A DNA stretch of 64,000 nucleotides. Source: Podarcis gaigeae. Lineage: Eukaryota. The stretch lies in the NCBI GenBank assembly GCA_964106915.2, contig OZ066919.1; one strand, 5' to 3'. The position numbers were made by a program, and so were the translations under genes. Every line of letters begins with the position of its first letter. The first letter of the stretch is position 1. Below are positions 1-64,000 of this stretch, piece after piece. The notes below the pieces were generated by a model. That model had not been told where the DNA came from and made no database searches. It saw nothing but the letters and a program-made list of their open reading frames with translations.

Positions 1-2580
1 GGCTCACTTCCCTGTTGTCCATTGCTGGAGCAAACTTTGGTGCTGTCCCTGGTGCTGCTAATCCTACTCCCGTTTTCCCATCTGCTATAGCCTCCAGTCA
101 AGCTACCTGACTCCAGCTCTTTGTTGCCTGCTACTTGGTACATGCACCCAAGTGCACATTGTTCAAAGTGGGTCCTTGAGGATCTTTTTCTGACACTATA
201 TTGGTCAACCACCTAACACAACACGAAAAGCAGGATTGCTTTCAAACTATTTCAGAAGAGCCCCAAATATATTTTGTTATTTCAATCTTTGATCAACCAG
301 CTTCATCTTTGTCTCTTTTCCAACATTGTTCCATATAGCTAACTGCAGACAATGCATGTAAATAGTTTCATGACCTTTGTCTGAGTCTTGGCTGATTTGA
401 TTTTTGGTACGATTGGATTTATTATCTTTACCTCTCATTTCTGTCCATGATTACACAAAGAAGCTTAATTGATTAAAAACAATAAAACATTGAAACATAA
501 AGAACATAGTGAAAACATACACTTTATCCAGCTGGAAAAAGAAATGAACTATTCTCCTCTAAACTTTTTTTCCTGATGTGTTATTTGGTAATTATGAGAT
601 AGAATTAAAAAATACCTTGCTGGCACTCAATTATCGTTTAAGTACTGTGTGTAACAGTACCACTTAAACACCAGGGGGCAGCTGCACCCTTGAGACTTCA
701 TCAATTTGAGAAGAAGAAATCTCACAGCTATATTACAATGCAACATTCTTCTTCAGTGACTCTTTAGGAAGAAAATGTTACATGTTACCTTATCCAACTA
801 AATAACACTTGAGATTTGAAATACACATTGTTTCTTTGTTGAATATATTTATTTTGTATCCCTCCTTTCTTTTTCTTCTCTCCAACAAAGTACAAAGAGA
901 AACAGTCAATATAACATAAATTATATAACAATAATATCATAATATACACCTCCCACTGTGCAAGTGGAAGTTGTTTCACTTAAACTATTATTTAGTTTGA
1001 TACCTACCTGCATATTTACTCAGAAGTAAGTCCCACAATGCATTCAATGGGGCTTATTTCCAAATAAATGTATACACAAGACTGAAGCATCAGAAGTCAA
1101 CGTTTTGATAAAACATTTAGCCCGTGTACCACATACACACTAAATCAGATCTAGATTTTTCTAGTGCTAGTTTTTTTTTGGGGGGGGTGTTCAATGAATA
1201 ATCATCTCCTATTTCATTACTTCTGGATATGCTGCTGTAGTTAATATACTGTAATAAACTTGCATAAAAAGAAGGAACACAATCAGTGTTCCATTCAATG
1301 TTTTTGCCTTAGGCTACTGATATATACAGAAATGCAGCGTGGAAATTAGTCTTCTTTCCTTTGCCACTATTGTATATATTTCCTGTTGCTATTTATGGTT
1401 ACACAAAGAAGCTCTGAGCATTCCACAGCCTTATAGAACCTCTGAGACTGGCACTCAATGGAAGCCTTTGTCAGAGGTGGCAAGAAACTGGTGGCATTTA
1501 GTCATATGATAGTTGCTGCTATTTCTTTAAAAACTACAATATTTTTCACTTATTACATTTACCATCTTGCATTACAAATTACCATTAAGTAGCCTCACTT
1601 ATATTAATATGCCATTAACATTACCATCTATAATCAATGAATCGAGTGAGCAAATAAGCCACAGAAGCAAATGTGTGAATGACTCACAGATTCTCTGTTG
1701 GCACTTCTTAGGCAATGTTCACTGTTCACGGTGGGGCTAGATACATTCCGTAACTCATGCATCTCGCTGTAGTAGAAGTACACAAGGTTCCTTGATGGAT
1801 GTTTCAAAGAAAACTCAAATAAAAGATGCATAAAGGGCTTCGGCAAACCATTAGCACTTTTTTTTGCAATTAGCCCTGCTGGCATTTCTCAAGAAAACCA
1901 CATTTAAATGGAATGATCATAGAGGTGGAAGAGGTTCAGAAAAAAGCAAGCCAGTGCTCAAAGTGTTGGAGGACTTTTCCCATGAAGAAAAGCCAAAGAG
2001 GTTAGGGCTCAATACTTTTCAAAACACAAGACAAAGGCAACAAAATAAAATAAGAACAGCATGGGAAAGAGATGTGGATAGAGAACATTGTCAACACAAT
2101 GTTTAATTAACACACAAATTTAACTAGCGCAAGATGTGCTGATAATCGGTAGCTTTCTAAAAAGATCCAGCAAGTTAATGAAGAACAAGCTTATCAATGA
2201 CAGTTAAATAGAACTGCCATGTTCAGAAGCAGTTTTCACCCAGGGTTATAGATGGCTAGGAATAAGCTGCTGAGGATCTTTGACATGCTGCACTAGACAT
2301 GCTCTAGGTGGCTGGTTGTAGTATTGCAACCTTAAATATATGTACATCCCTACTTACCTCTTCCTTCTTTCTGGTATGTTATGATATGTTCACTAATCAA
2401 TAAAAATAGTTGCCCATCAGTAACAACACCAAACCAGGAAGTATTTCCAAATATTCCCTTTGAAGCTTCCACATTTTGTTTGTTTGTTTTTTAAATATTT
2501 ATTGAGATTTTACAAAAAACAAAAGTTTACAGAATGAAAGAAGGGGGGGGAAGCATGTAAGAAAGAAGTATTGTTTGAAG

Positions 2581-2582
<2 letters not shown>

Positions 2583-2620
<38 letters not shown>
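2583..2620. repeat. (CT)n microsatellite
   Basis: Read directly from the sequence. Confidence 0.95.
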
Positions 2621-2622
<2 letters not shown>

Positions 2623-3070
2623 GTGTTATCAGAAAGGAAAGCACTAAGACTACAAGCCTATGCTGATTCCATTGAACACAGTGGGTCTTACTTTGGAGGA
2701 AATACGCATGGGATTGCACTGTAAGACAGTCCTTCATATCTTTCACATGTATCAGGAGAGGTCCAAAGGTGGGCTGGCCGGCTGGGGGATAAGAAAAAAA
2801 GACAACAGATCTGGCACATTTATCTGCCTTTTGTCGGTTGCATGGCATTCAAGCAGGCACAATACATATTATGTACCTGTTGCATTTCTGGTTGTCATGC
2901 AGCTGCTAAAGGCATGGGAGCTTTGCTGGGGGTGCAGAGGCCTGTTATTACTTGAGCATTACCACAAGCTCTGGGAGAGGTAGCATCCCCTTTGCCAAGA
3001 GAGGTTCTCCTTTTCAGACTTAGTTGTGGGACATTCATTCCAAATAGAGAAGAAGAGGAGGAGGAGGAGG

Positions 3071-3294
3071 AATTTGGATTTGATATCCTGCTTTATCACT
3101 ACCCAAAGGAGTCTCAAAGTGGCTAACAATCTCCTTTCCCTTCCTCCCCCTCAACAAACACTCTGTGAGGTGAGTGAGGCTGAGAGACTTCAGATAAGTG
3201 TGACTGGCCCAAGGTCACTCAGCAGCTGCATGTGGAGGAGCGGGAAGCGAACCTGGTTCACCAGATTACCACTCTTAACCACTACACCACACTG
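3071..3294 (-). mobile_element. MIR/Ther1-derived SINE (Squam3-like)
   Basis: Reverse complement has a tRNA-like head (cagtgtggtgtagtggttaagagtgg), a core (gtgaccttgggccagtcac) and an L2-type tail. Confidence 0.7.
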
Positions 3295-3360
3295 AATACC
3301 AAAAATGGTTACTGAATGCACCACACCAAGAATTACATCTTTTTTTTAAGCTTAAGTGAT

Positions 3361-3848
3361 GATCATAGAATTGTAGAGTTGGAAGGGACCCCAAGGGTCA
3401 TCCAGTCCAACCCCCTGCACTGCTGGAATCCGGCCCCAAGCTGTCCCTAGTTAAAGTAAAGGTAAATGGGCCCCTGACCATTAGGTCCAGTTGTGACCGA
3501 CTCTGGGGTTGCGGCGCTCATCTCGCTTTATTGGCCGAGGGAGTACAGCTTCTGGATCATGTGGCCAGCATGAACTAAGCCGATTCTGGTGAACCAGAGC
3601 AGCACATGGAAACACCGTTCCACCGGAGCGGTACCTATTTTTCTACTTGCACTTTGACTTGCTTTTGAACTGCTAGGTTCACCCCGTCACGGGGATTCGA
3701 ACCGCTGACCTTCTGATCAGCAAGTCCTAGGCTCTGTGGTTTAACCCACAGCGCCACCCGCGTCCCTTCAAGCTGTCTCTGGGTGGGCTCAAACCACCAA
3801 ACTTCTGGTTAACAGCCAGAGGTACTGATGCTTTGTGCCATTGGGGGC
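3361..3848 (-). mobile_element. tRNA-Asn-derived SINE with CR1-type tail, interrupted by a Sauria SINE
   Basis: Reverse complement of 3773-3848 resembles tRNA-Asn(GTT) (ggctgttaacc..ggtggtttgagcccacccag). 3361-3430 is a CR1-type 3' end (catagaattgtagagttggaagggac). Confidence 0.6.
3453..3766 (-). mobile_element. Sauria SINE, subfamily A
   Basis: Reverse complement starts gggacgcgggtggcgctgtgggttaaaccacagagcctagg and ends with an (acctt)n tail. Confidence 0.9.
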
Positions 3849-4419
3849 TCCTTAATCACTTGAGTTCTTGTTTGCATTTTGGAAATGTTATGCAGTGGCC
3901 CACTTTGGACTTTCAAATTTCAGCAGCGCCCTGTGAGACGCCAAAATCTTCTGTTTTATTGTTTTATTTCACAAGATGTATATGCCGCTTGATGCTAATA
4001 AAATCTCAAAGTGGTTTGGGAAAGTATTTTTTTAAAAAATAAGAGAGATGGTTATGATTATTTTGCTGCCCCCCCCGGTCCCTGTTCTCCTCAGCATCAG
4101 CTGCCTCGCTCATCCACTTGGGTGGGCGACCCTGCCCCGCTCGCTGCCTGCCTTGTTTGTTTGTTTCTTCAGGAAACGTGACCTCAGGCCTTTTGTGGTG
4201 CTGAGTGCAAAAAACAGACGAAAAAGGCGCCCTCAGCAGCCAGCCCTCGGTCCCTCCCTCCTTGCCTCGCTCGCTCGCTCGCTCTTCCCCGGCGACTTTC
4301 TTTGGGCGGGCGCGCGGGGTGCTGAGGGACACGCCTTCCGCCCAGCAGAACAAAACAAGCCCCGCTCTCGGGAGGCTTGAGCCCGGCCAGCCTGAGCGAG
4401 AAAGAGCCAGAGCATAGAG

Positions 4420-4461
4420 GGGACAGCAGTCAGCAGCCGGACGCGCGCCAGCATTCGCCAG
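4420..4461 (+). other. CSRP1: Putative non-coding exon 1 of CSRP1 (5' boundary uncertain)
   Basis: Strong donor in the CpG island. Exon 2 starts 1 nt before the ATG, so an upstream non-coding exon is required, as in vertebrate CSRP1. Confidence 0.7.
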
Positions 4462-4566
4462 GTAAGCAAGCGCCAGGCCGGGCCTTTTCCCTCCTTTTCC
4501 CGCCGTTCCGCGGGCGGGGCACTTGGGCCGCCGCGGCACTGCCTGGGAAGGGTTGGTGGCAAACGC

Positions 4567-4567
<1 letters not shown>

Positions 4568-4597
<30 letters not shown>
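4568..4597. repeat. (CTG)10 microsatellite in CSRP1 intron 1
   Basis: Read directly from the sequence. Confidence 0.95.
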
Positions 4598-4601
<4 letters not shown>

Positions 4602-5648
4602 GGCTGCAGCGCGTCTGAAGAAAGTTCCCTTGCGGCTGCGGGGGCGCCATGTCTTGCCGCGCCTTTTCCCCTTATGTCACAGAGCTAACTTTCGGGGTTC
4701 TGATCCCCCTTGGTTTCCCCTCAGAAGCAGCCGTCTCTGCGACAGGAGTGTGCGTCAAATGAACTAATAAAATCCCTCGAGACGCACAAGCCTTGTTTGC
4801 GCCATGAAAACGCACGCGCGGGGGGGGGGGGGAGGTTACGCGAGAGTAAGCCACGCTTCAGCTTCCCGTAGAGCTGACGAGCCCTAAACCAAACTCTGCC
4901 TCCTCGACTGTGAGACATGATTCGCATCTTTTCTCCCCCTGCAGGGAAATGGTAATTATTTGGGGTCAATATGCAATTTTAAAAAGCATTGCAACACACT
5001 CAGCCTTACTTACTACCTGATTCTTGGTTTTTCAGTTCAGAACCTGGTTTTGCCTTTGTGAATGCATCTTAAACGTTTGAATGGGGCCTCCTTTTTTGGA
5101 GTTTGGGGGGGGGCATACTGAAGAAAATCCTGCTCTGACTCCTCCAGAGCCTACCTTAATACCTCTGGATAATCCAACAAATTCATTGTGATATGATGTC
5201 CAAAAGGCGTGTGGCTACATTTCATTCTTAGCTGATGAGTGATGTGTTTCATCTAAAAAGTACATGGTGGGCATCCTGTAGACTGTCTAGACCAGTGCAA
5301 GAAATCCAGAGTTTGAGCATCCCCATCAGATGGCTGTCCAGTCCCTGCCTGAGAAACTCCAGGAGAAAGAGCTCTTCTCTCTTGTTGAACTGCTCTCCTC
5401 TTGAAGTCTCTTCAAAATCTACCCCAAATCTACCCCCTGTAACTCAACCTATTAAACCTAGTCCTGCCCTTTGCAGCAGCAAAGAACAAGTATTTGTGGG
5501 ACAGCTGTTCAGGTTTTGAAGAGTGCCTTTGCATTTCCTCCCAGTCTTCTCATCTCCAGCTTAAACATATCCAGTTTTCTCAAGCTTTCCTAACACAACT
5601 TTCTATACCCCTGTGCATCTTCACTGACCTCCTCTGAATTGCCTACAA

Positions 5649-5909
5649 CAGGCCGTCCAACTTCCAAGAGACTGTGATCTACTCCCAGTATAAAAAAACT
5701 GGCAGTGATCTACCCTTTGCCATTGGAGGGAGGAGAAGCATGGGTGGGGTGGGTGGATTGCCCAGAGTTGTTGAGCTTTTTTGGGGTAGAATTGCCCAGA
5801 GTTCTTCAGCTTTTATTTGTTAACTTTATTTAATTCCACGATTGATAAGGGTCCCAGGATCAGCCGGGGATCTACCAGTAGATTGCGATGTACCTGTTGG
5901 ACATGCCTG
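5649..5909. mobile_element. Non-autonomous hAT element
   Basis: Imperfect TIRs CAGGCCGTCCAAC / GTTGGACATGCCTG; 8-bp TSD GCCTACAA/GCATACAA. Confidence 0.7.
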
Positions 5910-5924
5910 GCATACAACGTAAAG

Positions 5925-6062
5925 CAGTGTTTCTCAAACTGTGGGTCCCCAGATGTTGTTGGACTACAACTCCCATCATGCCTAGCCAGCATGACAAGTG
6001 GTCAGGGATTATGGGAGTTGTAGTCCAACAACATCTGGGGACCCACAGGTTGAGAACTGCTG
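5925..6062. mobile_element. Palindromic hAT MITE
   Basis: Near-perfect hairpin with a ggactacaactccc / gggagttgtagtcc core; perfect 8-bp TSD ACGTAAAG. Confidence 0.9.
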
Positions 6063-6261
6063 ACGTAAAGGGATATGGGACCAGTGGCTGTCCAGATGCT
6101 GCTGAACTGCATCTCCCTCCATCCTGATCATGGGCCATGCTAACTGGATGGGACTGGGAAGTCCAGCAATATCTCAAGATCCACAGGTTCCCCACCCAAT
6201 TTATATTCTCTTTAAAGTGTGGTGCCCGGAGTAGCATGATGGAGCATACTGTGTGACATAC

Positions 6262-6624
6262 CTTCTTCTTTGGCAATCACTCGTAGCTGAGTAAGATTGT
6301 CTTCCATAAACACGGTTTTAACAATGAGTCCATAAGTGACTGTGGAGGCCAATTCTGGATCCACATGTCCTTCCACAGTGGGGACATCGGTTTACGGGCG
6401 GGAGTTGATCACGGTGTGGATTTGCCAAGCGTGTCTTCCTCTTGGCATGTTTCTCCCTTGCATACTGAGTTCGAGTGTCTTCAAAGCCCATGACACCTTT
6501 GGTAAAGGCTGTTCTCCAACTGGAGCGCTCGCAGGCCAGTGTTTCCCAGCTGCCAGTGTTTATACTACATTTTTAAAGATTTGCCTTGAGACAGTCTTTA
6601 AACCTCTTTTGTTGATCACCAGCA
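6262..6624 (-). mobile_element. RTE-clade LINE 3' fragment
   Basis: Minus strand reads ..QQKRFKDCLKANLKKC..WETLACERSSWR..CPHCGRTCGSRIGLHSH, an RTE C-terminal zinc-knuckle region; (GAA)n tail. Confidence 0.8.
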
Positions 6625-7539
6625 CTACGCTTTCCAACTACAGTACATTTGCTGTACAAATACAGTCTGTTGAAATCTTGCTGGCATTAGTATTTAGGGT
6701 GGTGTATTAGGTAAATTCTTAATTTGAATAACAGAAGGAACAGTTCTACTCCTTGATAAATACCCCAAGGCTATTATTTCTATTGTTGTATTTATAACTG
6801 GCAATTATCTTCAACAGCAGTTGCATTCTGAATTTGTATGGTTGACTAAAAACTTCAGAGCTATTTGGTACCACAATTTCAAAAGTATTGAGCATGCTGA
6901 GTACCTGTTGAACACTTGACTTCTTTGCAAAAAACCAAAACTAAACACCCTGGGCCTGGCTTACTTAGAAGACATTGTAAGGGTTTATGGAACTTCAGTT
7001 TAGGTTTCATTAGTATTACTGATTCTCTGTATACATCCTGTAAATATTCACATTTTAAGACTGGAAATGAAGTTAAGAGATTGTTAGGCCTAGCTCTGTG
7101 CACCTAAAAGAATGTTTGGCTTTTTTAAAAAAAAATTGAAGCAAGTACTTTAGATTGCCAGAGTTTGTGTTGGGAATCCTTATCTACCCTGAACATTGAA
7201 AAGTCAGTATTGAAGCCTGTTGTGGAAAGGTACTGGGCAGATAGCAGAGTGCGTTGTGCTGAATGGAATTACTATAATCATGCTTTGTCTAGTTGCAGTA
7301 CCTTTTTACTTAAGAATTTGACTGTTGTTTAGTACTAAAGAATGTCCATTTATGGTAAAGCATGCTATTACTCAATGATCTGATAATTGCATGAGTGTCT
7401 GTGTTCCTTCCCTAGCAGACTTGGAACCTTCCTGACCACAAGTGACTATTAGCTCCAAGAATGTGGCAAAACAACCACAGAAAACTTTGTGAGTTTGCGT
7501 AAATCAGGTTTTTTTGCTCGTGAAATAATTAGCTGGATT

Positions 7540-7660
7540 GTATGGTGAAGCTACTCCAGGCCTCCTGGGTTCAGATTCAGTTCTTTAGCCATTTGGCCAG
7601 CCTCAGTTTCTCATCTGTAACATGATAATATTAGTGATTTGTGTTAGAACCATGAACACA
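7540..7660 (+). mobile_element. Old MIR/CORE-SINE remnant
   Basis: CORE motif gcctcagtttctcatctgtaa. Confidence 0.5.
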
Positions 7661-8549
7661 ATGAGATTGTCACACAGGGAATTCAAGTGCTTCTTAAATG
7701 ATAAATACTTGTAGAAATTGTAGAGGGAAATGGGACGCTAGGCACACTAGCAGTGGTGTACCTAGGCTCCCTTGGCTTGTATCAGCAGCTCTGAAGTTGA
7801 GAGACACCATGGACCAGAAACTCAAAATGTTTGCTTTTCATTGCTTTTCATGCACCCATCAGTGTCTTCCTCTGTGGCCATGTGGGTGGGGTCTACTCTG
7901 CTCATCTCCTCCTTCATTTTTCCTCCTCCAGCAACTCTTGCCCACTCTTTCTTCCCTCCAAGCACCAGTGGGTGCTCCCCTCACATTTCAAATACAGCCG
8001 CTGGCCAGTTGGGCAGGGGGGGCCCCACAGGGCTGCTCTGATGGCCCACACCAACAACTGGATTCCTCTACCACGGTGCCTAGAGGAGCCTGCACACTTG
8101 CCTGCCACCCAGATCAGCAGAGGAGCGGACCATAGAGCGTGCCGAAGGGCTGGCAGGCTCCTAGCCACTCTGAGCCAGAGTGGAGAGGCACGATTTTGCT
8201 CCCCTCTGGGTTTGCTCCCAAGGTGGAGACCAACCTGGCCAACACATGGGTATGTCCCTATACCCCTTTCATAATGCAGACTTATGAGGATTGCCTCCCT
8301 TAAGGACGAGGCAGTCTCCCAATTCCCCCCATATCCCCTCATCATTGGAACTTCTAATTCTGGGCCCTGAAAAGTATGCCCTGCAACTACTTCCTGCCTT
8401 TTATTTTTTCTCTTTGCCCCCAAGTCATGAATGTGAATGAGGCTTATAACGAAGCTGTTGTAATTTACATTTAAGGAAGCATGGGGATTTTCTTCAGAAG
8501 CTGAAGCTGACAGACTAGAACAGGAACAGGAACATTTAGTGGTCTAAAC

Positions 8550-8685
8550 CAGTGTTTCCCAAACTTGGGTCTCCAGCTGTTTTTGGACTACAACTCCCAT
8601 TATCCCTAGCTAGCAGGACCAGTGGTCAGGGACGATGGGAATTGTAGTCCAAAAAGAGCTGGGGACCCAAGTTTGGGAAACACTG
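8550..8685. mobile_element. Palindromic hAT MITE inserted into a Sauria SINE head
   Basis: TIRs CAGTGTTTCCCAAACTTGGG / CCCAAGTTTGGGAAACACTG; perfect TSD GTCTAAAC. Confidence 0.9.
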
Positions 8686-9051
8686 GTCTAAACCACTGAG
8701 TCTCTTGGGCTTGCCAATCAGAAAGTCGGCTGTTTGAATCACCGCCACAGGGTGAACTCCCGTTGCTTGGTCCCTGCTCCTGCCAACCTATCAGTTTGAA
8801 AGCATGCCAAAAAAGTGCAAGTAGATAAATAGGTACCACTTCAGCAGGAAGGTAAATGACATTTCTGTGAGCTGCTCTGGTTTCGGTGTTCCGTTGCGCC
8901 AGAAGCGGCTTAGTCCTGCTGGCCACATGACCCGAAAAAACTGTCTACGGACAAACGCCGGTTCCTTCGGCCTGTAAAGCGAGATGAGCGCCGCAACCCC
9001 AGAGTCGTCTGCAACTGGACTTAACTGTCAGGGGTCCTTTAACTTTTTACC
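8686..9051 (+). mobile_element. Sauria SINE (variant head gtctaaaccactgag), 5' end disrupted
   Basis: Body motifs gtgcaagtagataaataggtacc and gagatgagcgccgcaaccccagagtc; degenerate acctt tail. Confidence 0.85.
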
Positions 9052-11709
9052 ATCACCCCATAGACAGCATGACCAATGGTCAGGGATGATGAGAGTTGTG
9101 GTCTTCAAAACAGCCACAGGCTCCCGACCCCAGGTACTGGATGTCATTCCTGCTTCCCCCCACATTTGTACAGATTATTTGGTTGTCACTTACCAGCTCT
9201 AAGTTAACTTACTTATAAACTGTGATGAATCCCATTAACGTTAATGGGTCTAAAGTGGGTTAAATCCAATTACTTTAATTTTGTTATGGATAGGGATGTA
9301 CAGTTAATCTCTTTGTTTTTCTAAAGTGCCATTTATCAGGCCACCCTCTGCTGCTGTTCAACTTAGTGGTTGCGATCTCATGCTTCATTAAATATTTCCT
9401 TTCAATGTTTTTTTTTATTCTGCCAGTTTAACACAGATCAGTGCTATTCTGAAACTGATTTCACCAGCAGCTGACCTGCAGTGTATGCCCTGTAGCGCAT
9501 CTGGCAACAAACATATGAGAATCTTGTGACTGGTTTAGTGGTGTCATAACGCAAAATATACATGATCTGAAGAGAAGCAAACTTCTCCCACCTGAGAATA
9601 CTTTCTTCTTCCTTTAAAAAAAGTGTTGAGCTGCAAAGGAAGTCACAGTGTGCCCTGTGTCTTGCTCAGCTTGAACTTTATTTATCCATTACCTGCTATA
9701 ATCAAGTAGCATGTGGTACAAGCTACTCCTGCAGCTTCTTCCTGGGCATTATGGATGAGGGCTGATCTCATAATCACATTATTGTTTTGTGAAATTTCCC
9801 CTCTACAGTTCTTTCCCTCCCCCTTCAGTATCATGACATGTTGTGTCCCAGCATGCAGGGGGAGGGGGGGAGAACTTAAACCAAAGTTGCTGCAGCTATA
9901 TTTTCTGGTCCCTTGATAGATGGATGATTCTCCCATATTAGTATTGGATATATTCCCAGTGGGCTCAGCCACCGAGTGTTCTACTCCTATTGTGCTTTTG
10001 CAGGTGGTGACTCATAGCTCAGAAGGAATCCCTTCCAAATGATAATGTAAACATCCGGAAAGCATTGGATAATCCATTTTAAAATTATACGTTCTGGCAA
10101 TTGTCTCTTAGGTTAGACATACAGCCATGGGAAATAGAAATACTGTTATCCAATTGATACTTGTGAATGCAAAGTTTAGATAAAGCCTACTTACTTATGT
10201 AGTGTGGGAGTATAAATATGACTATAAATAGTCATAATCTTACTGAGGGTGGAAAGATAAATTTCCTGTTTCAATTCATCAACTGGTCAGCATCGAACCA
10301 CATAATTTCTGTAGTTGGGTGCAATAGGATTTGACAGGCAAGAAGGGAAGGCCACCATTTGAATAGAACAAAGGATTAATTTAAAAACTGTAAATAATGA
10401 TTTTGATCTAAATAGATAAGCAGCAGCTGCGGCATAACCATGATTCTTAACTTCCTGCTGTCTCAGTGACCAGCTGCTCCTTCCCCCAACTGTATGTACG
10501 CGTATGTGTGTATATATTTTTATATATAATGTTCCAATACTGTTCCTCAGGAAATCACACTTCTTACACTCTTCCATTGTCAGAACTGTCCATTTATTCC
10601 TTCTCTCTGCTTCCTGTTCTTTACTTATCTATAAGAGGACTGGCCTTCTTAGTCCATGACTGCTAAGCTTCTTCAGGAGTTTTGAGTAAGAACTTTGTCA
10701 AAAACTTTTAAAAAGTCTGTATACTGTATACAATGTATACTGGATCACCCATATTTGTATGCTTATTGACACATTATTTTTAGAAATGAACCAACAATTT
10801 CTGCCTAAACATAGCTGGTTCCTGCCTGGTGCAAAATGTTTAGTGTGTCATTTTGATTACCGGTAATGAGTGGAAAGTTCTGACTGTGTTTGACCTGTTG
10901 CTGTTGTCACCCTTGTACTTCTTTATTATTGCAGTGGGACCATAACAATGTATTCAGGTGCTTCCCATCTTTCTGGGAAAGTATTTAGGTTTAGATTACA
11001 TATATTGGGTGTCTTGGTGGCTGTTCCTGAACTGCTGATCTCTATTTGCAAAGTGCCGAGGACTACATATAAGAGTTCATGCCATATGGAACTATGTCTG
11101 TGTAGATTGTTTACAAAATACGATATATCTACACCCTATGCATATTTAAAAAGTGTGCAGTTCAACATAATGCCACGAGAAATGCCACATCTGAAAGCAT
11201 TTCGACTTGACAGACAGAATAATCCCCCCCCCCCCGTGCACTGTTCTGGGGATTCTCCCAACCCCATAGGGCCAATTTCACAGGGTGAATGGGGTGGTAA
11301 ACCCCATTGTGCAAACAGAAGCCAAGTTAGGTGCATCCCACTCCATGTAACTAGGAAATCTGGTTATCAGATATTATTGCCAAATATATTTTCAAATGTT
11401 TCATATCACTCTTATCTCAACTTTCTTATCATTTAAAAGGAGCAATTTAAAAAATCATTACTTAAAGGAATACCCTGCCGTCATATATATCCTTGTATGG
11501 TGTTTTCACTGTAAGCAAACCACTGTGAGTTAACTATAGCAATAGCAATCCTGACAAATCCTTAATCAGTTGTTTTTTTTAATTTCAGAAATAACAAAAG
11601 ATACACAACAGCAGTTTGCACACTAATATATCATCTATTTTTGAAAGATAATATAAGGGAAACAAGAGTTAGAAGAAGCAATAAGTAATGAGTGGAGTAA
11701 GAGAAGATA

Positions 11710-12073
11710 GGGGACGCAGGTGGCGCTGTGGGTTAAAGCCTCAGCGCCTAGGACTTGCCGATCGAAAGGTCAGCGGTTCAAATCCCTGCGGCGGGGTGCG
11801 CTCCCGCTGCTCGGTCCCAGCGCCTGCCAACCTAGCAGTTCGAAAGCACCCCCGGGTGCAAGTAGATAAATAGGGACCGCTTACCAGCGGGAAGGTAAAC
11901 GGCGTTTCCGTGTGTGGCTCTGGCTTGCCAGAGCAGCGATGTCACGCTGGCCACGTGACCCGGAAGTGTCTCCGGACAGCGCTGGCCCCTGGCCTCTTAA
12001 GTGAGATGGGCGCACAACCCCAGAGTCTGTCAAGACTGGCCCGTACGGGCAGGGGTACCTTTACCTTTACCTT
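11710..12073 (+). mobile_element. Sauria SINE, young subfamily B
   Basis: Full length with (ACCTTT)n tail; TSD TAAGAGAAGA(T/C)A. Confidence 0.95.
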
Positions 12074-14315
12074 TAAGAGAAGACAACATATAATTTACAG
12101 TCTACTCAGTGTGAACTTAAATTAAGTATGTTACTGCTGACCATATGGTGTTTATTGCAAATAAGATAGTTATTTCCTTATAGAATAGTGGTACTCAGAC
12201 CCGTCCCAAAATAGAGTAGGGTCACCTTGTGTCATACCTCCCCTTTCTACCACTTATCATATTTGTGAGTTTTAATTGAAAGAGGCATATCCCACAACTC
12301 TATTCATCTATGGAAAGTTGGTTTATCTTCTTCCATTTATGCCGTTCTTAAAATATGAGTCACTGTCTCCAAATCCCCAGATCAGACTTGGCCTAAAAAG
12401 CTAACCAGTGAGTCCAGTGGCAGATCGGTACCTATCTGGTTCTTCAGTTTTATGACACCCAGTATATGTCACATTAATTCTGTTTTCAATGTGAAATATT
12501 TGTTAAAGTTAGTTATTTAATAGTTTTAAGTATTACAATGATGGGTCACAATACTTTGCTTTATCTGAGTTTGTCTTTAGTTCCAGTACTCTTTAAACAC
12601 AAGCAACCCCAATCCAGTGAGAGCAGGGTGCATGTAGATAGGAACGCTGTGGAGAATGCAAAAAAATGTTAGGGCCATTCAAAGCTGACAGCCTCAATCT
12701 TCTACCTGGTAGAGGGAGCAAATTTAGCTGTCCCCTTGAGGAGAGAGGATAGTGCAAACTCAGGCCATAACTCAACCCCAAATTGGTGCATTTTAAGCTG
12801 ATAACCATTGAGCAGCTAAGTTTATACAGCTGCTCATGGGCCATGTACTGCTATATATGTATTTCTGGATTGGAGCAGGGTTTTGTTTTTTTACCTTAGC
12901 AAACCTTATTGAATCCTCTTTTATTAGTGGAGTTGTTTGACACACCTAAGCTTCTTGATACATACCCCTTTTCTCATTGCATTTTAAGATACGTTAACTT
13001 AAGAGCTGCTTTTTCCCACATCTTCCAGTCTTTTACTTGTTTGGCGTTGGCAGTGTTGTTTGGATGGAACAGATACTTAAGATTTGTGGGAAGCACAGAA
13101 TAAAGCCTTGGTTCTTGAAATATTATATGCTGTGACTATTTAAAAGCAGCTCTGCTGAGAATGCTTCACATGCAGAATCATCTAACTAATTAATCTTCTA
13201 TTTCACTTAAGCTTTATCCTTGTTCACAGCCTTATATTTCTTCCTGGAACCTGAAGCTGTTGGGAGTCACAGCTGAGTCAGGGAGCACATGCTTTGTATA
13301 GAGCAGGGCCCAGGTTTGGTACTTGGCGATTCCAGGTAGAACAGGAAATCCTTTGGGCCTTCAGATGTTGCTGGACATCAACTCCCATAAGCTGCAGACA
13401 GCATGGCAAATGGTCAGGAATGATGGAAGCTGTAGTCAAGCAAGGGCCACAGGTTACTTACTCATTCCTGAGTTAAAGGATCTTGGGTCAGGAGACATGG
13501 TCCTATATCTGACTCAGTATAAATGCATCTCTTTTGAGTTATTCTAGTTAATAATCTGGAACTTGAGTAGTATTAGTAGTAGTAGTAGTAATAGCAATAG
13601 CAGTAATAAGATTGTGACCTCTAGAATGTGCTCCTGGATTCAATTTATTTCAGGATATGTCTAGCTGCATCTAGTTAATCAGGTCAAGTTTAAGCCTCTT
13701 CTGTTTTTGACTTCATAGCCTCTCCCTTCCCCCTGGTAAATTAGTGCTGTAATTTGGTGCTAATCCCAGCTACTGTAATCTAGCTATTGATTAAATTACT
13801 ACAAATAAAATGATGACAATTTGGAAATGCATAGATCAGATCCAAATAAAACTGTGTGTGATAATCCTGGCCAGGGTAAAGATAACTCCAGAAGAATCTT
13901 GCAAATTGAGGACTTCTCACTGGCAAGGCACAATCCCAAATACTTTCTCTTTGCATTTTTGTTCACTGATACTGTTGGTCTGCAGATTATTGATAGCCTG
14001 GATTTAGTATCTGGTCAATAATATTCAGTGGCTGGACAAATGTCTTCTTTGACACAGCTATGAGAGGGCTTGCCCTCCTTTGCACTATCTGAACAGCCCT
14101 GCATTTGGAGCATGCAGAGATCAGGGCTTTACCCCAGCTGCTGAAGATAGTATAGACAATCTAATTATGCTCCCGTCATACAATGTGCAGCACTGAAAGG
14201 TGCTGTTCTGTAGGGACACTCCATTTTATTGAAAGCCAGGGCTGGCCTCCTTCCTGCTCAGCTTGCTGGGCTATGCCCCAGCAGAAAGAAATGAGAGAGA
14301 GACTGAGCCACATTT

Positions 14316-14325
14316 CCTTTTAAGG
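14316..14325. promoter_or_regulatory. CArG box (SRF site), CSRP1 intron 1
   Basis: CCTTTTAAGG matches CC(A/T)6GG. Confidence 0.45.
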
Positions 14326-14672
14326 CAATCCAAGGCTCCTAGCTGGAATTACTTGGCAGAGAGGGAGGGATACAGAACGTGAAAAGCTAGTTTGCAGGAT
14401 ATTGAGGTGGGAAGGCTGAGACAGACAACTGAGGGAAATATTTTAAAAAGGTGCTTTGATAATAAAACTGCTTTTATTCTTTTTACTCAGTTGCTGCAAA
14501 ATCTCCCAGCCTTAGTCCAGTGTTTGTTGTTGTTGTTGTTTTGAAAAGGAACTCTTCAAAACTGGATGAGCTTCTCAGGCAGCAGCAACTTGCAGATCAG
14601 CCAGGGTCCGCAGCCCTTTGCTCAAGAGGGCAGACTATGAGTATGGGCAGTTGGAGAGATAGGCAAATAGAT

Positions 14673-14984
14673 GTTGATGTTGTTTAGTGGTTTAGTCATG
14701 TCCGACTCTTCATGACCCCATGGACCAGAGCACGCCAGGCACTCCTGTCTTCCGCTGCTTCCTGCAGTTTGGTCAAACTCATGCTGGTAGCTTCGAGAAC
14801 ACTATACAACCATCTCGTCCTCTGTCGTCCCCGTCTCCTTGTGCCCTCAATCTTTCCCAACATCAGGGTCTTTTCCAGGGAGTCCTCTCTTCTCATGAGG
14901 TGGCCAAAGTACTGGAGCCTCAGCTTCAGGATCTGTCCTTCCAGTGAGGATTCAGGGCTGATTTCCTTCAGAATGGAGAGGTTT
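14673..14984 (-). mobile_element. BovB (RTE) LINE, 5'-truncated
   Basis: MRREDSLEKTLMLGKIEGTRRRGRQRTRW..DRSAWRALVHGVMKSRT matches the BovB C-terminus; (CAA)n-like tail; TSD GATAGGCA(A/G)ATAGAT. Confidence 0.92.
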
Positions 14985-16849
14985 GATAGGCAGATAGATA
15001 CAGATAGGCAGATAGATACAGATGCCTAAAACAGCCATTAAATTAGGCAGGTTCAATGGAGAAAGGGCTACTGTACTTTTAACAGTTGTGCAAAAGCGGA
15101 AATCTCAACAGGTGTGGCTTGTGCTGGGATGGAAAATGCTACACCAGCTGAAATCCCCTTGTTTACACAGGTACACCTGCTGAACTCTTGTTTATGCAAC
15201 TATCCAAGCTGCAGACTCCCTGTCCTCCTGAGCACCTGGCTTCCACATGTGACATGACCTGATTTGCCTTGTTTGTGCCTAATGCTGCCACTGCTGTTTT
15301 TTATGCTTCTGTTTTGGAAGAGGTGTTATATTGTTGAAGAAGGAGTTATCCAACTCACAAAAGGCAGAAGTGGAGATATATATTGGATTATTTTGCATTG
15401 TCAGTAAAAAGAAGATGCTTACACCAAGCTGCTTTCTCATTCTAATGGATGGTAGAGGAGAGAGAGAGATGTTCAGCTTGGCTTTGCAAAAACATAAGAT
15501 TCTAAATTTTTAGTATAAGCTGTCTCACTTAAAAGTGTGATCTGGGCACTCTAGCTGTATATCAAGTTCAGGACCTCTTCCCCTTTTCTTCAGAGGAACC
15601 AATTGTAGCAATTGGGCCTCTGCATGGAGTATTTGTGTTGTTTTTTTTTGGCATTTATTAATTATTTACAGAAATTATACTACACCTTTTAGTCAGAAAG
15701 TGACTTCCAAACTTCTTAGAGTGACTTCCAAACATCAATTCTATGACAGTCCCTGCCCACAGGCTCGCAGTCCAAAATGACATGGCACACAAAGAAAAGG
15801 GAATGGGAAGGAAGAGGAAAAGGCAAGTTCAAGCACAAGTTCTTAAAGTTACAGCTGATGTCAGTGGCAATTCTGGCTGTCCATCCCCAGAAATAGTCTT
15901 CTTCTCAGGCCAGATCCAGGAGCAGAGCTGGTGACAATGTCCAGGCCAGTAGGACAAGGAAGCTCCTGCCACACAGTTCTTTCTTTGTAAAGCTGTTTTC
16001 ATTGTAAAAACAACCCTTGTAGGAGAGGGCTTGATGGAGGTGCCCTCTGCCCTCATCAGTGTAAGCGGCAGTTCTGGATGTCTTGCCACTCCCAGATCAG
16101 ATTGAGGCTGGGAGAACCAGGCAGCTCCTGCCAAACAGTTCTTAAGACTTGATGGCCGAGTAGTTATGTGATAAGAGAGGGGGTGTCCCTTCTTGAACCA
16201 TGTGGACATGATCAAGATGGACTTCCTCTTCAGTTCTTAGTTCTCTAAGTTCAGCCAAAGAAGCTTAAGAAATACTGCTAACATCAGACTGATACTGTAT
16301 ATCACTAATTCAGAAAATGAGATTTCCTGCGCTCTTCAGCCATGCACTGCCCTGTTCCGTGTTCCTTATCTGTTTATTTTTGGCCTTGGCTCCATATTTC
16401 TAACCACACCTTTCTGTTTTATTTTTCCCGTCCTTTTATGAGTGGGTTTATGCACATCCTGGAAGAGAATGTATCACTGCAGTATTGGCCTTGTGCCTGG
16501 ATCATAAGACTTCTTTCCTTCTAGGTTAAAAGCTACCTTGGACAGATTTGGCACATGGATGGCCTTCTCATTTCTGAGCCACTTGGTGCTTTATCTTAAG
16601 GTAGCATCCTCCTTGCGTCACACAAAATTAAGGTAAAGGCCATTTATTCTGCAAGAAGCTAATTCACAGGAAATGCTTTACCTTGAGCTTTGCTATCCAG
16701 ATCTTCAAAGCAGCAAGAACAGAGTTGCAGCAGTCTGCCCTTAAAAAGCCTAATGAAATTGAGGCAGTTTCTTCTGCTTCTTTCAGGCTCCCATTCCTTT
16801 TGTACATTCTCCTTCTGCTTCACCTCAGGTGCTAAAATCAGCAGAGGTC

Positions 16850-17100
16850 TCCACCTTCATAAGCTTGGGGTGGTGGAGGTCCAGGAGAGGGCATTTTCTG
16901 TGGGAGCCCCTAAATTGTGGACCTCCCTCCCCACCAAGGTGTCTCTAGCACCTTCATTATACAGCTTCTGGCAAATGTTGTAGATATACCTCTTTACCCT
17001 GGCTTTTGACACTTGAGATGTATATTTTTAGGATGCATCCTATTTCTGTCATTGTAAGTTGTTTTAATGTTGTAACCTACACAAAGGCCTTAGGGTGAAA
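16850..17100 (+). mobile_element. Degenerate L2-clade 3' fragment
   Basis: Reads ERAFSVGAPKLWTSLP, similar to QRAFSVVAPILWNALP of the L2 at 30 kb. Confidence 0.6.
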
Positions 17101-17556
17101 GACAGAAGGGTAGGTAGAATGATTGGGTGCCTTGTTCCTGGCACTACTGTGGTGTCTAAAGGCATAATGTGAATCTCATAAACTGTAATGTGGCATTCCT
17201 ACTAGAACTTCCCTCATCCCCATTCTTTATTTCAGAAATGTGAAATCAATGAGACTTGGGTATCTACTATTTAAAACATAGTTGGAAATTCCTGCAACTT
17301 ATGCGGCAAGACTGTTCACAGTATACAAACTGACAGAAGCCTTCTGAATCTGTGCCATTAATTCCAGTGAGTGACTCTTCCAGGCAAGGGAGGGGTATTA
17401 CAGGCATGTGGTATTTCTCATTATCCCACTGTTAATTTCCTCCCTCAACATTCTTGGAATAGATGTGGAAGACAGGGAGCCAAGTGAAGGAAGCTACTGA
17501 CATCAGAGGCCAGTGCAGCTCTAGATCTCTTTAGTGCATGTCTGCAATGTACTAAA

Positions 17557-17919
17557 AAGGTAAAGGTAAAGGTACCCCTGCCCGTACGGGCCAGTCTTGA
17601 CAGACTCTGGGGTTGTGCGCCCATCTCACTCAAGAGGCCAGGGGCCAGCGCTGTCCGAAGACACTTCCGGGTCACGTGGCCAGCGTGACATCGCTGCTCT
17701 GGTGAGCCAGAGCTGCACACGGAAACGCCGTTTACCTTCCCGACAGTAAGCGGTCCCTATTTATCTACTTGCACCCAGGGGTGCTTTTGAACTGCTAGGT
17801 TGGCAGGCGCTGGGACCGAGCAATGGGAGCGCACCCCGCAGTGGGGATTTGAACCACCGATCTTTCGATCGGCAAGCCCTAGGCGCTGAGGCTTTAACCC
17901 ATAGCGCCACCCGCGTCCC
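17557..17919 (-). mobile_element. Sauria SINE, young subfamily B
   Basis: Full length; perfect 13-bp TSD GCAATGTACTAAA. Confidence 0.95.
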
Positions 17920-17947
17920 GCAATGTACTAAAGTCAGCAACATAAAC

Positions 17948-18083
17948 CAGGCATAGGCAAACTCAGCCCTCCAGATGCTTTGGAACTACAACTCCCATCA
18001 TCCGTGACCACTAGTCCTGTTAGCTAGGAATGATGGGAGTTGTAGTCCCAAAACATCTGGAGGGCCGAGTTTGCCTATGCTTG
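17948..18083. mobile_element. Palindromic hAT MITE
   Basis: TIRs CAGGCATAGGCAAACTC / GAGTTTGCCTATGCTTG; perfect TSD ACATAAAC. Confidence 0.9.
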
Positions 18084-18169
18084 ACATAAACACCCACCCG
18101 CCTCCGTCATAACACAAGTGTGCTGTGAATGCATAAAAACCAGTGTGTGCAGGAAATACAAAGAGCAAG

Positions 18170-18493
18170 CCAAATAAGGGTGACAGGAATGGGGCTAATG
18201 ATGTGGCTAATGGGGCTAATGATGTAACCCTTAGTTATAGAAATATGCGAGCTGTTTATCTCACACTCTGGTCTACAGTAAAGGTACTTTCTGCCACATC
18301 AATAAAGTCTGCAAACCATTCTCTTCACAGCTTCATGCAGGTTGCTTATTGGGTTTTAATGGGTTATTTGAATGCATCCTTGGTAACTGATAAGTCAGGG
18401 CCAGCCCAATACATTTGGGCACCTGATGCAAATGACAAAGTGATGCCCCCCTCTTTGCGATGGAATAAGGGATGGGTGAAGTTCTATATAAGG
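18170..18493. promoter_or_regulatory. Candidate SRF/TEAD enhancer, CSRP1 intron 1
   Basis: Perfect CArG CCAAATAAGG (18170-18179), MCAT core GGAATG (18186-18191) and CArG-like CTATATAAGG (18484-18493). Confidence 0.55.
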
Positions 18494-18673
18494 AACAAAG
18501 AGGTAATAAAGATCCACATCAGGATCTGCTGCCCCTGTGGATCCTGCCACCTGAGGCGGTTGCCTCACCTTGCCTCATAGGTGGGCCAGTCCTGTGGTAA
18601 GTTCATTGTGCTACCCCAGTTCCCCTGTCTTCAGTCAATTACATTGCCCCCCCCCATTTGTTCCCTTTACAGG

Positions 18674-18785
18674 ATGCCGAACTGGGGTGGAGGAAAAAAG
18701 TGTGGCGTGTGCCAGAAAACGGTGTACTTTGCTGAGGAGGTGCAATGTGAAGGCAACAGCTTCCACAAATCCTGCTTCTTATGCA
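18674..18785 (+). CDS. CSRP1: CSRP1 coding exon (exon 2), LIM1 N-terminal half
   Basis: tttacAG|G ATG; encodes [37 protein letters not shown]; donor A|GTGAGT; 112 coding nt. Confidence 0.97.
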
Positions 18786-21084
18786 GTGAGTATGGCAACC
18801 CCAGGGATGTTTCTGATTTTCTTTTTTCATGCAGACATGTACAATACTCTTGCCAACGTGGTAAATAAAATCTGGGATTTCTTCAGCAGCTAGTAGGGAG
18901 TATGTTGCAATTTGGCTTTGCTGTTTTGCTGCCAATGCAGACTAGCTCTCTGTAAGGAAGTCCTGCAGTCTAACTACTATACAACACTGCCTCTCCTCTT
19001 TGGACAGGAGCACTGTAGAGCTACAGCAGAAGGTTGGCACGTAGTAGGGCCTGGTATTTTGACTGCTGAGCTGCTTAAACACATGTCATGTATCTTGCCA
19101 CATGATCTGGCTCACACTCACAGGGGTGCTGTGAATATAAATTATGTACATGAAACAGAATTGTGTACATGGCCAAGAGCTCCTGGGCAGCAACATTCCA
19201 ATGGAAGGGGGGGGGACTAATAACCCATAGGCTGTATCCAGCCCCAAAAAGATTTTTGTGTCCCCAATTTGTCATTAAAAAATTCATCCACTTCTCTACT
19301 GGCTCTCTTGCTGTGATGCCATAGGGATTTTTGTGTGTGCTTCCCAAGCCCCTCCAAATCTGTTTTTTTGTTTACTGAATTTAATTTAAAAAAATTAAAA
19401 CGTGATTAAAGATTGTCTTAAAATAGTTTAGATAGCTGATGGAAAATTATTTGAAAGTCAATCTTGAAAACTGCCTATGTCTACCACATGGGGTCTGAAG
19501 AGTCAATGTGGCCCTCTGTTCAAAAAGAGGTTAGCAACAGCCCTGTTCTAACCAAACTGCTTTCCACTATGTACACCTGTCCAGTGGTCCCAGCAACCCA
19601 GGAAGTATCTACCTTGTCTAAAGGGATAAGCCTTGCTTGTAGCATTCACTGTGGCTCCCACCAGAACCTCTGCAGTACCCTGATAATTCTTGCCTCAGAT
19701 TTTGAACTGTGCATGCACAACCACGTTTTGGCAGTACAAATCTGCTGCTCAGAATGTCCCCCAAAACAATGAAGGATTGCCTTCTCTAGTAACCCTGAGT
19801 AAAGCATGCCAGTCGTTTCCCCCCAGATTGCAAAGGAACATGTAATATGACTGTTCAAAAATTGGAGGAAAAAAATGTTCTTAAAAGCACTTTTTAAACT
19901 TCCTGCACATTTACCAATCTTTTATTAGATGAGTTTGAAAGCTGGAACATTGTTGATCTCTTCATGTACATTACATATGCCAATGTTCAAATTATTGGCT
20001 CATGTTTCAAGTTATTTTGCAAGTTAAAATAGTGAAAGTTTTTTGAATCCTAAAATCAGACTTGTAAAGTGCTACTGATGGCCAGAAATGTCATGAAATT
20101 TTTCCTGCTCTATTATTTCATACAAAAAGGTTTCTGACGGTCCTTTTTATTGAGTCATCTGTGTTAACAGATATGGGAGCCTGCTTTCAAGTTGCATGGA
20201 ACTCTTAATCAGGCAGCAGTAAGTGTTCCATGTAATTCAAAAGCTTTCTGTCCTACTCTGCCTTACAGTTCCTGTACTCTGCAAGCACAGCCATTAAATT
20301 TCCATGCACTGTAGTGCTAGTCATAGATGGTAAAAAGTTCTATATTAGTTTGTTTCATAACGGCAATGGATCTTGCTCTTTCTGTAACTCCATTCTAATT
20401 GACAGTGAATTCATAGACAGAATTTTAAACCTGATAGGCCCTGCCTATTGAAGCTGAATGTCAAATGTAGAGCCTCTTTAGCCAGCTGGTGTTGACTTGG
20501 TTGTTGTTTTTTAAATAAAATAAAAAGCTTTCTGTTCTTGTGCTCTGCTCTCTACTGCATCCAATGTTAGGCTTATCTTCACACTAATGCTGTGTTTGTC
20601 TTTTCTTATGCGCTGTGTGTCTGATGACCTCCTGTGTTTGTGTGTTCCGCCTCTAAGAATCTTGTATATGCTTCAGCTTGCTGTGGTTGTGAATAAACTA
20701 AACAATAGCTGGTGAAAGGAAATGCGGCTAATCTGCTAATCTCAAAGCACTGAAGGAAATGCCCTCTGTGATGGGACTGTGTTGACCTGGGGCAACAGCT
20801 GTTCTCTAGTTTAGCAGCTGGAAAATGTGATTTTTACTGCAGCTATGAACATCTTAAAACAAAAGTTGTGCTGCTCTCTTACTGCACAATATGTACCAAC
20901 CTCTGGTCCCTGTGACCACATAAACTCACTTTGACCCTAACAAAGGAGACTTAATAGGAGCAGTCTCATCTGTTGTTCAAGTGACTTGCCTGTTCATGTG
21001 GGTGTGGAGATCTATTTTTTACATCAACCTTAAGCAAAGCTACAGGGGGTAAATGTCTGAAGTAGGGGGAAAGCTGCAGCTCCT

Positions 21085-21253
21085 GGGGAAGGGCCATAGC
21101 TCAGTCATAGAGCATCTGCTTTGCATGCAGAAGGTGTCAGGTTCATTCCCCTACATCTCCAGGTAGGGCTGGGGAGAGAACCTTGCCTGGAACCCTGAAG
21201 AGCCATGCCAGACAGTTTACAGATAGTACAAAGCTAGATGGACCAATGGTCTG
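21085..21253 (+). mobile_element. Older tRNA-derived SINE (tRNA-Ala-like head)
   Basis: Head ggccatagctcag..gagcatctgctttgcatgcagaagg..ggttca. Related copies at about 51391-51559 (+), 56652-56840 (+), 36660-36770 (-) and 37770-37885 (-). Confidence 0.65.
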
Positions 21254-22511
21254 TGCAAGTAACTGAACACTTGTGGACCTGCAGATATTATGGCCTCAAA
21301 TAAGAACACTTCCAGGCTTGGGGAACCAGGAGACCCAAAGATCACACCATTTGTTCACCAGAGAGCCAAAGTTTATGTTGGAGGGTTGCCAACCCACAAA
21401 CAATGAACAGCATTACCAGCCATGTTACAAATGTGAAGAGAGATGAGACAGAATAAAATTGCCAAGTCATTTATTTATGAAACTTTTATACCACTTTTCT
21501 GTTAAAAATAAACAGAGCAGTGCATTGTTTGGAACAAACAGTGAAGAATATTGCATGGCAGGAAATCACCATTAACATTCCTCTGAATATAAACTAAGCA
21601 GAGTCTTAATCAGTAAACTGTCAAGAGAACTTGATAAATCAAAACCCTTAAAATAAAAAAGGATGTAGCTCATCAAACCCATTAGCCTTTACCAGTTCCA
21701 AATAAGATCCAAGCTCCATTGTTTGTGGGGGGTGGGAGGAGAAATTCCTAAACATATCGGCTTCCTGGACAGTTACTGAGAAGGGGCCTCATTTGCTCTG
21801 AATGAGAGTAAAAGGAACACACCAGCAGTGAATCAGTTCCTGTTCGACTGATTACAACAGAGAGCAACATAGTTAATCAGTGACGCATTGTAGAGCACGG
21901 AAGTGTAAGTAAGTGGTGGGCTTGGGTTACATCAAAACAAACACCAGATTCTTCTTGAAGTGTGTGGATACGCTAAACAGCTGTCATCTGCAAACAACCC
22001 CAAACCTAGTCCTTTTTAGCTTTTCTGAGCTCATTGGTATGGAATCTCTGCTTCAGAACTACGGCTAATATCCTGATTTCAAATAATTGAGAATGGCATC
22101 TTAGCGAGGCATTTGGCAGTGGCTTCTCAAAGATTTGTATATAGGGCTGAGCAAAAGGGGCCTTTGATATGGAGAGGGCAAAACTCTGAATGGAAAGAAG
22201 ACACACTTCAATCCCCTTCACCAGAAACATAGAACCAAGTATCTTTGATCATAGCTGATTCCCCTTAAGATTACTATAATGACCCAGCAGCCCAATATGT
22301 CACGCTGTTCAAAATAGCTGAGCCTAACTTGTAGTGATTGTACAAGACATCGAGGCCAGGCAAGTATTGGAACTCCACTCCAAGAAATGTAAGCTGTTTT
22401 TGATGGAAGAGAGTTTTGCAGCAATCCTCCTTTGATGGCAGCACATCTTGACACTCCTCCTCCTATTAATTCTCTCTGCTGGAGGGCTAGACCAGTCAGA
22501 GGAAAATAGTA

Positions 22512-22562
22512 CCATATTTGGTAATGAGGATGGGATATTCAGTCTTGGAGACCCATATTTAG
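22512..22562. promoter_or_regulatory. Paired CArG / CArG-like boxes, CSRP1 intron 2
   Basis: Perfect CCATATTTGG (22512-22521) and one-mismatch CCATATTTAG (22553-22562). Confidence 0.5.
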
Positions 22563-23048
22563 TTGCAAGGTATAGGCTGTTGCTACTGTTGCTACTGTGG
22601 CATTCCTAGGGGAGCGCTCTGTTTCGTTTTCGCATTCTTTAAGAGTAAGGCAATTTTATTTTGGGCTAAGAGGCAAACTCCAGCCTCCTGAGGTTTTAAA
22701 ACTTGACTGCTGTTGGCAGACTCAACATCTCTTTCTCTCTCTCTTTAAGGACAATATAGAACTCAAGGCTCTAATTCCTTTGCAGCTGGGAGGAACATAA
22801 CATTAGCTCTTGGACTCAGTTCTGATCCCTCTTATCCTTGCGGCCATCGCTCTTCTCCTCTCCTCACCCTCTGCAGTTCTGACTCTAGAATCAAGGCAAG
22901 GGTTAAGAGAGGACACCAATATGAGTGATGCTGAGGTCTGAATGTACATTTGAGAGAGGGAAATGTGTTTGTGTGCAACTGTGAAGCTGTCAGATACTGG
23001 ATAGCCCAGGCAGAAGCATTTTTGTCTGCAGTTGGAAAGCTCTGTCAA

Positions 23049-24300
23049 TTTTCTTTTCTTTTCTTTTCCAATAATTTTTTATTGATTTTCCATAATATTT
23101 AACAAATTGTCACCAAAATAATAACAATTTCTACAAATTCGATGCAAATTTAAAAGCTGATTTCCCACACACCCCAGATGTTCCCTCTATTTTCCTCCCT
23201 CCTTTCCTGCTCCCAATAAAATAACTTTTCCAACTATCATTTCAAGATACAGTCACCCCTTCTCCCTACACACCACCTGTTCAATTACCAATTTTTGCTT
23301 TGGCTTTTATACATTGTTATAAACTGTCCTCAAAATAGTTGAGTAGAGGAAATCCTCTTTTATCTATCTGTAATAGTCGTTCATCAATTTTGAAACATTT
23401 CCTTCTGATACCTCTTGAGTAACACTTTGTCTGAGAAAGACAGATCTTGCTTCCTCCCAGACAACACACACATGTTCTTCCCTAACATGGCCTTGAGCAT
23501 TGCTGTCTGACATCTCGCCCCAGTAATCAACAACTCAGCCTCACTGGTGCTGCATGCAGAGGGTGAAAATGAAACACCCCCCCTCTCACACTACCAATCT
23601 CCCAGTGTCACCCACCCCTCACATTTTGCCAAAATTTAATCCTGCATTTTACATACAAACAGTTCATTATTGAATCATTAATAAATAAACATAATCCATA
23701 TCTCTTCTTTTCTGTCTAAAAGTCTCAGACACCATCAATATGGTATGCACTGTGGTCCACCCTGTCTCTTTCACTGTTCTTATTTCCAGCTTCAAGAGGG
23801 TGGGGTTGATAAAATCTCAACAAAATCCATATCTTCTCTCCATCCTCCCCCCTAAACTAATAAATCTTCCTGCAGTCCATCCTGCCAATCCTCAGTTCCA
23901 TTACATCCAACCCCACAGTTTGTTCTCTTCCTAGTGCTTAGCAGACAATCAATCCAGTTGTTCCTAAACTTTCCTTCTTCATTATTTTAATTTCACAATA
24001 CGAAGTTCAAAGGAGTGGTCAAAATCCCTCAAGGTTGTTCCTCTCCATCTTCTTTCAGGCAAAGTCCTTAGTTATAGAATAAAGCCATCACAAAGAGGTA
24101 TCTTTAAAGTCACTCTTCCCCAAAAACTTTACATTCCATTGCTTTAGAGGAGAGTAGATAATGCAGACCCTCCCAAAATGACTTAAAATATTTCCTCCCC
24201 TCCTCTCCTTCCACCTGTCAAGCAAAGCAGAAACAAGCATCTTTGATTCTTTCCAAACCTTTCCAAACAGATGGTTTTCTCTTGCAGCATAAATCAGGAC
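23049..24300 (-). mobile_element. Probable L1-related retroelement remnant (boundaries uncertain)
   Basis: Begins with a poly-T/ttttc tract and tttttattg, resembling the other L1-type tails in this window. No TSD found. Confidence 0.4.
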
Positions 24301-24446
24301 ATTTTCAGGAGGGTGCCTCTTCGCTTGCCAGTTATGTCTGAATTAAATGGTATTCCACAGCTCATCACAGTAAATTGCTGGGGCTGTCCTTGATGGAGCC
24401 ATTGAGCCCAGCGCCCTCACCTTTTTGTCTTTGAGATGAGGATTTC

Positions 24447-24454
24447 CACACACA

Positions 24455-24495
<41 letters not shown>
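24447..24495. repeat. (CA)n microsatellite
   Basis: Read directly from the sequence. Confidence 0.95.
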
Positions 24496-24496
<1 letters not shown>

Positions 24497-24691
24497 GCGA
24501 ACACACACAGAGTATCTTGACAGTAGCTCTTCAGTGTCATCTGTTCTTTGACCCTAATTCTCTGTGGCACTGCAGGTATTGAATGGCTACCCACAAATCT
24601 CCTCAGGTAGCTCCTTGGAGAAAGCAGGTCTGATACTTAAAGCTTCTGAAGGCCTTCTGACTTTTGACTCTTCCTTCTCCCTTCCTTGCAG

Positions 24692-24860
24692 TGGTTTGCA
24701 AAAAGAACTTGGACAGCACCACAGTAGCTGTGCATGGAGAAGAAATCTACTGCAAGTCATGCTATGGGAAGAAGTATGGACCAAAAGGCTATGGATTTGG
24801 ACAGGGAGCAGGGACTCTGAGCATGGACAGGGGGGAAGGACTTGGGATCAAACCCGAGCA
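24692..24860 (+). CDS. CSRP1: CSRP1 exon 3, LIM1 C-terminal half, KKYGPK motif and Gly-rich repeat
   Basis: Polypyrimidine tract + ttgcAG; encodes (M)[55 protein letters not shown]; donor CA|GTAAGT; 169 nt, in phase. Confidence 0.97.
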
Positions 24861-24981
24861 GTAAGTTGTAAATCTTTGTGCATCCTGGTAACAAGTGTGA
24901 TCATATTGTCTGTCTTAGGTGAAGATTTTATTTCTTGCTTGTGCAGAAAGGGTGCCAAATACAGTGGTACTATGCCAAATA

Positions 24982-25222
24982 CAGTGGTACCTCGGGTTAA
25001 GTACTTAATTCGTTCCAGAGGTCCGTACTTAACCTGAAACTGTTCTTAACCTGAAGCACCACTTTAGCTAAGGGGCCTCCTGCTGCCGCTGCGCCACCAG
25101 AGCATAATTTCTGTTCTCATCCTGAAGCAAAGTTCTTAACCCGAGGTACTATTTCTGGGTTAGCGGAATCTGTAACCTGAAGCATATGTAACCTGAAGCG
25201 TATGTAACCTAAGGTACCACTG
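24982..25222. mobile_element. Tc1/mariner (Tigger-like) MITE
   Basis: TIRs CAGTGGTACCTCGGGTTA / TAACCTAAGGTACCACTG with TA TSD; same family at 33651 and 57664. Confidence 0.9.
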
Positions 25223-25663
25223 TATGGATATTTTAGAAAGTGAAAAAGCAAACTTGGGCACTCTATCTTTTGGAATGACACAATTTCTGCACCCTCTCCT
25301 AAGCTGTTGTCCTTGACTGCTGCTGTATTGAGTATATGACTCAAATTATCTGGATGAGTACCAGACCAGATTCTCATCCTGCCAGATCTCTGTGATGCAA
25401 ACAAACTATGTGGTCTTGTCCCCAATGCCCCATGGTACGCAGCACACTGACCTGGCATTCACCAGCAAAAATGGAAGTTTGGGAACAACACTATCCTATA
25501 ACTTACCAGTCCCTAGAATACTGATGGCACACTGTTTTTGTTCCCCACTCCTTCCATAGCCACAAACGGAATTGGCTGTCACCAATATCCTCCTTCCCTG
25601 CAGACTCTACAGTGTACAAACCTGCAGACATATAATGATTGTTTCCCTGTCTGGACTCCACAG

Positions 25664-25793
25664 GCCCCAGCCCCACCAGCCTACCAACAATCCCAATGCA
25701 TCCAAGATGGCGCAGAAGGTGGGTGGTGCTGATGGCTGTCCCCGCTGCGGACAGGCTGTGTATGCTGCCGAGAAGGTGGTTGGAGCTGGAAAG
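25664..25793 (+). CDS. CSRP1: CSRP1 exon 4, linker and start of LIM2
   Basis: ccacAG|G; encodes (Q)[43 protein letters not shown]; donor AAG|GTAAGA; 130 nt. Confidence 0.96.
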
Positions 25794-26399
25794 GTAAGAG
25801 CCTCTGTTAAGAGCTGAACCTCAGAGCATAAATCACACACTGGTGTGAGAGTAAATCAAAAACAATGGATGCAATGGGGAAACCGCTTCCAGTTGGGGTT
25901 TCCTGATTTGGGGAATACATAGTGAAACACACGCGTGTGGAATTTCCCCACATTGCAGTTTACACTAAACTTGTTGCATGGGGTGGAATTTAATGTTGCA
26001 GTATTATGAATGTTCCGTTTTCGGAAGCATTTCAGCTTGCCAGACAGAGCAAACTTCCCTCCCCTCTCCTCTCCTCTTGGGTTTCTTCCAGTGCCCCCTG
26101 AGCCAATTGCAGGGGGCATGGGGAAGGGGGGGAGAGAAGGCCCATCACACAAACAGAATCCTTGCACAGGGTTTCCACTCACAGGCTCCTTAGGCAAATC
26201 CTGCCCATGGAAACTATGTCTGTGTAAGAACTTCATGTTATAAGAAGCAGCTCTTGAGTGTTCAACAACTTTTTGTGAAGGTGCTTAAAGCAGCCTTCAA
26301 AACTTATCCTCTGTCAAATTACCATGGATATTTTTGTAATCTATTGCAGAATCAAGACAGAAATGTGGCATCTTTTTGTTGCAGTGTACACTGATCTTT

Positions 26400-26748
26400 A
26401 AGGACACAGGTGGCGCTGTGGGTTAAACCACAGAGCCTAGGACTTGCCGATCAGAAGGTCGGCGGTTCAAATCCCTGCGATGGGGTGAGCTCCTGTTGCT
26501 TGGTCCCTGCTCCTGCCAACCTAGCAGTTTGAAAGCACATCAGAGTGCAAGTAGATAAATAGGTACCACTCTGGCGGGAAGGTAAATGGCGTTTCCGTGT
26601 GCTGCTCTGGTTCGCCAAAAGCGGCTTAGTCATGCTGGCCACATGACCCGGAAGCTGTAGGCCGGCTCCCTCGGCCAATAAAGCAAGATGAGCGCCCCAA
26701 CCCCAGAGTCAGTCACGACTGGACCTAATGGTCAAGGGTCCCTTTACC
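26400..26748 (+). mobile_element. Sauria SINE, subfamily A (CSRP1 intron 4)
   Basis: Full length; TSD TACACT(G/A)ATCTTT. Confidence 0.92.
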
Positions 26749-27114
26749 TACACTAATCTTTGGAACTCCTTGCCCTAAATTATGATTAAGGTTAGCAGCA
26801 TAAATGAGGCTAAGCGATTACATAGGAATATCAGTGAAGATATTTGGGGTGTGTTCATTCTCTTCCTTGGGTTGCATGCAAACCTTAAGTGCTAAAACCT
26901 AGGAGTGATCACTAGGAATTTGGAATATTTCAGTACAAAACAGTATTTGGGATGGGAAGATGGGTGACTGGGCTGCAGGCCTCGTGCATTGCCAGTGAGA
27001 ACTACTGTCTTTAAAAAAATAAGAACCTGACAACACCTAATGTAGGAGTCCAAAAGTGTTGTGGTGAATCCTTTTACTTGCACCCTAACATCTTGTCTTC
27101 TGTGTTGTCCTCAG

Positions 27115-27208
27115 TCATGGCACAAAGCATGTTTCAGATGTGCAAAGTGTGGTAAAAGTTTAGAGTCCACTACTTTGGCTGATAAAGACGGTGAAATCTA
27201 CTGCAAAG
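27115..27208 (+). CDS. CSRP1: CSRP1 exon 5, LIM2
   Basis: cctcAG|TCA; encodes [31 protein letters not shown]; donor G|GTAAGA; 94 nt. Confidence 0.97.
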
Positions 27209-27926
27209 GTAAGAATTTATATTTCAGGATATCTTGCTTGTGTTAGATTTCTAGTGAGATGTGATGGTTAGTCATGGGTCAATGTGTCAAATATGACGCT
27301 AATGCAAAGGGTGTTCTGTCCGCCTCCAGATGGTCTTGGAGGACCAAGATGCAAAATTGCAAAAGGTTGCTATTTAGGGCTTTCATAGAACCATAGGTGG
27401 CAAACCTCTAATATTTATAACTGTTCCTTGACTTGCAGTGTAATAGTGAGACCGATAAATTCCCCCTACCCTTCATCAGTTTGCCCACCTTGATAATATC
27501 TAATGATACCTACAGGTATATACATAAACATGTTTTCCATATCAGCACAGTGTGTCTTAAGGCCTAAACAACTCACAATGCCCTTGTCTTGTGTAACTTA
27601 CCGCTGATGCTCATTGTTGTTGTACAAAATTATTAATCACAGTGGGTGGGAAGAGGCTTCTTATCTCTATGCCTCTAGTGGGTTTTCCACTAAAACTTTT
27701 AAATGCAATGGCTGCAGATTGCAGCCTCTACAGCTGTGTTTTGTAAAAAAATAATAATAATGAAAGTGTTTGAAATGGAGTGGGAGAAGTTACATGTGTG
27801 TAGTTTGCCCCTGAAAAGGGAAGTGTAATTTTCCTGCTTTTGCTCAGTGATTTATGCTGTATGAACTGTTGGTTTGCCGCATAGCCAACACTCTGACTGT
27901 GTCTCTCTTCACCTTTTCTCCTGCAG

Positions 27927-28003
27927 GCTGCTATGCCAAGAACTTCGGACCCAAGGGCTTTGGCTTTGGGCAGGGAGCTGGAGCACTTGTCCACTCCCAG
28001 TGA
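27927..28003 (+). CDS. CSRP1: CSRP1 last coding exon
   Basis: ctgcAG|GC; encodes (G)[24 protein letters not shown] then TGA. Total CDS is 112+169+130+94+77 = 582 nt, or 193 aa. Confidence 0.97.
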
Positions 28004-28602
28004 AGAGCTGGCCCTTGAGAGACTTTGAAGTCTCTTCTCCAGCACTGAATGCTTTGCCAATGCTGAACTCATCCAGACTGACCCTCAAGGCAATTTCACC
28101 AGTTCTTGCAAATGTATTAACAGTAACAGAATCTGCTGCTTTCCAGTGTATCACTGGCCCACCTCCTGTTTACTAGCTCAGCAGCCAACCATATAGTCCT
28201 GACCCATATGCCCTAGAAGACACTAAAGTTTCTCATGATCTGCAGTGCGCTCTAACCTACCATGGCTCACATTAATACAGTGGCCTTCTTAAATACAGTT
28301 TCACGCTTTCAGCCACAGCTGAAACTATATACAGCAGAGAGCATAGCCATTTCCATATATAAAACACTGTGATAGCTTCTTCAAAACACCTCTTGCTCCC
28401 ACCCCTAGCAAAGGTTATTTTTGTGAGAACATATTATATATTGTGATATTAAGTCTTATTGAAAAGTCAAGTGCAAAATATGAAGCTGATCAAAGATGAT
28501 TGTGGACCACAAGGATAAAGAGCTGAAAACTTAAACTACTTAGTTGTGTACAAGTGATACAGCGAAGTAAAGGGAAAGTGTGTAAACATGCACAAAAGTG
28601 TA

Positions 28603-28608
28603 AATAAA
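28603..28608 (+). terminator. CSRP1: Proximal polyadenylation signal of CSRP1
   Basis: AATAAA about 600 nt downstream of the stop codon. Confidence 0.6.
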
Positions 28609-29627
28609 GCACTTTTCTAGAGTTTGGAGGAACTATGCAGGCAAATCCTAAACTGTTGTAACCTTGAACATTTCAGAAAAATTACTAATATATTTTCATA
28701 TTTGGGAGAATTTAGATCATATCAAAATAAGGTTTCGGAGACTGATACACAGGTGCTTTCCCTAATGGCATTGCCCACCATTCCTGTCACTTCTAGAAGG
28801 TGTACAAGTTTGAAGGTGTACAACCAAAGATTCAATATTTGTTACTTACGGCGACTGGGACCACTGAGAAGTAGAAGGTTTAGAAGTCCAATTTGCTACT
28901 GTTTAAGGTTATCACCAGTCCTTTCTGTGTCACTTCCCCCTTGAACAAAGGAAGTGCTTAATGGGTCAGCTTCACTTCTTTGCCTTGAGGGTAGCCCCTG
29001 TTTGTTCTTGTCTCTGCTTAGGGAGGTTCCCTGGGCAGGAGAGGACCTGTCTATTGCATTGTCATGGAACTACAGGCACCTGAGTATCCTGTCCAAACAA
29101 GCACTAAAAACAGGAGCTGTCAGATTCAATTCACTTCCTGCAAAGCTCTTAATGTAATAGAAGATTGAAGCCAGTGATTAACTGGACCTGTAGTGTATCA
29201 TTTTATAGAGTTTAAGAAGAGATTAAGGAAGATTCCAAACCACAGAAGCTGTAGATCTTATAAGCATCTATATATGGGGTCTAATGTTTGCAGTCTTACT
29301 ACTTCCTTTTATGAAGCTCAGGGGAAGTCTTGCTTTCAATGTATAAGCCTTCAAAGGGTTTGGAGCTTTTTAACAGATAATCTAGGTCACGTGTTCCCCA
29401 ATTTATTTAGCACAATATGGGTCCATATTAGTTTTCAGTGTGATCTAAATGCACAGTTCATATCCTTTCCTTTAGGATGCAGTCTGAATAATGTTTTAAT
29501 CTCTCCGCTTTAGGGGATTTGCATGAAATTAGATTACATTTCTGTGGGTCCATGCACATTTGTTACAAACTTGCCAGAAAACCTGTAGTAATAACATTTT
29601 TACAATGTTCTGTTACATACTAGAGCA

Positions 29628-29652
29628 AATAAAATTCCATGTATTCAATAAA
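29628..29652 (+). terminator. CSRP1: Tandem distal polyadenylation signals (possible long CSRP1 3'UTR)
   Basis: AATAAA at 29628 and 29647, followed by the GT-rich gtttgtgtgtctggctgt. Confidence 0.45.
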
Positions 29653-30152
29653 GCGGTTAAAAGGAGTTTGTGTGTCTGGCTGTCCTGTATTTAAGGAAGA
29701 GGAAACCTGCCATGAATCTATGTGGGAAAGCCTGCATCTTTGCAGTTTCTAGAGATGAAGGCAGAAATAATGCATGCGGGTGAGGGAAATAATACATGCA
29801 CAGAGATATTCTCTCGCCCTCCCCGCCACCTGTCACTGCTGAAAAACATTTGAATCTGCACTTTGAGCTGATGAGGGCATTTGTAGCTAGCAACTCTAGC
29901 AAAATTGGGGTGGGCCACCCAGGAATGTCAGGCATGGTTTCGAAGGTGATTTGTCACAAGAGGAGCAGACCAGTCTGAGTGCTGGAACTCTGGGTCTGTG
30001 GCAGTCCTCGAGCTGAAATCAATTGGAAAGTGAACTTGAAAGAGCCTTCCTTTAGGGCAAGGATGGTCAAGCAGGAGTCCAACAACATTTGAAGAACACA
30101 TTAGGGATCAGATGTGCTTAGCACATTAACCTGTGTGGCAGGTGGGGCCACT

Positions 30153-31513
30153 AATAATAATATAATAATAATTTATTATTTATACCCCGCCCATCTGGCT
30201 GGGCCTCCCCAGCCACTCTGGGCGGCTTCCATAAAAACCAAAAATACAGTAAAATCACACGCTAAAAACTTCCTTAAACAGGGCTGCCTTAAGATGGCTT
30301 CTGAATGTCAGGTAGTTGTTTATTGCTTTGACATCTGCTGGAAGGGCGTTCCACAGGATGGGCGCCACTACCGAGAAGGCCCTCTGCCTGGTTCCCTGTA
30401 GCTTTGCTTCTCGCAATGAGGGAACCGCCAGAAGGCCCTTGGCGCTGGACCTCAGCGTCCGGGCAGAATGATGGGGGTGGAGACGCTCCTTCAGGTATAC
30501 TGGACCGAGGCCGTTTAGGGCTTTAAAGCTCAGCACCAACACTTTGAATTGTGCTCGGAAACATACTGGGAGCCAATGTAGGTCTTTCAAGACCGGTGTT
30601 ATATGGTCTCGGCGGCCGCTCCCAGTCACCAGTCTAGCTGCCGCATTCTGGATTAGTTGTAGTTTCCGAGTCACCTTCAAAGGTAGCCCCACGTAGAGTG
30701 CATTGCAGTAGTCCAAGCGGGAGATAACCAGAGCATGCACCACTCTGGCGAGACAGTCCGCAGGCAGATAGGGTCTCAGCCTACGTACCAGATGGAGCTG
30801 GTAAACAGCTGCCCTGGACACAGATTTGACCTGTGCCTCCATGGACAGCTGTGAGTCCAAAATGACTCCCAGGCTGCGCACCTGGTCCTTCAGGGGCACA
30901 GTTACCCCATTCAGGACCAGGGAATCCTCCACACCTGCCCGCCTCCTGTCCCCCAGAAACAGTACTTCTGTCTTGTCAGGATTCAACCTCAATCTGTTAG
31001 CCGCCATCCATCCTCCAACCGCCTCCAGACACTCACACAGGACCTTCACTGCCCTCACTGGTTCTGATTTAAAAGAGAGGTAGAACTGGGTATCATCTGC
31101 ATACTGATGAACACCCAGCCCAAACCTCCTGATGATCTCTCCCAGCGGCTGCATGTAGATGTTGAAAAGCATGGGGGAGAGGACAGAACTCTGAGGCACC
31201 CCACAAGTGAGAGCCCAGGGGTCTGAACACTCATCCCCCCCACCACTTTCTGAACACGGCCCAGGAGGAAGGAGCGGAACCACTGTAGGACAGTGCCCCC
31301 AGCTCCCAGCCCCTCAAGACGGTCCAGAAGGATGTTATGGTCGATGGTATCAAACGCCGCTGAGAGATCCAGCAGAACTAGGAAACAGCTCTCACCTTTG
31401 TCCCTAGCCCGCCGGAGATCATCAACCAGTGCGACCAAGGCAGTTTCAGTCCCATGATGAGGCCTGAATCCCGACTGGAAGGGATTCAAATGGTCCGCTT
31501 CTTCCAGGCGTGC
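30153..31513 (-). mobile_element. L2/CR1-group LINE, 5'-truncated, reverse transcriptase region
   Basis: ORFs 31055-31534 and 30255-31283 give QSGFRPHHGTETAL, LLDLSAAFDTIDH, GVPQSSVLSPMLFNIYM, YADDTQ and SRLDYCN; one frameshift at about 31235-31245; simple-repeat tail. Confidence 0.95.
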
Positions 31514-31842
31514 CACTTTCTGTTTCATACACATAACCCAAAATGTGATGTCAGGAAAGTCAGTAGAGCATGAGATTCTACTGGGTGAAAGATTCTTGCA
31601 TTGCAGGGGGTTGGACTAGAAGATTATCCTCATGGTCCCAACTCTACAATTCATTGATTCTGTGATTCTTTGACAGGACTGTCATACAACCTCATTTACT
31701 TTGGTTCAACAGCTTTATCAATCCTGGCACTTCAAGGTAGATAACTATTTTTTTTTTGTCATGCTTAAGGAGATTCCAGAGTTTCCCTCTTTCCTCCACA
31801 CTGTACTAATATTTGCTTCTCATCCAGTGGAACCCCTTCTCC

Positions 31843-32231
31843 AGGTAAAGGTAAAGGTAAAGGGACCCCTGACCATTAGGTCCAGTCGGGACCGACTCTG
31901 GGGTTGCGGCGCTCATCTCGCTTTATTGGCCGAGGGAGCCGGCATACAGCTTCCAGGTCATGTGGCCAGCATGACTAAGCCACTTCTGGTGAACCAGAGC
32001 AACGCACAGAAACACCATTTACCTTCCCGCCACAGCAGTACCTATTTATCTACTTACACTACAGAGCAGTTATCTACAGAGCAGTACCTATTTATCTACT
32101 TACTTACGTGCTTTCGAACTGCTAGGGCAGGAGCAGGGACCGAGCAACGGGAGCTCACCCTGTCGCGGGGATTCAAACCGCCGACCTTCTGATCAGCAAG
32201 CCCTAGGCTCTGTGGTTTAACCCACAATGCC
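31843..32231 (-). mobile_element. Sauria SINE, subfamily A, with internal duplication
   Basis: Tail (aggtaa)n; duplicated gcagtacctatttatctactta at about 32035-32102. Confidence 0.9.
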
Positions 32232-33650
32232 TTCTGCCACCGGGCTGTGATTTAATACATTTTAATCTTCACAGACCTTCATTTCTCACTTGGAGGGACA
32301 GTTCCCTCATCTACGTTTTGGGGGCTTGTCATTTCTGTGGACAGAGCCTGGTGTTCCAGAGATTTCTCTTGAACATCTGGATTTGGTGCTAGAGCATTGA
32401 AGCAGAAATAGGAGACACCTCCTGTGAGGGTTCATTGTGAGCAAACAAATCATGCTTTGAGCCTGCCTTGTCTTACTCAAGTGGCCTGGCGACCTCTACT
32501 GGCAGTGCTCTGAATATTACAGCATGGCATGCAGGACTCCTAGTTTTCACAAATATACAGTATCAGGTCTGCTATGAACATTTACGTTTTGGATATTTGT
32601 TTTAAAAAATCTGCTGTAATGCAGTTACATGGATAATTTAAACAACCCCTGTCTCAGAATGATATGTGACATGTATTTCAAGCCGTGACATGTACTTCTT
32701 TCAAATGCACTAACTTACAAATAACAGTTTTCTTAGAAAAACAGGGTTTATTTCTCTAGGCCAGGTCTGCGCTACATAAAGTCCACAGGTCAATTGCAGC
32801 TCCATCCCTATTTGTGGGCTTCTGTGGAAATTCCAAACACCCATGGTGTTGCAGCCCATTTCTGTCTCTTGTGGAAGTAGCTAAAGCCTATCCAACCCCA
32901 GCAATATTTGGAGCGAAGAGAGTGCCTGTGCCTGTACTGTTCCTCCCAGTATTGCCCAGATTCCAAAAGCACATGAAAGAGTTAGTGACAGCTTTTTCAT
33001 CCAGCAAATCAAGCTGCTTGGGCTCACCTGTGCCCATGAAGTCTTCACTAGTGTGAGCTGCTGGGATACTGAAAGCTTAATGAAAACTCGTAGGGACTTC
33101 AGATAAGGTGGTAGGGAATGGCAGAATGGGATGGGAAGGTGGGGAGAAAAGAGAATGAAGACTAGAGGAAGAAAAGGGGAGCAGAGATGGGGAAATGGGA
33201 AAAGGTGGGGATAGATGGGATTTGCAGATTTGTGGTGAAGCAGAAGATAGATGTGTGTGATTTGAGAGAGAAAAGGAAGCTGTATGTAATGGAGAAAGAA
33301 AAGGAGGGGGGTTAACAGAAAGGAGCTTAGAGAGAACTGTCACAGTGCAGAGAAAAGTTAGTGCACTGTGCAGAGAGAAAAGGGAGGTTAAAAACGGAGT
33401 TAGAAGCAACAAAAATATTTTCTCTGATCAGCTTAGCAATGAGGCCCTCTTGAGCTAACAAAAATATAAAAGGTTGTCTCAGGGTGGCGAGTTCCAGTTG
33501 CATGTAATCAATTTGTCAAACTGATCCTTCGGCATCTTGGACATCACTGCCCTTTAGAGTTTCCCATTACAGATTCTATTAAGTAAAACTAAAACTCTCA
33601 AATGTGTATAAAAGGAGAGAATTCAATCTGAAGGGTTTTCCCTCACTATA

Positions 33651-33873
33651 CAGTGGTATCTTGGGTTAAGAACTTACCGTAATTCATTCTGGAGGTCCAT
33701 TCTTAACCTGAAACTGTTCTTAACCTGAGGTACCACTTTAGCTAATGGGGTCTCCCCCTGCCGCCGCAGCGCAATTTCTGTTCTCATCCTGAAGCAAAGT
33801 TCTTAACCCGAGGTACTATTTCTGGGTTAGCGGAGTCTGTAACCTGAAGTGTCTGTAACCCGAGGTACCACTA
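33651..33873. mobile_element. Tc1/mariner (Tigger-like) MITE
   Basis: Same family as the element at 24982-25222. Confidence 0.85.
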
Positions 33874-35158
33874 TCGTGCCACCATGACTAGGTAAGCTGC
33901 ATTTCTGAGCATATGATGCCACAATCTTGTCCTTAGCTACACAATAGCTTCAATGCCCTCAGTAATTTCTTATTTGGTTCACATAATGTGGGGGTGCCCA
34001 CATCACTCTTCTCCTCCAAGGACTACCTTGTAATGATCTGGCTTCTCCCCTTTGTTTAAATTACTTTCCAGACACTTTTAGCATTGTGCGGACCTGTTTC
34101 CTAATGGGAAATTTACTAGAAAAGGATTCATTTGTATGCGCATGGAATACTGCTTATGTGAGTCAGCTTTCATTCTAGGCCATGGGAGCCTACAAAGCTC
34201 CACCGTTGAAACAGCAAGCCATTTTTGTAGTTGAATAACTCAGCCACCCAAGGAGCTGCTGCATACTGCTTATGTGAAATACATATTTATTGAGATGTGG
34301 TTCAACAGCAGAATAACTAAAGAGCAATGCTCAGGATCTAGCACAGAGAGACTCTTGCACTGCACACAACTCAATCTAGTCTCTGTGTCAGCATATTTAG
34401 CAGCAACCTGTGCTTTATTACTTTGTGCTTTATTACTTTGTGAGCAAGAAAAATGCTCTTAAAAGATGTGGAGAGGAAGCCAGATGGGAAAACCGATAGC
34501 CTTTGTCAGATACTATGGAGATCTTCTGTTTCCTCTACCTCTCCCATGATGATTATTTCATAAAGAATGCATGGGACATTCCATTCTATTGTGAGAACAA
34601 ACTTATTGGGTCTGATCAGTTTAGCCCTGTATCCTGTCTCTGGCAGCGACCAGGTTTCAGTGCTCCAGGAAGTGTTGGTACCATGCCAAAGGGCATGAAG
34701 AGTACTCTGATTGATTTTACATTTAAAATAAATTTAACTTAAATGTAATGACTACATTGGCCAGATACAGACTGGGCAACTTTATATGAGGGGCAAAGGG
34801 AATAACCCAGTTCTGAATTACTTAGGGTGGGGGATGGCTCATCCAGGCATTCTGCAAGGTACCACCAGAAGGTAGGAATTATTTCCCTTTAAGCTTCTAG
34901 CGCATGGGAGGGCTTTGTGTGCTTCCAGACATGGCTGGGATTAATTTGCAAATGGTTCACACATGGGTCACCGACATCAGGGCTGAAGTGTTTTTTACTT
35001 ACCGAATTTCCCCAAAAATGTAGATTCAGATAAAAGAAGGGAGAGTCTGGTTGGCATATTGATGCCAATGGCCATGTGTGGGTGCTACATTAGATGGAGA
35101 TTAGCCACCCAGGGACAGCCCTGTGCTGCATACAGCCTCCTCCAGGCATCCGATAGGC

Positions 35159-35744
35159 CAGTGGTTTTCAACCAGTGTGCTGTGGCACCCTGGGGTGCCT
35201 TGAATGGTGGTCAGGGGTGCCGTGAGCAACACTTCCCTCTGTCCCTCTTTCCTTCCTTCCTTCCTTCCCTCCTCTGATGCCCTCTTGCATCTCTGCCTCC
35301 CAGAGGCTTGCACAGCTCTTTGTTGCAGCAGCCCAGGCTACAAGCTCCACAGGCGAATGGTGCCTCTGGGGCTGGCCGAGGGGTGCTGGTTGCCAGGAAG
35401 CTGAGGCAGCCTCGTAGTAAGCAAGCAGGCGAGGAAGCCCAGCCAGCCTGTCAGCTCTTGCTGTTGGGAATGAACAGACAAGTCCCAGGCCCCTGTGGGG
35501 CAGTGTGAGGAGACACCTCTTTGGGGGGTAGGGAGGGAGCTCAGAGACCAGCGGTGGCAATGGCAGCTGCCCAGAGGACTCCCAAGGAGAGGGGAGAGGA
35601 GAGGAGGCTGAGGGAGGCACAAGGGAGGGTGTTTGGAAAAGGGCAAGGGGTAACATAACTGGGCTCCTGAGCCCTACAGGGGTGCCACAGAAAGAATGTA
35701 GTTGGTCAAGGGAGCCATGGACTCAAAAAGGTTGAAAACCTCTG
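35159..35744. mobile_element. Non-autonomous hAT (Charlie-type) element
   Basis: TIRs CAGTGGTTTTCAACC / GGTTGAAAACCTCTG; TSD CGATAGGC/CCATAGGC. Confidence 0.85.
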
Positions 35745-35834
35745 CCATAGGCCAACAGGGCTTGAACGTATGTTTCTCTTCTACAGTCTATCCAACATTA
35801 ACACACCACAAAGGTTCAGAAGGTGCTTTTCAGG

Positions 35835-36135
35835 TTTGGTGTTTATCGGCTTAAGGAGACTATCAGAAGAGATCATAAAGAAAAAAGAGAAAATATATGA
35901 ACAAGATGTGGTGTGGAAACAGCAAGAAAGACTGGATAGAATTATGAACTCTGTTTGGATTGATTTGGACTGATTTGGACATTAACGCAGTAGCAAGAAG
36001 ATGATCAGAATCCCCCTTCGGATTTTGAAATATGGGTCCCCCCAACAAAAAAATTAAAATTCGGCTTTGTAATTCGGAATTTATGTGATGTGATTTAATT
36101 TGATTTGATTGGCCGGTTAATAAAAATTATAAAAA
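35835..36135 (+). mobile_element. Short polyadenylated retroposed insertion
   Basis: Perfect 17-bp TSD AGAAGGTGCTTTTCAGG (35818-35834, 36136-36152); AATAAA plus A-rich tail. Confidence 0.8.
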
Positions 36136-36780
36136 AGAAGGTGCTTTTCAGGGTGACGTGCCTTCCTTGCCCATCTTTCCTAACTTTGTATCCCAGTTTC
36201 AGCCTTTCTTTTTCAGTCATATTGTGGAATGCTTGTAAAATATCTTGCACATGATGTCTCTGTAAACTTGGAGACAGGTTTACTACGGTTGCTATCCATC
36301 ATTTGGGAGACACTTTCCCTCCTGGGTTACAAAGCACCTGTGCATTGCAAAGACAATCTGATATCAACACGATGCCATGTTGCATTTATGGTCCCAGCTG
36401 CACATGGGTGGTAGTGAGAAGCTGCCATCTATTGGGTCAGAACATTGGTTCATCTAGCTTAATAATGTCTACACTGACTCCCAGCAGCTCCAGAGACAGA
36501 TTTAGGGGAGCACGACTGGTTCATTCACACTGGGCACAAAACCTAGGGGTGGTAGTGATGATGGGGATGCCACAACTATTATTTAGAACGGAGCGTGAAA
36601 GGTAGTTGGCGGGGGTGAATTTTGGCATCACACAGTGCACCAATGAAATTTGAGACCCGAAGGTCTGCCACTAGTAGCTCTCCAAAGTTTCAGACAGGAA
36701 GTCTCTCCTGGTCTTACCTGCAGAGGCTTGGGATTGAACCTGGGACCTTCTGCATGCTATGGCCCTTTCCCATGTAAAAA

Positions 36781-36960
36781 GCAGTGTGGTGTAGTGGTTA
36801 GAGTGTTGGACTGAGACCTGGGAGCCCACTAGGTGACCTTGGTCCAGTCACTGCCTTGCAGCCTGACCTACCTTGCCAGGTTGTTATGAGGATAAATTGG
36901 AAAGAGGGAGAAGAGTGTAAACACCTTGATATTCCTGGAGGAAAGGTGGGATAGAAATGC
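36781..36960 (+). mobile_element. MIR/Ther1-derived SINE
   Basis: Head gcagtgtggtgtagtggttagagtgttggact, core gtgaccttgg..cagtcac, (CAT)n tail. Confidence 0.7.
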
Positions 36961-37494
36961 CATCATCATCATCATCATCATAAAATAAAACTTCCACCAC
37001 AAACACAATGGATGCTTGAATAATTGGTTTTCTGCCAGCTTTTGTCTTTTTCAAAAATCCCCAAGAACAAAAGGTGCAGCTTCCCTTGCAAGGAGAAAGG
37101 CAGCAGGATGAAAAGCAACCAAATGATCTTGAGAGAGAAGAAATTGGCTCGGAAGAAAAGGATTATGCAACCCCACCACCACCCCAATTCTTTCTTCGCT
37201 CTCAATTAATCGCCTCCAGCTACTGCTTGTCATTAGCAAAACATAAACAGAACAGGGGAAGCTGCATGGGGCTCTGTGCCACTTGTAGTTCGCTCAGGAG
37301 CTGTGCTTCAGCTGATATCCAGGTGGGTACAAAAGGGGCAGGAGAATTTTTTCAAAGATTTTCTCCCTCGTTTATTCTGCAGAAGGGAACACTGTCACCC
37401 AGCTCACAGCTAACAGTTGTTCTCACTGGGGGAGGGAGGGGTCCTTACTCTTGTGGGCTGAGCAGGCCGCCATCTAGCTTAGTATTGCCTACAC

Positions 37495-37751
37495 CAGGGG
37501 TAGGCAACCTAAGGCCCGGGGGCCAGAGGCGGCACAATTGCCTTCTCAACCTGGCCCGTGGACTGTCCAGGAATCAGCGTGTTTTTACATGAGTAGAATG
37601 TGTGCTCTTATTTAAAATGCATCTCTGGGTTATTTGTGGGGCATAGGAATTCGTTCGTTTGTTTTTTTTTTTCCCAAAATATAGTCTGGCCCACCACATG
37701 CTCTGAGCAACGGTGGACCGGCCCACGGCTGAAAAAGGTTGCTGACCCCTG
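37495..37751. mobile_element. Non-autonomous hAT element, OposCharlie1-like
   Basis: TIRs CAGGGGTAGGCAACCT / AGGTTGCTGACCCCTG; internal gggttatttgtggggcataggaattcgttc segment. Confidence 0.7.
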
Positions 37752-38543
37752 GTCTACTGGCCATGGCTTTCCAGGATTTCAGACAAGATTCACTCCCTGC
37801 CCTACCTGGAGATGTTATTGGGGATTGAACCTGAGACCTTCTGCATGCAAAACAGATGCTCTACCGCCAGGCTATGGGTCTTTCCCCATGCAAGAGCCCT
37901 GTGGTGTAGTGGTTAGAGTCAAGACCTGGAAAACTAGGGTTCAAATCCCCACTGGCCTTATTTGTCTAGATGCCCATTTGGCTTTTATTACACTTCTGAT
38001 CAGGGGTGCCAACTTGAATAAAATATTGGGTGCGACCAGGTAAACTCTGCCCCGCAGAATCGATCACAGGACGTGGCACACGCGCACCATTTGAATCCAT
38101 CAATTGGAGGGGCTTGGCTCCTAGGAGATGGTTCCTATGCTTTCTGTCCACAAGAAAACCCGACCGCGCGCGACTGTTAAGCACGACCCCCGCTGTCCAT
38201 GGCAAGCACTTCCGCGTGGGAATTTGGCCGCGTCTGCGATTCCTTGTCCGACGTGGCTCCTCCGAGCCGCAGCCCCATTCTCCATCTACCTGCCAATGCC
38301 CGCCCCTCCAGCAGCATATAGATAGCCATCGCTGCCGCCCACGATGCCGGCGAGCCCCAGCCACCTTCCTTTCCGTGCGCCAGCCGCCCAAGCTGGGCAC
38401 GCCAGCAGCCCCGCGGGCTCTCTCAGCGCAGCCGGCCCCACGCCTGGGCGTGAGCGCTGCCTCTCCCCGGCAGGCAGAGCTGGGGCGAGGCCCTGGCGAA
38501 GCAGGAAAGGAATGCGAGTGGGAAGAGCGAGGCACAAGCGAGC

Positions 38544-38563
38544 GGGCATGTAGCGGCAGATCC
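38544..38563 (+). promoter_or_regulatory. Putative p53 response element
   Basis: GGGCATGTAG CGGCAGATCC: two abutting degenerate RRRCWWGYYY half-sites near the presumed TSS. Mammalian PHLDA3 is an established direct p53 target. Confidence 0.45.
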
Positions 38564-38754
38564 CGGAGCCCAGAGGCCGGGGCAACCTCCGTCGGAGCTC
38601 ACGCGGCAGAGGGCGGGCTCTCTCTGGCTCCCTCGGTCTCTCCCTCGGAAGCCGGACGGCCAGGAGCAGCAGCAGGAGGAGGAAGAGGAAAGCGCTCCTG
38701 GCAGACCACGCGGCGGCGGCGGCGATTCCCAGCATCCTGGGCAGCCCGAGCCCC

Positions 38755-39115
38755 ATGGCGTCGGAGAAGGTGCTTCGCGAAGGGGTGCTGGAGAAGCGCA
38801 GCGGCGGCCTGCTGCAGCTCTGGAAGAGGAAGCGCTGCCTGCTGGGCGAGAAGGGGCTGCGGCTGTTCGAGGCCAGCAGCCGGGGCTCGACGCGCTGCAA
38901 GGAGATCCCCTTCGCGCGCCTCAAAGCTCTCGAGTGCGTGGAGTGGAAGCAGAGGCACATCTACTTCACGTTGGTGACGGACGGCGGCGCCGAGATCGAC
39001 TTCCGCTGCCCCCAGGAGGAGCCCAGCTGGAACGCCGACATCACCATGGCGCTGGTGCGCTTCAAGAACCAGCAGGCGGTGCAGATCGTGCGCGCCAGGC
39101 ACAGCTGCAGAGCCG
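38755..39115 (+). CDS. PHLDA3: PHLDA3 coding exon 1 (PH domain)
   Basis: Encodes [28 protein letters not shown]...[19 protein letters not shown]...[24 protein letters not shown], matching the PHLDA3 signature. Context cccATGG; donor GCCG|GTAAG; adjacent to CSRP1 as in other vertebrates. Confidence 0.95.
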
Positions 39116-40389
39116 GTAAGGCCAGCACGTCGGGGATGGCGCGCGGGGGATGGTGCACGGCATGGGGCAAGAAAATCGTGCCCCTTCTGCCCAGGAAACG
39201 ATGGCCAGAGCCGAAGGGCAGACAGAGCACGTGCTTTGCGCGCACCGGGGCTCCGCGGGCACTTCCAGTTTAAAATATCTCTGGTAGCAGAAGTGGAAGA
39301 AGGCTCCAGCCAGAGACGGTGGCGAGATTCGGCCGCCAGTCAGAGTAGCAGTGATCTGACTCAGCACAAGGTGGCTTCAGGCGTTCATACAAGATGTGTC
39401 ATTATCACGCTGGTTCCATTTATGCCTTAATTCATCCAGAAACCTGCATCAAAAGATTGGCACCTTTCCTTTCCATTTTACAACTCGGGATGTGACCAGG
39501 TAGCCTCTTAGAGAGCACTCTTCCCCACTCTTGTGCTCCCTGGAGGTTCTGGGGGAGCTTAGAGGAAGTTGTGGGCACCAGTGGTGTGCGGTGATTTTTT
39601 TTTTGTAGGGGAAAAGCTAGGGCTAGAGGCGCCAGTTTATGAGAGCGATCCCCCCCCATTGTGTGTGTGACTTTGTGATGTTGTGAGCACCATCCTAAGC
39701 CAGGCAGAAGCTCCCCGAGAGAAGGCACCAGGCATGAATACTTTAATACTCTAATTACTGGGAGCGTTTAGGGGACTTGCCCAGTCCCCCTAGTCCACTG
39801 ACCGCCTGCCACTGGTGGCCACTGGTGGGTTTCTACTACTCATATGTATGGTAGACTATACAGGAAGGCCCAGGATGTTTTGGTGCCTAAGGCAAAACAT
39901 CATTAATAGTCTTTCCATTTATAGACCGTATACTACCTGATGCTCACAGTATGGTTTATAGCAGATAAAAATAGTATATACACAGTAGATATGTACACAA
40001 GCAATATCCATATCCATTATTTTTATTAGGTATATTGTGGCTTTATATCTTGATTTTATTTTGTGAACCGCCCTGAGACCCCCAGGTCTAGGGCGGTATA
40101 TAAAATCAGATACTACTACTACTAATAATAATATCCACAAACAATATTAATATAAGTAAAGTCAGAGAGCATTACAAGGCAGTATAATGTATGTTATGTT
40201 GGCTGAAAATTTGCATTACATTATTATAGAACTACCCCCTGAATTTTACTCGCCAACCATTGCACACAACCACTATGATCATCCACTACCTTAAATATTA
40301 TCTCTATCACCCAGCCACTCATACCTGACAGTATTACAGCCCACATACAAAGCATGCTGTCCCCAGTTCTGAAGCACTAATGGGCTCAT

Positions 40390-40585
40390 GACCACTCCGT
40401 ACATTTAAAGCATATCCAATGCACGTGACCCCCCCTACAAATCCTAGGATTTGCAGTTTGTTATGGGTGCTGGTAACTGTAGCTCTGTTAGAGGGAAACT
40501 ACAGATTCCAGGATTGTTTGAAGCAAGGGGAAGTCATGCGCTTCAAATATGTGTTCATTGTGCTTTAAATGTATCATGTGGATAT
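40390..40585. mobile_element. Old palindromic MITE-like element
   Basis: Terminal inverted repeat tacatttaaagca / tgctttaaatgta. Confidence 0.5.
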
Positions 40586-41057
40586 GCACTGGACCATCTG
40601 ATACTCCTCTCCCATCTGAGAAGGCCCAGTTCTATACCACAGCAGCCTCTCACCCAGGAGGCAGGTTATATAAAACTACTTCTATCCACTCACTTACAAG
40701 CATGCATTGTACTCTACAGCCTGAGCTCCTGACAAATAACTAATAAGCTTGGTAGCAAACGTGAGCATGAAGGTCACAATCAAGGTGGCCCTAAAGCCCA
40801 GCCAGTGGCTACACCCTGCTTTTCCATCAGTGATTTGGCCTGCTCCATCTCATGCTCTATTGACACGTTGTTGGGCAATATCTCATGCTCTGACTGAGAA
40901 CCACAGGACAAAAAACCTTGCCAGGCACAAGGTTTAAGTACAATACATGGAGAGGTGGGAGGGAGAGAGAAAAGCAGTCTCAGTTTAGGAATCCATGTGA
41001 ATCTTCTACTTTTGAACCTCTATCCCCACCCTCCCAAATAGTACCTGCATGGCGATA

Positions 41058-41266
41058 CAGTGTAACCTTGGTTTTCGAATGTCTCCGTTGACGAATGTTT
41101 CGGAACTCGAATGCCATAAACCCAGAAGTAAATGCTTCCATTTTCGAACACACCTCAGAAGTTGAAATTCCGAGGTAACTTCCGTATTGAGTTTTTGGTT
41201 TTCGAACGTTTCAGAACTCAAATGGTCTTCTGGAACAGATTATGTTTGGAAACCAAGGTTCCACTG
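41058..41266. mobile_element. Tc1/mariner (Tigger-like) MITE, second family
   Basis: TIRs CAGTGTAACCTTGGTTT / AAACCAAGGTTCCACTG with TA TSD. Confidence 0.85.
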
Positions 41267-42118
41267 TAAAAATATTTGTTGCCCCCTAATGGTGCCCTGA
41301 AATCTGCCATAATATGGGAAAGGTGCGAGGCAGTCTTGATTTATGCTAAATTTTTGCAGTCCCTGATCCTTTCACTGACACTTGCTAGGTGCTGACCAAA
41401 TAGCCATTGCATATATAGAAGTCCTCTGTCTCTGGTGATCTCCACTCATGAAGAAGCATGTAGGAACAGACTGTGTGCCTAACATGCATGTTGTAGAGAA
41501 AGTGGATAGGGAGAGGCTTTCCACGCCTTCTCTCATAATAGTAGAACTGTGGGGGGTGGGGAATCCAATGAAACTAAAGGTATGATGAAGAGAAAAGAAA
41601 GCACTTCTTCATGCAGTGCTTACTTAATCTGTGGAAGTTGCTCCCAGAAGATGTGATGAAGGCCACCATCTTGGATGGCAGTCAAAGAAGATCTGATTAA
41701 TTCATGGGGGCCAGAGCTATTGATGGCTATGTTCTCCCTTCATTACTGGGAGGCAGTATGCTTACATATGCCAAATACTCGGAATGGCCGGTGGGGAGAG
41801 GTCTGTCGCACTCAGGTCCTGCTTCTGTGCTTCCTGTGAGAACAGGATGCTGGACCAGATGGTTGGATCCAGCAAGAGCTCTTCTTGTGTTCTGTCCATC
41901 AGCAGATTTGTTTTCCTTTACACCTGCTTGCTCTTTTAACTAGTAAGAGGTAGACTGACAAATGCCCTTCACTGTTAGCAGATAGTTGGACCATGCATGT
42001 GATACACCCTGTTCTCATGTTACTAGAGCTGCGCCCAGCCAAAGAAGCCTAAGCAATGGAAGGGAAAACAGTATAATTCTTCATGGTTTCTTCACTCCTG
42101 AGGTATCATGCTTATTTT

Positions 42119-42190
42119 AATAGTATGATATATCAAAGGCTCAGGGTATTTTTAAATAGTATGGTATATCAAAGGCTCAGGGTATTTTTA
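42119..42190. repeat. 36-bp tandem duplication in the predicted PHLDA3 intron
   Basis: aatagtatg(a/g)tatatcaaaggctcagggtattttta occurs twice. Confidence 0.9.
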
Positions 42191-43449
42191 AGGGTGTTTT
42201 AACCCTTCACTCACAGCAACCAAACCCTGATAGCAGAAGTTATCATGACCAGGAGAAAAGCACGTGGACAGAGGGATCGTGGGGAGAAAGTTGCATGAAG
42301 AGGGGTGGAAAGTTTGAGTCTGGATTCGTCACCTGCACACCTACTGCCTTGGAAACCATATTTCTGTGACGTTGGGGCAGGTCCATGTATAAGCACCAGG
42401 ATCTGCTGCCATTGCATCTAGTCTATCCCTGAACATGGCAAGTATGGCTGATCTCCAGTGTTGACTGTATTATGCAGGAAGAAAATGTTACTGGTCTTTT
42501 CAGCCAAGGCTGTGTGATTTCTCCCATACCTTGCATATATTCTTGCCCAGTTTCTGTTTCTCTTGTCCTGCTCTAACTTGTCATACTGCAAATCCCCATC
42601 AGTCAGCAAGTGAACATGAGACTATTGTTCAGTTCCTGCTCAGGCCAGCAAGTTGTGGATAATTTGTTCCATCCAACTAGCCTCTCATATAAGAATGGCT
42701 TTTTGACAGAAAGTTTCTAGGACTCAAGTGGCTCTTTGCAATTTCAGATATAACAGTAGGTGCTCCACAATTTCAGATGTAACAAAATTATTTCAGTCCC
42801 TGTTAAACTTTCACTCTTACTCTAGTGATAGGAATTGTTCAAATGAAGAGCACTATTTTTAGTTTGCAAGCCATGTTTTTGACATTATGGGGTTTTGGAT
42901 TTATTATTACTGTTATATTATAATTAGTAGTAGTAGTAAAGTTTTTTATTATTTCATTTTATAATGCATATAAAACAGAGATAACAATTATAAAAACAGA
43001 CAAAAATTAAAAGATGAAAAACAAAACTATAAAATAGGCTCATGAGTAGTTGCTCATGAGTTAAAATAACAAAGTCCAAGGAAATACTATCAACTTTATT
43101 GTTATATTATTAATATTGTTTCAGTAACACCTTTTAGTATACAAAGTTCTTTACAATATATTGTAACAGCCCTGTAACAAAAGCTGTTGAAACAACTTGC
43201 AATCAAAAGAATAGGATAGGTGTCAAAAGCCAGGGTAAAGCCATATAACAAGAGCTGTATAATGAATGTGCCAAATGCATCTCTGTAGGGAGGAAACTCC
43301 AAAGCTTAGGAGCTGCCACAGGAAATGCCTGCTCCCAGGTCTTCCAAGTTTGAATATTCTCACACATCAGCACCTGCACTAGTCTGGCCCTTTGTCCAAC
43401 TTGTCTCCAGTCTAACCAAAGATCCACCTCCTTTCCTTTTCTGTTGCAG

Positions 43450-43598
43450 CATTTCAACATGAGGCAGCCCCAGCTGGCCAGATTCTGGTGAATGGGTCCA
43501 AGGAGCCAGACCCTAAGCTGAACATGGAGAACACAGAGGAACTGATGGCTGTGAATTCACCTGCCAATGGACAGAAGGCAATCTCCAGCTGCAACTGA
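43450..43598 (+). CDS. PHLDA3: Predicted PHLDA3 coding exon 2 (C-terminal extension)
   Basis: Branch-like CTAAC at 43412, polypyrimidine tract ctcctttccttttctgttgcAG. The phase-1 join reads (A)FQHEAAPAGQILVNGSKEPDPKLNMENTEELMAVNSPANGQKAISSCN then TGA; 169 aa total. Confidence 0.6.
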
Positions 43599-45022
43599 AC
43601 TTAGATCCATTTTTTCTCTTCCATGGTATTACTACTGAAAAACGAAGTGATGCCCAAAGCGTACAGCAAGACCTGGGTCACAAATATAGCTAGAATGGGC
43701 ATTGGTTTTCTGGCTGCGTCTTTGCTATGATACTTAAGTCACAGACAAAGCCCCCTCCAAACTGCTGTGGACTGAAAGGTTGCTTCTCTACTCTCATACC
43801 TATGGTGGTCCACACCATAGGACTTTGTAGGTTAGGCTGAAGAGACAGACACAGCAAGAGTGACAAAAGAGAATCATTCCATTCCATTGTCTGCCACCAG
43901 CCTAGTGCTGGATGGGCGATGCAGGAATTCACTGGATCATGAGGAGCGTTGGGAAGGAATTCCTGAGCATGCGAGGAGCCATCTGATGACTTCATGATTG
44001 AAAGGGAGCATCCCTCCTCGGAGAACTGAGTGACTGACCTGGAAGGAGCAATGGTGAACCGGCTATTCTGATCTGAGAAGTCACATGTTGCCAGGAAGAT
44101 GCCTGCAGGACTTAACAGACAGACCGGATATAAATTTAAGCACCTTAAGGAGGAGCCTGTGTGGACTTCTGAGACTCTCTTAAATGAGTTTTCTCTGTAG
44201 TATTGCTCACTTGAGGCCTTCTGCTCAGAACTAAAGGACAGGAAGAACACTGACTGGGCCAGTGTCCCATCCTTACGACCAATAGCTCCAGCTCAGTGAA
44301 TCACTCTGGTGTCCCACTGTACATCCATTTCATTAGGTCCCTTACATACTGTTGGCCATTACATGTGTGAAGGGGCAATCCACCTTTAACCAAACCGTCA
44401 TGCTTTCCATATGTTCAGGGCATGTGTCTGCAGTGGGGAGCTTGTTGCACTCATGTAGGCTCCCCATGTGACTGAGAGGCCTAATGGCACCAGGTTCTAG
44501 ATTGCTTGAGATGTTTACATGAGAGTAGCAGTCTTCCCACTGCAGAGGGTTGCCCTGAAAGAGTGGGAAACTGGTTGGAGCAGCACAAGTGGGATAAAGC
44601 TGAAGGCCACCTCTTTAGTCACATTCCCCCTTCATGTGGGTAACAACTAAACAGGGCCTATTACAGGGAGGAACATCATGAACTTTTGAAGAGGACTACT
44701 CACAAAAATGAGCATCCTATTTGACCGTGCACAAGGAAGATTGTCCTGCTCACCTTGAGGCTGTGAATGCCATTGTCACCTTCTCTTTCTCCTGATTCAA
44801 GGCCCATTTACTTACTATGGGCCATGGCAAGGAGGCAAGCGCAGGAAGGCCTTAGGGCCCTGGCAGAGCATCTTTATCCATTGGGAATGGAACTGCCAGT
44901 CTGAGAATCCCTAGCTGGGAAAAGGATGCTATTCATTTTTACCAGGGTGATGGCTGTCTGAGGGCCAAACAATGGGTACTCATTTACTCCTAACTACTGG
45001 TCATTATGTATAACCTTTTATT

Positions 45023-45028
45023 AATAAA
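45023..45028 (+). terminator. PHLDA3: Probable PHLDA3 polyadenylation signal
   Basis: AATAAA ending about 1.4 kb of sequence with no repeats I recognise after the predicted stop; GT/T-rich tract at about 45070-45092. Confidence 0.5.
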
Positions 45029-45636
45029 ATTTCAAGAAAATCAACAATGCACATATGTCATTCTTTAGAAGTGTGCCTTTATGGTTCTTTTTAAAAAGTT
45101 GGGCTCATCACGCCATTGCTTAAAGGATTGTGCCTGATGTATGTATGGGCAATGCTCAGGGATGATGGGAGTTGTGGTTCAGTAACATCTGGAGGTCCAC
45201 AAGTTCCCGCCTGCTGCCTTAGACCATGGGCCTTTAACTGGACCATTGAGATCCTCAAGTAGGAATGAAGCAAAGTAGGTTGTGGTGCCACCTGCTTTCT
45301 AATTTTTGTTGAGAGAGAGAGAAACTGAACGCATAGAGGACAGGCCTCCTTTGGTATTTGATGGTGTGAACTCCTGCCTGACAAGCTAAAGCTGACCATT
45401 CTCCCTGGTCATCCTGGCTCATAAAATCAAGAAGAAAGATGGGAATATACCACAATTTTTTTTTAAACACTGCTCCTGTGGTAACCCCATGTTGGGGTTG
45501 CTGAATTGGAAAAGGTTGACTGCTGCAATAGATAATTTGGGCTCTGTTTCCCAATCACTGTGTAAAACTGAATATGTTAAAGAAGGGACTACAGTGGAAA
45601 ATGCAATGGATTGTTGAAATAACAAGGCCACTTTTG

Positions 45637-46519
45637 TTTTTGTTTTTTAAAAGATATTTATTGAAATTTTCCAAGAAGAAAGAAAGGGGGGAAAAAGATA
45701 CAAAAAAAGAAAAAAAGACAAAAAAGTAAAAAAAGATTTTAAAAATGGAAAAAACAGTCAATTACAAACCTTATTTTCAATAACTTATTTCCATGACTTC
45801 CCCACGCCTCCCCTTCTTGCATTCCAATTCCAATTTTTTGTTCAACAAGTTCTTATCCCTAATTTTTTAACCTTATTATATTTAGTTCATTATTGTATTT
45901 CGTTCATTTTATATAACCAATTTTGACTTATAAGCATCAATCTTGAAATCTTTTTCTAAGGTCGACCTCAATTCCCTTCCACGAATTCCCCAATTTTTAT
46001 ACTGATAACAAACACCCACAAGAAAAACTAAAAACATGATATAATTGTATACCCTTTGGATTCCCAATCCTCACCCCCCCTTTCCCGGTTTTGATCCCCA
46101 ACAAATGTTCGTCAGCCCAACTGCTATCAGCCTGGAGATCTCACGTCCGAGGCCCTTAATTCTCTCTCAGTTCCTCTCTGCCGGTTTTTTTGATAGTCCT
46201 TTATATTAAACACCAAGTCTCGGAGAAGCTCTGTCCCCATAATGTCTATTTTTCTTCCAGCCAGACCTCCATATTTAAGAGTGGAGCCCAAATCTTGTAT
46301 CTTACTTTTTTTAAGTCCAAATGTCCCAAAAGCTCCAGCTTCCACCTTGGTCAAATTTGTAATCCATAGGTCTTCAGATCCCCACATAAGGAGATCTCTC
46401 AGTTCTCCATTCTTCGATTCAAACCAGATTTTCATCCTCCAGATCTTGTTTTCCTTTACATCCATCTTGACAGGCCTCTGGCTCTCCTTAATCATCCGCA
46501 GCATTATAGCTCCTCCTTC
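45637..46519 (-). mobile_element. L1-tailed retroelement with unassigned ORF
   Basis: Perfect 17-bp TSD TAACAAGGCCACTTTTG (45620-45636, 46520-46536); poly-T end; open frame ending at 46127. Confidence 0.8.
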
Positions 46520-47342
46520 TAACAAGGCCACTTTTGAGAGGGTAGAGCAACTGCTGTTGTCTAAATCATTTTTCAGCATTAACGAAATGAACAGTAGTGG
46601 TCTTATGAAAGCTCAGGTTCTTAAAATACAGCTAGTTAATCTTCAAGGTGCTGTGTTTTCTTTTTAATAAACAACCACAACTAACATGGCTTTAATCTTG
46701 AATTTTAGAAAATGGTCTAAAGCAGTGGTTTTAAATATTTCCACTTGCAGGGAAAGCTTTCCAAATTGCCAATAAATTTCTGCATCTCTGCCTCAGAACT
46801 TCTTATATATTGGCAATAATTTTTGGGAAGTTGTATTCTGGGATACATAATCTGCATGGATCACTGGCCAAGCCTAGTAGGTTTCATTGTTGTCCTTTGT
46901 GCCCTGGAACATGCCAAATAGTTTCCTGGGTCTGTGCAATGCAGGGAAAGATTGGAAGCTATATTTCTGGGATGGCTAACAATCATTTCTATTGTTCTCA
47001 TTGAGGAATCACAAGTTTCTGAGTTACCCCAGGTTCACAGAACCTGGCCTAAACTTTCACAGGGACGGGGGACATGTGACCCTACAGATGCTACTGGATT
47101 CATGGACAATGGTCAGGGATAATGGGAGTTGTAGTCCAACAACATCTGAAGCTCCCCAGCATTCCCCAGGTCTGACATTTGTGTGTGAAGAGAGAGCAAG
47201 TGTTCTACTGGCCTTCCTCTGTTGAGAAGCTCCTACCAGTTCCAAGCCAGCATGGCCAATGCTTAGGGGTGATGGGGAAAATATAGATGGGAATTATAGT
47301 TATTGAATGGCTGGAGAGGCATATGTTCCCTATTTCCTAAAC

Positions 47343-47570
47343 CAGGGGTCAGCAAGGTTTATCTTGCCTGGGCTGGATCGGTCCCGTGGAGATCCCTCTA
47401 TGGGCTGGATCGCGCATGCAGATGCGATTTTCGGAGCCGCAGAAGCAAGTCCCCACGCCAGTTTAACACAGTGCGTGAGAGGGCAGCTCAGTTTGGGGGT
47501 GGCTTGTGGACTAGTCAAATGACCTCCGCGGGCTGCTTCCGGCCCATGGGCCTTAGGTTGCTGACCCCTG
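47343..47570. mobile_element. Non-autonomous hAT element
   Basis: TIRs CAGGGGTCAGCAA / TTGCTGACCCCTG; perfect TSD TCCTAAAC. Confidence 0.9.
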
Positions 47571-47852
47571 TCCTAAACGGAGGCTAAAGAGCATGGAAGG
47601 ACTTAAAGAAGGGATGCAGATGCTCAAGGATGATAGTGCTAGTTAGTGTGGTGTCACCTTTCCATAAAGTAGCCAGAGTGACTTGTAGGAACGTAAGTAA
47701 GATATGAACTCAGCAAAAAAGACAAAAAAATGATAAGACCCCAGTAGCCAGAAGTAGCTTATAGGGAAATGTGGGTGAGTTAAAATAAGCCTGTAACCCC
47801 ACAAACATCTTAGCCACCACATTTTGCACTAGCTGCATTGATGTGAAATATC

Positions 47853-48740
47853 TTTTTTTATATATATATATAATAATTTTTATTCATTTTTCCAACACAA
47901 AAAGGACAAAACAATACACACACATAAACAAATCAAAAACATACAAACATGTATAATTTCAAAAAGACATATTTTCATAACCTTGCTTCTCGGACTTCCC
48001 CTTACCTCCCCTTTTCTGCATCTCTGTTTTAAGATTTTTCAGCACCTCTTCGCACCAATTAATTAATTACTTATTTTCTCTTTAAGTTTCTTCTAACACT
48101 TAATCAATTACAGCTGTAATTCTATATTTTCCTTTCCCTTGACATTTCAGCATTCATCAATTTTACAACAATTTCTCAAATATACTTTAAATTTCATCCA
48201 GTCTTCTTCCACCGTCTCTTTATCGTGGTCACGGATTCTGCCAGTCATCTCTGCTAGTTCCATATAGTCGATCACCTTTGTCTGCCATTCTTCCAGTGTG
48301 GGTAGTTCTTGTGTCTTCCAATACTTTGCTAAAAGGATCCTTGCCGCTGTGGTAGCATACATAAAAAATGTCCTATCCTTCTTTGGCACCAATTGGCCGA
48401 CCAGGCCCAAGAGAAATGCCTCCGGTTTCTTATGAAAAGTACATTTAAGTACCTTCTTAATTTCATTATAAATCATTTCCCAAAAGGCTTTAATCTTCGG
48501 GCAGGTCCACCAAAGGTGATAAAAGGTTCCTTCCATCTCATTACATTTCCAGCATTTATTATTGGGCAAATGATAAATTTTTGCAAGCTTGGTTGGGGTC
48601 ATGTACCACCTTTAAATCATTTTCATAATATTGTCTCTTAAGGCATTACATGCCGTAAATTTTATACTGGTGGTCCATAACTGTTCCCAATCCGCAAACA
48701 TAATGTCATGACCAAAGTCTTGTGCCCATTTAATCATAGC
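47853..48740 (-). mobile_element. L1-clade LINE, 5'-truncated (ORF2 C-terminus and 3'UTR)
   Basis: CWKCNEMEGTFYHLWWTCPKIKAFW is a CCHC knuckle; perfect 17-bp TSD CATTGATGTGAAATATC (47836-47852, 48741-48757). Confidence 0.92.
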
Positions 48741-49097
48741 CATTGATGTGAAATATCAGGAAGGAAATCTCACCCAAGGATGATGAATATTGTGTAATTT
48801 TAAAGATTGCATACTCCTGCACTTCACTATATTGGTGGCATAAATGCTATCCATATGAGACAGCTTCTACCCACAATCTACCATAATATTGTTTCCTTTA
48901 TTTGTTTGTCAATTTACGAAACCCAGCTCTCAATGGTCCCTCAGTTGTCCCACCTTTCATCACATGCACTTCAATTATTTTTGACTTTTATTGTGACATA
49001 CGCAGTACTTTTATGGTGAAGAGTCTGCATGATCAGATGCATTTAAAGAAGCAGGTTCTAACTCACCAGAGTTGAAATGTGTTAAGACTTTCAGGCA

Positions 49098-49469
49098 GGG
49101 ATGCAGGTGGCGCTGTGGGTTAAAGCCTCAGCACCTAGGACTTGCCGATCGAAAGGTCGGCGATTCGAATCCCTGCGGCGGGGTGCGCTCCCGCTGCTCG
49201 GTCCCAGCGCCTGCCAACCTAGCAGTTCGAAAGCACCTCCGGGTGCAAGTAGATAAATAGGGACCGCTTACCAGCGGGAAGGTAAACGGCGTTTCCGTGT
49301 GCGGCTCTGGCTCTGGCTCTGGCCAGAGCAGCGATGTCACGCTGGCCATGTGACCCGGAAGTGTCTCCGGACAGCGCTGGCCCCTGGCCTCTTGAGTGAG
49401 ATGGGCGCACAACCCCAGAGTCTGTCAAGACTGGCCCGTACGGGCAGGGGTACCTTTACCTTTACCTTT
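49098..49469 (+). mobile_element. Sauria SINE, young subfamily B
   Basis: Full length; TSD TTAAG(A/T)CTTTCAGGCA. Confidence 0.95.
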
Positions 49470-52400
49470 TTAAGTCTTTCAGGCACCATGAAATGCTTCC
49501 TTGCAATGTGCTGAAGTGGGCTTGAGTGTATAATGCACTTAGTTGAATGGAAACAACTGCCTTTGTCCTGACTATGAAGAAATAAAAGCTATACAAGTGG
49601 TATTTATCATTCTAATGTGCTTGCTGTAGGACTTCTGGGATTCTGCCCAAGGAAAACAAGGATAAACTTTTGCCTTCCTGAAGGAATTTTCTCTCTCTCT
49701 CCAAAACATTCAAATGCACACATCTAAATACTGTACACACTCCCTCTTCTGCTTTCCCCTTACTGGAGGAATCAGTGCCTGACTCAGCTGTTAGTCCGTA
49801 AATCTCACCCACACAGACAGATGCACCAAGTCCCTTGCTGCCAGGCCCTAAGTTTTGTACTAAACACTCTTTCAGAAGCAAAAACTGACCACACCCTCTC
49901 TTCTCGTGGAAGGAGATGGTGTTATCGTTGCATGCAAGCTATACAAGGGCCACATGGAAACACAGAACAGAAGAATATCTGCATTGGAGGCACTCCAGGG
50001 GTGAGGTTTGAGCTGGTGTCAGCTTCCTGCAGGAGGAATGGGCACCCATGGTGCAGCAGGAGGACTGTGCAACATTGGGTTGTAGGCAACCAGAAAGCAG
50101 GAAACTCCTGCAGCCGTGAGGAGCCATACTTGCTGGAATGGCAAATTGTTCAGGAGATAAAGACTGTTCTGTTTTGCCAGGGGGAAAAACAAACAAACTT
50201 CTGAGTCATTGTGCTTTTGTATTGTGAAGGTTAAATCCTTCTCATATTGACCTTTAAAACTGTTGCACCAAGCACCTAAATTGAGTGGGCAGAGCTTGTG
50301 TAAGATCTGCCAAAGGGGCACAGCAACGATCTGACCAGGTGGAAAAAGTAGTGTTTGGCTAAGGCAGCATTTGAGGGGAGGGATATCCAAGCTGAGGCAC
50401 ACACTTTCACTTAAAATCCAACACACGGTTCATTCTTACATAGCTGAAAAGTTTTACTTATTCAAACTGAGGCTTTCCACCATGAGAGCAAGTCATGGCA
50501 AGCTTTGGACTCCCATCTTTCTCTTTCATGCAACAGTGAGAAGAGGAGACGAGAAGCCAGTTTTAAACCAATCACAATTCCCTGTGACATCTGAAAATCA
50601 GGAACTGTGGTTTGCTTAAATTATGGGTAATGAGGAAGCATTCAAGGCTGCTAACAACAATCCAATCAAAACAATCATTTAAAAATTGCAAGGAACAATT
50701 AGACAACAAAACAATAATCACTATGCAGTGTTTCTATTATAAGGTATGAAAGCACTCAGTTGTAGTTGCAGACCCAGTGTTGGGTCCACATTGATTTCAG
50801 AGGCGGGCCTTGAGCAAGATGGACTCAGTGGACTCCCCCTCCCTGAATGGACCCACTTCTTGGCAATTGTATCCAAGGCCTATTTGCATGTCCTTTTCCT
50901 TTGGGCCCAATCCACACCACTGCACAGAAGAAAAAGGCAGGGCTTGTGAAAGCTGTTCCTCTTCCTGCTTGCTCCTGTCTCAGAGAGGGCAGGTGAACCA
51001 GATAGCAACAGCAAAGAGGAGGAGTGAGACCAGGGGTCAGCAGTGGACCCTTTCTGGGGTGTGACAGGTGCCCTGGCTAACCCCAAGGATGATACCAGCT
51101 CTGTGGATCAAGAACCCTAAGGAGCAATGCCTTTTTTGATCAGACAATGAAGCAGCATCAAGGAGGGCAGGCAGTTGGGCCTCTTGAGTCAGGGCATTTC
51201 AGAGCTTAGGTACTATGGCGAGAAGCTCATGCTCTTGAGACCCCCATTATAACACTTCAGTGAACATGGAGGAAGGTCTCCCACAAAGATCTGAACTGAG
51301 CTGGAAACAGAAGAACAGAAGAACAGCCCTGCTGGATTAGGGCAGTGGCTTATCCAGACCAGCATCAGTGGACAACCTGATGCTTTAAGTGGGCAGTAGC
51401 TTAGTTGGGGGGGCATCTATATTGCATGCAGAAGGTCCCATGTTCAACCAAGGAGCTGAGAATGCTCCTTGTATAACCCCTGCTGCCAGCCAGGGTAGAC
51501 AAGACTGAGTTAGGTGGGCCAATGATTTGATTCAGTATGAGGCAGTTTCTTATTTTCCTAATACCCAGGCTGTCCGTCTTTACCATCCAGAACTCCAGGG
51601 TCTATTTTCTCCAAATGTGTGGTTCATAAAACTATCATGGCAGAGCAACTTTCCATAAGCCTGAATAAGCCTAAAAATCTGAATTGGTGATCATCACCAC
51701 CACATTTCTTTGTACCACATCCCACAAATGTTACCGTGCGAAGACCGTCTTCTTTTTTGCACTGCCTGGAAAAGGACTGCCAATCAACTTCTAGGGGTGA
51801 CCCCAAGTTCCAAGAATCTCCTCCTTGCTCTCAACCTCTGGGGTTTACAGAAGGTGAACATCTCCTGTAAATGTCTGCAAGCAAATGTCAAAGAACAAAA
51901 CCAGCAGGGAAATGTTAAAACTTGCCTGTGGTTATGAAACCATCAATAAATTAACCAAAGACACATTCTCTTTAATAACATTTGGGACCTATAAAAAAGC
52001 TGCCACAACAAAGGACACAATGTGATTTTGGGAATGCCAAAGAAAGGGAGAGGAGGATTCACCAACAATTGGCAAGGTGTTCCACTCCTTAAATCTTTCT
52101 GTGTTATCATAACACAGAGCAGAGGAAGCAGCTAATCTGCAAGGGAGGATGAGACGAAAGCTTGGTTTTCTTCTGAAAGGGCTTATAATACCTGGATTGT
52201 CATCTTTGGAACAACCGCCATCAAGGAGACGGCGGTGAACTGCAATAACCATCCTTCATAGATTTTACAGTCTTTATGAAAACATTTAACAGCCCAGCAT
52301 AATGATTCATTTGGGAGCATATTTTGCATGTGGTCCAACAAAAACAGCAATTGTAATGATTGAAAGCCGCGGAGTTAAAGTGTCACCTAATGTATCAAAG

Positions 52401-52545
52401 CTATAGAAGGCTGTGGGCCCATCATGCTGAAGATCATTGTTTACTGTCCCATCACACTAGCAAAATGTATGTTATCACAAATTCAGTGTTATTACATTTC
52501 ATGTATTTTTGGCAATATACCAAACCACAGACTAGCAGGACAATT

Positions 52546-52882
52546 AAAGGTAAAGGGACCCCTGACCATTAGGTCCAGTCATGGACAACTCTGGGGTTGC
52601 GGTGCTCATCTTGCTTTATTGGCTGAGGGAGCTGGTGTACAGCTTCCAGGTCATGTGGCCAGCATGACTAAGCCGCTTCTGGCAAACCAGAGCAGCGCAT
52701 GGAAACGCCGTTTACCTTCCCGCTGGAGCGATACCTATTTATCTACTTGCACTTTGATGTGCTTTTGAACTGATAGGTTGGCAGGAGCAGGGACCGAGCA
52801 ACAGGAGCTCACCCCGTCGCGGGGATTCGAACCGCATCGGCAAGTCCTAGGCTCTGTGGTTTAACCCACAGCGCCACCCGTG
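52546..52882 (-). mobile_element. Sauria SINE, subfamily A
   Basis: Perfect 12-bp TSD AGCAGGACAATT. Confidence 0.92.
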
Positions 52883-55800
52883 AGCAGGACAATTGTTTAT
52901 CCTCAAAGGAAAATCCATATGACGTGCCCTCCCCCCGCTACTTTGACAGCACATGCCGTGTGCTAAGGCTCTCTCACACTCATTTTTAGTAAACAGTCAT
53001 GGTGCATTTGTATATATCAGTGCCAATGCACTACTCAGATACACATAGCAAGCTGTTCAAAAAGCAGCTTCTGTGAGGTTATGCAACCATGTAAACCAAA
53101 ATCCAGTCCTCCTGAGACTTTTTCTTTCCCCCTTGGGATGACTTTTAGCAGTCAAGAGGTCAAGCTGGCTGGGAATGGATTTTTCCAAGCATTCCAAGTG
53201 TTTGTTTCTGATTGTATTTTGCCTATCTTTAATTTTTATTTCGTGTATTCAGTGGTTTAAATGAAACAAGTGCATTGATCTGTTTGCTGGCACACAGAGC
53301 TAGTTGTGGCAGCAAGAGAACAAGGTTACCTAAACATCCGTGCATGCTCTGGATCAGACATAAAGGCAAAGGAGTCATGAAAAGTCCAGGTGTTTGGCAC
53401 AAGTTTTATTTTGGAAAGGAATCAGAGACAATCTCCCTTGGCTAGAAATCCAATTTTCTTTTTGGTTTTTGGAACTTGCTGGAGCAAGGAAAATGGCATC
53501 AGTTTCAGAAACGCTGGAGTTCTCCTCTCATGGGCTCAAATTCCTTCTTATGCACTTTTGTCCTGAACAGCATGTGCAGCTGGCTCCAAAGCTTTGAAAA
53601 ATGGAAATTTCACAACTAGAACCAAATATTTACCTAAGTATGAACTTTTGGACTTTTAGGGTGAAAGTTTACTTCATTGCTAGATTTTAACATAGGTGTT
53701 TTCTTTTCATTTTTTTGGCAAATTGCAAGGAAATGATTCTCTAAATAAACTTATTTTTCTATTTTTTGGGTGTTACCGTGCCACTGATTAAAACACTCTA
53801 TACCCATCCATCAGCAGCACTGCTCAGGTTTCCCTTGAGAGGAAGGTTGGGATATAAATTTAATAAATGATTGAATAATAGTAACAACAAATCCTCTGTT
53901 CAGTTTATGTTTCTGACCCACTCTTTGGAGGTCTGCTTTTTATCGAGTAGTTGATGCACTTCTAAATTCCTAAAATGCAGTTAAGACAAGTGTTGTTGTT
54001 GTTGTTAAAATGAATAAATGATTACCAACTCTGGCTTCAAACATAAGAAATTTACTTTGCTTTCTCACTGTAACAGCAAGATATCAATAGAGTGAATACA
54101 GACAACAAAACATGACATGGCATTTGAAGTTCACAGATGCAATTACTGAGAAATTCTCTTGGGCAAATCCTGCTGGGAACCGCACAAGAGTTTAAGCTAC
54201 CCAAGAGCAAGTCCAATTGAACTCAACAGGAGTTCTAAGTAGAAATGCACAGGGAAGCTATTTATTAACCATTCACAGGTGTACAATATGGTTGTCTCCT
54301 ATCACCAGTAAGATGTTAGCTGAAAGTGTTGTGTTTTGCATGCCTCATAATGTTGCTAGAGAATGATGGCAACTTCCTTTTTTAGGTTATCTTGTTTGTC
54401 CATAGCAATGCAGTCCGGATGTTCTTTTTCATCTTGTCAAGATAATCCCAAATGTCTGGGATGAATACCAATGGTGACCTCTTGTGGTCCATTTGAACAC
54501 TACACAATTTGCTCAATAGATATTATTAGTTAATGATTCTGATTAAGATCCTGTTTTCTCAGAATGTACAGTTCTGTATTGATTGGATATGGTGGGAATA
54601 CATTTCTCCAGCCATAATGATGTCAGTTTGCTTGCTTTTTATTTTCAGTAACCACAGGCGTTCAGGAAATTGCTTAGTACGGTAGCCTGTCTGGAGAGCA
54701 ATGACCTTTTTGCTTTTGAGAAAAAAGATAAATTGCAATGCTGCTGCCACTGCTACTAGTATTGCTATCACAGCACCATCAATGTAAATGGAACTTTACA
54801 GAATCACATAAGCAAAAAAGGGCAGGTGCTCAAATCTATGTCTGGACAACTTGGGTTGCAACAGAGGGTGGGAAACATGAAGGTGAGCATGTGCAGTTGC
54901 AAGGAGGATACAGTCATTCAGTGGTAAACACAGGAGGTCCCAGCATCTCCAGGTAGAATTGCAAAGGACTCACCTTTGAAACCCTGAAGAGCCACTGCTA
55001 GTCAGTACAGGTGATGCTTAGCTAGATGGACTATTGACTTGACCTCATAAAAGACATGTACCTCATAGCATATACAGTACTGCTATAATTAAGGACCCTT
55101 TCACTATTTTGGTGTGGGATTCAATCATATACCAGCAAAGTCAGGTTGCACAGTTAAAGTCAATTTAGAAGCTCTGCCCTATAAATCTGCTCTCCCCCAC
55201 CCCATCAGGTTATTTGCAATAAGGACAGTGATAGGAAAGTACATTGGAAAGTGTGGGGACTCAGCTACATTAGTAAAAAAACCCAGCATTTTGAATGCGT
55301 TATAAACATGTATCACCAGATGGTGCTGTAGAGCAGAAAACTTTTCTATGCAATTTTACATAGCGTTCCCCCCCTTTGTTATAATGATTTAATTTCTGAC
55401 TTATTTATAGTGTTTTTCCCCTGTGTGTAGATCCACCCTGGGATAACACTTGATTGGCACAACATCATCTCACTTCCCCACAAAGCAACAAGAAGGAGTG
55501 CTCTGTAAATAGCCGGTGTCATCTAAACCTCCCTGCAAACAGATCATGATGACTGCACCTTTAGGAGGTCATCGGAAGCGACCTTTGCTTCAGTTGGCCA
55601 CAAGGAACTAAATATTTCCATCCCTGTGCAAGTTTTCTTTGAGGAAATGCAGAGGCCTGCTGCACTGATTGGGTAGTTTTGTCGGCCTTTTTCAAACCTT
55701 TAAGTGGCACAAAGCCAACCAAGGAATGCAGTGGCATATGAGCAGGTTGCTTTGTGGAGGCAACTGAACCAGGGAGCCATCTAAAGTAGGGTTGCCATAT

Positions 55801-57663
55801 GTTGGGAAATTTCCAGACATGTCCTCTTTGTGGGATCCTACATGTCCATCTGGGGGATTTTTGCATTTCAAAGCAAATGTCCTGGATTTTGGTTTTAAAA
55901 TAAAAAATGTGCACAGGCAGGTCTGGTTGAGGCTCAGGCTCTGGCATGGGGCAACCTGGGCTCTGGCTTTTTTGTGTCCAAATGTTTGCCTTTCGAAATA
56001 TGGCAATCCTAATCTAAAGGGATTTCTGTGGGGCAGTTCATTTGTATGCACTGGCCTTCTTTCTATCCATCAAGACCACGCCCTTTAAGTCCCTCTTCTA
56101 AGCACTGTCTTCCACAAAGCATTTCTGGTCCTCTCCATAGCACTGTCCAGGGCCAGCCCAAGACATTTTGGTACCTGAGGTGAACCACAAAATGGTGTCC
56201 CCTTCCCTGCCAGGGAAGAAGGGCTGAGTGAAGATCTACATGAGGAACAAGAGGGGAATAAAGATTTGCAGCTGGATCTGCTCTCCCTGTGGATTCTGCT
56301 GCCTGAGGCAGTTGCCTCCCCTTGCCTTATCAGCGGGCCGGCCTTGGTACCGTCTCTTATGTTCCCTCTTCTATAAGCCATCACTATCCCTGGTCTTTAG
56401 CAAGCCCTTTCTTTTGCTTCCTGTCTGTTTCAGTGGCATGCATCCGCAGCTTTGCACTCAGCTTCTGGGCTGTACATCTGTGTGTTTTACAGCTATATTT
56501 GGAGCTTAAATGCTCCTAGTCTTGGCAAGTTTGCACAGGTTCCATTCTAAATGATGACTAAAAACATTCTTCCAGGAAGAGGTGATGGCTTCGTTCCCCA
56601 TCTCCACTACATTATAGCAACTGAGAGAGGTCGGAAGCCTTTGATCATCCAGGGAACGGCTGTAGTTTAGCAGGAGAGCAGCTGCTTTGCATGCAGAAGG
56701 TCCCAAGTTCATTCCCCGTCATCTCCAGGGAGAGCTGGGAGAGGTCCTTGCCTGAAACCCTGGAGAGCAGCTGCCAATCAGTGCAAACAATGCTGAGCTA
56801 GATGTACCAATGCTCTAACTTGGTATGGCTGTTTTCCATGCTACTAGTGTGCAATGTGAAACATGCTTACCTGCAAGTAAGTCCCACTGTATTCAGTGGG
56901 GCTTTCTCCCAGGTAAGAGTGCATAGGATTACAGCCTTAATAGAGGTGATGGGGGAATGAATGAATGACTGAATAAATAAATAAATAATAATTTAAAAAA
57001 ATATTTATACCCCGCCCTCCCCTCCCCTCCCCAGCCAAGACCAGGCTCAGGGCAGCTAACACCCGATATAAAAACAAATTGATTGAAATACAACTTAAAA
57101 ATAAGATTAAAATACAACATTAAAACATTAAAATATTAAAATACAGCCTCATTTCAATGGAAACTCTGGCTTGTAGGGATTCCAGCAGCCAGCATAGTCT
57201 ATCCCACCTACCCAGTTAAGAGCCTAATGTGCTTTATCAAATGCACAAGTACTCATAAGTAACATGAAGAAGTGATTGTTATGGCTGCTTTTGCAGAAAT
57301 TACTAATTACTGGTTATGACTTATTACATTTATCCCTCACTTTCCTTAAGGTGATTTCTGGACAGTCACCCCATCTAGATCCTGTCCGGACCCTGACAGA
57401 CTATGACAATCAGCAAGATGACTGCATCCTTGGACTCTGCCAGTGATTTGCCTGAGTCACGGGAGTTAGCCACTAAGGTCAGTGAACTAGGATGGGGTGA
57501 GGCAAAACCAAGCAATGAGCCTGCCTTTCGCTTCTACTATCCATAGCCTTTAAAGGAAGTGAACAGAAGGCTGTGTGGATTGGGGTGGAGGCTGGATGTA
57601 GATAAAATGGTGGCATTCCTTATGTAGAGAAGCAGCTCGTGTATAGGCATGATCTTATTAATA

Positions 57664-57889
57664 CAGTGGTACCTGGGGTTAAGTACTTAATTCGTTCCAG
57701 AGGTCCATTCTTAACCTGAAACTGTTCTTAACCTGAAGCACCACTTTAGCTAATGGGGCCTCCCGCTGCCCCCGTACCACTGGAGCACGATTTCTGTTCT
57801 CATCCTGAAGCAAAGTTCTTAACCTGAAGCACTATTTCTGGGTTAGCTGAGTGTGTAACCTGAAGCGTATGTAACCTGAGGTACCACTG
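57664..57889. mobile_element. Tc1/mariner (Tigger-like) MITE
   Basis: TIRs CAGTGGTACCT / AGGTACCACTG with TA TSD. Confidence 0.9.
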
Positions 57890-58570
57890 TACACAAGCTA
57901 TCACCAGACTAGATTCAGCACTAATGAATCCTCCATTGGACAACATACATGCAAAAATATCACTAAGCAACAACCCTAAGCGTACTGATCTGGAAATTAA
58001 GTTCTGTGACCAAAAACAGTGGGGCTGAGCTTCTCCAACTGTGTTTAGGATCAGAGCCTCAAACAGGTAATCTTCTGAGCACGGCCCATGTGCTTGGCTA
58101 CCATTAGCCATTTTCATGCCACTGGTGAAAAGCCAGCATCACTTCTCTGTCCTCAGTTACCCTTATCAGTCTCCCAGAGTGGCTGGGGCAACGTAGTCAG
58201 ATGGGCAACATATAAAGAATAAAATTATTATTATTATTCTCCATTTCTGGCATTACAGTGGAAGAAGTGCTCTGCTCCTCAGCCTTCTGGGAGCAGCTTC
58301 TTTAAGAAATCCTACGCAAACTGAGTGTGCCCAGTAGCCTCTCAGACGTCTTCTTTTCTCCCACTCCTAAGCAACATTTGAACCAGAAAAGAGTGGGACT
58401 GGTGTGTGTGTGTTTTCAAAATGTTGCTGCCCCTGTATCATGGACCAAATATGCCACCTTATGGAGATCCTCAGCCTCATGATTAGGCATGCCTCTGTAT
58501 TTTTTTTTTTACCCAGTTGTAAAACAGTATATAGCTAAATCCCACAGTTATACTAAACTAGAACATTGGT

Positions 58571-58937
58571 GGGAGGCAGGTGGCGCTGTGGGTTAAAGCC
58601 TCAGCGCCTAGGACTTGCCGATCGAAAGGTCGGTGGTTCGAATCCCTGCGGCGGGGTGCGCTCCCGCTGCTCGGTCCCAGCGCCTGCCAACCTAGCAGTT
58701 CGAAAGCACCTCCGGGTGCAAGTAGATAAATAGGGACCGCTTACCAGCGGGAAGGTAAACGGCGTTTCCGTGTGCGGCTCTGGCTCGCCAGAGCAGCGAT
58801 GTCACGCTGGCCACGTGACCCGGAAGTGTCTCCGGACAGCGCTGGCCCCTGGCCTCTTATGTGAGATGGGTGCACAACCCCAGAGTCTGTCAAGACTGGC
58901 CCGCACGGGCAGGGGTACCTTTACCTTTTTACCTTTT
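58571..58937 (+). mobile_element. Sauria SINE, young subfamily B
   Basis: Full length; perfect TSD TAGAACATTGGT. Confidence 0.95.
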
Positions 58938-60175
58938 TAGAACATTGGTATTATTTACCTGAACAGCTGATTATGACACTCCCTGTGGTGCAGTGGCTAG
59001 GGGACAGCCAAGTTTAAATCTCCACCCATCCATGAAGCTTGCTTGGATCAGACACTGTCTGATGAAGGGAGGGCTATAAATCTTACGAATAAAATAAAAT
59101 AAAATTCTGAGCCTAACCTACCTCACAGGGATGTTGTGATCACAAAAGAGAAGAGGTGCTGTCCTAGTGTCTGTGGCAACCCAGTCAGATGGGAGGGGTA
59201 CAAATAACAACAGCAACAGCAACAATTGATTGTGTGCGTGTTTTGTGCACACATCTGCTTGTCCTGTGCCTAGAAAGGACAGGTCCAAGTGGTTTTTCTG
59301 CTTTCCCCATGCTTTCTGGGCACAGGTGTGAGCTGTTTTGTGTTTGTCCCGCAGCTTTCTGCTGGATAACACACTCTTCACTCCTGAATCTGAAGAAACA
59401 GCAATCCACGAAAAACCCAATTGCCATTTGGCATGACTCAGTGGTAAATTGTGGGTTTTCATGGAGAAAAGCAGTGGTGGCATCTGTGCTTGATTGTGCG
59501 TGGGTTAATTGGACTTTCCCCGAGAAGCTGACCTGCACGGCTGCCGATATTCCCCATGGCTCCATTCTACACAACTGCAAGGAAAACAAACTATCCTGAA
59601 ATCAGCATGCTGATTCAATCCAGAGGGCAGAGGGTCTTCTATAGATTTTGCAAGGTGATTAAGCTCCCAGACCTATCCCTTGTGGGCATGGATGAAGCTG
59701 GCTAGAACTGCGATATATAAGAAAACAAAGCCTGTTTACTTTCCTTGGCTTCTGGTCAAGAACACTGCAGCTGTCTCTGTTCCTCTTGGATCAGAACACT
59801 ATGTACCCCCACCCCCCAAAGAGGGACATTCCCTGGGCAGCATCCCAATTGGCTCACAGTCCAGATGCTCCATCAGCTGCTCTGCACTGCCCTCTAGAGG
59901 CACCCTATTGACTTCTCTTCGTTATGCATAAGTCCTGTGTTGGGATCTTGGTTTTTTTGCTTTCATATTGTTAGGAGCTTGGCAAATGAACTGTGGCCTC
60001 ACTGGGGCCATTGATTCAAGAATGCCAAGTAGACAAAAAGCATGGGACACTGACTCCTACATTTCCACTAATCATCCCCCCCCCCTGCATTTTTATGAGG
60101 GTGACACCTGGGCTGAGATCTGGGAAGGCAAGATCTGGGAAAGGAGGATGGAATAAGAAACACAGGAATCTGACT

Positions 60176-60257
60176 TATAACTGGTAAGATCATTGGTTTT
60201 CTGAACTCAGTACTGACCACACACTGGCAGGCAGCAGGTCTCCAGAGTTCCAGACAG
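60176..60257 (+). promoter_or_regulatory. Possible TATA/Inr core promoter and short non-coding first exon (TNNI1 by synteny, unproven)
   Basis: TATAA at 60176, Inr-like TCAGT at 60207-60211, donor CAG|GTGAGT at 60257/60258; E-boxes and a CACC box upstream. Confidence 0.3.
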
Positions 60258-61104
60258 GTGAGTCTTTCCCAGTCCTACCTGAGAGTGTTGGAATTTTGCA
60301 TGCAACTCAGCTTGTTGAGAAGGGTTTGCATGGGTTAAGGCAGATAAGAGTGATGAACCCCCCGCTTCCCAGATTATTCCTATACCTTTATCTTTATGCA
60401 GACTTCTCTCCATCTCTTTGATGTTTAGAATGATAACCTTAGCTTGCATCCTGTTTATACCTTCCCATTCCCGCTCCTCCTCATATATTCGTCCCACCTT
60501 GAGGTGAGAGGTCTCAGGGTCACCTTTTTAGAATTCAGCAGGAAGGAGGATAGAGCAGAACTGGAATTAGTTGGCTCTGTCTATTACTGACTCTGAATCT
60601 GTCTGCCATTGGCACTACCATAGACAGCATCGGGGGGGGGGGGAGGTCTGAGGAGCCAAGGGCCCACCAAGACTGCATGACATGCTCACCTTAATTGCGC
60701 AGCTCGCGTGGCATGCCTGTGTCACTTGAGCATGCCCTGTGGTGTCTGCGCAACATGTCAGCAAATTGTGTGATGTGTGCGCATGACATCAGCATGCCCT
60801 TAATTGCGGGGGCAAGGTGGTGCACTTGGGCACTGCTTCTTACCTTCTGCCCTAACAATCCCAAGGGATTCCACCCTCCACTGATCTGTGCCAAAGTACG
60901 GATGCCTAAGTTCCCTGAGAGATGGAACCAGAGGTAGATTTAGAGAAGCGCAACCAGTTCAGTCACACTGGGCACAGAGTCTTGGGGGTGCCACAGGGGG
61001 CAATATAACTATGATGTAGAATGAAAGGTGAGAGGTGCCAGGAGTGCTGAATTTTGGTGTCACACAGGGTGTGGCTGAAATTTGAGAAATTTGAAATTGG
61101 AGGA

Positions 61105-61465
61105 GTGTGCTTTTGGGGGTGGAGTTAAACCATCAGAGAGTTACAGTGCCTGCTGTGGCTGTGATACGAGAGAGGTATGTTTTGTTGCAGCTGATGAAGG
61201 TGTCTGGTTGTGCTGCTACAGGTGCACCCTGGCACTTCTCTCTGTGCTCCTCCCAGTGGTAAGTCCTCCTCTGATCACTGCTGTGGATACACGACCTGAC
61301 AGCCTGTCTCCAGGCACTGCGGTCATCTGCAAGGGATTCCCACAGGGCGGGGCTGATGTTGCCAGCCTTCATGCCATGTTTGCAGACATCTTTGTAAAGC
61401 AGAGTTGGTCTGCTAATCAGCTTGGTTCCTGAATCCAGCTCCCTGTGGGGGCATCGTTCAAATAC
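61105..61465 (-). mobile_element. RTE-clade LINE 3' fragment
   Basis: Reads ELDSG..RPTLLYKDVCKHGMKAGNISPALWESLADDRSAWRQAV. Confidence 0.8.
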
Positions 61466-62091
61466 ATAAACCAATAACTCAGTTTCTATGTAGACAGGTA
61501 ACGAGACATTTGCTCCAGCTAAAAACCTGGCAATACCCTCATTTTGTTTTAGAAGCATCCCTAGGAAATATCTCTTCTGCAACACAATAGACTTTTCTGG
61601 CAGCAGCTGTTGTAGTCTGGGCTGCATTCCAGTCTCTCTTGACATTTTGGAGCTGGCAATGTAAAATAGCGGTGGGGGGCAATCAAGGGTTGAGGGGGAC
61701 AGACATATTTGAGGAATTATCTCCAGAAAGCTATCTTTAAAGGCAACAAAAGCTCAGCTGTTGTTTCTAAAGATGTCCCACACAGTATTCACTTTGGTAG
61801 CTATTACCTCTTTAAAGGTCAGCTGGGAGGGATGACTGAATGATTCCTTTGTTCAAAGAGAGCTGCAAACAGAGAGGGCACACACATTTGACGGGGCATG
61901 GGACTGGTTTGGGACATTGCTTTTTAAAGACATATCTCTTAAGACTGGCCCGTGTAGCCTAGGGATGTTCAAGGATTTCATTCAATCCACATGCTTAAAT
62001 GAACCGTCCTGATTTGCAATTCCTAGACAAATGTATGGATAGGATGAGGTAGCACCCACTTTCAGTTTTTCTCTGAATTTTGCAATACTGT

Positions 62092-62454
62092 CTGGTTTTT
62101 TTTTCAAAACCAAAAAAATTTACAAACATCAAATTCAAAATCCATATTCATTGTCTAACATGCCTATTACATAGATTACCTAAATTAAAATATATCTAAT
62201 TGCTCTAGGCTTCCCTTTGCTACATGTAAGTACAATGCAATTAACAAATTATATTATAAATGATATTATAGGTTCCCATATACCCCCACTCCCCTTCACC
62301 CAAGTGTGATCTCAATATTTACTTCTTCCATCTTCTTGTGTTGTTATAATTTAATAATTATTCAGTTGATTCAATTATTATTTTCTTGCTTACCCCTGCA
62401 TGTTTTACACATTCTCTATTAATATTTCAATTCCAGAACCATATTTTTTCATGT
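62092..62454 (-). mobile_element. Short L1-type 3' insertion
   Basis: 15-bp direct repeat ATTTTGCAATACTGT (62077-62091, 62455-62469); poly-T start. Confidence 0.55.
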
Positions 62455-62979
62455 ATTTTGCAATACTGTTGTCAGACAAAAGAAGTACCAAAAGTCCATA
62501 TAAAGCTGCAGTTAAAATGACCTTGAATGAACATTTTAGGACATGATGCACACAAAATTAGGATAAGTGTGTACAAAAATAATGCAAATATTTGTGAGGT
62601 TTAAAAATAAATCAAGGTGATGCAGAAACCAGATGGGACGGAGTTAGAATGAACATGTGTGAAACTGATGATCTGAAAAAATAACCCTTGATAAGATGCA
62701 TGCAAAGGCAGAATTTTCTACATGTCTGATTTTTTTTCACCTGTCACACAGTGGATTTTATTTTCTGTTAAACAAGTTTGGAAAAATACAGTAGCTGACT
62801 TTTGTTCACCGGTGAATTCAAGCAGGTCCCCCTTTTCTCCCCCCCCACTTACAATTTGTTTATTTAAACATTTGTCAAATATACATAATAAGTGCACAAA
62901 CCTTTCAAAACAAAATTGCTGATTAAACAAAAGGAAGAAATATCCTTAATCAACTATAAACAGAACGTAAAGGCAGGAT

Positions 62980-63868
62980 CTCCAAGAATGTCCTCTGCAT
63001 GGAGCTGGATTCAGGCAGACAAAGATATCTGCGAGCATGACAGGAAGGCAGGCAACATCAGTCCTGCCATGTGGGTATCATAGAATCATAGAGTTGGAAG
63101 AGACCACAAGGGCCATCGAGTCCAACCCCCTGCCAAGCAGGAAACACCATCAGAGCACTCCTGACATATGGTTGTCAAGCCCCTGCTTAAAGACCTCCAA
63201 AGAAGGAGACTCCACCACACTCCTTGGCAGCAAATTCCACTGTCGAACAGCTCTTACTGTCAGGAAGTTCTTCCTAATGTTTAGGTGGAATCTTCTTTCT
63301 TGTAGTTTGGATCCATTGCTCCGTGTCCGCTTCTCTGGAGCAGCAGAAAACAACCTTTCTCCCTCCTCTATGTGACATCCTTTTATATATTTGAACATGG
63401 CTATCATATCACCCCTTAACCTCCTCTTCTCCAGGCTAAACATGCCCAGCTCCCTTAGCCGTTCCTCATAAGGCATTGTTTCCAGGCCTTTAACCATTTT
63501 GGTTGCCCTCCTCTGGATACGTTCCAGTTTGTCAGTGTCCTTCTTGAACTGTGGTGCCCAGATGACCCAGATCACTTGCAGATGACCACAGTGCCTAGCC
63601 TAGAGTGCCTAGAGAAAGACAGGTTGTGCATCCATAGCAGTGACCAGAGAATGAATGGCTGCTGAGAGGAGCGCAGAAAAAAGAAACCCCATGGTACATC
63701 TGCATTAGCACAACCAGACACCTTCATCTGCCCCAGCTGCAACAAAACATGTCTCTCCTGTATTGGTCTCCACAGCCACAGCAGGTGCTGTAAGTCTCCA
63801 ACAGTTTGACTTCACCCCCGAAGGTGCATTCTTCCATTGTCTCTGAGATAGATGGATGCCAACAACAT
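62980..63868 (+). mobile_element. RTE-clade 3' fragment interrupted by CR1
   Basis: Same family as 61105-61465, in opposite orientation; ends gatgccaacaaca. Confidence 0.75.
63078..63561 (-). mobile_element. CR1 LINE 3' fragment
   Basis: Reads WAPQFKKDTDKLERIQRRATKMVKGLETMPYEERLRELGMFSLEKRRLRGDMI; CR1 tail (catagaat)n. Confidence 0.95.
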
Positions 63869-64000
63869 TACATGCTCTTGTAGTCTGGAAAACCAGAGGC
63901 ATCAGTGATGAGACTATTCTGATAACATTTGTGGTAGTTTTCCACTCCAGTGCATTATCTTTTTGTAACATGTTTAGGATCACAAGTATTTAATGCCCTA

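Follow-up and report, generated by a model that had tools for sequence, protein, structure and literature searches.

The PHLDA3 gene in the window analyzed here, a 64,000-nucleotide stretch of Podarcis gaigeae DNA, is probably an ordinary lacertid PHLDA3 that encodes 169 residues, of which the last 49 derive from exon 2, in a layout common to lizards, snakes, turtles, and birds that likely originated once, by a shift of the splice donor to a position ahead of the old stop codon. Human PHLDA3 (TIH1) is described in PMC5480075 as a p53-induced, PH-only protein of 127 aa that vies with AKT for phosphoinositides and represses AKT, and the PHLDA family is characterized by one coding and one non-coding exon in PMC6215895 and PMC11201736. 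Although this p53 target and tumour suppressor has been called “PH-only,” the sauropsid protein is not. The first-pass annotation of this DNA had named the gene PHLDA3, joined 39115 to 43450 in a frame that stays open for 49 codons, read exon 2 as coding where the mammalian family has a non-coding exon (the layout given in PMC6215895), and placed the stop codon in the last exon, and these readings agree with the Pfam PH match, the closest database proteins, the contigs, and the position of the TGA laid out below. Its further proposal of an innovation of “this lineage” is not supported, as RefSeq models of squamates, turtles, and birds already include the tail; the annotation had itself described a tail already annotated across sauropsids as real but not new, and this is the case found. 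The 169-aa spliced PHLDA3 is already annotated in RefSeq; it is therefore not new, and it is not peculiar to Podarcis gaigeae.

The gene model comprises the following features, in window coordinates:

18686–27990 (end approximate), plus strand: CSRP1-like exons of the upstream neighbour, outside PHLDA3, with five LIM/CRP motif matches (18686, 24763, 25737, 27118, and 27947)
38001–39500, no strand assigned: CpG island over the promoter and exon 1, with a CpG observed/expected ratio of 0.76–0.89 versus 0.11–0.33 in the flanks
38527–38754, plus strand: 5′ UTR; the X1 contig starts at 38527 and runs on into exon 2, the true start not being fixable from the contig
38755–39115, plus strand: coding part of PHLDA3 exon 1 with the PH domain (Pfam), 120 codons and 1 nt, 99% identical to Zootoca PHLDA3
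39116–43449, plus strand: GT-AG intron of 4334 nt in phase 1, seen in the sequence and spliced out in contigs of three of the four runs
43412–43449, plus strand: likely branch point (CTAAC), pyrimidine tract, and acceptor, the best of 215 YAG sites; use of the branch is inferred from consensus
43450–43598, plus strand: coding part of exon 2, i.e., the 49-aa tail and TGA, from the frame, the contigs, and equal length in 29 of 33 squamate entries
43599–45028, plus strand: 3′ UTR to the likely poly(A) signal AATAAA (45023–45028), with contig cover to approximately 44990 and several indels among relatives

Exon 1 carries an open frame of 361 nt (38755–39115) that contains no stop, ends in phase 1, and is directly followed by the donor GCCG/GTAAGG, the GT of which occupies positions 2–3 of a would-be Gly codon in the R-A-G of PHLDA3. 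The acceptor at 43450 has 18 pyrimidines in 20 positions, the top tract among the 215 YAG sites scanned in 39131–45100, and a phase-1 frame of at least 49 codons opens from just 4.7% of these sites. The CTAAC motif lies at 43412–43416, the TGA at 43596–43598 within exon 2, and the AATAAA at 45023. Joining exon 1 to 43450 gives the 169-aa product, and the stop codon of PHLDA3 in this lizard is located in the last exon. An antisense ORF of 200 codons at 43690–44292, which has no Pfam match, was rejected.

The product of exon 1 contains a PH domain (PF00169, E 1.8e-05, above the Pfam cut-off), and the closest database proteins to the window product are, among the matches listed, all PHLDA3. The model of the Zootoca orthologue matches the PH folds of DAPP1, GRK2, and AKT (Foldseek), and a sequence search matched no solved structure. 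The PH domain is 71–72% identical between the lizard and human/mouse PHLDA3, and its basic β1–β2 loop, the site of phosphoinositide binding, appears, from the alignment, to be the same as in the mammalian rows. The gene is flanked by CSRP-type motifs upstream, in exons that we take to be those of CSRP1, and by troponin I exons downstream, the troponin I gene lying 15–21 kb beyond the window end on the same strand as PHLDA3; this is the synteny expected of orthologues. In mammals, PHLDA3 is located between CSRP1 and troponin I. A promoter scan for the p53 consensus returned no two-half-site match at ≤3 mismatches and no canonical site, and a degenerate p53-like element is present at 38532–38563.

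Splicing of the two exons was assessed in four presumed-RNA runs (X1, X5, X9, and X14) of three related organisms, aligned to 38200–45300; the transcript evidence thus consists of assembled contigs from relatives rather than reads of Podarcis gaigeae, and the RNA status of the runs is a guess. The 39115^43450 junction is spanned in three of the four runs, representing two of the three organisms: in the X5 and X9 contigs, the missing segment is exactly 4334 nt long and bounded by GT..AG, and the X1 contig has the identical junction together with a synonymous change at 43451, while X14 has no contig over exon 1. The cover of exon 2 stops at approximately 44950–44990, near the AATAAA, no splice joint falls within 43599–45000 among the joints listed from contigs, and the coding tail contains none of the 12 listed indels (contigs versus window). 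It is very improbable that the true product is instead an intron read-through form, of 173 aa in this genome, with the spliced tail as a minor form or artefact. A 173-aa read-through model of Podarcis muralis does stand in UniRef (P0003) and many bird models run into the intron, but RefSeq gives the spliced 169-aa form for the same species (XP_028590462.1), the read-through tails vary in length and sequence between species, and the contigs are spliced in three of the four runs, none of them covering 39148–39384. This first intron bin (236 nt) has a depth of 0 in all four runs, a level at which a rare read-through form could escape. Based on the spliced contigs, the dissimilar read-through tails, and the RefSeq form, intron read-through was rejected as the real product.

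The annotated 169-aa products of Lacerta, Podarcis, and Zootoca lie 1–3 residues from the window product, Lacerta agilis XP_033008962.1 differing at 1 of 169 residues. Among the best 120 of 130 matches in the protein search, 68 were counted as sauropsid, and the spliced tail is present in 33 of these (32 by script and P0086 by eye). The other 35 of the 68, again within the best 120 of 130 matches, are partial, run through into the intron, or follow another frame, and, given the lack of resemblance among these sequences, we regard them as artefacts of annotation; they would mislead comparative work. Models that fuse PHLDA3 to troponin were rejected as real genes, since the joints differ in every model. 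A search of the open-access literature yielded no publication on the sauropsid tail or on how it arose.

Tail lengths were pooled over several protein searches, and three tails shortened by the script were corrected by eye and left as cut in the profiles. The tail measures 49 aa in 29 of 33 squamate entries (31, 48, 50, and 51 in the others), 41 aa in 11 of 13 turtle entries, and 40 aa in 26 of 28 bird entries, and the tails of the three groups align at the start and at the stop, with the stop register kept. With a profile built from turtle tails, 26/33 squamate tails, 28/28 bird tails, and 0/21 intron read-through control tails score above the 99th percentile of shuffles. Direct similarity between squamate and bird tails is weak (8/28 and 13/33 above shuffles), and the turtles bridge the two. 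Deviating entries include an agamid with a 31-aa tail (P0167), a turtle with a different end (P0028), and the lone tuatara model, which has no tail and reaches a stop three codons past the donor site. A crocodilian PHLDA3 entry was found neither in the turtle-tail search, which gave five turtle proteins, nor in the search for longer proteins. With no crocodilian entry recovered and a tuatara model that carries no tail, the case for a single ancestral origin comes from squamates, turtles, and birds.

A stop in exon 1 very probably represents the ancestral layout, and a coding exon 2 the derived state, as judged from the ends of mammalian and amphibian proteins, the exon layout described for the family, the 3′ UTR intron of human, mouse, and zebrafish, and the layout of PHLDA1 and PHLDA2. 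Mammalian, caecilian, and salamander proteins end a few residues past the PH helix with a common G-[TA]-L-V-[ST]-like end (R-A-G-A-L-V-T-stop in caecilians and, aligned to it, G-T-L-V-S-stop in mammals). The distance from stop to intron in PHLDA3 is 62 nt in human, 68 nt in mouse, and 2 nt in zebrafish, according to the supplement of PMC7310861, and a frameshifted mammalian-type ORF from the protein search also gives 62 nt. PHLDA1 and PHLDA2 of the present genome appear to have their stops in exon 1, and donor-like sites follow these stops at 19 and 41 nt. The starting point would have been an ancestor with a stop in exon 1 and a 3′ UTR intron, as in zebrafish, mouse, and human PHLDA3, in which the GT within the R-A-G Gly codon then took over as donor, so that the last four codons and the stop would have become intronic and translation would have entered exon 2. 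The caecilian R-A-G aligns to the lizard R-A-G, and the donor GT is inside the Gly codon, four codons or 14 nt ahead of the old-stop position. Given that the basic loop of the PH domain matches that of mammals, the domain has probably retained its competition with AKT for phosphoinositides. The sauropsid exon 2 is matched to the mammalian exon 2 by position only.

A rather unlikely route to the same tail is stop loss, in which the last codons and the stop disappeared through a substitution or small deletion and the frame reached the old UTR donor, the donor itself being unmoved. A small deletion would suffice in a gene such as that of zebrafish, where the donor is just 2 nt behind the stop (PMC7310861, supplement), the intron read-through translations carry no trace of the old L-V-S/T-stop end, and protein data cannot separate stop loss from a new donor. 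However, the R-A-G aligns to the caecilian end without a gap and with the donor GT inside that very Gly codon, and a second, more upstream donor is present within this coding stretch in songbird models, an indication that new donors do form there. The donor shift is the preferred route.

The tail is predicted to be disordered, as the first-pass annotation had supposed: in the AlphaFold model of the Zootoca orthologue, which is two residues from the window product, the PH helix extends to residue 125 and pLDDT is below 50 over residues 127–162. The acidic character that was also ascribed to it applies to the window product (net charge −3) but does not extend to sauropsids generally, the net charge being 0 in 9 of 13 snake entries and ranging from approximately −1 to +2 among bird tails. 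For 13 squamate lineages, compared in 78 pairs, the mean identity is 69% in the tail versus 90% in exon 1, corresponding to approximately 3.7 times faster evolution of the tail in terms of distance, and 15 of the 49 tail columns are invariant. When the lizard is compared with a snake-like ORF read through the TGA, 30 of 48 tail residues are identical versus 14 of 45 of the UTR codons that follow (p = 0.0035), and the intron in register gives 4 of 51. Because of this difference between the tail and the following UTR codons, the tail is, as judged from sequence comparison, more conserved than the adjacent UTR and constrained, at the protein or RNA level.

Whether this constraint reflects a selected functional module, e.g., a regulatory or lipid-anchoring end that alters the membrane binding or lifetime of PHLDA3, is doubtful. 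The invariant columns and mean tail identity in squamates speak for it, as does the stop register shared by the three groups. A penultimate Cys, preceded by an S-P site, is likewise common in squamates and occurs in some turtles. Nevertheless, the tail changes faster than exon 1, its charge is not conserved, and the Cys is absent in 28/28 bird tails and replaced in a viper and several turtles. In a CaaX box, the Cys is four residues from the C-terminus; the tail Cys is at −2 rather than −4 and is missing in birds, and CaaX prenylation was rejected. The tail furthermore has no Pfam match, and a search of 1.84 billion representatives gave eight matches at E ≤ 0.001, four of which are squamate PHLDA3 tails; the other four, weak or multi-stretch matches to proteins in the 661–1688-residue range, are taken as composition matches, leaving no convincing relative outside PHLDA3 in that search. 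Under the donor-shift reading, the tail would most likely be a tolerated, flexible extension that is moderately constrained and whose role, if any, is modest tuning.

The clearest likely consequence of the donor shift would concern the mRNA, which, with no exon junction behind the stop, would escape EJC-dependent decay. An exon junction downstream of the stop, the hallmark of 3′-UTR-intron nonsense-mediated decay (NMD), is absent from lizard PHLDA3 among the contig joints listed. According to PMC7310861, 14 transcripts, phlda3 among them, are elevated in zebrafish rbm8a and magoh mutants as well as in upf1 morphants, and it is phlda2, not phlda3, that was validated with an NMD inhibitor. As p53 targets PHLDA3, the rise of phlda3 in the EJC mutants could be indirect. 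Mouse Phlda3 is, furthermore, controlled via its 3′ UTR by PTBP1 (PMC10018364). Since there is no junction behind the stop and zebrafish phlda3 rises on loss of EJC components or Upf1, sauropsid PHLDA3 may have shed NMD control. We tentatively put forward a broader scenario, in which one donor shift in the reptile–bird ancestor turned a 3′ UTR exon into approximately 40–49 new codons and at the same time removed a decay-triggering 3′ UTR intron, giving an NMD-immune mRNA for a p53-induced AKT brake and a de novo tail under selection ever since. The reptile–bird ancestor is approximately 280 million years old. If this scenario is true, sauropsid PHLDA3 would provide a natural test of the idea that NMD is why 3′ UTR introns are retained. 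For work on 3′-UTR-intron NMD, the lineage offers a clean pair: PHLDA3, which lacks the feature, and PHLDA1 and PHLDA2 of this genome, which apparently have it.

Among known systems, the RefSeq PHLDA3 proteins of Lacerta agilis (XP_033008962.1), Podarcis muralis (XP_028590462.1), and Python (XP_007421225.1) have the junction and tail described here, and nothing of substance differs among squamates. The proteins of Chrysemys (XP_005310688.2) and chicken (XP_003642782.1) share the junction, whereas their tails are shorter than those of squamates by 8–9 residues and have diverged in the central part. Human and mouse PHLDA3 have the two-exon gene and the basic PH loop in common with the lizard; in these mammals, however, the stop is in exon 1, whereas in the lizard the intron interrupts the coding frame and a further 49 aa come from exon 2. 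With its coding exon 2, this lizard PHLDA3 departs from the layout of one coding and one non-coding exon reported for the family in PMC6215895. By contrast, the stop-then-intron layout of the zebrafish 3′-UTR-intron NMD targets phlda2, foxo3b, and cdkn1ba, as presented by Gangras et al. (2020, PMC7310861), is apparently kept by PHLDA1 and PHLDA2 of this genome and has been lost in sauropsid PHLDA3.

Several database models of PHLDA3 depart from the common sauropsid form. In the songbird models designated isoform X1 (P0071 and P0183-P0188), exon 1 is exited approximately nine codons earlier and exon 2 is read in another frame, resulting in long tails of variable length; this form is a predicted product of a second donor within the PHLDA3 coding region. 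Furthermore, the PHLDA3 tail is shortened to 31 aa in an agamid (P0167) and has a different end in a side-necked turtle (P0028), and the tuatara model (P0016) lacks this tail; each of these exceptions could be real or an error of assembly or annotation. In five GenBank models (P0173, P0176, P0178, P0179, and P0190), PHLDA3 is joined to the adjacent troponin I gene, with a joint that differs in most of them, and these fusions are probably gene-prediction chimeras.

Two p53-like features were located in the window:

38532-38563, p53-like half-sites of degenerate sequence, in the 5′-terminal part of the longest contig, which starts at 38527
15821-15842, paired p53 consensus, almost perfect (one mismatch), 2-nt spacer

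The former stretch is also discernible in snake 5′ regions (translated) and does not match the p53 consensus when three mismatches are allowed. The latter, located approximately 2.9 kb upstream of the first CSRP-type coding motif, is among six matches to the p53 consensus across the whole window.

Repeats and a probable mobile-element remnant comprise the following:

30255-31615, minus strand, remains of a reverse transcriptase (Pfam RVT_1) divided between two frames, probably from a LINE that has decayed
39860-40140, 41050-41270, and 41755-41990, short repeats inside the PHLDA3 intron, deeply covered by contigs of each of the four runs
45150-45300, short repeat just 3′ of the PHLDA3 poly(A) signal, likewise deeply covered in each of the four runs

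The same genome carries two copies of PHLDA2, inverted and with 32 kb between them:

G000:C1:73738094, plus strand, copy L002
G000:C1:73705586, minus strand, copy L003

Both encode an identical protein from a shared Met. The two copies have separate CpG islands, and in each a donor-like GT lies approximately 38-41 nt past the stop. Their similarity (97%) is confined to approximately 600 nt around exon 1, and the introns are unalike. The pair looks like an old duplicate, the likeness of which would be maintained by gene conversion.
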